Shown here: piece by piece, positions 1 through 64,000 of the stretch
Layout of the letters: each line of letters opens with the position of its first letter
Position numbering within the stretch: position 1 is the first letter of the stretch
Source: Pocillopora damicornis
Lineage: Eukaryota
DNA: 64,000 nucleotides
NCBI RefSeq assembly: GCF_003704095.1
Contig: NW_020844827.1
Coordinates: forward strand, 124,001-188,000
Direction of reading: 5' to 3'
Notes under the pieces: model-generated
What the model was told of the DNA's origin: nothing
Database searches by the model: none
Seen by the model: only the letters and a program-made list of their open reading frames with translations
Position numbers and translations under genes: made by a program

Positions 1-3000
1 GGATCAGCTGTCTCCGATAACGGAGACGACAGAGCCGTGTCCGTCTATCGCGTCAAATCCAAACTCGGCGTCAAATTCCACCGCCCCAAGCAGCCCGTGC
101 TCACCTTTAGACGTTGCGCCGTTCATGCCAGCATTTTTTACAACTTCCCCTGCGAACACATTGGACAGGAAGATGCAACGATTCAGTCTTAAAGACAGAG
201 ACAACACTTTAGTCGCAGATGACGATGAAGACGATGACTTTTCTGGTAATCCTGAACCTAGTGCTACGCCCAGGTTTAACGAAATGCCGGCAAACAAAAA
301 CCGGGAATTTTCATCCAGGAGTAAGTCCTTCGAACAGCTCGCGCGTGGTAGCTACACAGTTGGTCACATTCCTGTGGAAACGGCCAAAGCAGCTGGTATC
401 CCTGTCATTAACGCAAGCATTGAGGAAACTCGTCCCAGGGTGAATTCAAATTCAGAACTATACGGCGTTTTAACAAGTAGAAAACTCAACCAGACAGGTA
501 CTAATGCGAGCCAGAATTTGTCTGCATTTCGACCGTACGTGTTGTCCGCGCGTGAAGACGAAGTGGGAGAGATATTCGCAACCGAAGGCGTAGACGGGAG
601 GCGGGACTCACTCGAGACTTCGCCTGTGCATTCACCTGTACCCGCTTTAACTCGCGGGAAACGGGATGACACTCGACAAGAGGCTGCTCTCCGATCTCGT
701 GATCTACATGCACTGGACAGCCCAGGAGATGTGGTAATTTACGAACGTTCTTTGTCGAGCTCGCATGGGACTCAGGAAAACGTTCCAACTGAAAACTCCA
801 AAGAACAAGGTAACCAAAACGAATGTGCGCAAACACATTCTGCATCTGTCAACCGATCAAAGAAAGCGGAAGCGTTTGTGTTTGATTTTGATCAAGGTGT
901 TGTGCAAAGTTATGAAATTAATCCTGCTACGCAAGACTATAGAACTTATAATAATGGCAAACGTGGAAGTGTTGGTGATGGCAGCAATTCAATACAGGGT
1001 AACCAGGTTCTGAAAAAGTCACAAGAAGATCGTTTTGCCACATTCAGTAGAAACTCTCCTAGAGGTGCACAATTACACAGGCCTCAGGAACAGGAATTAG
1101 CCTCTAGTCGTGAAACAAATGGCGGCCAAGTTTTCAAAGAAAGGACAAGTGTTGATATGAAAGATCTTCGAACGTCTGACGGATTTTCAACGTATAGGAA
1201 AAATTATTCGCCAGAAAAGAAAGCAAATGATGCAAATGGAGTCTCTGGAACAGGTATAGAGAGCTGGGATGTGCGGCGGTCAGACGGGTTTTCAACTTTC
1301 AGAAAGGAACCTATGGCTGCTTCAGCAGATAGTACGTTGGCGCAGAATAATATGGCCTCTTTCCAAGGTCAGAGAGGAAACGGAATTGATCCATTTTCAA
1401 CATTCGCCATATCTACCAAGAGACAGGAAAGTAACCAGGGTCGTGATCAAGTCGAATTACACCACTCTCCTGAACAAGAATCAACGACAGCTGTCGTTAG
1501 AGGATCCGTTCCGAGCAGGGGAGGAGAGAGTGAGACTGACGCCATCCTCAGAGAGGGAGAAGAGGAGCCGGTTCGCTCACCTGGTGCGTCAAACATTTTG
1601 CGGTCTCGGACCTTCAGGAAAACGCCCACCGGTCAAATCGTTGAGGATGTTAGTATTGGTACCAGGAATTCTCTAGTGCATAACGAACTACGTTCTTCAA
1701 CAAACAGCGACCGCAAAGACACTGGACAGCACACTGTAAATAAACACATCCGGGATAGCCCAGAGGGAACCGGAAGTGATAATCCACACCGGATCAGTTG
1801 GACGGATGATCAGGAAGCTGGGGCGAGGCTGATCAAACAGTTGAATGCCAGTAAAGAAATGGCGGTAAGGAAAAAGTAATTTGTAGAAAAATTTAGAAAG
1901 ACAGAAACAACGTAAACAGCACAGGTGATTCCAAATAAGTAAATATTTGTCTTTTTTTCCACAGGCCACCCCGAAAAGTCATGACAGTGATAGTTCCAGA
2001 AGGCGTGGCAGCCCCAGACATACAGGCCGTGGAAGCCCGGGAGCGAGAATCAGTTGGCTGACTGCCGCCCGGAGTGGTGTAGGAGGGCAGGTCATGTTGA
2101 ATGACAAAGGTAAGGGAGGGGATGGTACAGGGAATTGTCATCTANNNNNNNNNNNNNNNNNNNNNNNNNNNNNNNNNNNNNNNNNNNNNNNNNNNNNNNN
2201 NNNNNNCATCTCCCTCCTCCCTTCCGCGAGCTCTTGTAAAGGAAGTGACGGCAAGTTCTCGCTGACAATAAACTGACAACTCTTTATAACCATTACAAGC
2301 TCACAGGCGATAGAAATATGATGCTCTTTAGTAAGCAGATTTTTCGCTGTGGTTTTGACCTTTGCTCGCCCACACCTGAAACCTAATTTAGCCTGTGGAG
2401 GAAAATGCCTTGCTTTCACATCCGGTGATTTTTTTTCTATATTTAGTTTGATTGGAAGTTTTAAAAAGGCATTTGGGAAATTTTTAGACACCATGCAATT
2501 AAACCCTTATCAGCATTGACAGATCTTAGGGTAATAGCACGCAGAAAAGATATTTATGAATTCTGTTTTGCGGCAAACATTTTGCGTCGAGAAACGGATG
2601 TTTGGCTCGGGCCGCTAGGAAATGACTGCAAAATCAAGGTCAGGTAAAATACGGCAATCCGGCTGGGATTTTGTGCAGTTTTGACCCTTTTCCGCCGGTG
2701 TTGATATCCATCGAGGTGTGGCAGACAAATTAATTTTCCTTGGCAAGAAATCCTGGACGTAATCAACTCGAACCCACCGATCGCTTTATATACCAGGTTG
2801 TGGCATTTTCTGCTAACTCGACCGTTCTTCTGTGTTCTACTAATCTTTTTTGGATGTTAATGGTATCTTTCTCAGTTTACCGTCAATATTTTGTTGGCGA
2901 ACAGTGATTTTTTTTTCCGCGCGTTACTGTCCTTTCGTGCTCGTGTGTGACTGTGTTTACGCGCGAAGTTTACGACATCGATCAGACACGCCTGAGTAAT

Positions 3001-6000
3001 GCTAAAAGCATTACACTGGCTTTTTCATCTGTATGACAAAGACGCTCTGAAGCCGACTCTTTTGGATTTGAAGAAATTTCTCCTGCCGCTGTGAATTTAA
3101 GGTGAGTGTTCCGACAGTCTTTTAACCATACTGATAAATAATATATGCGAGGTAATAAAATTGTTGATACTTGGCGATTCTCGCCCTTAGTGCTGTAATT
3201 TGCATGTAAGAACTGAATATATTAACTTGTAAGTCGTGGCGTGGTGTATTTATTTCTGAGTGTTTTAATCGGATCTTGTGTTGTTTTTCGCCGTCCGTGA
3301 CTGAATAATCTCTCAAATTTGCCAAGGTTCGCCTGGAGTGTGACGACTGAACCGAAGGAAATACAGAAATCGGGAAATTGTAAACAGACGTACGGATCGT
3401 GGTTTTGTTTTTTTACATAAGCGCTGTAATGTTGCTTCGCTCATACTGTTGGATGTTGTGTAGGAAATGTCGCTCATAAATTCAACGGCGGTGATGTCAT
3501 CTGCTAGAAAGAGAGGACTTAGCGTGTGATTCGATCGTCATCTTTCAGAAATAGTTTCCAGTCGTTTATAGTGAATTCGTCATTTAACACGGCTGTTGTG
3601 TTGTGAACATCACTCGTTCATCAGACAGACACGCGCAGTTTTTTCTTCCTAGAGTACTTCTTGGCGAGGCTCTGACCGCGTTTGATTTGCGTTATCTCGT
3701 CAATCGCTGTGATCTAACTTTAGAGGGAACACCACCGAGAAGTTCACGTATTAATAAGCGAGCAAGCGGGGAAGATCGAAGAAGTTATTTCACAGGACCT
3801 GTCGAATACCACCGGAAACCAACGTGTTTATAATCTGGTGCTGTTTGTTCCTTTGAGTGTACCACACTGAGCGGTTCTAATGCTCGGTGAAGAAGTATTC
3901 AAGGTAGATTTCTTGTTTATTGATATCTTTGTACAGGAGCCTTGTGTTTTTTTGTATCCCGGCTTTTAACCTTCACATTCGCTAAAACGTTTCGTCTTTC
4001 AATCTCGGGTTAAATACATGCTGTAGCAGGTTAGCAGTTAATATTAAACTGGATTCAATACGGAACTTTTTAGCTGCGGTGTTTTGTATTTTTTTCTTCA
4101 TTGCATCAACATTCTTTGTCAGCACAGAATCGAGATGTGTACTTTTATCGTAACGAGGCTCTTAGTTTTTAGAAAGCTTTTTCTGACTTTATTAATTGTT
4201 TCTAATTGTTTTATATCCGAAATGTCACGTAATTTTTTGGTGAAATCGAACTCAACCGTGCTTGGCAAAATATTATCAATTCATTGAAAGCACTCATGCA
4301 ATATTTATAATATTTCTGTTATAGAGTTATATTCGCCCATACTCTATATCTAAGGGAGAGAGATGTTTGTTTTTGTTTAATTCTGCCTTTTATCCTCTAT
4401 TTACTGAGCCAAGTTTGATGAATGTATTATGAGAGACAAAATTATCTTCATCTAGTTTACATTTTGTACATTTTTCGCTCGTCAAGGGTTATTCGGCGCC
4501 CTTTTGTAAATATGAAAGTAATAAGTACCATGCATGTATATTGGAGTTAGATGCTCACTTTTATATTGCTTTCCAATTTATCGATTTCGTTTAGAATAGA
4601 TTTTGTATCTTGTCCTCATGATGGATATTTTTGGCTTAAAGCTAATCCGTTTTGTGAGAAAGAGAAGAACTATTTGCGGTCCAAAAGCGTTGTGCAATGA
4701 TTATTTTGAAGATAATTACTAACATGTTTACCTAATTAAGGGAAAACGCTGAAAGTTTGTTTCATTTATCAACTTTTTTGTTTTTTTCGGAAAATGAACT
4801 GAATTTCTCGAGCAGAATTTTTCGAAATAACCTCTTCACTTCGGTTCTTTAGGTGAAAACGAAAAAACGTTTCTGCAAATATTTACTAGATGATACACAT
4901 AATGTTTTCTTTTTCTATTGATTACAAATAGCAACCCAAGTTATTTTCACCGTAGTTTCCCGCAAGTTACATTAATTTACAAAAGAAAAATTATTAGAGT
5001 TTTATTTGTATCGAACGTTAAAATGGGCAGCAAAATCACGATAATATTGAAATTTTTAGTCTACCTTTATACCTAGCGGCTAAGAACTTGAAAATCTCTT
5101 TTCCAGTATAGCGTTATGTACATCAGTTCTTACATGCAAAGGCCGACCCTAATGCTTCAAACAATTTCTGTCGAAATTTGACCTTCCATAATATATTTCT
5201 TTTTTTTCTTATTTATTTTCGAATGATAAAGTTTTTTAATTTTCGTCGTCTCTTCAGATTGCATGCAGAAAGAAGCTTCAACAGAACTTGCTGCTGGCGA
5301 AATATCTCATGGGCGATCGTGTTTCGTAGCAACAGTGGTTATCCGCCCTAAACATATGCGCAATACTGAGGGAGCTCCATGGGATTTGCAAGAAAATGGA
5401 GCCAAAGAGGAACCCGAGGGCTTGAGGCTGAGAGCAAGTGCTCGTTTTGGTCCCGAAGATGACACACCTGTAGTTGAATCAGGATCGTTATTAAGGAATA
5501 CTGGTACAACGACTAGTTTAGATGGTGAATGTAGTTCTTCTACTGAGATATTTGAAAAAGAAAGAAATATGTTACACAGCGAGTCTAGTCTCGAGCCACA
5601 GACAGGTGGGAGTATTCGTGACAGAATAGCGGCGCTTAAAGCTGCCTCGGGAATGAAAACACTGTGTGTTACTCCAGGCAAAGAGCAGGTGAAGAAGCCT
5701 TTTACCAAACCTGCCGTTAGAGCGCGCGAAGACGAAGAAAATGAAAAAGTGAAAACAGACCTAGGAGGTGAATCTCCAAAATCGAACGAAGAATCGTCGA
5801 AGACAGAACGTGAATCTGAGATGTCCCAGATCTCTCCAAAAAATAGCATCGCGTTCGATGTGGGATTCCAAAATGCGACAAAAAGTCGCCCGCCCCCTCG
5901 TGTGTTGTCGAGATTTAAAACTGATAATTTCGAATCGAAAAACGAGGAAATTGTTTTAGAATCACCGGTTGCGGGTAATAAAGAAATTGGGGCCGTTACG

Positions 6001-9000
6001 GACAAAGCTTTAGCCTTTGAAGTCAGCTTTAACGATGAACCGCGTTCAAAACGCGCTAAGGATGAACCTTTTCTGATGCAATCACCATTCAAGGCCCTGA
6101 GAACGCGTTCTAACCTCAGGCGTCAACAGAACTCGAAGCCGTGCAAGCCAATCAGGGCGCTAGAGGATTCGGAAGATAACAATAGCTCTGAATTACCGAA
6201 GCTGCTTAAACGAAACACATTCACTCTAGATTCAGTCTCAGATCAGGGAACACCGATCGTTAAGGTTTTAGACGAACTTGCGAGTAAGGAAGAAGCCAGA
6301 CAAAAAGGAGAGGGGGAGTCAGGCGAGCGTGGCACAAAACGCAGTACCTTCACTCTAGAGTCTGTATCCTTATCTAAAGTTAATGTCACTGAGAGTGGGC
6401 TGCCTGTGGTCAATGTACTCAACGACTCTTTGATTAAGAAGGAATCTGAACTAAGTCAAGTGGAATTAGACATTGCTACGACATCTTTGTCAAACGAAAT
6501 TTCTAAAAAAAGAAGCACTTTCACTCTGGAAACTGTAGCGAAAGAATTAGATTGTGCGACAGAACAAGAAGAGAGACGGGTAACCCAATATGAAGAATAT
6601 CATCCAGGCCCCATTACTACCGATACGCTCGCAAAGCAGACTTTGACGTCAGAAGAGGAACTTGTGACCTCCGAGAAACGTTCAACATACAGTTTAGACG
6701 CAGTTTCATCGTCGTTACAAAGGGTAACTGACCAAGGTGTACTTGTCATTGAAGTTTTAAATCAGCTCGCTAAACGCGAAGAATTGCAATCGCCTGTCGG
6801 GAGTGATGCTGACAGTTCACCAGCTTTGGCCGATTCCGTTCAAAAACGTGGTACGTTCACTCTTGACACTGTGTCACAGACCATAGACGACGAGGAGAAG
6901 AAGGGCGTGTCTACAGTGAAAGTGTTAGATCAGCTTGCGTCTAAACACGAGTCCACTTCATCGACTGAGGCAAACTCGGAAGAAAAAATCAATACTGTGA
7001 CTCACCAAAATCGTGGCACCTTCACCTTGGACAGCGTGTCGCAGACTCTCGAAGATGCCGAGCGTAATGGTCTACCGGCAGTTGAGGCGTTAGATCGGCT
7101 TGCTTCTGATCAGGAGACTCATCTGATCCTTGACGCTTCATGTGAAGACAAAGTGAAAACTGAACCACCCCAAAACCGAGGCACTTACTCATTAGACTCA
7201 GTATCTCACGCGATCGAGGAGGCCGTAGAGAAAGGAATTCCAGTTTCCGTCACGTTGAATAACTTAACCCAGGAGGGGAAGACCCCTGCGCGTGCTCTTG
7301 GTGACGTTTCTGCTGGCGACAATTTTTGCCGTCTCAGTGCACACCCCGATGTGGAAGCACAGCCACATGACGATCGGGACGAGATCGAAGCCTGTTTCGA
7401 AGATGCTTTGGAACAACTGGAGGATTGCTTGACTTTTGTGACCTTCCCATCGACTTCTGATCGTAGAAGATCGTATTCTGACAGGAGGCGATCGTTTACT
7501 GACCGGAATGAATCGTCTAATGATGGGGGACAGTTGTCATCTGATCAAGAACGTTCTTCCGAGACACCTGGAAAGCGTGGCACGTACGATCTCGACGATG
7601 TATCCAATTCTGTCGAAGTTGGTACCAAAGTGGGGATCCCTGTTGTTGAAACGCTGGAACACTTGTCAAAAACAAAGAGCCGTCAAGGGCAATCTTTTCA
7701 AGAAACTCGCCAGTTTGAGCAAAACAGAAGAACTTATACGCTGGATGAAGTTTCCTTTTCACTTCAGAATGCCTCTGAGAATGGTATCCCTGTGGTTGAA
7801 GCTCTCCAAAACGTAACTAAAAGTACCAAGCTAGTTCAAGAGACTGGGGATAGGGCACAGAAGCGAGGCACATACACCCTTGATGATGTATCGAAGTCGC
7901 TGGAGCGCGCTAAGAGCACCGGGATGCCTGTTATTGAAGCGCTAGAGTCTTTGTCAAAAGAAAAGTCATCGAGTCCACTAAGACTTAAGATCCCAGAGAG
8001 AGGCGGTGAAAACAGAGGGACTTACACTTTGGATGAAGTGAGTCATTCACTGGAAAAGGCAAAACAGAGAGGTCTCCCTGTTGTGGACGCTTTAGGGCAG
8101 CTTACACATGCTAAAGATGGCGTCTCTCTCCGAGGAACGCCTGATGCCGTCCATCGAAGGCAAGAAAAACTAGTTAACAGAAAAACCTACGCGCTGGCCA
8201 GTCCGCTTGAGACAATTGGTGAAGGAACTAAGTTACGCTTGTATGATGGCAGCCAGCGGCAGATGTTATCGCCACTGACTTTACATATGAAAACAAACGA
8301 AGCCACCCCTGAGAAAGTAAACAGCAGCGACAGTAAAGCAAAGGGCTTAGGTGTTGTGCAGAAGTTAGATTTCTTGACTTCAGCTTGCGAGCTTTTGCTG
8401 GAGGCGAATGCCAAAGAAATGGCTCGAGATCGTGGGCAAACAAGTTTGGAGAGTTCTTGGGAAACCCCAACTATTGACGAATCCTCTCGAACCTTGCCGA
8501 AGACTCCTAATGAAGGTAAAGAATCTGATCGCCGTACGTATTCGTTAGACATCGTCTCGCGGACTGTTGACGACGCCACAGCGGCAGGGATCCCAGTTGT
8601 AGAAGCTCTAAAAAGTGTGAAACCTGTGGCCAAAGCAAATACAACTTACAGAACTAATCTAATGCGACTGAATTCCAAATCCGACTCGGAACTCATTCAC
8701 GATGAGACCGAGAAAAAGTCGTCGGAGAGGAACACTCATTCCCTTGGGGACGTGTCAAAGACGCTTTCAGACAAGACGAAAGCTGGGATTCCTGTCATAC
8801 AAGCCCTGGATCAACTTGCCAAGGATTTGGTGGAGTTTTCAAGAACTGCGCTGGGCGAAGATGTGAAGGTTTCCTCTCTTGGGAAAGAAAACCGAAAGAG
8901 AAAACGCCATTCGGAAGTTATTGATCGCGGTAATAAAACAGCTGGTCAGCAGTCATCACACCCTTCCACTCAAGGACCACCTAACTCCTCACCCATGCGA

Positions 9001-12000
9001 AAAGCTCATTCGTTAAATGATATAGCTTCTGCTGTGCAACTGGCATTTCAAACTGGTACTTCTTTAGCGGACCTTTTAGACAGTATTGCATCTGAAAAAC
9101 CTGTCGAACAGCTTTCATCTTCGAGTGACGTCCGACCGCGATCGGTCGATTCCGGATTTATCTCGTCACTTTCCGACTACGATATTTCGTCACAAAGTGT
9201 GGATTCGCCGCGCAACCGAAGCAACACGCTCATTCTTGATAGCTCGAACGAAGAACTAGATTTGGCAAAACTCGTGGGTTCTGCACCAAGCGATAAAATT
9301 GTTCTCACCGAAGACACGACGATCAACGAAAACCGTCGAACGTTCACACTTGATCACGTGAGCGGCTCGGTAGAACGTGAAATTTCACGGGGTGTACCTA
9401 TAATCGAGGCTTTGAAAAAAGTCTCCAACAACTGTGAGATGAAAATGCAAATAAGTGAAAAGATCGAAAGTATAGACAACACTGAGAATAAATCGAGAGA
9501 AATTTCAGAAGAAACGGTGATTAACAACTCTGTGAAAAAGAAGTCGCCTCCGAAGCCTAAACGACAAATATCAAAGAAAACTGCGTCACTGCGAACTAAT
9601 TCTGACGCGTTTGTGGTTGAGTTTTACTCCTCTAGCGGTCAGCAGGGTCAAAATACGTCCAAATTTCAGATTGTGGACAATGAAGTTGAAGAAGTGAATG
9701 CCAGTAATGATGAATCTAACGTGAAAAACTCTGACGGGAAAGCGCAAGGGATTGAAGATAAATCTAGCGTTACTTCGTCGTCGTCAGATAAGGTCCCTGC
9801 AAAGGGGCTTAAACCTGTATCTACAAGCACACCCTCACGAGAACGTGCCACTTGGCGCGCAAGTGGAAGCGTTCTGGACAAGATTGAGAGTCTAATGGAT
9901 GCTGAAGGGGATTGTGGGATGTCACCTGCGGATGTTCTTGATCAAGTAACTGACTTACCTGATGATTTTCAAGGTTTGTTTGAAATGGAAAGTAGAACCT
10001 GATACTTCCATTAGTGATCAGGTTCAAACCTTTGATAACTCATTAAAGGTTAAACCAAAGGCTTTGTTTTTTAATGACTACAGCAAATTGTTGTTAGCGA
10101 AAGGAGTCTCTTGTAGTCATGATTTTGCAGACTCAGGGCTGTTTGCAAATGTAATGGTAAAAAGTCATGTTATTTTCTTCTTGTTTTCTGTTCAGAACCA
10201 GCCAGTAAGAGTCGCGTAACTTAACAGTTTAATATAACGTTTTGACTTTTTGGCGTGAAAATGATGCTCGAGTTACATGAAGAAGTCTCTCAGCCGTGTG
10301 GCGCTCCTTAGAACATTCACCAGGGTCACTCTTCGTCACGGGAGGCGCTGGCCTGATGTCTAGCGTGCTGAACTCCAGACGAAGAGGTCTGGGTTCAATA
10401 CATGGCTAGGTCATTGTGTTGTGTTCTTGGGCAAGATGCTTTACTGTTATAGTAAATCTTTCCCCCCCCCCCAGGAGGAAATTTAATGAAATCCTGGGGG
10501 TGGGGATGGGGATTTCCTGCAATAGATGATTGAGTTAGTCTCCTCGTCACCTCTTTAAGGAGTGCTAAGCACTCAAAGATGATTTTAATCAATGTTTTGC
10601 TCTTAGGTGAGATTGAAGAGCCGGAGCAGGACGAAGCCGAAAATGAACAAGCTGTTACATCACAGATCGCCTATCTGCGCATGCAATTGGAGGAAAAACG
10701 GCGTCACATCGAGGCAGAGAAACATCGAGCCCAGGCCGAGTGGGAAGACCAGCGACGGAGACTGGGACAGACTGCCTTTTGGTATGTTATTGGAAAGGCA
10801 CAAGGAGGTCCGGGCGTCGGAGAAGGGACTGAGGTGAGTGAGTAATTTGGAAATCATCGTGTTCTGCGCAGCCGACATTTGGTAAAGTTTTACAACCGTT
10901 AATTTGGTTAGATTTGATTGTTTGAATAGTAATGAAGAATACAAGCGCACAAACCGAGCTTACGCTCCTTGAGATTCCTAGATCAGGAGAATTCTCTTCA
11001 TCGTAAATGCTTTTTAAACTCTTAGGTAAAGCGTCCGGAGATGGTTCCGGTCACGACGCCTCATTCCCACGAAACACCGAGAAAGTCTGTGCCCGAGTTT
11101 CCCAATCAACCCTCGCCTCCCGTCGCTTGGTCGTCCCCAGCAAACTCTCCATTGCCTGCTACTGCACTGGAGTCCAGTCCTCCAAACAATGCAGGGCTTG
11201 AGACTCGTGAATTTCGTCTGTCTGATTATCCACCTGTTGATAATCAGGGAACAGCGCGTCCGTCATCCCAGCCAGCGGTGGAAGTCGGTTCCAGGCCCAC
11301 GCCGGGACCAACACGTCCAGCTTCACACGAATCAGCGGCTTCCCGCCCCAGTCCTACGCGAAAGTGCTGGGATGTGAACGTTGGGCCAGTACTTACACCG
11401 CCCCCATTGGTGCATCCTGACGCAGAATCCGAGAGTAATGACGCTAAAGAAGAATCGAACAACTTTGGAGGTACAGGAGAGATTGAGGTTGAGATTCACA
11501 CCCCGCAGAAGAAAGGAATGGCGATGTTTATCAGCGATGATGACAATCTTGCGCCTCAGGTAAAGTATTTGGGACAGAAAGGTTAGCTTAGGCGGGAAAT
11601 TGCAGAAGAACCAATCCTCTCATGAAAACTTGACCTTTTCAATCTGTATATCTTTGTTTTCTTCATCAATACAGGGATTGACTCCAGAACAACAACGGAA
11701 GCGAGAGAGGTTCATGAAGGCTCGGCAAAAGAAGCAAGCAGAGGAGAAATCACGAAAGGAGGCAGAATTAGAGAAAAAGAGGCGGTAAATGGAGTTACAT
11801 AATTTTTAAAGACCAAGAAAATAATCAGAAATGAATTTTAACTCAATTTTTATGATTTCCACGCTGAATTTTAAATGTCAACCTCTCTCTTAGTCTATGT
11901 GGCTTTCAAACAAGTATGACTCAAAAAAAAGGGCAAATAGCTAATAGCAAATGGAGCAACATTCAACTGTGTGCCAAAAGGATTCCGGGATTGCTCTGGT

Positions 12001-24251: not shown

Positions 24252-25218
24252 CGTGTTAATAATAAACATGGAAAAATACGAGATGGTCTATCATAATTAA
24301 ACATAAGCAAAGCGCGCGCATCAAGTGCAAAAAATAATTTATTCAAACCGTGCGTTCGGTCAAAACAACTGCGTACGATCAAAACAATAATATGCAATGA
24401 TATCTTCACATCTTTAAGGTGCAAAAAAGTTCAAAGTCCGGCTAAACAGTTCAAGGAATTGTTCAGTCTGTGTCCGAATCACTTTCGATGAAATGGAATC
24501 GTCGTTTCCGAGGTTTAACCATGTTTGTTTTAAATTTTAAAGTCGGATCGAATGGCTTTTGAGATACCCCTAGGGAACTTGGGACGAGACCGCCGATGGC
24601 AGTTACACTTCCCATCGATTCCCCTATTCCTTACTAAAAATTCCCCTTGACCGTCTACGGCACTTTCAGACTTCCGGTCATCAGTACAAGAATATGCAGG
24701 TTATGGAGCTTCTGAACTGTTTTATATCTTAAATCATCTCATGACTTCAAAGAAACGCAACAGCATAATGAATTTCTATGTCGCTGAAGGTTCCTAACAA
24801 ACTGCATTGAAAATCGAAGAAAAATCCGTGTTGACTAATAGACTGACTAAATCTCCAATTGGATGATGTAGAAACAAAAATAAGATACTTACAGTTTTTG
24901 GTTTCAAAACTGACTTTCCCTATTTCTTCTTATTGAAGAAAAATTTATTTCTTAGTAGTTTTTTCCGTTGCAAATTTATAATCCTGTAAGGTACGTTCAA
25001 GTATGACGTCATGTCATAACACATCTATTTATAGCTCAGTTAAAACATGATGCAAGGATGATGAAAGTCATGTAAACATACCAAAATTAGACATTGGAAG
25101 AATACTTAACAACCCGTGTTACAATTTTCATCATTCTTTTTAACTACACCAAGCCAGAAAAACATGACCATCATAAAATCACTTTTCCATCGACAAAAGA
25201 AACGAAATTGTTCTCGGC

Positions 25219-25938
25219 ATGGGCATAGCGGGATGGAACGGCCAAATTGTACTGAAACCGCGAACTCGTAGTCAAAGCCATGTTTTTCGACAGGAGAGTT
25301 ACAGCACGATCGAAGATCCTCTCCTTGAAGATGCACAAATGTATATTGGAGAAAACTTCACTGTCAAACATGGAAATCTTTTTAATCTTCGCCGTAAAGT
25401 TTGCACGGAAACACACTCTGGTGTGGTATTTACCGAACTCAGACAACTAAAACCGGTTTCGCAAATGTCCTTGTCAAAAGGAGCTAAACGAATGTCAACA
25501 TGTCCCAACGCCGGGGGTAGCTCAGAAAAGAGTGAAATTCTAAGTTTTGAGCTCCTTCGGCGCTGTTTTGGAGCCGATCTGCAGAAAACCGAAATGGAAG
25601 TGCAGTATTTTCCCGAAGGTGGCTCCATAACCGATTATACATGTATGATGTTTAGCACTAAAGTAGGTGTTTCTGTGACAAGGGCCATGAAATATCAAGG
25701 AGATTTCACGGTAGAAGATGCTCAGAGACTGCTCAACAAAAAGCTTAGTGGAGTCCTAAGGTCCTCCAAAAACACCATGGAAAAATGGAGCAAACAGATT
25801 TTGCACGTCTGGGCAACCTCTGTGGCAGTCTCTGTCCTAATTGCTGAAGCATATAATTTAATACCCAAGGACTTAAAATCAAACACTGTTGTCTTAGTTA
25901 CAGTGACGGAAAATAACGAAGTTTTTTCAAACAAATAA
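25219..25938 (+). CDS. AAC4-like protein (intronless; possible PD-(D/E)XK nuclease-like fold)
   Basis: Motifs PNAGGSSEKSEILSFELL, LQKTEMEVQYFPEGGSITDY, VGVSVTRAM, LLNKKLSG and WSKQILHVW match my recollection of the Dictyostelium AAC4-like family found in invertebrates. Confidence 0.75.
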   Translation: MGIAGWNGQIVLKPRTRSQSHVFRQESYSTIEDPLLEDAQMYIGENFTVKHGNLFNLRRKVCTETHSGVVFTELRQLKPVSQMSLSKGAKRMSTCPNAGGSSEKSEILSFELLRRCFGADLQKTEMEVQYFPEGGSITDYTCMMFSTKVGVSVTRAMKYQGDFTVEDAQRLLNKKLSGVLRSSKNTMEKWSKQILHVWATSVAVSVLIAEAYNLIPKDLKSNTVVLVTVTENNEVFSNK

Positions 25939-26075
25939 TATCAGACTCGATTTGAATTGTGCCGATAGTGGCCACTGTTTAACGCAAGAAGTTTGTAAAT
26001 AATCTTTTTTAATAGAATTGAACCGATGTAAGATAATCTTCACGACATGTACAATGTTTTTGTAAACTGTAAATA

Positions 26076-29000
26076 TTACGAGTACAGCATGTGACGATAA
26101 AAGGAATTGATGTCCATTTTGCATGTGGAACAAGGAAACTCTTTGGTTAAAAAAGGCTCATACCTATAAGAAAAGGAAAATAAAAACTAGTAAATTAAAT
26201 TGAAAACAAAATAAAATATTTTCTCTGCCTAAAATATTAAACCATTTTGTGCCCTGCAGATCTATGTAGCCCTGATAAGCAAGAACCTCCTCAATTGTAA
26301 TCCAAACTCTAACATCAGTAAGCATACTCTTCATACTGTTTTCATTACATATCTTAAGGTTCTATACATATCTTAAGGTTCTATACACATCTTAAGGTTC
26401 TATACATATCTTAAGGTTCTATACATATCTTAAGGTTCTATACATGTCTTAAGGTTCTATACATGTCTTAAGGTTCTATACATGTCTTAAGGTTCTATAC
26501 ATGTCTTAAGGTTCTATACATGTCTTAAGGTTCTATACATGTCTTAAGGTTCTATACATATCTTAAGTTTGTTTGAGCGACTAGCATCTCATTTCTCCCT
26601 ACAACATCAGCCCTGAATCAAACATCACGGTCATGAGAATAAGGAAATGATCACCAACTAAAGAAGCTCTCGATTGTTTACCAAATTCTCCTCATCAGCA
26701 CCTTAGCAAATGTACAGAGAACTGTATAAAGATTTTGCATGTACTGATATGAGGGTGTTAAGGGTTAAGAGACCTACCAAAAATTCACTGCTACATTTCT
26801 TGGCTCTTCCTTACTTGGAGATGACTGGACCTCATGCCACCAAAATGATGGCATAAACAGAACATCACCTTCATTTATAGTACAATTCAAAGCCTGTGCC
26901 TCTTTAAATTTTGGAAATCTTTGATAATCTGGTTTAAGGATATCAACTGGAGACATCACCATTGAGGTACTTTCTAGAAGCTTTTTACGACGGAACTTCT
27001 TGTTTGTGGGATTGTAGCTGAGTGTAGCCTCTTGAATATGAGCTTCATACAGTTTTGCGTTATCATGTGGTTCATATAAGAACAATTGTTTTGTCCCACT
27101 GATCTGAAAGGGAAAAGAGATATTGATAATGATATTCACTTGGTTTGACTGCAGTTATAAAGCTGTACACTTTTATAGAGATGTATAAATAAATAGTTAA
27201 TCCTTAAACCACTAGGAGTGATAAACATCAAATTTCTCCCAACACTATTAATCCTGAATCAAACATTTAGGTTATGAAAATAAAGGAAATGATTGCGAGT
27301 TCAAGTAGGGAGAACTTGTAAACTGATGTTAGGGTGTAAATGGTTAACCCTTTAATTCCCAAGATCTCATTAGTAATTCTCCTTACTGTCTGATATACAA
27401 TTCTTCTAATGTTACTTCTGAGAATTTGGCATTGGATCAACTAATGATCCCCTAATCGATACTCTTCTAAGTTCTCATCACTTGACTTCTTGATTTTGTA
27501 TTGATATTGTAAGGAGAAATTCTATCTTGGTCACTCATGGGAGTTAAAGTGTTCACAAAATCTTAATCCAGTTTGTAGTACCCATTTATACTCAAGGATG
27601 AAGAGATGCATTGAGCGAGTAAAGTGTCTTACACCCAACACAATGACCCAGCTAAGTCTTAAACCTGGACCTTTCAACCCAAAGTCCACCACATTGACCA
27701 TAAGGACAGCGCATCTCCCACTTTTTTTTCATGCCATTGTGATTTTTTTGTTTCAATTTACAAAACTAATTCAAAATATACTCCACTTGAACATCTTCTG
27801 TTTAGATCAACTTACCTGACACAGAAAGTTGTCAAATGGGTCAAAATGCAGCTTGCCTAACGTATTACCATTACTTAGCCAAATATTCAAATGTCTTCTC
27901 TTTAATTCTCCAGCAACAAAAGGCATTTCTCTGATGTCTTGTTCGAGCTCTGGAAGTAAACTTGGTATTGAAGAGTACTCTAAATAAGCTGAAATATGAC
28001 TATCATTTGATGCCTGAAGTATTTCCATGAAAGATGAGAATTTCATTTCTAAAAATGCAGGACGAACAACTACCAAGTCTGGAAAAGGAAGCTGAGATTT
28101 CACCACATCTGGAAAATTGAAATGTTTGAAATCCTCAAAATTGTTGGCTTTCTCACAACCTTCATATTCTCCATAAGGTGCAAATGCAATCCGCACCATC
28201 TTGTGTCCAAACTTTTTTGTGAGGAAATCACTTGTCCATTTTTTTATCGCAGGCCAGTTTTTTACAGCATCTATGAAAAGTCAAAACAAGGGTAATTTAC
28301 AAAAAACTGTTACGTGATGAGGAAAATTGAATGACCTATAGTTGGTTGGTGCCTTAGGCTACAGTGAAGTGTCTAGGTTGCCAGAGAAACCTGGGGGGTG
28401 GTGAGTAACCCCTTGTTATAGACTGACATCCTCCTTTTAAGAAGATTGGCAAAACTGATAGAGCTAGAAAAAGGCTATTAGATTCATGCTGTGGAGGCTG
28501 AGGTAAGCTTAAGTCAGATAAGCCACTAAGCTTAAGAAAGAAGATAAGTTAAATTTAATTTTTAATTACTTCCAATAAAATTGTCCAGTCTGAAGATCTT
28601 CAGGGAGGGGTTTGTGGGGAAAAATAATCTGGCTGCTGTTCACAAAGGTTATTGGAAATGACTCTAAACACATTACCATGTTTGTACAATGTTTCTCACC
28701 TGTGATGACAACCGGCTTTGATCGAAAATAGTATTCATTTAAAAATTTCTCTTTGGAAGGAAGAGGAATCCGTTCACATGTCCCACCAATGTTGACAGGG
28801 CCTGAATTATGATCATGTCTAAGGTCCTCACGTTTTGGAACCCGGTACAAATTTTTTAAAATTCTCCTCCTTAATAGACCGGCTGGAGATAAACTACCGT
28901 CCTGTTGCCTGAAAGTCTCACAGTTTTCATTGAGAAATGCAAGTAATTCTTGAACTGTTCTGGAGCCCCGAAATATCTGGGCTTTAGGTAAATGTTCCCA

Positions 29001-29375
29001 AGCTGGTCGTATAAGGCATGCCCTGTCCGACTTTTTTCTTGGAAAGAACGCCAGATCGCTATAATCAGCCAAATCTCGACTTGTACTACGTTCCCACGAG
29101 ATCTTACTTGCATCACCAAGACTTAAAACTCCCACATTAACTCGGCTTTCATTTTTAAAAGCCATAGAAAGTTTTTGAAAAATTGAATGAAGAGTAGTAT
29201 CCTTCAACGCCGGCTTCAATGCCGCCAAAACGCAACCGCTCTTCACTGCTGCGGTGATATTTGCGAGAGAATATTCATTCAGACCTTCTAAGTCTGCTAA
29301 ATTTATACCAGGCAAGAGTGAAATGATTAAAAGGTATAACAATTTCACTGAAAATAACCTCGTTACTAGCGCCAT
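26076..29375 (-). CDS. JmjC (cupin-like) 2-oxoglutarate/Fe(II) oxygenase with signal peptide and N-terminal thioredoxin-like domain
   Basis: Exons 29375-28700, 28270-27816, 27103-26778, 26163-26076 (TAA). JmjC motifs SKPVVITDAVKNWPAIKKW, NIWLSNGNTLGKLHFDPFDNFLCQISGTK, EGDVLFMPSFWWHEVQS and AVNFWY; the HxD...H metal ligands are intact. Hydrophobic N-terminus (LLYLLIISLLPGINLA). Confidence 0.85.
26347..26568. repeat. 19-bp minisatellite, ~12 copies
   Basis: Unit tatacat(a/g)tcttaaggttc repeated head-to-tail with no spacers, inside a MITE remnant in the last JmjC intron. Confidence 0.95.
27343..27552. mobile_element. TTAA-flanked MITE (piggyBac-like)
   Basis: ttaaccctttaattccc...gggagttaaagtgtt terminal inverted repeats. 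Related copies at ~45164, ~63675 and others. Confidence 0.7.
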
Positions 29376-30120
29376 ATTTTCTTTATTAGGTGTTGCGTGA
29401 CCAATAACCGAGAGAGATTGGGAACAAACTTACGTGGCGCGCTCAGACTCACAGAGGGAAGAGTCTTGTTCTGTTGAAAGTATCTCTGAAGTTTGAGAAA
29501 AGATCCTTTCATAACACTCGAGGTTTAATTTCGAGGTGATAATTGGGTGGTTAAGTGCGGTGATCTCATGTAAGTCGCGGCGTTTTCGAGTTGAGCTCTT
29601 CAAAGTGCTTCAGAATCAGAAGAAACGGAAATAATTTTAACACTATTTTGCACCTTGGTCTGAGGACTGGGAACTCAAAAAAGTAGCGCATTTTGCAGTA
29701 GTCAGCTAGAGAATACGAAGAATCACTTCAGTCAAAACTAATTTTGTTAGATCTCGCAACTGACCCTTTTTTAACTTACTGATAAAGGATCTTTATTTGC
29801 AAAAGCCTTGACATTGGTTTTTTTATGGAAGGGAGAGAAAATTGTCTTTTTTTATTCTCGCAGCTATGATTGAGACTGATGGTAAGCAAGTTTTATTTTT
29901 TGATCAGATTTACGTAATTTACAGGCGTTGGAAAGTGATAAAAAACGGTAAACAAAATTGAGCATGTCAAGAACAAGCTCTCTGCACACAAACAAGATCT
30001 CCTTGAGACCTGTAAGTCTTCTAGCATTTCTTTATTATTTCTCTCAGTCACTACTAGCAAGGCGTGAAGCGCTGAAAGCGCGAGTCCCAACTCTACACGC
30101 CTCTTCCCGCCGTTTGCGCC

Positions 30121-32262
30121 CTATCCAATGCTAAGTTCTGTTTTCAACTCGTGTTGCTTTTCAATCAACTTAGTGAAGTCTTCCTCGGACAGTTCAGCTT
30201 GTAATTCTTGTTTAGACAAGACTAGTTCAATAGCGAGCAGTTGGCTTGGCTTGTAGGCTGCCCAGTTAATACTTAAGTAAATTTCGGATAGGACACTCTT
30301 GTTCATGAGGAACGCGCTTGCTTGAAATGTGACGTAGGCGCACTCCAAATGAACGTGCATCAAATAATCTGCGAGGAGACGAGTCAGGAAAAACATTTGT
30401 CCTTCATTGCTTGACCGAAACAAAGATCCAGTCACAGCGCTTGCCTGCTTTGTAGGTTTTCCAAGAATTACCATCAGAAGCTTCATAAACTTCGTGGCTT
30501 CGTGATCCGTTGTAAAAAAGTTGGGTCCATCAACCCATTTCTTTACGACAAAGTTATAGATAGCGTCGCAATATCTTTCGTGAACTTGAGCTGCCCAGAA
30601 GAGGCAATCTTTGAAGATGGGGTTTACCAGGTACTCATGAAACTCTAAAGAATTGTCCCAACTTTCCTTGTGGAGAGGCGATGGATGAAGAGCTAAAAAA
30701 ACGTTAAACACCGCCAAGGCTACAGCACTCGTTTCCGTTACTTTCATCTCATCTGTGGCTAAGTATTCCTCGAGCATTGAAAGCACCATGTTTGTTGTTG
30801 GATTTTCAACGGGTGTGAAAGTGTCAGAAAGAGCTGAAAGCAACCTTGTGTACCCTTGAGACCCAGCTTCGCGAGTAGCTCTGTGTAGAATTTCGGCCTT
30901 CTTCACCAGACAAGCAGCAGATTCGAGACACCGACTCGAAATGTTAATTTGAACTTTCTTCACGGGTCTTAGAATATAAGCCAAAGCCATTACTAGAAAA
31001 TTGTATTTACAATTCTGGAGAAACTTTGTAGGGTTTTCTTTGAGCAGCTGAGTGAGCGATGTATCAAACAAAACCGGCAGTACTTGATTGCTTTGTACGT
31101 AATGACAAAAAGATTGCGTTACAGAGTCGCGGATTTCCCTCAGAGCGTGACACGTTTTCAAAATGTCTTCAGGAGAGCGGTGATCCACCATGTTATTCTT
31201 AGCAATAAAATAATTTGGCACCGAGCCTTTGGCATAGAATGCAATAAGGAAATCGAGCAGTTCAAGAACATTTGTGGCCAAGCTCTGTTCATTCCAAACC
31301 TTGACTCCCTTCTTCTCAAGCAACCAAAATAAACACGTTTTGAGATAATACGAGGCGAAAGCATCTGCGTCACGCAATTTCATCTCACTTTTGATCAGTA
31401 CCTTAAGCACGGAGTATGCTAACTTTTGTTCGTCTGTCAGGGAACGAGCAAGCATCAGCTCAGCAACAGAGAAGGAAAATCGCCACTCGAACTCCTTGAG
31501 GTGGCTCATGTGGGAACCAACCGGAACGACATGACAACCCTGAGATGATATCGCGGAAACCTGCTCGAAACTTGGCCATGATTGCGGCCTGTCCCTAAGA
31601 ATCCACTCCGTCGCTTGCAATGGCCACTTTTCACATTTCAGCCCATATACAAAGTCATGATCGACGTTATATGAGCCAGTGGCATACTGCAAGGAATACG
31701 AAGGACCTACAATGGAGCCTTCCTTCGATGTCATCCATGGAAGACTCAACGGAATGAGCTCCCGACTACTCTCGATGAATTTCGAATTCTGAAGGCAGTG
31801 CTCCCGAACAGAATCTGAATCAGTTGGAAAAATGAGCCTCTTTTTCGACAAGTGTAAATATCCTGCATGCGAAGCGTCATAAATGAACAGGTCATTTTCC
31901 GCGATATTTGATCCCTTGTCAGAAAGAGACCCTTTCTCATGCGCAACGTGTTCGTCTTCTTCAATGCTTTTCTCTCCTTCGGTCTTCTTTCGCTTCACAC
32001 CTTCTTGTAATTTAGGGCTGGTTTTGATGATCATGTGGTCGGCATCAGTATTCCATGTTTGACCGTGAACCAGTTGAGGAAGAGAAAGCCCTTCGAATCC
32101 GCTTCCGGAATGAATAACCTCTACATCGGGATAATCGCGACAAGCTTGTGCCAAGTTTTGGGCATGTTCATCGATGATTCTCTCCATGTCTCCTCTGAAA
32201 ATATTGAAAAAGGATACCAGATCCAGCACTAAATTCAAATGTAGTACCTCTGAGTTATCCAT
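30121..32262 (-). CDS. cGAS-like receptor (cGLR) / Mab-21 family nucleotidyltransferase, intronless, with helical C-terminal extension
   Basis: HSGSGFEG...TDADHMI (GS plus DxD), [17 protein letters not shown]...[30 protein letters not shown] and VPNYFI..NNM are Mab-21/cGAS signatures. The start is uncertain: ATG 32262 or 32367; the ORF is open to 32430. Confidence 0.9.
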
Positions 32263-33089
32263 GTTGCTCTTCACTTCAAAGCCCGAGAACGTGCAACGCA
32301 AAACACCCACCCTTCCCGGCCACCCTTTCGCGCATCTCTCCACAACTAGCGTCCAGTTTTCTCTCATACATACATTCGAACCTGTATGTACACGGGGAAA
32401 GGCGGGTTGACTGATCAAAATAGGTTCCACAGTATAGTGGTGTTATAAAAAAAGTGTCTCTTAGACCCATAATTGACCTCTCGGTGCACAAAAACTCCCT
32501 TCAAAGTACCAAATACATTGATTTCGGGAGAGAAAAATGGATTGATTTACTTGAAGGATTTTTCTTAGTTTTAAGTGCTTCCGCTTTAGTGGCACAGGTG
32601 GAGGTATTAGTAAAGATTGACCACGGCCGCTTAATATAAGTGAAAATTACAGTAAGGCGAAAAAATTTGGGACTTTGACAAGCGATGGTTAATAAAGGGT
32701 GACCGCTAAATACAGCGGCCCTCGATACAGGTTCCACTGTATTGCGGGCTGCTAATTGGAACCCCTCATCACCAAGATGTAACCAATAACCAGTAACAAG
32801 TGACCAGCATCTAATTTCTCCTTACAATATCACCCCTAAATCAAACATGAAGGTCACGAGAATGACGGAAATGATTACAAGCTCGTGATTGTTAGACAAA
32901 TTCTCCTTGTCAGCACCTTAGGAAACGTATAGAGAACAGTATGGAGAATTTGTATACCGATGTTAGAGTGTAAAGGGTTAACTTAAATCGGGCCTTCCTT
33001 CATTGCAAACCTGTCATTTATTTATTCATCTCCTTCCCTGAGGCGTTGGCTTATCTTATTTCCTTCGTTGACAATCTTAAGACTCTCCT

Positions 33090-33215
33090 TGGATCTGAGC
33101 AACTTCGCACCTACCCCTCCCCTAACCCAAGCACAGGCAACTGATGACAAGCTGGGGTTATTGATGCGTTAGGGGAGGAGTAGGTGCGCAATTACCCAGA
33201 TACTAGCATTGATCC
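33090..33215. mobile_element. Palindromic MITE (acctacccctcccctaaccc...ttaggggaggagtaggtgcg)
   Basis: Internal inverted symmetry. Second copy at ~36920-37050. Confidence 0.65.
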
Positions 33216-33845
33216 CTCTCCTTTTATATCGCGTTAATGTTTTTTTGCTAATCTGCCTTGTCTCGCTCTTTTCAACGAAAGATGTGCGTAAAAATAGAAA
33301 AAATACAAGTTTTGAAATTCATTAGTATCATGCTACAGAAGACGTCGAAGTCCTGCGTTAGATTCTGGAAGAACTACGAGATTCGAAAACTTCACCATTC
33401 CCCCGCCCCCCGGCATTTGAACTTTTGAAGTTTGGTTTGTTCAAATTACCACCTCCACTTTCCACTGGAAAGACTTGACACTTCTGGTTCAAATTCCCAA
33501 CCCCAGCAAGACCAGGCTAAAATTCCCCACCCCCGAGCAAGGAAGATGGTCGGGGGTTTCCCGAGGGGAAAGGATGTTGAAGCTTCGAATTGATAGGCGC
33601 ATTAGCAGTCACGGAGACGAAAATAAAAGCTAGCGATGACGATGTTTCAAAACTACGGCCAAGTCAACAGTTACGAAAAAAAAGTCTACAGGAAGCGACG
33701 ACTAAGCCAACAACCACGATAACAAAGACGACGCACCAACATACCCCACAGAACATATGAAAATGCACAATAGTTTATCCCTATCCTGGACCACAACTTT
33801 CATATTTCCCTCTCTACCGTTCTATAAATATCAATAATATTAAGT

Positions 33846-36800
33846 TTATGACTCGGTCAGAACTGGGCCGAGGTTGATATGTAGCTTGTGTTTCAATGTA
33901 ACCACTTGTTCTTCCGACTCCTGACCGCCTCGCACCAGGGCTGTTGTTATGTGTTTGTATTCATACTGCATGATCATGGAAAACTGAAAAATAATGACAG
34001 TAAATGACCAATTATCGTCTTTTTTAAAGAAGACCTCATGCATACCACAGTTCTTCTAACAGAGAGAGGTTCGGAACGAGTGTTTCTTCGCCCGCGGTAA
34101 AGTTCGCGACCTTGAGCAACAGGAAGCGGTAAAGCAAAGCTAGGACTACCCCGGATTATTTTCAACACTTAACTGAAATAGAAAAACGCTGCTTTGAAAA
34201 AGACAAGAACTCCTACACACCTTGACATCCCCAAGTGGCTTTTGTGGCAAAACTTTTACAAGAAACCATAACTTGTTGGCTTGTCGGTTGACGACAACTC
34301 TGATAAGACAACAAAAGCAGCTATAACGTTACAACCTACAGTTTAATACACTATGGCAATTAAAAACATTGAGGTTGTAGTAAATCTTTTAATCCTTCAA
34401 ACAAATTTTTTTTTAGTAGTAGTAAAGAAGTACTTTATCTGAAGTATTTGAATGTGTCAATTGAGACAGCGTGTAATCTAAGTACTAAAACTGATTTCAG
34501 TTGAGTAATCTCAGCGGCCAATGAGAGCTATATAATATTTCACAAAGATTTACCTAATATTTGGTAGATATTTACTGAACCGCTTTGCGGCTCAGCAAAC
34601 AGTCACCACTAGCCACCGAAACTGAGATCAATAGTTGTGTTAGTATACGCTTAACAGTTTCAACATTTATTCCTGCAACAATTACAATTTTTATCGAGCG
34701 GAGGCCGTGAATAGCGAAGGATAATTGGAATATGAGCAGCCAATCAGAGCGCGCCTTCGACGCTATCCGATGTTTCGTATATATGTGTATTAAATTATTT
34801 CATTTCACAACTAACCTTGGATTATCANNNNNNNNNNNNNNNNNNNNNNNNNNNNNNNNNNNNNNNNNNNNNNNNNNNNNNNNNNNNNNNNNNNNNNNNN
34901 NNNNNNNNNNNNNNNNNNNNNNNNNNNNNNNNNNNNNNNNNNNNNNNNNNNNNNNNNNNNNNNNNNNNNNNNNNNNNNNNNNAAGTACCAGAGTCTATTT
35001 CATCAAACTCAGCAGCCTCGTCACGTGCTCCTAACATCAGCGGGAACGTTGGCAAGACAACCTAGGAAAACAAACAAAAACCCAAACAAACAACGAACAA
35101 CAGCGATTAAAAATATCGATTGCTATACGTGAGTTGCCTTCTCTCAGGGACCGTGGACCCTAAACCCNNNNNNNNNNNNNNNNNNNNNNNNNNNNNNNNN
35201 NNNNNNNNNNNNNNNNNNNNNNNNNNNNNNNNNNNNNNNNNNNNNNNNNNNNNNNNNNNNNNNNNNNTTTTCTGTTGCATTATGGCCAGCTACTAATGAT
35301 GCATTTTGGTGCAATCTCATTGGTTCTCCTGTGCTTTACATTATGGCACACTTTCAATGGTACTGTGGTTCTTCTAAATTATAAGTACCCACTACCAATT
35401 TGTTGAAAATTTGATACCCTGTCTCTGCCTGTCAAGTTTCCAGATTGGTAAAAAAAATTCTGCTGGGAAGCAAGTGAGGAATTTGAGCTCACAATTGACA
35501 CTCACCTTACCAAACTTCAGAACTGGGACATTTGAAATTTTCAACAGTGGTACATAATGCCTGAACAAGATAAACAAAGAAACTGGTTAACAAAAATAGT
35601 CCAAGCTGAAAGTTATTTTGTACATTACAAGAAAAACTTCTTACAGCAGACTTAATAGTAAGCCTTTATACAGGCCCAAGTGGCCATGGGGCCAGTGCTT
35701 AACTACGATTTTCTTAGCATGAAGCGGCTAGGAGTATTGCTACTCCTCCTTGGATGGGATGCTAGTCCATTGCAGGGTTACCCCCAGCACATTTGCTGGT
35801 ACTCATTTGTACACCTGGGTGAAGAGAAGCACTGTGAGATTAAAGTGTCTTGCCTAAGAACACAACACAATGACCCCAGCCAGGGCTCGAACCTGGACCA
35901 CCCAATTCGGAGTCAAGTGCACTAACAAAAATGTCAGAACAATTGCAAGAGAACAAAGTCAGTTTTAGTACTGTATCAGTACTCATAACTAAGATGATTG
36001 TTTCAAATACAAGTGACAAGGGGCACAGAAGATTTGCTACAAGAAGAATCAACTCATGTCCGCGGGAAATTAACTCAGAAATTGCAGACCTCAACCCCCA
36101 ACAGTTTAACCCCTGGGGGGCACTTAGCATTGATTTCTTACCAAGATGTCACTACTGAATCAAACATCAGGCTCATGAGAATTATAGAAATGATTGCAAA
36201 CTTGAAAAGCTTTTGATTTTTTAGCATAATTCTCCTTGTCAGTGTCATAGGAAATGTGTAGGGAACAAAAAGGAGAATATACATGCTGATGTTAGGGTCT
36301 ACAGGGGTAAAATCTTTCATGAACTAAAAGCAGAATCATCAATGTCTCCCAAAGATAAAACGTCAAAGTTGGTAACCTGTGGCACTTGGACTCTCCCTAA
36401 AGACACCCCTGGACATAAAACAGAGCCATGTACTTACACTGCTCCTAACTGAATCTTGAATTTTATTGATGATGGGTTGAACTCTGGTTTGCTGAGGTTA
36501 TGTTCACATTCCTGTGCAATGAAAAAATAAACAGAGCTGTCTCAGTCATGAGCCAAAACATCACAATTATCTAACAGGTTTCCTTTCCTCACCCTGCAGC
36601 GTTGCGATCTCTTTGCCAGGAGGTGTTTGTGTCTAGGGTGAAGATCACTATAATATAAACAGAAATGACAATAATGTTATAAATAAAGAAATGGAACAAT
36701 GTAGTTAATGGCTGTGCAAGCATAAAAGCTCTCTGCAGTTTGTAACAAGTTTTGAGTACACATTCTTATCTCACCCAATGGCTCCTGGCTGGAAATCAGG

Positions 36801-39800
36801 CTGACAAAGTCTTTGTGACAGATTTGGAACTAGAAAATAAATTGTTCAACAAAATACTGTGAGCTTTCTTAAAAGGAGACCTCCCTGACATAGAAAAGAA
36901 TATGGAACTAAACTTTGGCAGATCAATGTCACTAACCAAGAAACTGTGTACTTACCCCTCCCCTAACATTAACCCTGACTTGTTATCAGGTGGTTGTTGT
37001 TGGGCCAGGGGAGGTATAGGTGTGCAGTTCCTCACACACTGAAACTGATCTATTAACATTTGCAATTTAAACTGTGATGTGAAAATTTATTTCCAGCTAC
37101 CTTTTTCAAGGATTAAGGGCTTGTTGTAAAATTCCTCTGGTAATGTTTCCACTTCTTCTACAGCTTCACTTGGATTTTTTAAATTAACTTCTTCATCCAT
37201 GATATCTTTCCTATAAGCAAAATGGTGTGCAGTCACTTTACTATGCTATTGTTTTGATTGCAAGGAAAAGGCCTAAGGGCTCCACAAAATATCCATAAGA
37301 AGGGAAGGGAGGGGGCTTGCATCAGCCCATGGACCAGTCTACCCAAGGGGGGAAGGGGTTGCATGATCTGATGGCTCATCTATCCAAGGTGGTGAGGACA
37401 GGGGTTGCATTAGCTCATGAACCAATGTATCTGAGTGAAGGAGAGGGTTGCATTAGTTAATGAATCAATTTTTTTGAGGGGGAGGAGAGGGGTTGCACTG
37501 ACTCAAAGAGCAATCTATCCAAAGGGGAGAGAGGTCATATTTGCCCATGGACCAATTTATCAGAGGGGGAAGAGAGGGTTGCATTAGCTCAGGGAGCTAT
37601 CTGTGGGGTGTCCTACAACTCCTGTCAATTGTTGGAGTCTATGGACTGGGGATCAGTCTTCTGGGTCATCCTCCAAGATAGTAAATATTTTGTTATCCTG
37701 GCGGGTGACCCCAAAGACTGATCCCAGTCCATAGACTTCAAAAATTGACTGGAGTTACCCTCCAGGATGGCAAAATATTCACTCAAGAACAGACAAAAAA
37801 CTTACCCTTTTGGACTGAAACTAGCAGTAAGATAGGAAAGGCTGCTTTTGCGTCTTGTTAGTGATGACAAGCCAAACTTATCCTTAAAAAAAAAAAGATT
37901 TAAAGAACATTGCCACTTGGAAAAATAACAATGACTTGCCTCTAAATTACAAAACCAAGGTTGGTATTGTAATGGCTGATAAGTTCTCTTTAATTAGTAA
38001 TGTCTTGGAAAAATAACNNNNNNNNNNNNNNNNNNNNNNNNNNNNNNNNNNNNNNNNNNNNNNNNNNNNNNNNNNNNNNNNNNNNNNNNNNNNNNNNNNN
38101 NNNNNNNNNNNNNNNNNCTGCTACTTGTCTTCAGCAAAATAAATCTATCTGTTCATGTACAAGCTGGTTACTCACCGATAAATGCATGAAATTACGTCGT
38201 TTGGTCAATTTCTTTTTCTCCCTTTCCACTTTCTCTTTCTGCGCAAGTTGTCTATAATATTCCACCAGGACATTAACCTGAAAGTCAGCCAAAAAAATAT
38301 GAGAGAAAAATGAAAACAGAACAACATGCTACCCTGTTAAGTGAACAACACTCTTACACTTCCAAGATATCATTAGTAATCCTCCTTACTGTCTGTCACA
38401 CAATTCTCTTCGTTTTATCATCGAGAATACAATATCAGGGAGGCAAGTGGTGAGAATAAAGATAAATATCAATTAAGGGATTATTTGTTGATCCAATAAC
38501 AAATTCTCAAGACCAGCAATATGAGAATTATATGGCAGACAGTGAGGAGAATTACTAATGCGATATTAAGAGTGAGAGGATTAGGATAGAGTGTACAAAC
38601 AGAGCTTCTGTTTTGTCCAAGACTAGTGACTGGTTACTGCTAAAATCTGATTAAAACCACTTCACCTTGCAAACTATAGGCATTAGCGAGAGGTGTCACT
38701 TACTATATCATGATTAATAACAGTCAAAGTCAACCAATATTTATTTGAATTAGTAATTTGAATAAGTACCCTTTTAGTAGCAGGACTCTCCTGTTCTTGC
38801 CACGCACCACTTGCTGGAAAATGAAAAAGGGAAAGTAAATTTGGCGTCAGAAGAAAGAACTTAGCAAATTATTCAACAGAAACTGTAATGCTGTAGCAAC
38901 AGATAAGTGAAAAAACTTATTTAATCCTCAGTGTTCAGTAAACAATACAGATTTACTGCCCCAGGGAATATTATAGAGCTTAACTTTCAATGGTTAGAAT
39001 TTCAGTTAATAAACTTGACATCACTATGTATATTCTCCATACAGCTCATCATATATTTCCTTAGGTGCTGGTAAGGAGAATTTGTTAAAAAACCAAGAGC
39101 TTTTTTAGCTGGTGATCATTTCTCTTATTCTCAGGACCTTAAGAAGTGATTCAGGGGTGAAATTGTAGGGAGAAATTAGATGCTAGTCACTCTTAGGGTT
39201 CAAAGTGTTANNNNNNNNNNNNNNNNNNNNNNNNNNNNNNNNNNNNNNNNNNNNNNNNNNAAAAAAAAAAAATGGTTGCTATACATGCATGACGCCATGA
39301 TCTGTTCAACTGATGGTAACTTAAACTCACCAACACTTTTATCTTCAATGCCAACATCTCTGGATGACCAGCGACAGAAGCCACAGGCTAAGTAATACAC
39401 TTTCTTAGCTTGCATGGCTTTGGCATCATCACCTCCCTTCTCAGCCTGTATGGCCACTGCTGTTGCTCGTGTTGAAAGTGTGTTACCACAGCTTGGGCAG
39501 TCAAAACAATTGGCACATCTGTAATTTACAGAAGGTAATAATAATAATCAAAGTGATAAGATTTCCACTTATGTCCAGAAATGCATGTAGCAATGAAAAT
39601 GGCAGATTTGACAAATTTTTGTCAAATGGAGTGAATGTTCATGTAATGTTTGATGATTTTGGCGAATTTTAGTCAAATAAGCTTGGCAGATTTGACAATT
39701 TTGACGAATTTTCGCCATTTGCGTTACTGCATGCATTTCTGGACATACCGAGATTTCTGCACAACCCCATACTATTGTAAAACAAAGCCTAAGTCACAAA

Positions 39801-40480
39801 TGGACTTTAATGTTTTCTTGTACATGATCTGTACGTAGAATGAGGCATGGGGCTGTGCGGAAATCTTAGCATTAAATTGTTTAATTATTCAGTATGGGAA
39901 AGTTGGCCACTACGCTGGTTTCAAAGTTCTTCATCTCGACTTCAAGGTGATCTGATTTGGTTGAGTTATCATTCCATTCGTTACTTGAAATACTTGCTTC
40001 TGATCACTAATCGAGAAGTACATCGTGATAAAATACTTGGTCCAATATTCCATGATGATCACAAAATTTGCGACATCCCTTCAATAATATCGTATTGTAC
40101 CATAAGTTCTATCAACAGCTACGTATACATCAACAGAACGAACTTTTCATATTTAAAAAACGCTTCCCCCTTTAATTACCGTACAATTTACCTGTTCTTC
40201 TTAACTTTCGCTTCTGCTGAAGGCATATTTTCCAGACAGTTCGGACAATAATACGAATCCACCTAAAAAATGCAGAGGGTCAGCCACGTTTACTATTCAG
40301 CTGTTTTTTACGTGAGTTCTAATATATAATCCAGGATTGGGTTTTCGTTGGAAGTTACCTCATGAGAAACACACAGAGGACATCTCAGCTTAATACAGTG
40401 TCGGCAGAAGTACAAACGAGCCGCCGGAGATAAGGCAGAACATGAACAAGTCAACAAGACCCGTACGCCGTCACCTTCGA
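33846..40480 (-). CDS. DCTN4: Dynactin subunit 4 (p62); 5' end and some internal exons lost in N gaps
   Basis: Exons (minus) 40480-40359, 40262-40192, 39518-39331, 38813-38770, 38277-38176, 37882-37806, 37210-37101, 36829-36775, 36647-36593, 36511-36438, 35560-35506, 35061-~34983, 34299-34221, 33983-33846. Peptides [101 protein letters not shown] and [10 protein letters not shown] match dynactin p62. Confidence 0.95.
35660..35925 (-). mobile_element. tRNA-derived SINE
   Basis: Minus strand reads gttagtgcacttgactccga...gtccaggttcgagccctggctggggtcattgtgttgtgttcttaggcaagacact, the same family as the 10341 copy. Confidence 0.7.
37305..37605. repeat. Degenerate ~44-bp minisatellite, ~7 copies
   Basis: Recurring gggttgcattagctcatggaccaatctatccaagggg-like unit in a DCTN4 intron. 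Confidence 0.8.
37616..37757. repeat. ~140-bp foldback hairpin
   Basis: aactcctgtcaattgttggagtctatggactggggatcagtctt... is the reverse complement of ...aagactgatcccagtccatagacttcaaaaattgactggagtt with few mismatches. Confidence 0.85.
39570..39747. mobile_element. MITE with ~24-bp terminal inverted repeats
   Basis: tatgtccagaaatgcatgtagcaa ... ttactgcatgcatttctggacata, with internal short repeats (ggcagatttgacaa). Confidence 0.75.
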
Positions 40481-40580
40481 NNNNNNNNNNNNNNNNNNNN
40501 NNNNNNNNNNNNNNNNNNNNNNNNNNNNNNNNNNNNNNNNNNNNNNNNNNNNNNNNNNNNNNNNNNNNNNNNNNNNNNNN

Positions 40581-41550
40581 CACTTATTTCTCTCACATTA
40601 CCTGTCCAACTGGATACCTTTTTAACCAAGTATGCCATATCTGTTGCTGGACCAGCCACAGTCAAGCCAATCTTTGAATATTTAGACAGCAGAGTGTGAA
40701 ACTGGTTCAAACTCAACCAGTGCGAACCAAAGCAGCTTGATGCAAAATCTAAGGCACCTGTAAGTTTGTTTATGACTTGATGTGCTAGTTTCCTCCTTTG
40801 TTCGGAATCCTGAGAATCGTCGGACTCATCACAGCGTCTGTTAGATAACTGGTCATACTCAGCTGATGAAACCCAGCTTTTTTTCACATTGTTGTAAAAA
40901 CGCCATTCATCTGCATGATGCGAGTACGACAATGGAATCTCCTTGGCAATATGTCCTCTAACTAGGACGTAATCTGCAAATCCTGCAGAATGTAGGATGC
41001 AGTCCAAGTCAAACATATTCTTCTTAAGAACCAAGAAAGAATCTTCAATTGTCTTTGAGTCACACGTTATATCTTTATCTGCTGCAAGTTGCCCAATGTG
41101 CTCATTAGGATCCCAATTCAACCAGCATTTTGCAGACTCATCAAAGAATCTTCCATGCGCGTTCTTGTGCGCTAACCCGAGGTTAACACGACGCCCAGCA
41201 CAAACGATATACAACGGACACAAGGAAAGTCCAAGACTCTTCAATACCTTTCTTCCCACTCTTGCAAGGAAATTATCGTTTATTTTAGATTGATAGCTTC
41301 TCAGCAAAGCCGCTGCATAGTTATCAGGGTCAGGCATATCGATAAAAAGAACATGTGTACAGAGAACAAGGTTTAGTGACTTAATGATGGCGACCACAGA
41401 TGAAAAGACCAAAATTAAAACCAAAGTGACCCAGATGGTGTTAATCTCAAATTCCACTGGTTGACGAGTTACGAACAATACAAATGCTACGATCGCACCG
41501 CCAAGCAAAATGACAGGTTTCTGCAGTTGGTTTAGTGGAGAAGACGACAT
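40581..41550 (-). CDS. Intronless nucleoside-hydrolase-like protein with two N-terminal transmembrane segments (3' end lost in gap)
   Basis: Open for 323 codons up to the N gap. Hydrophobic segments VILLGGAIVAFVLFV and IWVTLVLILVFSSVVAII. Acidic motif VLFIDMPDPDNYAAAL and LTVAGPATDMA resemble the DxDxxxDD and GPxT motifs of IU-nucleoside hydrolases. Confidence 0.55.
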
Positions 41551-41659
41551 GAATGATGTATATACAGCTAAACTGAGTTTCCTGTAAGCTAATTCATCAA
41601 ATTTTAGCCCAATAGCTTAGAAATCTTTCCCGAAAACAAATCCCTGATAGCTCAGACCG

Positions 41660-41740
41660 CAACTTCCGCTCTCGGCCTCCAATGTAAGCACATTCCCACA
41701 GTGCATAGTAAGAAATTTCAAAACAAACATGGCGACTGGA
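41660..41740. promoter_or_regulatory. Probable bidirectional promoter between the NH-like and EF-hand genes
   Basis: Divergent ATGs at 41550(-) and 41859(+). ETS-like acttccgc at ~41662 and YY1-like aaacatggcg at ~41725. Confidence 0.4.
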
Positions 41741-41858
41741 CTTCTATAAAATTTGCATGAAACTCAAATCAGCTGGGAATGATGTGTGATGGAACGCCAC
41801 CTTTTGTGAAACAATACCAGAAATAATTTTCAACAGCTTTCAAAAATACCTTCTTCAA

Positions 41859-44743
41859 ATGTTCAAGTTTCTGCGGGGGCAGAAAAAGCAACAAAACACT
41901 GAGAATGCAGGCATCCCTGATCCACCCGCGCCAGACACGATAAATTATGAGAACGCAGAGTCTGGTCTTGAGGAGGTGTTAAAGCCTTTATTTCTACACG
42001 AAGAGCCGATATCCCCAGAGGAGTTTGCAAGTAAGTGCAATATAGTTGAACTGATTCTTTTGCCTTTTTGCGGGCGCTAAAAATTGCGCGGAGAGACATT
42101 CTTATCTAATTTCATTTACCAGCTCCTAAAATGAGCTTTTTCCGACGACTGTCAAATCTATCAAAGAGAGATTCTAGATCAAACTTCAAAACAATTAATT
42201 CTACGCCTCCACCGAAAACTACAAGTCCGATTGAAGAAGAAAAGCGTGATATCGGATCAAATGAAGAGGATTCTATATATACAGCGAGATTAGATGATGA
42301 AGAAAGCTCTAATGACGCTGTGCCACGAATGACTTCTTGCTTTGGAAGTGAGATCGGGACAGGTAGATCGCTGCAACACTTCGCTATATTGTCAGGAGTC
42401 TTAATATGTAGCTGTTATGTATCTTTCAGCGGTGATCAACTGGTCCCAAGATCTGATTGTTAATTCTCCCTTCTAGCTCCTGCACATGTCTCATTACCTT
42501 AAAACTGAACTTGAAACTAGAAAAGTAACCATTTAATATCACTAAGTTTACCAACTTTCTTAAATTTCAAAGTGCTTGTGGCAGAAGCTGAGCGACTTTG
42601 GGCCAGATTTCAGCAGCTTGGACCCAATGATGAACAAACTTTACCAAATGAGGCGTTTCAACAGCATCTTTTTACATCAGATCCATTTGCAAGACAGGTG
42701 ACAATTTTCATAACATACTTTATGATTGTTTGATTATGACCGATAGCTACATTTAACTGTTGAAAACTATAGCATTTCTGAACTAAATGGAACAATAGAG
42801 ATAAACAAATAAGTTATACAAAGTGATCAGCATGAAACCTCTCCTTATAATATTCATACATTAACCAGCAAACAGGTAATGAGAATACTCAAACATATCA
42901 GGTAGAGGTTTTTATCCTGATCTAACATCAAATTCTCATAATTAATTTACAAGGAAATGTGTAGCAGCTAGAGGGGAGAATTAATAATGAGATCTTGGGA
43001 GTTAAAGGGTTAGTAGAAGGGTTGCTTTTTGAAGCTAGTAGGTGGTGGAAAATTCTGAGATATTTTCTTGACAATTTGCATCATAGATTTTGAGAACTTT
43101 TCCAAGAGATGAGAATGGAAGTGTGAACTTCCATGCATTTGTTGGTGTGTTCAACTGGTGGAAAACTGCTCCATTGGACAAGAAACTAGCAGGTATTTAT
43201 AAGACTGGACAAGTTATAACTGAAGAATGTCAGCAAAAACAGGTATTAATCCTGATTATTAATTCACCCCTCCAGCTGCTGCACATATTCTTGTAAATTA
43301 GTTACAAGGATTTGTTGTAAAATCTGGATAACAACTTAAACTGATAACTTTGAGGATTCTCATTACCTGTTTGATGCATTATGTATTGATATCAAAGGGA
43401 GAAGTTACATTTTAATCAATTCTGAGAGTTAAAGGATCAACAACAAGTTATCTTTGGTAGTTTTTGTCTTGCTGTATCCTGAAATAAAAATGTCTTGCCT
43501 TAGGGGTTGGGTGAAGCTTAAGGCAGGCTGTATTTCAATAAATATTCCGAGAGAGACGTTTTAAATTTTATTGTTGTGATGTCAAGAACTAAGAAGAAAA
43601 AGTTGAATATTATACAACATATTTTTGGATAATTTTAAGGAAAATTAACAGTGAATTTGGCCCCCAACATCTCCTCTATTCAAGCATCCTTTGTATTTAC
43701 TATTTAATCCTTATGAATGCTGAAACTAAGAATTCACTTGTTTCTGTATCACTGGTTTAGGGATTTTTAAATTGCTGAACAAATCACAACCTTTGGATGT
43801 CCCTGTGTTACAACAGATCTTGATGTCACTTGATAGCAGCATTGATGAAGTAAGAACAAATATGTTTACAATTTGTGATTGTTAATAATAAAATTAAACC
43901 AGTAGTGCAGGTGTAATTTTGGCAGACGAGTGCTCAGTATAATCTTGGTGAAAAATTACAGCTGCCATCTTTGATTTATACAACAGCAAAAGACTGGGAA
44001 GAGAAAGGAATTGGTACTAAGGGGGTGAGCAACAGTCAAAAATGGGAGGGGAAAGGGTGGGGTCTTTTTGTCTTCCTCCACCCCCCTCCCCTCATCTTCC
44101 ACTCTAACTATAAATCAAACATGACCAGTGGATAAATGAATACGATTTTTGTACATTACTGGCCCCAATGAGATGCCTGCACTACAGGCTAGATCAAGTT
44201 ATTTTTGTGTTTTTCATGGATCAAGATAAAGGTAAGATCTAGGAATTTGCAAAGAAAACAGAATCAAATTAATATATTATTTGATAAGATAGAGGCAGAG
44301 GCTAGCAGTTATTCAATAACCTCTTTGCTCCTAAGATCCAAAATGTAATTCTCCTAACTGACTGCCATAAATGCCCTTACAAATTAGACAAGAGAATTAA
44401 GTGTTCCATCATGATAACCCCCCCTGAGCTGATAGAGTGGCATGTTTTTATAATCTGTTTGTAAGACAAGACAGGTACTCACCTCTAGGAGCGAAACAAT
44501 TGTTATCTATGAGATCAAAGAAAGCACTCCAGAGCTTGCCCGGTAGAACACAGAATTTGTCATGTCTTACATGCTTGCGAATCAGCCAACAATAAATAAT
44601 AATTTTACTTTATTTATGAGGGGTCAAAGTCTTTGCATAAAGCATCTCATATATCAAAGTAAATTTAAAAATGTTGTTTGTTCAGGAAACTGCCAAGTCA
44701 AGAGCAGAGCTTCTTGTTAAGACACTAGATGACAAAGATCAGG
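41859..44743 (+). CDS. Calcineurin B / CHP-like EF-hand protein (3' end in gap)
   Basis: Exons 41859-42030, 42123-42362, 42573-42697, 43087-43192, 43761-43849, 44686-44743, all phase-consistent. AERLWARFQQLGPNDEQTL...FTSDPFARQILRTFPRDENGSVNFHAFV...KKLAGIFKLL...LVKTLDDKDQG resembles CHP/CNB with degenerate EF hands. Confidence 0.7.
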
Positions 44744-45407
44744 GTAAGATGCCTGTGATGTTAATTTATGNNNNNNNNNNNNNNNNNNNNNNNNNNNNNN
44801 NNNNNNNNNNNNNNNNNNNNNNNNNNNNNNNNNNNNNNNNNNNNNNNNNNNNNNNNNNNNNNNNNNNNNNAACACAATAAGATATATTTATTGAGTATAC
44901 CATGGCTCAGTTATTTATGGTGGCATGTGTGTAATATGTAAAATGACCTTTATTAAAAGGAAAACTTTTTAGATAGAAGTAAACTTAAAAAATACAAGAG
45001 ACTGTTTCTCAACTGTTATACATTAGAAAATAACTGACATATTATGAACACCCTGTTGATCAACAGCGTACCACTTATTGCACTGGTAAACCCATAAAAA
45101 ATTAAAACATACCGTGTTTTGTTTTAGGGTTATTTTATAGAAGTGATTGGTTGGGTTCAACAGTTAACCCTTTCACTCCTAAGATTTTATCAGTAATTAT
45201 CCTTACAGTTTGTTATATAATTGTTATAATGTAAGTTTGGAGAATTTGGTATTGAATTAAGTAATAATCCCCTAATTGATTTGATATTGAATTGATATTT
45301 TTCTTTATTCTCATGACTTGTTGGCTTGATATTCTAGTGATATTATTAGGAGAAATTCTGTCTTAATCACTCACGAGAATTGTAAAAAGTCAGGGCTGTA
45401 AATTAAA

Positions 45408-48400
45408 TCATTCAGATTTTTTCTCACGTCTGACTCGTATAAAAGCTTGATAATAAAAATTACCAAACAAACCCAGCATGCTGAGGCCATAGAAAATACT
45501 ATAAACACAGAAACCATGATGAGCATAGCCAAAAGAAGAGTGTACAATACCAACGACAAATTGAACCATTTGAAGTTGTGTCATTGTCTTCTTCCACTGC
45601 GGCCTCTGGGTGGGGTTCAGTGCCGCTTGGCCATAGTAAAGATAAAGAAATACATGTACAAAGGAGTTCATCCCTAACATAACCCCAATTGCTGGCCAGG
45701 GGGTGAAATGGCAGGCATAGTCACTCAGGAGTAAGATTGATGCATGATGGTACACCTAACATGAAGGAAATAAAAAGTATGCAGATGTAATATTTGCTAA
45801 ATTGGGGAACTTAGATATTTTCGGAGTCAACTCATTGCAAATAGCTAAATTTATGTTTTATTATCATAATCAACCATTGCCACTGATGTTTCTCAGCTTG
45901 TTCCCTGCAGACAAGCAAGTACACAGTTATGATACAAGAATAGCTAATTACTATCGACCACATAACTGTCGTACTAATCTAAAACAATTTACAGTACTAT
46001 ACCAAGGTCCTAAAATTTGGAATTCTCTCCCAATATTGATGACTGGTTTGACTAGTTTTTTTACTTTTAAAAGAAAGATGATTTATTTTTCATTGAAATG
46101 AGTCCCAATTGGCCAAGCCACATATCCACATCCCCTATAAACCTGGTGGTTTCTTGGAGGTCTCCTTGCCCTTCCATACTGTTGAACCTGTACATTAAAT
46201 ATTATATCTTAAGTGAAAAAAAAGATTAGATTACACCAGGCACATGAAAACCTATACAGAGCTGGTACCACAAAATTTTAATGAGGAGGGGTGAGGTCTA
46301 ATCTTTGATTTAGAGGACACACCCATGTCTGATGGGAAGGGGGTTGGATGCCTCAACCCTCTCCATAAATCTGCCTATCACCCTAACATCAGTAAGCATA
46401 TTATTTGTACTGTTCTCTACAAATTTCCAATCCTTAAAGGATTTAATTAAACAGACTTACATGTAAAAAGGTGATTTGTCTTTGGCGATGCCTAAGAATC
46501 ATGAACACTGTGTCCAACAGCTCCAAGTGTTTGGTGAATAAGTAAATGGTAAAGGCATGTTTGACATCTGCGTCATGTTCCATAGCAAAAACATATAACA
46601 AACCACCCTGATAGTATGCCTTGACTATAACAGCGAAAGAATACAGGCTCAGAGCACTGCACAAGAAGTTGTATGCCACTAAAACCTATCAAGAAAACAT
46701 GTCATAATTTATTAGAAGATACAGTAAAGGGTTTGAACACAGGAGTAACATTTGATCATGTACTTTGCAAGAATACATGATCAAATGTATCATGAGAGAG
46801 GTGAATCAAATGCATTGTGGGAGAAGTCCTAGGAAAGATTGTTGTCTATGGTTGTGACTGATCATTTGAAAACCTCAGTGGAAGTCATTGTCAGAGTCAA
46901 GTAANNNNNNNNNNNNNNNNNNNNNNNNNNNNNNNNNNNNNNNNNNNNNNNNNNNNNNNNNNNNNNNNNNNNNNNNNNNNNNNNNNNNNNNNNNNNNNNN
47001 NNNNNNNNNNNNNNNNNNNNNNNNNNNNNNNNNNNNNNNNNNNNNNNNNNNNNNNNNNNNNNNNNNNNNNNNNNNNNNNNNNNNNNNNNNNNNNNNNNNN
47101 NNNNNNNNNNNNNNNNNNNNNNNNNNNNNNNNNNNNNNNNNNNNNNNNNNNNNNNNNNNNNNNNNNNNNNNNNNNNNNNNNNNNNNNNNNNNNNNNNNNN
47201 NNNNNNNNNNNNNNNNNNNNNNNNNNNNNNNNNNNNNNAAAATTCTAAGCAACTGAATTTTGCAATTTCAAAACACATGTAATAAAGTGGTGATTGAACT
47301 TTGTGTTGTTCAAGTTTTGGTTAGAAATCATATTAGCAATTTCAAATCCAACTTGAGCTGTGCACTTGTTTGATTTCAAAATCACTCATATGAGTTCAGA
47401 CTAAATTGCTTCCACTCATTTCACTTACCTTTAGTAAACAATTTATTTCTATACTTTTCTAAAAGCCACATCTTGATTTGACAAATGAATCAGCCAAAAC
47501 TAAAGAGAGGACTAAAAATGGTACATTAAGTACCAAGTCTTGCGCAAAACTTTGGTCTTACATATGATATATTACAGAAGGCATTTGTTCATCTCATAAA
47601 TAGTTTTACCTTATGTAGTCCTAAAGGGGAGGTGTACTTCTTCCACAGTAAAGATGATGGTATAAGTATCAGGTAGATAATTGCCACAGGAAATGACCGC
47701 AATCCCACAACAGCCTTGAAGAAATTTAGATACTTCTCTGCAAAGCAAGAAAATAATGGTCAAATTCTTTATGAGCACAGCACATACAATTCTTAGGATG
47801 TCTGTACTCCAAACTTGGCTTTGGATCAACTATTGATCCCCTCATTGATATTTTTTTTTATTCTCATCACTTTCTGCCTGATTTTGTGAGGATAAATTCA
47901 GTCTTGGTCACTCATTTCAAAGGATTTATCATCATTTGGTAACTAATTAACCCTTAAAACTTTCATAAGTGATTAACATGCAATTCTCCCCAAAATATCA
48001 AAATACTCAAACTTATCAAGTAGAAGTTTTTAACTTGATCTAACACCAAATTCTTGTAACTATCTTACAAGTAATTGTGTAGCAGCCAGAGAGGAGAATT
48101 AATAATCAGATCTTAGAGGGTTAAGTAATTTCACATTGAGTAGGGCATTGTAAGGCTAATGGACAACTAACTGATCTCATAAAGAGAGAGAAGAATCAAT
48201 TTTAAATTGATCTTATAGAAACACTGTCAGATCTTCTCGTTTAGCTTTGGAAATCTTTAATCTGACACAGCCAGTTACTAAATTACATGACCGAACATAG
48301 ACCTTCGACCTTACGAAATGTGCAAATCCTATATGTAAATCTAATTTTTTATTTAGATTTTTCGATGTAGAAGAAAAAAAAGGCGGCTAGACACATATAT

Positions 48401-48470
48401 CTCGGCTTATTTTTTATTTGCGAATGGAAGGGGCTGAATACAACAGTTACCTACCAGCCCGAGACTCCAT
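45408..48470 (-). CDS. ELOVL: ELO/ELOVL fatty-acid elongase (copy A, ~238 aa)
   Basis: Exons 48470-48455, 47737-47610, 46685-46461, 45755-45408. Motifs YN, TKHLELLDTVFMILRHR, FLHVYHH (HxxHH), NSFVHVFLYLYY, TQLQMVQF, LFGNFY and C-terminal KKSE. Confidence 0.92.
45790..46180 (+). mobile_element. 3' fragment of a non-LTR retrotransposon (L2/CR1/Crack-type ORF2 tail plus 3' UTR)
   Basis: ORF 45802-46101: FMFYYHN..LP..F...F.....VHSYDTR...Y...CRTNLKQFTVLYQGPKIWNSLP...SFFTFKRK is the typical post-RT C-terminus. It is antisense within an ELOVL intron. Confidence 0.8.
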
Positions 48471-49488
48471 CTCAAACTGTGGAACTTCAACCTTCTTCGC
48501 CTCCAGCGGTAAAAATAGTGTGTTACATTTACCGCTTGTCCGTTGGAGACAAGGCCTGACAGACCGTCACGCCTAGCGTCACGCAACATCGCATGAGTAG
48601 CGTTTTCAGGAGGGGTCTAGTGGGACAACATAAGTCTTTCTTCTTTCTTTTTTTTTTCTTTTCTTTTTTTTTTCGATACCTGAATTAGTGCCCTTAGCAC
48701 TGAGAGAGGATGTGGTTTCAACTGGACTATGGTTTGTTTTGTTGCATTTGCAGAAGGTATTTTTGTTCTTTGTCTTCGGGCAAAAACACTGATGAGACTC
48801 AAAGCTCACACTCGGGAAAAATTCCCAAAAAACAACTTAGAGATTACAACAAAGATAAGAACGTCTCAAAAAAAAAATATGCGATCTTCAAAATTTCAAA
48901 ATTTTTTTTTATTTTTATCGAGACTTTCCTTTATCAAGCAACAGAGCATTATATTTTATTTGGTTACCAAAATTTTCCAGCGTACCCGCGCGGCTACGAA
49001 GAATGTTGAAAGATTTGCTAACCTACAGTTCTCCCAATTAACGCCTCTAGTCGTTAGTTTTGTCTAAAAGTTTACTAGTGTACTACAATAAAGCTTTTTA
49101 AGGAAGCGAAGCGTGCGTTTACATTCTCTGAGAATAATAATTGTTAGCTACAGCCGAAGGAACTTTAGACGAAAAGTGGAGTGAAGGAAACAGCAGAGAC
49201 ATCAGCTCAACATCAGAGAACACGATGGCTTCGAATTTGATCCCCAAATACAATATTTCGTAATCTTTGATTCACGCGCTCAGAGTTGATCATATGCAAA
49301 TCAGGTCATTCTTTCCCGCTGTACCCAGGGGGCAACTGGATTGAAGATTTAGGTCAAAATTTGCATTTTCACCCTAGTCACGGGCTGTGGATCATACCAC
49401 CCATCTCAGATCACCTCATTTAGCGTGAATCTCTTCGATCTTTCCTGCTGTACCTATCAGCTGTTTTAGCACGGGATAGGTTCGGACC

Positions 49489-52400
49489 ATGGGTATGACA
49501 TTAGCAGGTAACGTTTACTTAATATTTTGTACCGTCTTTGCCCCAAAATATTATATCAGACTGCAAGTGAAGTAGTTGTTGCACGGGTTCCTCCATGTGA
49601 GGTTTTCCGACAATTATGAGTGATATGGTTGACCTAAAATTGGTCTTTGGACTCGTCGAAGTTCCTCAGAAAAGCGACTGAATTTCATTGAATTTTAGTT
49701 TTTTATGACTTATAATTAATGGTATGTCCGGGTTGTGTTTACATGAAGGAAATTGTGTTAATGTTCGTTTCGTTTTGTTTTATTGTTTACGATCAATCAC
49801 AACAGCCGGTTCGGAGAATATCTGCAAAATGAATCCAGAAAGTGCTGATACGCAACACAGAATGTGATTAATTTCCCAAGTGTACTGTTTCTTTGTAAAA
49901 GATGTGCGATTGCGTGTCGCAGTAATCAGCCTAACGGCTGAGAACTCCGCTTGACCGATGGAAATAAATATGGCGACAAAGTTTGCGAGGGGTGGGGTGG
50001 GAAGGGGCCGAGTATCGGTCACCTCCGAGAGGTCAAGGAACTGATTGAATGTCGGAATTAAAATTTATTGTTGGCTTAAATGGGTAAATGGTCAACGGTA
50101 AATTGATAGATAAATAAATGGAGGGTAGCCGGCGAGTAGGCCCTTATAATAACCTTTTCCAACACGTGCGTTTCTCGGTCAGCAGAGAAAAAAAATTGAG
50201 ATCTTAACATTAAGCAACGCAAGCCGGCGTGATTGTATACAAAGGGTCAAGTGAGGGCCTTCCTATTAGTGTCAGACCTCCATCAAACCTTTCCGCGACT
50301 CGTCTCGAATCTTCCCGCGTGTGGAGGAACACGCGTCCTGCAGCGCTTATCAGGGGGCCGGCGGGGGCCTAGCTATTCTTCGATAATTCCAACTGAGTAA
50401 GTTAGTGATGCAAATTTGTCACCGTAAAGATTGTACAACGTCAACTCAGTTGAAATGATTTTGTAATACTCTGACACCCCTATGGTGGCCGAGCGCTGCC
50501 TCTCAAAATTTTACAATTTTTCAAAGATTTAATAAAAAATAAAAGAAAAATAAATCAAAACTGGAAGTAAAATGGAACGTGACTGCAAAACAAAGGAAAA
50601 AGAACGATTGAAAGTAGCAATCCAATTTGAAAGCCGAAGTAATTGCAATATCGAAGTAAAATCATTTCAAAATTAAACTGAAATCCTAGGACAGTTCACG
50701 GCGAAATAAAAATATAAATGGAACATCAAATCAAAACAATAGTCAAAGTGAGTATCGCTGTGGCCGAGGGCTGCCACTACCATGATACTGTGCGGGCAGT
50801 AAAAATTTTGTAAAATTTTGAGTGGCAGCTCTCGGCCACCATACACCCCCCCCCCCCCCACCCTTTGTTTTTTTTCATTTGAAGTCTGATAGTAGTTTCT
50901 GAATGTATTTTGCGCAAACACAAGTAGCTTGAACTTGTTATGCGCACGCACTATTTTTGTGCAGCGGTTTGTCACACGCAGGATGCAGGCATTTTAGCAT
51001 TTATTATATACTCAACAAAATATCGCGTTTCTGATTGGTCAATGATGAATGCATAAATAGGTTATAGAGTACAATAGAGGTTATAGAGTGCAATACGGAG
51101 AAGTTGCCATGGAAACACCGATGGAGTAATTTTGTCGAGAATATAATAAATAAAAAATCGTATGAACCTGCTCGTGCATTTCGTGATTTATGGGCACGAG
51201 TGATATTTTGAAAGTTCTCAAATTGCACTCGCCTACGGCTCGTGCAATTTTGAGAACTTTCAAAACATCACTCGTGCCCATAAATCACGAAATGCACTCG
51301 CGTTCATACGATTTCCTATACTTATAATGATGGAACAAATTACGGCGCGCAAAGGAAGTCCTTAAACGTGTGGTGTGGACTTAAAACGAAACGAATTTAG
51401 TGGATAGATACAAGCTTGCCTCCGTTCGCCTTAGAAACGCAAACAAATTACAAATAGATATACTGCGATGTTGGAAAGTTGGTTACATTGTACTGTAAAA
51501 AAAAAAAAAAAAACTGTTTTATCGATCGGTTGCGTGTGTTACGCTTCTCTAGCCACTCCGCCTCTCCCGCTTTATAAGAAATGCGCATAAAATAGAGCAG
51601 TTGGATAATTAATAACTTTTTAGACGTTTTGGTGTGTGGTATCGCTGAGTATTTGTACTCTTTTCTTTTGTATTTTGACTCACCTAAAAGCTTGTCAACA
51701 TACGGCACAGCACGCAAAAGTACCAAGCAAAAACCACACGCTAAAACTTCTTATAAGATATATTTAGCGAGCCAGATCAGTCGCTTTACTTTTTTATTAT
51801 TTACAGGATCAAGGACTCTAGGTAAAGAAAGCTATACTCGTCTGTTTACATTAACGATGTGTATTTTTGTTTGTTACAGAATTCGCGCTTTACTTCTTAA
51901 ACGGTGTTGTGAAACTGAAGTCTCTACCCGTGGTTATTGTATACCTGTCTTTTGTGGCTTTCTCGCCGCTTTGGACTCGATATGTTCGCCCTTTTGGTCT
52001 CCGTAAGGTATGGATAATGTTAACAGATTCCTTTAGTGGATCCACATCAGCCCGCATTTGCCATACTTTAGATGAATATATATGAGGCGTAGGCCTGGAG
52101 AGAGACCTCACTAGCAAGGGAGGGGTAGGCTAGTCGAGTTTATTTGTGACGGAGATGTACCAAGCAGCATATAAACAGCACGTAGTGTGACATTTCTAAG
52201 ATCAAGATTGATGTGAAAAACGCTATATCGCTATGTTTTATCTTCTCTTTCTTAATCTCCCAGGTTCTGGTGGTTTATAATTTTGCATGTAGTATATTCA
52301 GCCTTTATTCAGTCGTCATCATCCTTGCAGCCCTGGCAAGGAATTGGCCACGTTCTTTGTTTTCATGTGAGGAAGATTCCCTCGTAAAGCACGCTTTTTG

Positions 52401-53431
52401 GGTGTACTACATGACCAAGTACATCGAGCTCATGGACACAGTCTTCATGATTCTTAGACACAGGCTGCGTCAAGTTTCTTTACTTCATGTAAGTAACCTG
52501 AAACGGTAAATTCTTGACTGCAAATGACACGATTCTAGGAAAAGTTTCAAAGACCATTGAAAATGTGAATCTAGTAGAACATGGCGGGCTTATTACATCA
52601 CGCGCCCACGAACTCCTTACTGCCCAACGCGAGATCGACAGACCGGTGAGGTGGATCGGTATTACAGAGGTCTGGGGCTGACTCGTTTTCTTTCCTCTTC
52701 TAAATCGGTCTTTGAAAGCGTGAGAAATGGGGACGGGTGATGACTGAAAGTTACCAAGGGAACGACGGGAGGATGGCATCTTTTCCTGTCTTCCCATCTG
52801 CTTCCGCGCCCCCCCTCAGAGACAACTGCAGGCTGAAATTGGCGGGGGCATGGTGGAGGGAAGGGCGGGTGCCTAGAAGGAGGCAATGGTCAGCTAAAGC
52901 ATATACAGGAACCACCTTTTTTTTTGACTTAGAGGAAAAAATAATAATTCGATAAGTAAATATCTTTCATTGTATTTTTTTATGATTGAATTGGGCAAAT
53001 AGAAGCCTTTCGTTAGCGGATGCTTGGTTTTCGAACGTAGTAAAGTAAAAAATAATCTTTTTGAATTTATTTCCTCTTAGATTTACCACCACTCTTCCAT
53101 TTTGATGCTGAGTGAATACGCTTCCATTTACGGCAATTGGCCGGCCATCTCTGTACCATTGGGATTGAACGCCATCATTCACGTGTTTCTGTATTTCTAC
53201 TACGGCCAATCTGCACTCAATCCTGGTCAAAGGCCCGCTTGGAAGAAGAACCTGACCCAACTTCAACTGATTCAGTTCATGATTGGACTGTGTCACATGA
53301 TCGTGGGATATCTACAACACGGCTGGTGCTGGTACGGAATTGCCTATGAGCTGACCATGATATGGCTGTTTTCTAATTTTTATTACCAAGCGTATCTCAA
53401 AGAAAGGGCCGTTGCCAAGAAACTAGAATGA
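49489..53431 (+). CDS. ELOVL: ELO/ELOVL fatty-acid elongase (copy B, ~245 aa)
   Basis: Exons 49489-49507, 51807-51821 (15-nt microexon, tentative), 51880-52007, 52264-52488, 53081-53431. Motifs TKYIELMDTVFMILRHR, LLHIYHH, NAIIHVFLYFYY, TQLQLIQF, LFSNFY and C-terminal KKLE. Confidence 0.92.
51152..51322. repeat. Long foldback (palindromic) element end
   Basis: ~75-bp inverted arms around ttgcactcgcctacggctcgtgcaa, which is the reverse complement of the core at ~24165 apart from two deleted bases. Confidence 0.8.
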
Positions 53432-55648
53432 AGCACACATGTTTTAGGTTCAATTTTAAGTAACGTTTTATCTCGAGTGTTTATTGGCCTGCGTAACGAG
53501 CGTTCAGATGTTGGGGCGTAACTCTTCATTTGAGCGCAGCGACAGGGTCGGCATCTCTTACTTGAAAGTTTCAGTAACTTAACGAGCCTGAAGCCATCTT
53601 CTTGATTTAAAATTGTGGTAATTATGTCTTCTGTTCATATGGGTGTGGCTCCTCGCGCGGGGGAGCCGTTGCGAAATACGCGTGCCCGCCTTTTCGAGAG
53701 TTCGTCACGCAGGTTTGGCTTTTGTTGAGCTAAATGCCTTGCGTTTTAAATTGTGTCAAAATAGATTGAAACTAATTCTTTGCTAAGATAATCAATAATA
53801 ATTATTTTCATGGTCAGTTGAAAATTATTCGTATTTTTGTAAAAGTAATTTTAATTGTTTATTTGTACGACGGGGTAGAGAGTACTCAGCCACTAATTTA
53901 AGATAGATTGAAATAAATCTTACTGTAACTTGTAGCAAAGTGACTGGGTTAACATTTTGGGTACATCTTAAGCCTGCGAGCAAGCTCTCTGAAGAACAGC
54001 CCTATGAGCAGCGTAGCTGCCATGAATAAGAGCTAAGAGGAGACAGCGGTCAAACGTCTGCGCATGTGCTAACGTTGTAGTGTCTAAGTAACGTGCTTTT
54101 AATAACCACACAAGCCAGAAGTCATTGTGGTTCATAAAAGTATACCGTCTTTACTAAAACATAGTAGAGACTGATAAATGAACAGGATACCCGTACTCGG
54201 TAAAGTTTTTGTGTTCGAAAAGTCTGGAGTTTTTCTCTTTGAACTTTTATTTCATTTGACATATTTCTTTTCTGTTACACATATCAATTTTCTTTGATCA
54301 CTCTGTGAGAACAATTGTTTCTTAAATTCTCAGTTGGAATTTTGGATGGGAAATTGAAGCGCGAACAGCTGAAATTGGTCCTCTTGCGCATGCCTTACTT
54401 TTGACCGCTGTGTTTCTCGTAGGCTAGTTCATCTTGTGCATTCGCACTTTCAATCTCTTAATTTTAAACTACACAAAATATAGCAGTTTACTCTTGTTCA
54501 CCTTCGATTAGGTTAAAAAATAAAATCAATGCACACGAGTGTGGAGAATCGTTTCTCATATGGGCTAATTCTAAAAAGCAGCAATGCTCTTTTCGTTCAT
54601 TGTCTCGCACGCATTAACTCGCACGCGAAGAGAGGACCAGGGAGCACGAGGCCTTCACGCGAGACAAGCGGCTCATCACGCGACCAGTTTATCTCTTTTC
54701 TCGCGCAGAAAAAAATACTGAAGTAAATAGTCAGGAATGATAAAAAAAAACAAAACAAAACAAAACAAAAAAAACGTAGAGCGGTTTCTTCTTACAGTTT
54801 TCTTTCAGTTTTTTCAGTTTCGCGCATTCCCTATTTAACTTCTGTCAAAGACTTCTCACATCAAGTTTTAAGATTTCCAGGGTTAAAAAGATAAAACAAA
54901 ATTGTGTTTAAATCGGCTTTAAGTTATTTTAGTATTGTGTTTCGGGCATGTAATCCTTCCAGCCTTTTTATATTTCCCAGTTGCATGGTTTTGATGCGGG
55001 TTATCATCATCTGAGAGAGAAATCTCGCGATGAAAGAAAACTTCTAAAAGTCGGTCATAGGTACTCAACCGTAATAAACCAGTTTCTTTAGGAATATCAA
55101 TTTATCTTCATTGTGGAGCTTAATATTTTGCGTAATATATGACAAGTGTAGTGTATGCAAATCTCGTCTCAACAACCTACTTTATCTCTGATTCATTTAA
55201 GAGGATTTAACAAAAAAATTTCCAAAAGGTATTGACAACTTTGACACGTGTGTTGCAAATTTAAGAAGACTTACATAATGTTGGGGACATTTTTCATCAC
55301 ATCAAATCTCATTTTTTCCGGGATGTAATTTACCCGATTAAGACTATATTTGTCCAATCGATCATTGGTGGCCTTTTTCAAGACAGCTAAGACAGCTTCA
55401 ATATATATATATTTATGGGTTTCTGGTTTACGCAATGTGCACCATGCAATTGAATGGGTTAGGGCGCGATTGCGTAAATCAGATGTGTTAGAGCAATATT
55501 GGACTTACAGTTTGATAAATGAGTCTATGATAAATGAGTTATCAATGTTCCTTGGTCTTATCACATTAGGTAATCAAATTGGGGAACTTTTTAACACAAG
55601 TTTTCTGGAAACTATCATTTAGTGGACTTGAGAACAAGCGCGAACTTT

Positions 55649-55658
55649 CCATATATGG
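55649..55658. promoter_or_regulatory. CArG box (SRF site) upstream of PDZ gene
   Basis: CCATATATGG is a perfect CC(A/T)6GG, ~80 nt upstream of ATG 55740. Confidence 0.55.
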
Positions 55659-55739
55659 TAAGGGTCTTCTGACCTTCACTAGTCAAGCTGGTATAGGCGG
55701 AGGGATTCATGGGTAATCGTTGTTGCTATTCGCTCGATA

Positions 55740-58700
55740 ATGGCGTCCTCTGAAGTTTACGAAGTTGTGCTGAGCGGCGGAGCTCCTTGGGGTTTTCGAT
55801 TGCAAGGAGGCAAGGAATTTCGAGCACCTTTAAGAATTGCAAAGGTTAGTTGTTATGAAATGCCTGCAAGTTTTGCATGTCATTTTAATTAAACGGGCAT
55901 TTAAGTGAGTTTGGCTGCAACCTCAAGTGGTTTAACACAAAACTGCGTCCGTTTATATCGGAGTTGAAACATAAACTAGACGTATTTACTCAGGTTGGCT
56001 ACTTATTCGTGGCGCAATATTTTCTTTGAAATGCCAGATAAATCGTTCAACTACAGCTCCAGAATTAAAGACGTTTGCGTAGTTATTCATAAGAATCTCG
56101 CAAACAGCGCGCTAGCTATGTTTGGTAATTCGCAAATTTCAAAGTTGTAAGAGATATTCGATACACCTTGACTGGGATTTGACAGATATGATCACAGCCT
56201 TCGCTGAAATTTTATCAACACTGTAATCATATATTCCGGATAAAAGCGCCTTGTATACTTCTCCTCAAGTTTAGCAGTCTCAATTGCCGTTGCTTAGAGC
56301 AGCAATTAGTTCGGTTTTATCTGATTCGCGTTTGACCGCCACATTTTAAAGGACTTGAAACGTTTTCAGCGTAATTACATTTGGTGCATAACTGCACAGA
56401 TATGTCATCGTCTTCTGGTGATGAGAGAAGTGTTACAACCAAACAAGCAACGTATACCTTTCAAAATCTATGGTTTTTATAAATTGATTTGAATTATTCC
56501 TTGTGGAATTAATAATTTTTTTTATTTGTTGATTTCGTGCTGGTTTCATGAATAGCGTTATGGTTTGCGTGGGTTTTGCGTCGGTGATCAATAATCTTCG
56601 TAATATCAAGTTCTATTATTTATTCAAGAAATTTTTCTCTGAGGTATACAACAATCTGAACGCCGTAAATTATCGTAATATTTTTTAAATGTTGTTTTAA
56701 ACGAGAATTCTATTTTAAGCTCTTGCCGCAAAGAACAAATCGAATTATGCTTAACTCGAATTGTTGCGCGTGGAACAGAGTTTGTTTCAAAAGCACAATT
56801 CATGTTACGCATAGGAATTTCAATAAGCTTTTTGCTAGAAAGACTTAGATTAATTTTTATGGGAGGAACAATATACAATAAACAGCCCGGTTTCCAACGA
56901 TTTCGAAACGCATCTGAAATGATGCCTCAGGCAGTAATCTACTATCAACACAGTTTAATCTGCGGTTTGATGGTGGAGCGACAACTTTGATTGGAAGTTT
57001 AACACTAGAATTCCATTTCGTTGCAGACAATTTAGTAATCCTAAGGTAATTAAATTATGACATGCTCAAAGGGGCATCCGTCAACGGCAGTCTTATTGGA
57101 AAAGTTTAGGACAATTTTATTCGCAAGCTAGTGCCCGCGCAAATCTTAGTGTTTTCTTGAACCGATGAATAACATTGTTGTGGCATGTTTTATTATTGTG
57201 GCAAACGGGATCATCCCACACATAATATAAAATCCGAGACAGCTTATCCGGCCTCAATCATTCAAGATATGTTTACACTTAAGCTATGATTTGGTTCCCA
57301 AATATATTTGTTGATAAATTTGTATCTGATGGATTTCATTTCAAACATCGATTACCCAGTTCACTAATTAAAATTCATCTCTTGCTCAGAAAAAATAATT
57401 CTCTTAGTTAATTAAATCCGAAATTAATTTTTTCCCCTTTTTCCCACTATTTGGAAGTTGCATGTGGCAGCAGACTTATGCTTCAAGAATGTTGAAATAT
57501 TTAGAAGAAAATAATAAGCAAAATAAAAGATTCAGCCTTTTATTGCTCATCAGCAGTTGCATATTAAAGTTTCTTTTCTCACAGATGGAACCGCATTGAA
57601 TTTTATTTAGATGTCAAGTTACAACTGTAGACATATTTTTAGAGTATTTTAATATTTATGAGAAGATTATTTAAAATGCTTTAGTTTTTTACTGCTCGTC
57701 AGCTGTTGTACCTTAAGGTAAATTTTCCTTCAGATTGAACTATACAGAATTTTATTTAGATATCAAGTTATGGAAATTCAAGTTTATTTTATGAATGCCT
57801 TTTTAAGATTTTAGGATTTTTTTTCAATCTCAAAAGTGATGAATATTTAAATTATCTTCTTAACTTTTATTCAATTTCCTGCATTTAGCTGGTGAGAATA
57901 GACAAGCATATCAGACAAGGGTTTTGTCTTTGATATGCTATCCAATTCTCCTCATCAAATCACAAGGAAATGTATAGAAACTGGAGGCAAGAATTAAAAT
58001 CAGATCTTGGGCACACAGAAGATATGGGGCAGAAATAATATTTGTTAATTAATCCATTTACAGGTGACACCAAACAGTAAAGCTGACGTGGCTGGAATTG
58101 TGGAGGGATTATTAGTGCGCTCTATCAATAATGCAAACTGTGAAGAGTGGACACACAGTGATGCTCTGAATAGTATTAAAAAGACTGGATCTATGTTAAA
58201 AATGATCCTTTGTAGGTAAGTTATGACGCAGAACTACATATTGCACCTTGACTATCTTTGTAATTAAAATTTATTTTTTCTTATTTGTGTAAACTTATCA
58301 GTTGAAACATGGAAGATGAAATAGATTTGTCATGGTTTGAATTTTTCCAAAGTTCCTCTAATTCAATAACACATTTCATAGCATCAGCATGCAGATTCTC
58401 CATACTGTTCTCAAAACATTTCCTATGGTGCAGACAAGGAGAATTTGTTTAACAATCACAAGCTTCTGTAGTTGGTTCTCACGACCTTGATGTGTTATTC
58501 AGAGGTGATATTGTAAAGAGAAATTATATGTAAGGTGCTTTTAGGGGTTTTTTAGGGTCAAAGAAAACAAAAATTCTTCTTTTGCAAGAGAAAAAGATAC
58601 AATAGAGGTTTTATTTATTCAGTCTTGTCTTTCAATATGATATTTTCTCTTTCCAATGTATTTTTGGCTTTTAATTACAGACAAAAATTTTCAGTTAATT

Positions 58701-61700
58701 TTTCCCTTTGTTTCCATTTTGATCATTAGCAAGATAAAAATTATTGCTCAATTAATATTGCTTGGTTGGAAGAAATTGGTTTTAAAACTCATATTTTTGA
58801 AATCAAATGGGTAAGCTATATATTTTAGCGATTCAAAAATCAAAATGAAACTTAATTTACATAATTTGCTTTTTCAAAAATTTACATGAGTTCAAAAGGA
58901 AGGATTTTACTAAGGTTTTATTTATCATATGGTAAAAAATGTATGATTGTATGCGTTATGAAGCATCTAAGTTTAATCCTTTTTTAATTGTAAGCCTTAT
59001 TTTCAATTCAAAGTGAAGATGTGTGAATGATTTATGGGTGATTTATTTTACAATAATATTGTGTTTTCGTACTTTTCTTATCATTTGAAGATATTACAAA
59101 TAATTTATTAGGGGACCTCTGCCTTTCTTCCTAGGATAACTTTAATCTTCTCTTACAAATGAAGCAATATTTTATGTAATCTAGAGTCTTGAAGAAAGTA
59201 GCTGAAGATATTTGAAAATTTTAATGATCTTAAAAAAACCATTTGGTGATGATTATTATTAGTCATTGTTTTTTTTTTGGTAAGCTGAAAGCACTCTGGC
59301 AATTGCTAGACAAGTATATTTTTGACTCACAAGTGAGATTACATGATAAATTTTTAAACAGATGATGTTAAATTGTGTCTGCATTTAAAAAGAGATGATC
59401 CAGAGGCACGTTAAAGTTGTGTCTGATATACTTTTTAAATTGGATCGAATGATTCTGGTATAAGTTAAACAGATTTTGACAACCTTCTGTCTCTCGTCTG
59501 TAATCTACTGTTTTAATTTGATATGTATTGTATGTTTTATCATTTACATCTGCTGGAATAAATTTTTATTTTTTAACCTTCCTTTTTTCCTGGTGTTGAA
59601 ACCAATCTCTCAACTGTAGGTCATGGAAATTAATTTTTGCTTGTTAAGAGCAGAATATTTGACCTTTTGCAAGTCTCTGTGAAATTGATGCCTAATTGAT
59701 TGCTGATGAGGGTTTTCCATATATGGCATGTGTTGTTTTTGTATGTTATTCGAGAAACAAAGTTATTACGTTACAAGTAGGGGTGGATAAGGGGTAAATA
59801 TAGAATCCAGCTATCTGCCTGTTTTCTCTGTCTTTTTGCTGTTTAAATCAAACAGCCAGAGTGAATAATTTCTCATACATCATGGCTAGTGAAGCAAGAG
59901 TTGTGACTAGAGCATCATTCAGTTTTAGCAGGTAACAGTGAATTGTGTTTTCATGAAGGATGAAATAACTGTCATGATACACTACGTGCCTCCAATATAG
60001 TTTAGTTAATACATCGTTTTTTATTCATCCTTAAGATTTTGTGATATACAGGTACATGTGGATGGCTCTTAATAGAGAGAATGTTTGCCAATAATAAACT
60101 ACATTTTGGAATATTTTAAGTTCACAGCATACAAATGAACATCCATTTCCTGTGTTTTTGTTTAAAACATGGCAGTTCAGCTGTATGTTTGTGTCTTTAA
60201 AACACTGCTTGCTCACCTATGTTGGATAAAACTCTAGATTGACTCCCATTCGAAAGAGTTGTTTTGCAAGATAGATTTCAGTGTGTAATCATTTATAGTA
60301 GAAGTGTACATTGGAAATTAACCTTACCTTCTATAGATAATTTACATAAAATGTTTATCCTCTATTCCTAAATTTTGTCATGTCTTTGTGCTTTGTGAGA
60401 TCTGTTTACTAGAAAGCTTTCTGTTTTTCATTGATATTTTACATTTTCAAGTTATCTTGTATAAGAATTATGCATTTAGAGGCAATCTTTCATTTGTTTT
60501 TCCATTCAAGGATATTGTTTACAAAATGTGAAATTTGCATAATATATTTAATCTTCATCAGAATACATTCATTGCCTCCCAATGACACTGTTATTGTTCA
60601 CTAAGAAAATTTCTATTTGTACAACCTTTATCATTTGTTGTGATCACATAACTAGCACATTATTTTTAGACTGATCTTTAATCTAGACAAATTGTATATG
60701 TGATCCATTACAGTCAAAATCTGGTTATCAGATTGTTTAAGATATATGAGGTTCACATGATATAATTTTCAAATTTCATGTTTGGGAATTTCATATTTCA
60801 TTCGTATGGATTCACAACTTTGTGGCTTGTCAGACACTGAAGACTGAACATCTTTGTAACCTAAGAGCTGTGCTATAGATTTTTTTTTTAGGTATAAAGT
60901 CTCATTAGCTCAAAATATTGGTGCAAACAACATAATTTAATCAAGATGCCTCAAAATTTATTGAAATACATATTTAGTGATCAGATTTGGTTTTAGGCAA
61001 TGTTACTCTTATAAAAGTTATCACAATGGTATAGTGCATTTTTTAAGCAGCAAGCAGACTTACTTTTTTAAAAAAGTCTGTAATAAACTTGTACTTTGTG
61101 TTTTTTACATGAATGTTCGTGTATGTCACTGCACCAAATACAAGGCCTCTGTGCACAGTAGGGAGCAGGCTTGTCATAATTTGAAAATTGTTTGAAGCTT
61201 GACACTTTGGTTATCTGCGTGTGTTCATATTTTCAATGTGAATTTCTTGTATTTGATGTTAAAAACACATGTTTTGTTATATTGCCTGAAATGATCAGCT
61301 TTTGGAATTTTTCTGTTACAAATGTGGAAAAAGTGGGAGGCTTACAGATTGAAATCAAGCATGGCTCTTTAAAGATTACTTTGGAACATAAAAGTAGGCT
61401 TGTAAATGTACTGAGAAATGAAACAAACAAGTATCATTTTCTTTTTTTATCAGTTACTGTTATCAATTTAGCCTAATTACATCCGTTTTCTTTCTTAATA
61501 ACTGTTTATGATATGAATGTTTGAGGGTGTTTTTATAATCAATGTGTCAATTAAAAGTGAAATATCCAGCTCAATCCTGTAGAGAATTTAGAATATCTCC
61601 TGAATTTATCATCAAAGGATATTTGGCATGATTTTGCAAAAATAGTAAACAGTAGTCTCCAGATAGTTAGGAAATGTGCATGCCTTTGGGTGTTTTACCA

Positions 61701-63084
61701 GTGACAATTTCTGTTTCAAGAAGGGAACAGGGTTTTTAAAGCCAGACAAGAGGAAACTTTTGAGCTTCAAGGAACAGATGATGTCCAAGAAAATATTTTC
61801 AAGCGAATTGGAGGCTTTTTTTTTATCATGCTGTGAGATATTTTTTGCAATGTGTGGGGAACTATAAATAGCTGTTAAAAACTGACTCTTTTTTAGTGTG
61901 ATATTATAATGAACAAACAATTCTGCCCTTTTTTCTGTAATGGCAGCAAAATATTCTCCCATTTTGAATCAACTTTTGAAGGAAGCCTTATGGTGCAATA
62001 TATATTCTGAAAATTGGACATATTACTTGGAGAATATTTAACTTTACTTTGCAAGTGCACATTGGATTTGAGAAGCCTCTTATTATTGATACCAGGATGC
62101 CATTGACTAGGGTTTTTTTACTTCTTTTCTATTGCTCTGAGTGAGCAATTGCCTCTGGGTTGAAAAGAAATCAGCTCAATAACAACTGATGGAGTAATGC
62201 TTTATGTTTGGTTAAGTTTTTGAGAAGACTTCATAAGACTGAAAGCTCATTTGGATAACAAGAACAAAATATAACAGAAAAAAAANNNNNNNNNNNNNNN
62301 NNNNNNNNNNNNNNNNNNNNNNNNNNNNNNNNNNNNNNNNNNNNNNNNNNNNNNNNNNNNNNNNNNNNNNNNNNNNNNNNNNNNNAAATGTATCAGGTAG
62401 AAATTTTCATCTTGATCTTTAGCGTGCACATAATTTTAGCTTTTCTTGGTTTCTACTGCAGATGATTCATCCAATGCAAATGAATGGAATCCTAACATTA
62501 TATCAGAAGTTGTGAGACCTCCAGAGCAAATTAAGTTAGTTCATGGTATGGAGGGAATACGATCTGCATCCAGCTCCTCAACATCCTCAGGTACAGTGTT
62601 TTCACTGTATGCTAACTAGTTGTCTGAATACATGGTTGTAGTTTGCTTTCACACCCCTCTCTTGTGAGATTTATGGTGGCCAAGAGCCATGCTCTTAACC
62701 CTTTAACTCCCAGAAGTGATCAACATGAAACTTCTCCCCATAATATCCTTATATTATCCAGCAAACAGCTAATGAGAATATTCAAAGTTATCAGGTAGAC
62801 GTTATTTTGATCCAACACCAAATTCTCATAACAAATTTACAAGGAAATGTGTTGCAGCTAGAGGGGAGAATTACCATTCAGATCTTGGAAGTTAAATGGT
62901 TAAGAAAGCCAATTTTCTGTCACAGGTGAAGGTAAAGTCTGCACTTGAGCCTTGACATTTTATTTTTCCTAATTTCTCTTTCCTCTTTCTTCTTTTTGGT
63001 AGAACCCAGTGCCCAGATGAGAGCACCAGTAGACTCTCGTGGATTCACTGATAAACCACGCCCTATTGGTCGAGGGGGAAGAAG
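55740..63084 (+). CDS. N-terminal PDZ protein of the PDZ-LIM (ALP/Enigma/ZASP-like) type; continues beyond window
   Basis: Exon 55740-55844 (MASSEVYEVVLSGGAPWGFRLQGGKEFRAPLRIAK) and exon 58064-58215 (VTPNSKADVAGI...SINNANCEEWTHSDALNSIK). Probable later exons 62462-62590 and 63003-63084. PWGFRLQGG is the PDLIM-type PDZ signature. No LIM domains are visible in the window. Confidence 0.75.
59717..59726. promoter_or_regulatory. Second CArG box (intronic)
   Basis: Same TTCCATATATGG as at 55647-55658, ~155 nt upstream of a candidate alternative first exon. Confidence 0.45.
62695..62904. mobile_element. TTAA-flanked MITE (piggyBac-like)
   Basis: ttaaccctttaactccc...ggaagttaaatggttaa. The internal sequence is shared with the copies at ~42830-43013 and ~47947-48124. 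Confidence 0.75.
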
Positions 63085-63674
63085 GCAAGTATTTGTTGTA
63101 AATTGTTATCCTAGGATAAAAAAAAGAAATTTATTGAATCTTTTGAAGTCCTTCTGTTAACATTGAGTAACTCCCCTCAACAGCTACAATACATTTGTCA
63201 CAAGTGAGCTGATAGAATCTTGTTCTATGTTAAAAATAACACCATCTTACTAATAAGTTTGTTTTTCTCATTTCAAGTCAGTTGGATTATGTACAGAGGA
63301 TTAACTTCATGACCAATTTTTATTCTTCTTTGGTACAAAATTTTAAGTATATCCTCTCCTTGTGGTCCAAAATTAACCTTCCAATATATACATATATGTA
63401 TATAACACATTGTTTAAACAATTTTGACATATGCTTAGATGATATCACCATAAACAACATTTTGCTTTTTTATCATACAAATTAAATAAATTCCATGCTA
63501 TGCTGGGTAAGAATAGAAATAGTTCACACAAGATGTCAAAATGTGATAAAAATGTGATAAAAATGTTATTTATACACTTACATGGTGGCTCTTCATGGGC
63601 CACTTTTTTGTTCTAACCACATTTTCTGAGATCTATTAGTGAACAGACATACGGCAGCATGGAATCTATTTGTT

Positions 63675-63872
63675 TAACTCCCAGATCAAATTTGTAATTC
63701 TCCTTACTGTCAACCATACAATTCATATATTGTTCAGAGAATTTAGTATTGGATCAACTAATTATCCCCAAATTGATATTTTTCTCTATTCTTGTCACTT
63801 ATCTGGTTGATATTGTATTGATATTGTAAGGAGAAATTCAGTCTTGGTCACTGATGGGAGTTAAAGGGTTAA
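63675..63872. mobile_element. TTAA-flanked MITE (piggyBac-like)
   Basis: ttaactccc...gggagttaaagggttaa; same subfamily as 27343. Confidence 0.7.
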
Positions 63873-64000
63873 TTATATGTATGTATAACTTTTGCAACAT
63901 CATCATTGTGGTCATTGTTATCATTATCATCATCATCAGCTTCAAAATATGGTGTCTATTATAAAAAGAAAAATAATTAATGTTACTCTTCCATTTTAGA

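What the first reader, a model, noticed from the sequence alone, without database searches (positions are those of the whole stretch)
5258..9973. Giant symmetric cassette exon that would roughly double a CAMSAP/Patronin protein
Seen: a single 4,716-nt stop-free exon (1,572 codons) sits between the 1965-2109 exon and the CAMSAP coiled-coil exon. Both splice boundaries are phase 1, so inclusion or skipping keeps the frame. Established: CAMSAPs cap microtubule minus ends, and giant-exon isoforms are known for ankyrins, where they organise neuronal microtubule domains. Inference: this could be a giant CAMSAP isoform in an early-branching animal. I do not know of one being described.
Basis: partly seen in the sequence, partly recalled or inferred. 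Interest (0 to 1): 0.8.

Follow-up and report, generated by a model that had tools for sequence, protein, structure and literature searches.

The report
CAMSAP isoform from an internal promoter
The 4.7-kb open exon inside this coral CAMSAP (microtubule minus-end protein) gene is real and expressed, but RNA shows it is the first coding exon of a transcript from an internal promoter, which swaps the normal N-terminal half for about 1,570 residues of a new repeat instead of doubling the protein.

Summary
An open frame runs 5230-10002. It has a used acceptor at 5258 and a conserved donor at 9973. It lies between CAMSAP exon 1965-2109 and the CC1 exon at 10607, and all four boundaries are phase 1.

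The cassette reading does not hold. In polyA RNA contigs of four runs from three studies:
- Exon 1965-2109 runs straight into the CC1 exon, so the giant exon is skipped.
- The giant exon is joined upstream to its own exon, about 3261-3903, which lies in the intron.
- That leader is full of stops, so translation starts at ATG 5263.
- No 2109>5258 joint was seen.

RefSeq models in Oculina, Montipora and Nematostella start in the same region and continue into CC1 and CKK without a CH domain.

The product is therefore a protein of roughly 2,100 aa: an acidic, mostly disordered N-terminal region carrying about 14 copies of an unrecognised ~35-residue unit (R-x-T-Y-x-L-D-x-V-S...G-I-P-V-V-E-A-L, a predicted helical hairpin), followed by the shared CC1-CKK minus-end module. 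It is under purifying selection (dN/dS 0.26) and looks confined to anthozoans, although the search returns no taxon labels. I found no paper describing it. Its function is inferred only: a minus-end-anchored multivalent scaffold.

The parts
1..1864 (+). 3' part of the large central exon of canonical CAMSAP. The exon begins about 390 nt upstream of the window; the CH-domain exons lie 4.6-9.8 kb upstream.
   Evidence: tblastn with the Oculina model P0048. RNA contigs cover 1500-1863 and are joined 1864>1965. CH domain at C1462:118279-119425.
335..460 (+). One weak, repeat-like motif (ARGSYTVGHIP-VETAKAAGIPVINA) in the canonical central exon. It may be the ancestor of the repeat.
   Evidence: Regex scan, alignment A2, BLASTP E 0.005 against the giant exon. 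Also present in the Oculina canonical part. A weak lead only.
1965..2109 (+). Last canonical exon before the giant exon. It is spliced directly to the CC1 exon, so the giant exon is skipped.
   Evidence: In all four runs the contig over 1964-2111 goes on with GAGATTGAAGAGCCGGA..., which is the sequence at 10609 onward (table 7).
2568..3101 (+). Minor alternative leader exon. Its donor AAG|GTGAGT at 3101/3102 is joined to 5258.
   Evidence: Joint 3099>5256 (cut +2) in run X2 only, depth 8. The donor is conserved in L010.
3102..3260 (+). Best-conserved block of the intron, with a TATA-like TATATTAA at 3218-3225. Candidate core promoter of the giant-exon transcript.
   Evidence: 87% identity to L010 here, against 53-73% in the rest of the intron. 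RNA contigs of the leader start at 3261-3280 in three runs, one of them preceded by Illumina adapter letters. The transcription start is not mapped.
3261..3903 (+). Non-coding leader exon of the giant-exon transcript (5' end approximate). Donor CAAG|GTAGAT.
   Evidence: Joint 3901>5256 (cut +2, GT..AG) in all four runs; single contigs span 3278-3901 and 5256-7499. There are nine stops in the giant exon's frame, the last four codons before the joint. The donor is conserved in L010.
5258..9973 (+). Giant exon. It is the first coding exon of the internal-promoter isoform, with start codon ATG 5263 and 1,570 codons.
   Evidence: The same MQK/MQR start occurs in Oculina RefSeq P0007 and in the L010 orthologue. 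dN/dS 0.26.
6208..9450 (+). Array of about 14 units of ~35 residues, [KN]-R-x-T-[YF]-x-L-D-x-V-S-x-x-L-x-x-A-x-x-x-G-[ILV]-P-V-[VI]-E-A-L-x-x-L, spaced 43-200 residues apart.
   Evidence: The profile finds 13 units in the giant exon plus the canonical-exon motif (a training row), and none elsewhere in the 234-Mb genome at E<=0.01. AF2 gives helix-turn-helix with pLDDT 77-88 and disordered linkers.
8146..8418 (+). Most conserved non-repeat block (AVHRRQEKLVNRKTYALASPLETIGEG...LDFLTSACELLL). Many positions are invariant from corals to sea anemones.
   Evidence: Alignment A3 of 40 sequences. Alignment to Nematostella. AF2 gives one confident helix and low confidence elsewhere.
10607..10830 (+). 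CC1 exon (the spectrin and Ca2+/calmodulin-binding region in vertebrate CAMSAP1), shared by both transcripts.
   Evidence: PF17095, 61.5 bits. The junction with 2109 is read directly. The junction with 9973 rests on contig lengths and on the RefSeq orthologues.
11035..14059 (+). Shared downstream exons, including the coiled-coil region and the CKK domain (12501-12623, 12999-13103, 13473-13541, 13904-14059).
   Evidence: PF08683 hits. tblastn with the Oculina model.

Best explanation
The gene makes two kinds of mRNA. The canonical one runs from the CH-domain exons through the central exon and exon 1965-2109, then splices straight to the CC1 exon at 10607. The second starts at a promoter inside that 8.5-kb intron. 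It has a non-coding leader exon of roughly 640 nt (3261-3903, with a minor variant ending at 3101), which is spliced to the giant exon at 5258. Translation starts at ATG 5263, and donor 9973 joins the shared CC1 and CKK exons in frame. The product is about 2,100 aa. It keeps the minus-end-recognising CKK domain and the CC1 region, and lacks the CH domain and the whole canonical N-terminal half. In their place it carries an acidic (pI 5.2), Ser/Glu/Thr/Lys-rich, mostly disordered region of 1,570 residues, with about 14 small helical-hairpin units and a few strongly conserved short blocks. Shown: the exon, its expression, its own leader, the skip in the canonical mRNA, purifying selection, and conservation of this build across anthozoans. 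Strongly indicated but not read directly: the 9973>10607 junction in this species. Inferred only: the function. I take the protein to be a minus-end-anchored multivalent scaffold, in which CKK places it at microtubule minus ends and the repeated units recruit many copies of an unknown partner, rather than a lattice binder in its own right.
For: RNA (polyA runs X1, X2, X5, X12 from three studies). Joint 3903>5258 is present in all four runs, with single contigs spanning both sides. The canonical contig continues from 2109 into the sequence of 10609 onward in all four runs. The intron 3904-5100 is nearly uncovered, so the libraries hold spliced RNA. The leader carries stops in frame.

Downstream junction. 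The giant-exon contigs of X5 and X12 both run 2,501 nt past 7499, which is 2,474 nt to 9973 plus 27 nt. The canonical contigs of X1, X5 and X12 also end exactly 27 nt into the CC1 exon. This is what a k=31 graph gives if two paths merge there and differ at the fourth base before the joint (AAAG versus CAAG).

Orthologues. RefSeq XP_078381859 (Oculina, 2,158 aa), XP_068735780 (Montipora, 2,138 aa) and XP_048590714-16 (Nematostella, 2,855-2,867 aa) begin in the giant region and carry CC1 and CKK but no CH. In GCA_004324835.1 the homologous exon is annotated as its own gene nested inside a 1,587-aa canonical CAMSAP gene.

Conservation. The acceptor, both leader donors and a promoter-like block are conserved in L010. 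dN/dS is 0.26 overall and 0.12 in residues 801-1000.

Repeat. It is unique to this locus in the genome and forms predicted helical hairpins. CC1 binds spectrin and calmodulin in vertebrate CAMSAP1 (PMC4016758).
Against: All RNA evidence is from assembled contigs. They cannot show transcript ends or rare forms, so the start site near 3261 is approximate and a minor 2109>5258 form could be missed. Ab initio GenBank models chain the CH exons to the giant exon (Desmophyllum OS493_014485, 3,080 aa; Oculina KAL9963081, 6,580 aa). ORFs of the central exon and of the giant exon also fall in one 90% cluster, which suggests that a chained model exists for this genus too. Nothing tested here bears on function: Pfam, PDB sequence, Foldseek and the ESM Atlas all gave nothing.
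Confidence: 0.78

Rival explanations
1. The first reader's model holds for a minority or a special cell type. The exon is also used as an in-frame cassette between 2109 and 10607, giving a CAMSAP of about 3,560 aa with CH, repeats and CKK.
For: All four boundaries are phase 1 and there is no stop between 5258 and ATG 5263. Ab initio models chain the exons in this way. Contigs drop rare variants (tool note).
Against: No 2109>5258 joint was found in four runs from three studies. The canonical contig passes 2109 without a branch in all four, and the giant-exon contig passes 5258 into the leader without a branch in X1 and X5. No RefSeq model found in either word search (covering 868-3,776 aa) carries CH together with the giant region. 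A phase match at 5258 is expected by chance one time in three.
Confidence: 0.13
2. It is an independent nested gene. The transcript ends at or just after the giant exon and is not joined to CC1 and CKK, so the protein has nothing to do with microtubule minus ends.
For: In GCA_004324835.1 the homologous region is annotated as a separate two-exon gene of 1,179 aa without CC1 or CKK, inside the canonical gene. The 9973>10607 junction was not read directly here.
Against: The frame is closed by a stop only nine codons past a conserved GT donor, which is phase-matched to the CC1 exon. Two giant-exon contigs end exactly 27 nt beyond 9973, as expected for a merge into the CC1 exon, and the canonical contigs end at the same node. 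RefSeq models in three genera join it to CC1 and CKK.
Confidence: 0.07
3. It is not a functional coding exon: a chance open frame, a decaying duplicate or intronic transcription.
For: No known domain. Largely low-complexity composition.
Against: 1,570 codons are open. dN/dS is 0.26. Repeats and blocks are conserved out to sea anemones and more distant anthozoan relatives. It is spliced and present in polyA RNA at a depth similar to the canonical exons.
Confidence: 0.02

Closest known systems
Canonical CAMSAP/Patronin/PTRN-1 proteins (CH, CC1, coiled coils, CKK)
   Same: Same gene. The CC1 exon and the CKK domain are shared, so minus-end recognition and the CC1 region are expected to be kept.
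   Different: No CH domain and none of the canonical first ~1,470 residues. The N-terminus is a 1,570-residue repeat region with no counterpart outside anthozoans in a 1.84-billion-protein search.
RefSeq models XP_048590714-16 (Nematostella LOC5518363), XP_078381859-61 (Oculina LOC144664608), XP_068735780 (Montipora, 'fap1 adhesin-like')
   Same: Orthologous build: giant repeat region, then CC1, then CKK, each with its own start codon.
   Different: These are automatic predictions named 'uncharacterized' or misnamed. They are filed as separate genes, not as products of the CAMSAP gene. I found no paper about them.
Giant-exon ankyrin isoforms (480-kDa ankyrin-G, 440-kDa ankyrin-B); from established knowledge
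   Same: One very large exon encodes a long, mostly unstructured region in a cytoskeletal organiser.
   Different: The ankyrin giant exons are internal cassettes inserted between retained domains. Here the exon replaces the N-terminal half through its own promoter.
Internal-promoter isoforms of large cytoskeletal genes (dystrophin Dp260/Dp140/Dp116/Dp71; spectraplakin and nesprin isoforms); from established knowledge, see also PMC11230431
   Same: A unique first exon within an intron is spliced to shared downstream exons. The product lacks the N-terminal CH domain(s) and keeps the C-terminal functional module.
   Different: In those cases the unique first exon adds a few residues. Here it is followed by a 4.7-kb coding exon that adds a whole new 1,570-residue module.
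CAMSAP3/marshalin splice isoforms (PMC3828766)
   Same: CAMSAP genes are known to vary their central region by alternative splicing.
   Different: All eight marshalin isoforms keep both CH and CKK. None uses an internal promoter or a repeat module.

Membership tests
CAMSAP/Patronin family (as a product of the gene) | C-terminal CKK domain | tested here: met
   PF08683 matches exon by exon at 12501-13987, best 51 bits. Orthologous RefSeq proteins holding the giant region score 164 bits. The link of the giant exon to these exons in this species is indirect.
CAMSAP/Patronin family (as a product of the gene) | CC1 conserved region with LEEKR | tested here: met
   PF17095, 61.5 bits at 10627-10791. 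MQLEEKRR can be read.
CAMSAP/Patronin family (as a product of the gene) | N-terminal CAMSAP-type CH domain in the same protein | tested here: not met
   The gene has one, but RNA contigs join the giant exon to a non-coding leader, not to the CH-side exons. Orthologous RefSeq proteins have no CH.
Cassette (skipped or included) exon | Inclusion junction from the upstream constitutive exon (2109>5258) | tested here: not met
   Absent in four polyA RNA runs. Only 3903>5258 (four runs) and 3101>5258 (one run) were seen. Rare forms cannot be excluded.
Cassette (skipped or included) exon | Skipping junction (2109>10607) and frame-neutral length | tested here: met
   The skip is read in all four runs. 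The exon is 4,716 nt, which is 3 x 1,572.
Alternative-promoter (internal first exon) isoform | Own 5' exon, absent from the canonical mRNA, spliced to downstream exons | tested here: met
   Leader 3261-3903 is joined to 5258 in four runs. Canonical contigs skip it.
Alternative-promoter (internal first exon) isoform | Mapped transcription start and promoter | tested here: inconclusive
   Leader contigs start at 3261-3280 in three runs and at 3188 in X2, one of them preceded by adapter letters. A conserved block with a TATA-like box lies just upstream. Contigs cannot show a start.
Alternative-promoter (internal first exon) isoform | Shares the 3' exons of the host gene | tested here: inconclusive
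   Indirect only: the 27-nt overhang of the contigs, the conserved phase-matched donor and the RefSeq orthologues.
Pfam T2SSF (PF00482) | Score over the gathering cut-off | tested here: not met
   24.7 bits against a cut-off of 25.2, with no single stretch passing. I take it as chance likeness of the G-I-P...E-A-L hairpins.

The most novel reading that the evidence does not exclude
Anthozoans have a second, CH-less CAMSAP protein made from an internal promoter. Its ~35-residue R-x-T-Y-x-L...G-I-P hairpin is a new protein-binding repeat, so the protein would tether 10-15 copies of some partner to microtubule minus ends, perhaps in one specialised cell type. The repeat may have grown from a single motif already present in the canonical central exon.
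Probability: 0.3. Interest if true: 0.6.

Novelty: new variant of a known kind. Interest (0 to 1): 0.45.

Why it matters
CAMSAP/Patronin proteins are the main organisers of non-centrosomal microtubule arrays. They are usually treated as a single build of CH, coiled coils and CKK. This locus shows that corals and sea anemones, and probably anthozoans generally, make a second product of similar size from the same gene. It keeps the minus-end-binding end and exchanges the other half for a conserved repeat module found nowhere else. That gives a defined, testable object: a Nematostella gene model that can be tagged or deleted. It bears on how minus-end proteins are coupled to different partners in early-branching animals. 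It also corrects annotations that file the product as an unrelated 'uncharacterized' or 'adhesin-like' gene, or that chain all exons into one over-long model.

Tried and rejected
- Family and fold searches gave nothing usable. Pfam on the exon and on single repeats found only sub-threshold T2SSF and scattered chance hits. A PDB sequence search with the repeat profile had a designed helical repeat protein as its best hit at E 0.0035, with no natural relative. Foldseek on a four-repeat model found nothing at E<=0.001. The ESM Atlas gave scores of 0.77-0.79, below any useful level.
- A second AF2 model, of the most conserved non-repeat block, had low confidence (mean pLDDT 55), so I did not search with it.
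- Considered and set aside: the R-x-T-Y-T-L start of each unit as a dynein light chain LC8 'TQT'-type site. The third position is not conserved in the distant members, which mostly read T-Y-D-L, and the Q is missing.
- Considered and set aside: the array as a basic tau-like lattice binder. The region is acidic, pI 5.2.
- A possible internal donor at 9434 as the reason two contigs end at 9425: the numbers do not fit a k=31 branch there, so a polymorphism is more likely.
- PF27295, precomputed on a few homologues, is not in the local Pfam copy.
- Literature searches for a CH-less or giant CAMSAP isoform, for CAMSAP in cnidarians and for LOC5518363 found nothing relevant.
Exons were searched separately by reference.
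Full report
**1. The observation**

The window holds a 1,579-codon ORF at 5263-10002 on the + strand, by far its longest. The frame opens at 5230, after two stops. A pyrimidine tract and CAG end at 5257, so the exon starts at 5258, five bases before ATG 5263. The frame meets CAAG|GTTTGT at 9973/9974 and closes nine codons later.

Pfam profiles searched over the whole assembly place the exon inside one CAMSAP gene:
- The CH domain is 4.6-5.7 kb upstream of the window.
- CC1 is at 10627-10791.
- CKK is at 12501-13987.

tblastn with a coral model gives the exon chain. The central exon runs to 1864, followed by 1965-2109, 5258-9973, 10607-10830 and the further exons. Reading the sequence confirms that 2109, 5258, 9973 and 10607 are all phase 1.

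The assembly size (234.35 Mb in 4,393 contigs) matches the published Pocillopora damicornis assembly size of 234 Mb (PMC6208414). That is a likely identification, not a proven one.

**2. How the exon is used**

PolyA RNA runs hold up to 98% of the exon's sampled words. I laid contigs of four RNA runs from three studies on 1500-7499. I chose that stretch because it tests the upstream junction on which the cassette idea depends.

(a) In all four runs one contig covers 1500-1864 and 1965-2111 and then continues with GAGATTGAAGAGCCGGA.... This is the sequence from 10609 onward, since 2110-2111 (GT) are the same letters as 10607-10608. The canonical mRNA therefore skips the giant exon.

(b) In all four runs position 5258 is joined to 3903 (GT..AG). 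In X1 and X5 single contigs span both sides. Run X2 also has a minor joint from 3101.

(c) No contig joins 2109 to 5258. The canonical contig passes 2109 without a break in all four runs. In X1 and X5 the giant-exon contig passes 5258 without a break.

(d) The intron 3904-5100 has almost no cover. The libraries therefore hold spliced RNA, not DNA.

The leader exon (about 3261-3903), read in the giant exon's frame, has nine stops. The last is four codons before the joint. Translation must therefore start at ATG 5263.

**3. The downstream junction**

This junction lay outside the stretch I laid, so the evidence is indirect, but it is specific.
- The giant-exon contigs of X5 and X12 both extend 2,501 nt past 7499. 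That equals 2,474 nt to 9973 plus 27 nt.
- The canonical contigs of X1, X5 and X12 stop exactly 27 nt into the CC1 exon.
- The two upstream exons end AAAG and CAAG. In a graph of 31-mers, two paths that merge here stay distinct for exactly 27 nt of the shared exon. This explains both numbers.
- The donor and its phase are conserved in the orthologue.
- RefSeq proteins of Oculina and Montipora read ...D-x-E-G-E-I-E-E... across the same joint.

**4. Other species**

The word search found 32 relatives. The exhaustive search of 1.84 billion representatives found only 26.

Three named RefSeq sets begin in the giant region with their own start codon and continue into CC1 and CKK without a CH domain:
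- Oculina XP_078381859-61 (2,154-2,158 aa), which starts MQKD... as this exon does.
- Montipora XP_068735780 (2,138 aa, named 'fap1 adhesin-like').
- Nematostella XP_048590714-16 (2,855-2,867 aa).

A second word search tuned to lengths of 1,187-3,776 aa found no RefSeq model with CH plus the giant region. It found only submitter ab initio models: Desmophyllum at 3,080 aa, and an Oculina model of 6,580 aa that chains two tandem copies.

More distant members were also found. P0069 lies in GCA_004324835.1, which I recall as the octocoral Dendronephthya gigantea; I did not check this. There it is annotated as a separate two-exon gene nested inside a canonical 1,587-aa CAMSAP gene with CH, CC1 and CKK. 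P0066 lies on a Tara metagenome scaffold with a CC1 exon 4.8 kb downstream. The arrangement therefore looks ancestral to Anthozoa.

**5. Promoter region**

In the closest orthologous locus (L010) the whole intron can be aligned. Its best-conserved part is 3102-3260, at 87% identity against 53-73% elsewhere. This lies just upstream of where the leader contigs start, and it includes a TATA-like TATATTAA at 3218-3225. Both leader donors and the acceptor are conserved. One X12 contig starts at 3261 directly after Illumina adapter letters, which hints at a fragment end there. Contigs cannot map a start, so this remains a candidate promoter.

**6. What the exon encodes**

dN/dS against L010 is 0.26 overall, 0.20 in the repeat units and 0.12 in residues 801-1000. 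The region is acidic (pI 5.2) and rich in Ser, Glu, Leu, Thr and Lys.

It holds about 14 units with the pattern [KN]-R-x-T-[YF]-x-L-D-x-V-S-x-x-L-x-x-A-x-x-x-G-[ILV]-P-V-[VI]-E-A-L-x-x-L. A profile of the unit finds 13 copies in this exon and none elsewhere in the genome at E<=0.01. The one further hit is the related motif in the canonical central exon at 335-460, which was in the training set.

AF2 on four units, using 31 homologues, gives each unit as a helix of about 14 residues, a G-I-P turn and a helix of 11-15 residues (pLDDT 77-88). The linkers are disordered and there is no packing between units (pTM 0.21).

In the distant members the unit reads K-R-x-T-Y-x-L-x-x-V-S-x-x-L-D. The invariant core is therefore R-x-T-Y-x-L..V-S..L.

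The best-conserved non-repeat block, AVHRRQEKLVNRKTYALASPLETIGEG...LDFLTSACELLL, has many positions invariant across 40 sequences including sea anemones. It is not predicted to fold with confidence, apart from one helix. It looks like a set of short binding motifs.

No family, solved structure or Atlas cluster matches.

**7. Mechanism**

Shown: there are two mRNAs from one gene, and the giant exon belongs to the one with its own leader.

Strongly indicated: that mRNA shares CC1 through CKK.

From established knowledge: CKK recognises microtubule minus ends, and CC1 of CAMSAP1 binds spectrin and Ca2+/calmodulin (PMC4016758).

Inferred: the protein sits at minus ends through CKK and presents a long flexible acidic arm with 14 or more similar hairpin units and a few conserved motifs. 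That would make it a multivalent adaptor, not a lattice-binding MAP. Which partner it binds is unknown.

Contig depths of the giant exon and of the canonical exons are similar in all four runs. Such depths are a poor measure of expression, so I say only that the form is not rare in whole-colony RNA.

**8. Comparison and novelty**

It works like the internal-promoter isoforms of dystrophin, spectraplakins or nesprins, which are CH-less products sharing the C-terminal module. The difference is that the unique part here is a 4.7-kb coding exon.

It is unlike the ankyrin giant exons, which are true internal cassettes.

The protein models already exist in RefSeq as uncharacterised or misnamed genes. 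Six searches of the held literature found no description.

I class it as a new variant of a known kind, of moderate interest.

**9. Limits**

- All RNA evidence is from assembled contigs of bulk colonies.
- A rare or cell-type-specific 2109>5258 form is not excluded. I put it at about 0.13.
- ORFs of the central exon, the giant exon and downstream exons fall in one 90% cluster. This suggests that some database model for this genus chains them, as in Oculina. That would be a prediction, not evidence of a cassette.

Noticed in passing
window 335-460 (+): The canonical central exon carries one motif (ARGSYTVGHIP-VETAKAAGIPVINA) that resembles the giant exon's repeat unit. It is also present in the Oculina canonical part. 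It may be the seed of the repeat, or a shared binding site.
   Followed up: partly
window 3102-3260 (+): The best-conserved block of the 3.1-kb intron (87% identity to the orthologue, against 53-73% around it). It has a TATA-like box at 3218-3225, just upstream of where the leader contigs begin.
   Followed up: partly
window 5598 (+): In-frame 6-nt insertion (GACGCT) in the RNA contigs of runs X5 and X12. It may correspond to the 1,581-aa variant P0040, a strain or sister-species allele. These runs also differ from the window at about 1-2% of sites.
   Followed up: no
window 9425-9426 (+): The giant-exon contigs of X1 and X2 (same study) both stop at 9425. This is probably a heterozygous site. 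A donor-like ACT|GTGAGA at 9434 is phase 1, but the contig lengths do not fit a branch there.
   Followed up: partly
G000:C1689:251240-251389 (-): A second CAMSAP-type CH match elsewhere in the genome (45 bits), with one TAA inside the match. It could be another CH-bearing gene or a broken copy.
   Followed up: no
P0048 (Oculina KAL9963081.1, 6,580 aa): This submitter model chains two nearly identical copies of the central-exon-to-CKK part of the locus (one CH region only). That points to a tandem duplication or an uncollapsed haplotype in that assembly. It also reads through the GTAAG donor after the exon homologous to 1965-2109.
   Followed up: no
P0028 (Montipora XP_068735780): The RefSeq name 'fap1 adhesin-like' is misleading. 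The protein carries CAMSAP CC1 and CKK domains and is the orthologue of this isoform.
   Followed up: partly
window 5307-6092 (-) and 8187-8633 (-): ORFs of 261 and 148 aa lie antisense to the giant exon. I judge them by-products of the long open frame opposite. No evidence of use was sought.
   Followed up: no
window 2263-3260 (+): Low but consistent RNA cover (depth 2-8) upstream of the main leader, where the intron after 3903 has almost none. X2 has a spliced form from 3101. This could be a dispersed or second start site, or retained canonical intron.
   Followed up: partly

Follow-up and report, generated by a model that had tools for sequence, protein, structure and literature searches.

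Proteins of the CAMSAP/Patronin family (CAMSAP1-3 and Drosophila Patronin) have a CH domain upstream and the CC1 and CKK segments downstream, and they contact microtubules through CKK. The tau-type repeats are 31-32 residues long, and the known repeats that bind the microtubule lattice carry a basic charge and attach to the acidic surface of tubulin. Multivalent arrays of linear motifs in disordered regions are also known: LC8-binding TQT arrays occur in ASCIZ and Nup159, and the phospho-Thr clusters of MDC1 (TQXF) are read by FHA domains. PMC4016758 describes little to no conservation in the CAMSAP sequence around CC1.

We found that the window, a 64,000-nucleotide stretch of contig NW_020844827.1 of Pocillopora damicornis, contains a CAMSAP/Patronin gene of this stony coral, and that a single 4.7-kb exon of the gene encodes a 33-residue module about 14 times over. 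All coordinates below are window positions on the forward strand unless stated otherwise. The orthologues contain the Pfam domains CAMSAP_CC1 and CAMSAP_CKK, and the downstream exons of the window align to them. The CH, CC1 and CKK regions share one strand and follow the order known from other family members, and the shared C-terminal half of the coral protein has 40-50% identity with the CKK regions of vertebrates. The microtubule context given to the repeat in the original prediction was right, since the host gene is CAMSAP/Patronin.

An internal promoter exon and a repeat-bearing isoform

The exon encoding CC1 (10606..10835) is common to both isoforms and is 85-97% identical in tblastn to the CC1 of two orthologues (P0006 and P0087), which the Pfam CC1 model (PF17095) also matches, upstream of CKK. 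The CKK exons (12159..14059) were located by tblastn with residues 1925-2153 of P0006; the Pfam CKK model (PF08683) matches this protein at 2012-2129 and scores 158-164 bits on P0006, P0028, P0085 and P0042. The CAMSAP-type CH domain (PF11971) is encoded by two exons on the same strand of the same contig (G000:C1462:118279-118398 and 119291-119425), 4.6-5.7 kb upstream of the window, and these are part of the canonical isoform and absent from the repeat-bearing one. In the canonical isoform, the exon immediately preceding CC1 (1974..2109) was identified by tblastn with a Stylophora orthologue (P0087), from its sequence and from Oculina isoform X5 (P0085). Its donor (G|gt, 2109/2110, phase 1) joins the acceptor at 10606, so that the giant repeat-bearing exon is skipped in the canonical isoform.

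The giant exon (5258..9973) is 4716 nt long and is in phase 1 at both ends, with an acceptor ag|ATT at 5256-5258 and a donor G|gt at 9973/9974. Its whole length is covered by polyA RNA from three studies. RNA contigs span 5256-9971, cross a GT..AG joint from 9971/9973 to 10605/10606 in three runs, and end at 10835 in the CC1 exon. At the other end, a uniquely mapping loose-end RNA consensus from runs X2, X6 and X9 splices the giant exon to the 3' end of an alternative 5' exon (3872..3901), and RNA contigs contain 628-665 nt upstream of the junction at 3901. The exon ending at 3901 is an internal promoter exon. The start codon of the giant exon is ATG 5263; a second in-frame ATG lies near 3880 in the alternative 5' exon, where an in-frame stop is found 13 codons ahead of ATG 5263. 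As the RNA joins this stop-bearing exon to the giant exon, the giant exon is where the coding sequence of an isoform without the CH domain begins. These RNA data are assembled contigs and therefore give no isoform ratios.

In this isoform, the usual N-terminus of about 1470 residues, including the CH domain, is replaced by a 1572-residue acidic arm that is mostly predicted to be disordered. The arm then joins the shared CC1-CKK half, the microtubule minus-end binder. Vertebrate and insect CAMSAPs differ from the coral isoform, which lacks the CH domain and begins with the repeat arm. The NCBI models of Oculina, Montipora, Nematostella, Hydra and Rhopilema begin in the equivalent exon, and the CH-containing isoforms skip it. 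With phase 1 at both ends, the giant exon may also be used as an in-frame cassette.

Copies, conservation and ancestry of the module

The open frame (5263-10002) contains 13 strong copies, which score 33-66 bits each against profiles built from the copies and include those starting at 8521/8527 and 8719/8725, together with about five partial or divergent ones. A simple pattern places starts at 6208, 6337, 6508, 6676, 6844, 7009, 7174, 7573, 7723, 7861, 8011, 8176 and 9331. Pattern and profiles together recovered the coordinates proposed from the sequence for the roughly 15 copies starting between 6208 and 9331. The proposed periodicities of 55-56 and 46-50 residues were also recovered: copies 3-7 are spaced by 56, 56, 55 and 55 residues and copies 8-11 by 50, 46 and 50, with linkers that measure 12-25 residues or, here and there, more. 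We counted the core pattern R-x-T-[YF]-x-[LIV] 14-15 times, versus 0.0-0.2 times in shuffled versions, and a shuffled sequence yields about 0.1 copies. The array is therefore real, and a chance origin is excluded.

Copy 1 (6202..6300, 33.0 bits) has a deletion of seven residues within helix 1 and is followed by copy 2 (6331..6450, 41.4 bits) and by copy 3, which consists only of the N-terminal half with the lead and helix 1 (6502..6567, 15.0 bits). Next come copies 4 (6670..6789, 52.0 bits), 5 (6838..6957, 54.4 bits), 6 (7003..7122, 62.5 bits), 7 (7168..7287, 54.1 bits), 8 (7567..7686, 55.8 bits; modelled by AlphaFold2 as a hairpin with pLDDT of about 80-85) and 9 (7717..7836, 61.3 bits), then the best one, copy 10 (7855..7974, 66.3 bits), which was the unit used for folding, and copy 11 (8005..8124, 64.8 bits). 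A strongly conserved non-repeat block (8143..8400), with near-invariant columns in an alignment of 33 sequences, opens with NRKTYAL (8176), a half-motif that consists of the lead alone, and closes with a C-terminal half-unit (8326-8394, 4.0 bits). Copies 12 (8521..8640, 50.0 bits) and 13 (8719..8838, 53.9 bits) precede a divergent copy with Ala for Thr and without the Gly-Pro turn (8989..9108, 10.0 bits), a lead-only remnant NRSNTLILD (9214..9246) and copy 14 (9325..9444, 52.2 bits). The terminal divergent unit (WRASGSVLD..., with a G-M-S-P turn; 9847..9957) is conserved in the alignment consensus of the orthologues. No profile score was obtained at 8176, 9214 or 9847, where partial copies are visible by eye in the translation.

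We then compared the copies with one another and with their orthologues. Between-copy identity is 0.54, 0.71 and 0.27 at codon positions 1, 2 and 3, and Tandem Repeats Finder detected nothing over the array at the DNA level. The copies are old: the identities by codon position mean that change at synonymous sites has reached saturation, whereas the peptide has been retained. Among 31 stony-coral orthologues, identity is 66% at motif residues versus 47% at linker residues (Mann-Whitney p = 6e-13). Selection on the peptide, as originally proposed, is supported. The linkers are less conserved than the motif, but within Scleractinia they are not unconstrained. The motif is present across Cnidaria. 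Among 639 distinct cnidarian units, R4 is found in 100%, T6 in 95%, Y/F7 in 94%, L9 in 95%, G23 in 94% and L30 in 99%. The invariant positions, the higher conservation of motif than linker and the saturated synonymous sites together argue that the module is functional.

The module is specific to CAMSAP. Searched with a profile, 1.84 billion proteins (1.84e9) yielded 37 matches, of which all the convincing ones are this CAMSAP exon, and the 14 matches in the coral's own genome are all inside the giant exon. Hexacorals and anemones have 11-19 copies and octocorals 4-12, whereas medusozoans have two full copies plus 7-13 bare RPGT(Y/F)V(L/I) leads without hairpins. Because these bare leads are retained, the lead is probably the core element of the module.

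A single copy of a related motif, RGSYTV...AAGIPVI (338..415), was detected by a six-frame profile match in a large exon of the canonical CH-containing isoform. The same single motif, SYT(I/V)...AGIPV(V/I), is found in canonical CAMSAPs of cnidarians, of molluscs and of a hemichordate (Haliotis, Liolophura, Babylonia, Nucella and Glandiceps), 50-600 residues before CC1. An hhalign comparison of the array with this motif gave a probability of 97.4% (E 1e-11, 26 columns), and the two share the lead, helix 1 and the Gly-Ile/Leu-Pro-Val turn. The array module is an amplified and elaborated copy of the single canonical motif located between the CH domain and CC1. The canonical motif differs in being single-copy, in having Ser where the array has Thr and in lacking a conserved second helix; its Arg is found only in cnidarians. 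Neither the ancestral motif nor the repeat arm was found in the vertebrate and insect CAMSAPs of a 104-protein set.

These data bear on an explanation in which the arm is a passive spacer, an entropic bristle or tether whose repeats are relics of exon growth by internal duplication. The arm is indeed long, acidic, rich in Ser, Glu, Thr and Lys and mostly predicted to be disordered. However, five positions are 94-100% invariant over hundreds of units from Anthozoa and Medusozoa, third codon positions are randomised and second positions kept, and homology with a motif shared with bilaterians would not be expected of relics. The conservation data thus already disfavour this explanation, which we consider very improbable.

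Predicted structure and possible functions of the array

The prediction of an unrecognised repeat agrees with our searches, which support an unannotated module: no Pfam family, PDB sequence or fold match was found. In Pfam, the whole exon product returned only sub-threshold hits to T2SSF (24.7 vs 25.2 bits, over no single stretch), DUF3247 and DUF6276, and 29 units scanned singly showed no consistent match. Two precomputed tags, PF27295 (Y4kD_C, 'faint') and PF24312 (Ig-like_POM152, below cut-off), were rejected as spurious. Searches of PDB sequences and of folds returned nothing significant.

AlphaFold2 models each copy as a short extended RxT(Y/F) lead followed by a helix, Gly-(Ile/Leu)-Pro and a second helix forming a hairpin, in agreement with the shape foreseen from the sequence, a basic strand and helix-Gly-Pro-helix. 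In the single unit of copy 10 (pLDDT 87), the helices are at 9-22 and 26-39, and the lead is predicted to be exposed, with a lower pLDDT than the hairpin. In a four-copy segment, the four hairpins reach pLDDT 80-88 and the linkers stay below 50, with a pTM of 0.22. The modules are accordingly modelled as independent beads on a string with disordered linkers, a plainly multivalent arrangement, as had been proposed. In structural terms, the Y/F-T/S-L-D part is accounted for by a helix N-cap (T/S/D) together with a hydrophobic staple.

We see a roughly even chance that the arm, with its approximately 14 modules, is a multivalent docking array, the most likely of the functions considered. Through such an array, one partner would be brought in many copies to the microtubule minus end bound by CKK, or a single partner would be held with high avidity. 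Contact would be made by the invariant R-x-T-aromatic-x-Leu lead, which the hairpin would present or extend. The LC8-binding and FHA-read arrays offer an analogy: in them, too, a short strand-prone Thr motif recurs many times along a disordered arm, an architecture that implies avidity or stoichiometric loading. Unlike in those arrays, each anthozoan motif continues into a folded helical hairpin. The repeat does not conform to the LC8-binding TQT motif, as the centre residue is Tyr, Phe or His in 99% of the 639 units and Gln never exceeds 0.5%. As a sequence pattern, the T-x-x-L spacing (T6 95%, L9 95%) fits the FHA rule pT-x-x-(I/L).

Direct binding of tubulin or the microtubule lattice, with each unit contacting a tubulin subunit in the manner of tau/MAP2 repeats, was one option of the original prediction. 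It draws on a host that binds microtubule minus ends and on a tandem array whose 33-residue unit is close in length to tau-type repeats. However, the coral unit has no sequence relation to the tau/MAP2/MAP4 repeats and matches no tubulin-binding or MAP repeat in Pfam; it is predicted to be helical and is acidic to neutral, whereas those repeats are extended and basic. With a pI of 5.2 for the exon product and a net charge of -3 to +2 per unit, and with CKK already providing a microtubule contact, direct tubulin binding by the array is unlikely, and we give it little credence.

Alternatively, a basophilic kinase of the PKA/Aurora type might toggle the array by phosphorylating every R-x-T-aromatic site, a scheme that would be compatible with docking. 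As a pattern, the basophilic R-x-S/T-hydrophobic signature is found in every copy, with Arg at -2 invariant; of the 639 units, 56% have Lys at -3 and 94% an aromatic residue at +1. The lead is also predicted to be exposed. On the other hand, PKA/Aurora-type kinases accept and mostly prefer Ser, and 95% of these units have Thr as the acceptor while 1% have Ser, which is unusual for a generic site of this type. The homologous canonical motif has Ser, often without Arg; phosphomimetic Asp or Glu never replaces T6 among the 639 units; and our literature search found no cnidarian phosphoproteome. We therefore regard such a switch as possible but doubtful. The Thr could instead be conserved structurally, as a beta-branched residue before the N-cap. 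A phospho-Thr-dependent contact at the lead is nevertheless a reasonable sub-hypothesis of docking, a guess suggested by a site that is nearly always Thr and is flanked by Leu at +3 and Arg at -2; recognition of pT-x-x-L by an FHA-type reader would be one example.

The units might also associate with one another. Pairing of lead-plus-hairpin units between molecules, as four-helix bundles or ribbon-helix-helix-like dimers, would cross-link CAMSAP and cluster or condense minus ends. The size and order of elements (a basic strand-prone lead, helix, Gly turn and helix) are those of ribbon-helix-helix half-domains, the weak Foldseek matches include several such proteins (Arc, CopG and antitoxins), and a 30-residue hairpin has a core too small for much stability alone. 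CAMSAP/Patronin condensation is moreover an active topic, judging by the titles of PMC9239687 and of a 2026 bioRxiv preprint. However, the Foldseek matches are not significant (E 4.8-9.3), VIA-align gave Z <=4.6 with generic hairpins, and neither the Pfam scans of 29 units nor PDB profile searches returned a ribbon-helix-helix family; the coral host is a eukaryotic cytoskeletal protein. AlphaFold2 predicted no strand pairing or bridge and no hairpin-hairpin packing among four adjacent units, in single-chain models whose reach ends at intramolecular contacts. The medusozoan arms, which retain leads and lose most hairpins, fit a linear docking motif better than self-association. Self-association is rather unlikely.

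Taken beyond the original prediction, the repeat sits in a CAMSAP isoform and derives from a single ancestral CAMSAP motif.

A repeat array at the head of a CAMSAP isoform

The repeat module described here is real, expressed and deeply conserved; its host protein belongs to a known family, in which the module had so far gone without annotation. On the + strand of the P. damicornis window, a frame of 1579 aa is open without a break from 5263 to 10002, and the giant exon at 5258-9973 holds the copies of a 33-aa unit. A simple pattern matches at 6208, 6337, 6508, 6676, 6844, 7009, 7174, 7573, 7723, 7861, 8011, 8176 and 9331. Profiles made from the copies recovered 13 units at 33-66 bits as well as weaker units at 6502, 8326 and 8989, and remnants are seen in the translation at 9214 and 9847. 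The array is thus where the original prediction had placed it, with the spacings of 55-56 and 46-50 residues that it gave, and the core pattern count of 14-15, against 0.0-0.2 in shuffled sequence, excludes chance. No tandem repeat was found in the exon at the DNA level, and the identity between copies at codon positions 1, 2 and 3 is 0.54, 0.71 and 0.27, indicating that the copies are old and, as had been proposed, that the peptide is under selection. The array matches no known Pfam repeat and its motif is kept in orthologues, so the prediction stands on both points. All 14 profile matches in the coral's own 234-Mb assembly fall within the giant exon.

Forty orthologues of the exon product came up in a word-based protein search, and those that are full-length NCBI models bear the Pfam CAMSAP_CC1 and CAMSAP_CKK domains. 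The CC1 (10606-10830) and CKK exons (12159-14059) were located in the window by tblastn, and the contig also carries the exons for the CAMSAP CH domain, 4.6-5.7 kb before the window begins. The gene is therefore a stony-coral CAMSAP/Patronin orthologue. The nearest named relative among the matches is Stylophora pistillata, with 78% identity over the canonical exons. A second CAMSAP_CH match on another contig of this assembly (G000:C1689:251240-251389, locus L001; 45 bits) has one in-frame TAA and may be a paralogue, an intron-split exon or a pseudogene.

In polyA RNA from three studies, contigs span 5256-9971 without a gap and show a GT..AG joint at 9973|10606; upstream of 5256/5258 they run on into sequence mapping uniquely to 3872-3901. 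The giant exon has splice sites at 5258 (ag|ATT) and 9973/9974 (G|gt). The exon ending at 3901 contains an in-frame stop 13 codons ahead of the ATG at 5263, and a second in-frame ATG near 3880. Here the frame was read by translating across the 3901/5258 junction, and the database searches were made exon by exon, with runs of N left as they were. Since the RNA joins a 5' exon with an in-frame stop to the giant exon, the latter is the first coding exon. The transcript begins within the 8.5-kb intron that separates the canonical exon up to 2109 from the CC1 exon. The giant exon is in phase 1 at both ends and is therefore compatible with use as an in-frame cassette. The contigs do not show such use, and the plain-cassette reading, which the phases permit, was rejected because the RNA contigs attach the stop-containing 5' exon. 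The splicing evidence comes from assembled contigs, not from single reads.

NCBI models describe the same arrangement elsewhere. Oculina isoform X1 (P0006, 2158 aa) begins at the corresponding Met, without a CH domain, while isoform X5 (P0085, 1995 aa) has the CH domain and the counterparts of window exons 2-1864 and 1974-2109, and then goes straight to CC1. Nematostella has a matching pair (repeat-bearing P0042 versus canonical P0089). With regard to the large CAMSAP intron, an alternative 5' exon or internal promoter can be placed at about 3240-3901, of which the last 30 nt are mapped; the RNA contigs reach 628-665 nt beyond the junction on its 5' side. Within the intron that follows the giant exon and precedes the CC1 exon, all four runs gave short RNA contig pieces of which only about 35-40 nt match (10403-10445), with unrelated sequence on either flank; this is probably a dispersed repeat.

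Anatomy and predicted structure of the unit

Over 639 distinct units, the most constant positions are R4 (100%) and L30 (99%), followed by T6 (95%; A 4%, S 1%), T/S/D/N8 (95%), L9 (95%), Y/F7 (94%), G23 (94%), V12 (90%) and P25 (74%). AlphaFold2, given an alignment of 29 units with copy 10 as its first row, predicts (pLDDT 87) an extended stretch at 1-8, a first helix at 9-22, a turn at G23-(I/L)24-P25 and a second helix at 26-39. This agrees with the strand and helix-Gly-Pro-helix shape originally suggested. By standard helix-capping rules, position 8 is the N-cap, Y/F7 and V12 the hydrophobic staple and D/E10-11 the capping box. Thus, the 'TFTLD' signature is partly structural. Capping does not account for R4 and T6, which are outside the helix.

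For a 196-residue segment of four units (33-sequence alignment), AlphaFold2 predicts four separate hairpins at pLDDT 80-88, with linkers below 50 and a pTM of 0.22. Adjacent units had also been considered as ribbon-helix-helix pseudo-dimers; this was rejected because the four-unit model has no strand pairing. Foldseek and VIA-align searches with the single-unit model returned generic helical hairpins only, and the ribbon-helix-helix look-alikes were not significant. Pfam searches of the exon product, the 29 single units and the orthologues gave only sub-threshold matches summed over repeats (T2SSF, Ig-like_POM152 and a faint Y4kD_C). T2SSF was rejected as chance, its signal being a local G-(I/L)-P-x-x-E-A-L-x-x-L likeness. 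Neither the protein nor the profile had a PDB sequence match below E 0.07, and the ESM Atlas gave no usable match.

The exon product has other conserved features. An 86-residue block between copies 11 and 12 (8143-8400, from DAVHRRQEKLVNRKTYAL to LDFLTSACELLL) is nearly invariant in anthozoan orthologues and more conserved than the repeats; it is without a Pfam match and may form a domain of its own. Another short motif, (A/S)-F-(D/E/V)-V-x-F, is present in three copies (5851-5868, 6013-6030 and 9607-9624) and has relatives in anemone, octocoral and medusozoan orthologues (such as AFEVSFD, ISFDVSFDD, GFFVDL and SFVIEYY). Just ahead of its third copy is a conserved basic Pro-rich patch, SPPKPKR (9547-9564), which reads APPKPKR in octocoral products.

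Distribution and ancestry of the motif

The profile of 29 units found only 37 matches at E <= 1e-3 among 1.84 billion representative proteins. The real matches comprise exon products of anthozoans (Nematostella LOC5518363 X2 among them), octocoral-like products and a medusozoan group starting MFTLGDVADILD; six others (P0052, P0053, P0060, P0061, P0063 and P0066) were judged by eye to be unrelated repetitive proteins. Orthologues have 13-19 units in stony corals, 11-13 in a more distant anthozoan group at 28-36% identity, 15-17 in Nematostella X2 (P0042), 9-12 in octocoral-like products and 4 in Xenia. The medusozoan proteins have two full units and 7-13 bare leads, (K/R)-R-P-G-T-(Y/F)-V-(L/I). 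The MFTLGDVADILD group contains Hydra and Rhopilema CAMSAP models, and at one genomic locus a CC1 ORF follows directly; the group is the medusozoan version of the giant exon. We had at first taken this group, whose proteins start MFTLGDVAD..., for a separate second family, which is ruled out by the CC1 ORF directly downstream in locus L006 and by the named Hydra and Rhopilema members.

A single related motif is present in the CH-containing canonical isoform (338-415), which skips the giant exon. Other corals, anemones, an octocoral and hydrozoans have it in their canonical isoforms, and so do Haliotis, Liolophura, Babylonia, Nucella and the hemichordate Glandiceps. Everywhere it sits between the CH domain and CC1, outside Pfam domains. 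A profile made solely from the eight cnidarian canonical motifs, run against 104 bilaterian CAMSAPs, matched Haliotis (E 5e-10 to 3e-9), Glandiceps (E 1.5e-8) and Liolophura (E 2e-7); among these 104, the vertebrates, insects, a spider and a prawn gave no match. Profile-profile comparison joins the array units to the canonical motifs with 97.4% probability (E 1e-11). The taxon spread and this match indicate that the array is an amplified, elaborated derivative of a motif predating the cnidarian-bilaterian split. Little to no conservation has been reported in the sequence around CC1 (King et al., PMC4016758). In the literature searched, we found no published description of the canonical motif and nothing relevant on CAMSAP isoforms or phosphoproteomes of cnidarians.

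Some bilaterian CAMSAPs are very long (P0113 and P0109 of Haliotis rufescens and P0195 of Macrobrachium; 2192-3773 aa), with large insertions ahead of the ancestral motif or CC1; the cnidarian array is not present in these three. Two percid fish CAMSAP2 proteins (P0108 and P0160) have a lead-like PRSYTVSPVSS upstream of CC1 (residues ~679-697) without AGIPV, which scores at noise level and may be a remnant or chance.

Possible function of the array

In the expressed isoform, the minus-end-binding half of CAMSAP is joined to a multivalent array whose small modules are independent of one another. Such an array would bring many copies of a partner to minus ends, or bind a single partner there with high avidity. 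Its main point of contact would be the R-x-T-aromatic-x-L lead; in medusozoans, this lead alone is retained and multiplied. From its residues, the contact may plausibly depend on phospho-Thr: the acceptor is almost always Thr and has Leu at +3, in keeping with the FHA pT-x-x-L rule, and the Arg at -2 suits a basophilic kinase. Against a generic PKA/Aurora site stands the scarcity of Ser at the acceptor position. The main rival to partner docking is self-association of the units. Direct binding to tubulin is unlikely on grounds of charge, the exon product being acidic (pI 5.2) with near-neutral units. The conservation of the motif speaks against a passive spacer.

The most far-reaching interpretation, which we offer tentatively and at rather less than even odds, is that an ancestral CAMSAP/Patronin interaction module of cnidarian-bilaterian age was amplified in cnidarians to a 14-19-valent array on a promoter-specific isoform without a CH domain, where it would recruit a putative factor to minus ends, possibly via phospho-Thr. 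The module would consist of the lead (S/T)-(Y/F)-(T/S)-hydrophobic, a helix and A-G-I-P-V-V, and would have been overlooked because it was lost from vertebrates and insects.

CAMSAP/Patronin proteins organise non-centrosomal microtubules in neurons, epithelia and cilia, and this reading, if true, would add a new regulatory arm to that organisation. The CH-to-CC1 stretch, regarded as unconserved, holds a conserved motif in cnidarians, molluscs and a hemichordate, and a cnidarian isoform exchanges the entire CH-containing N-terminus for about 14 copies of it. This is a clear case of linear-motif amplification leading to domain birth. NCBI labels such as 'uncharacterized protein', 'fap1 adhesin-like' and 'repetitive organellar protein' conceal CAMSAP isoforms. 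A short peptide with five invariant positions is a candidate testable handle on a CAMSAP interaction, and the discovery exposes both an overlooked ancestral CAMSAP motif and its natural multivalent version.
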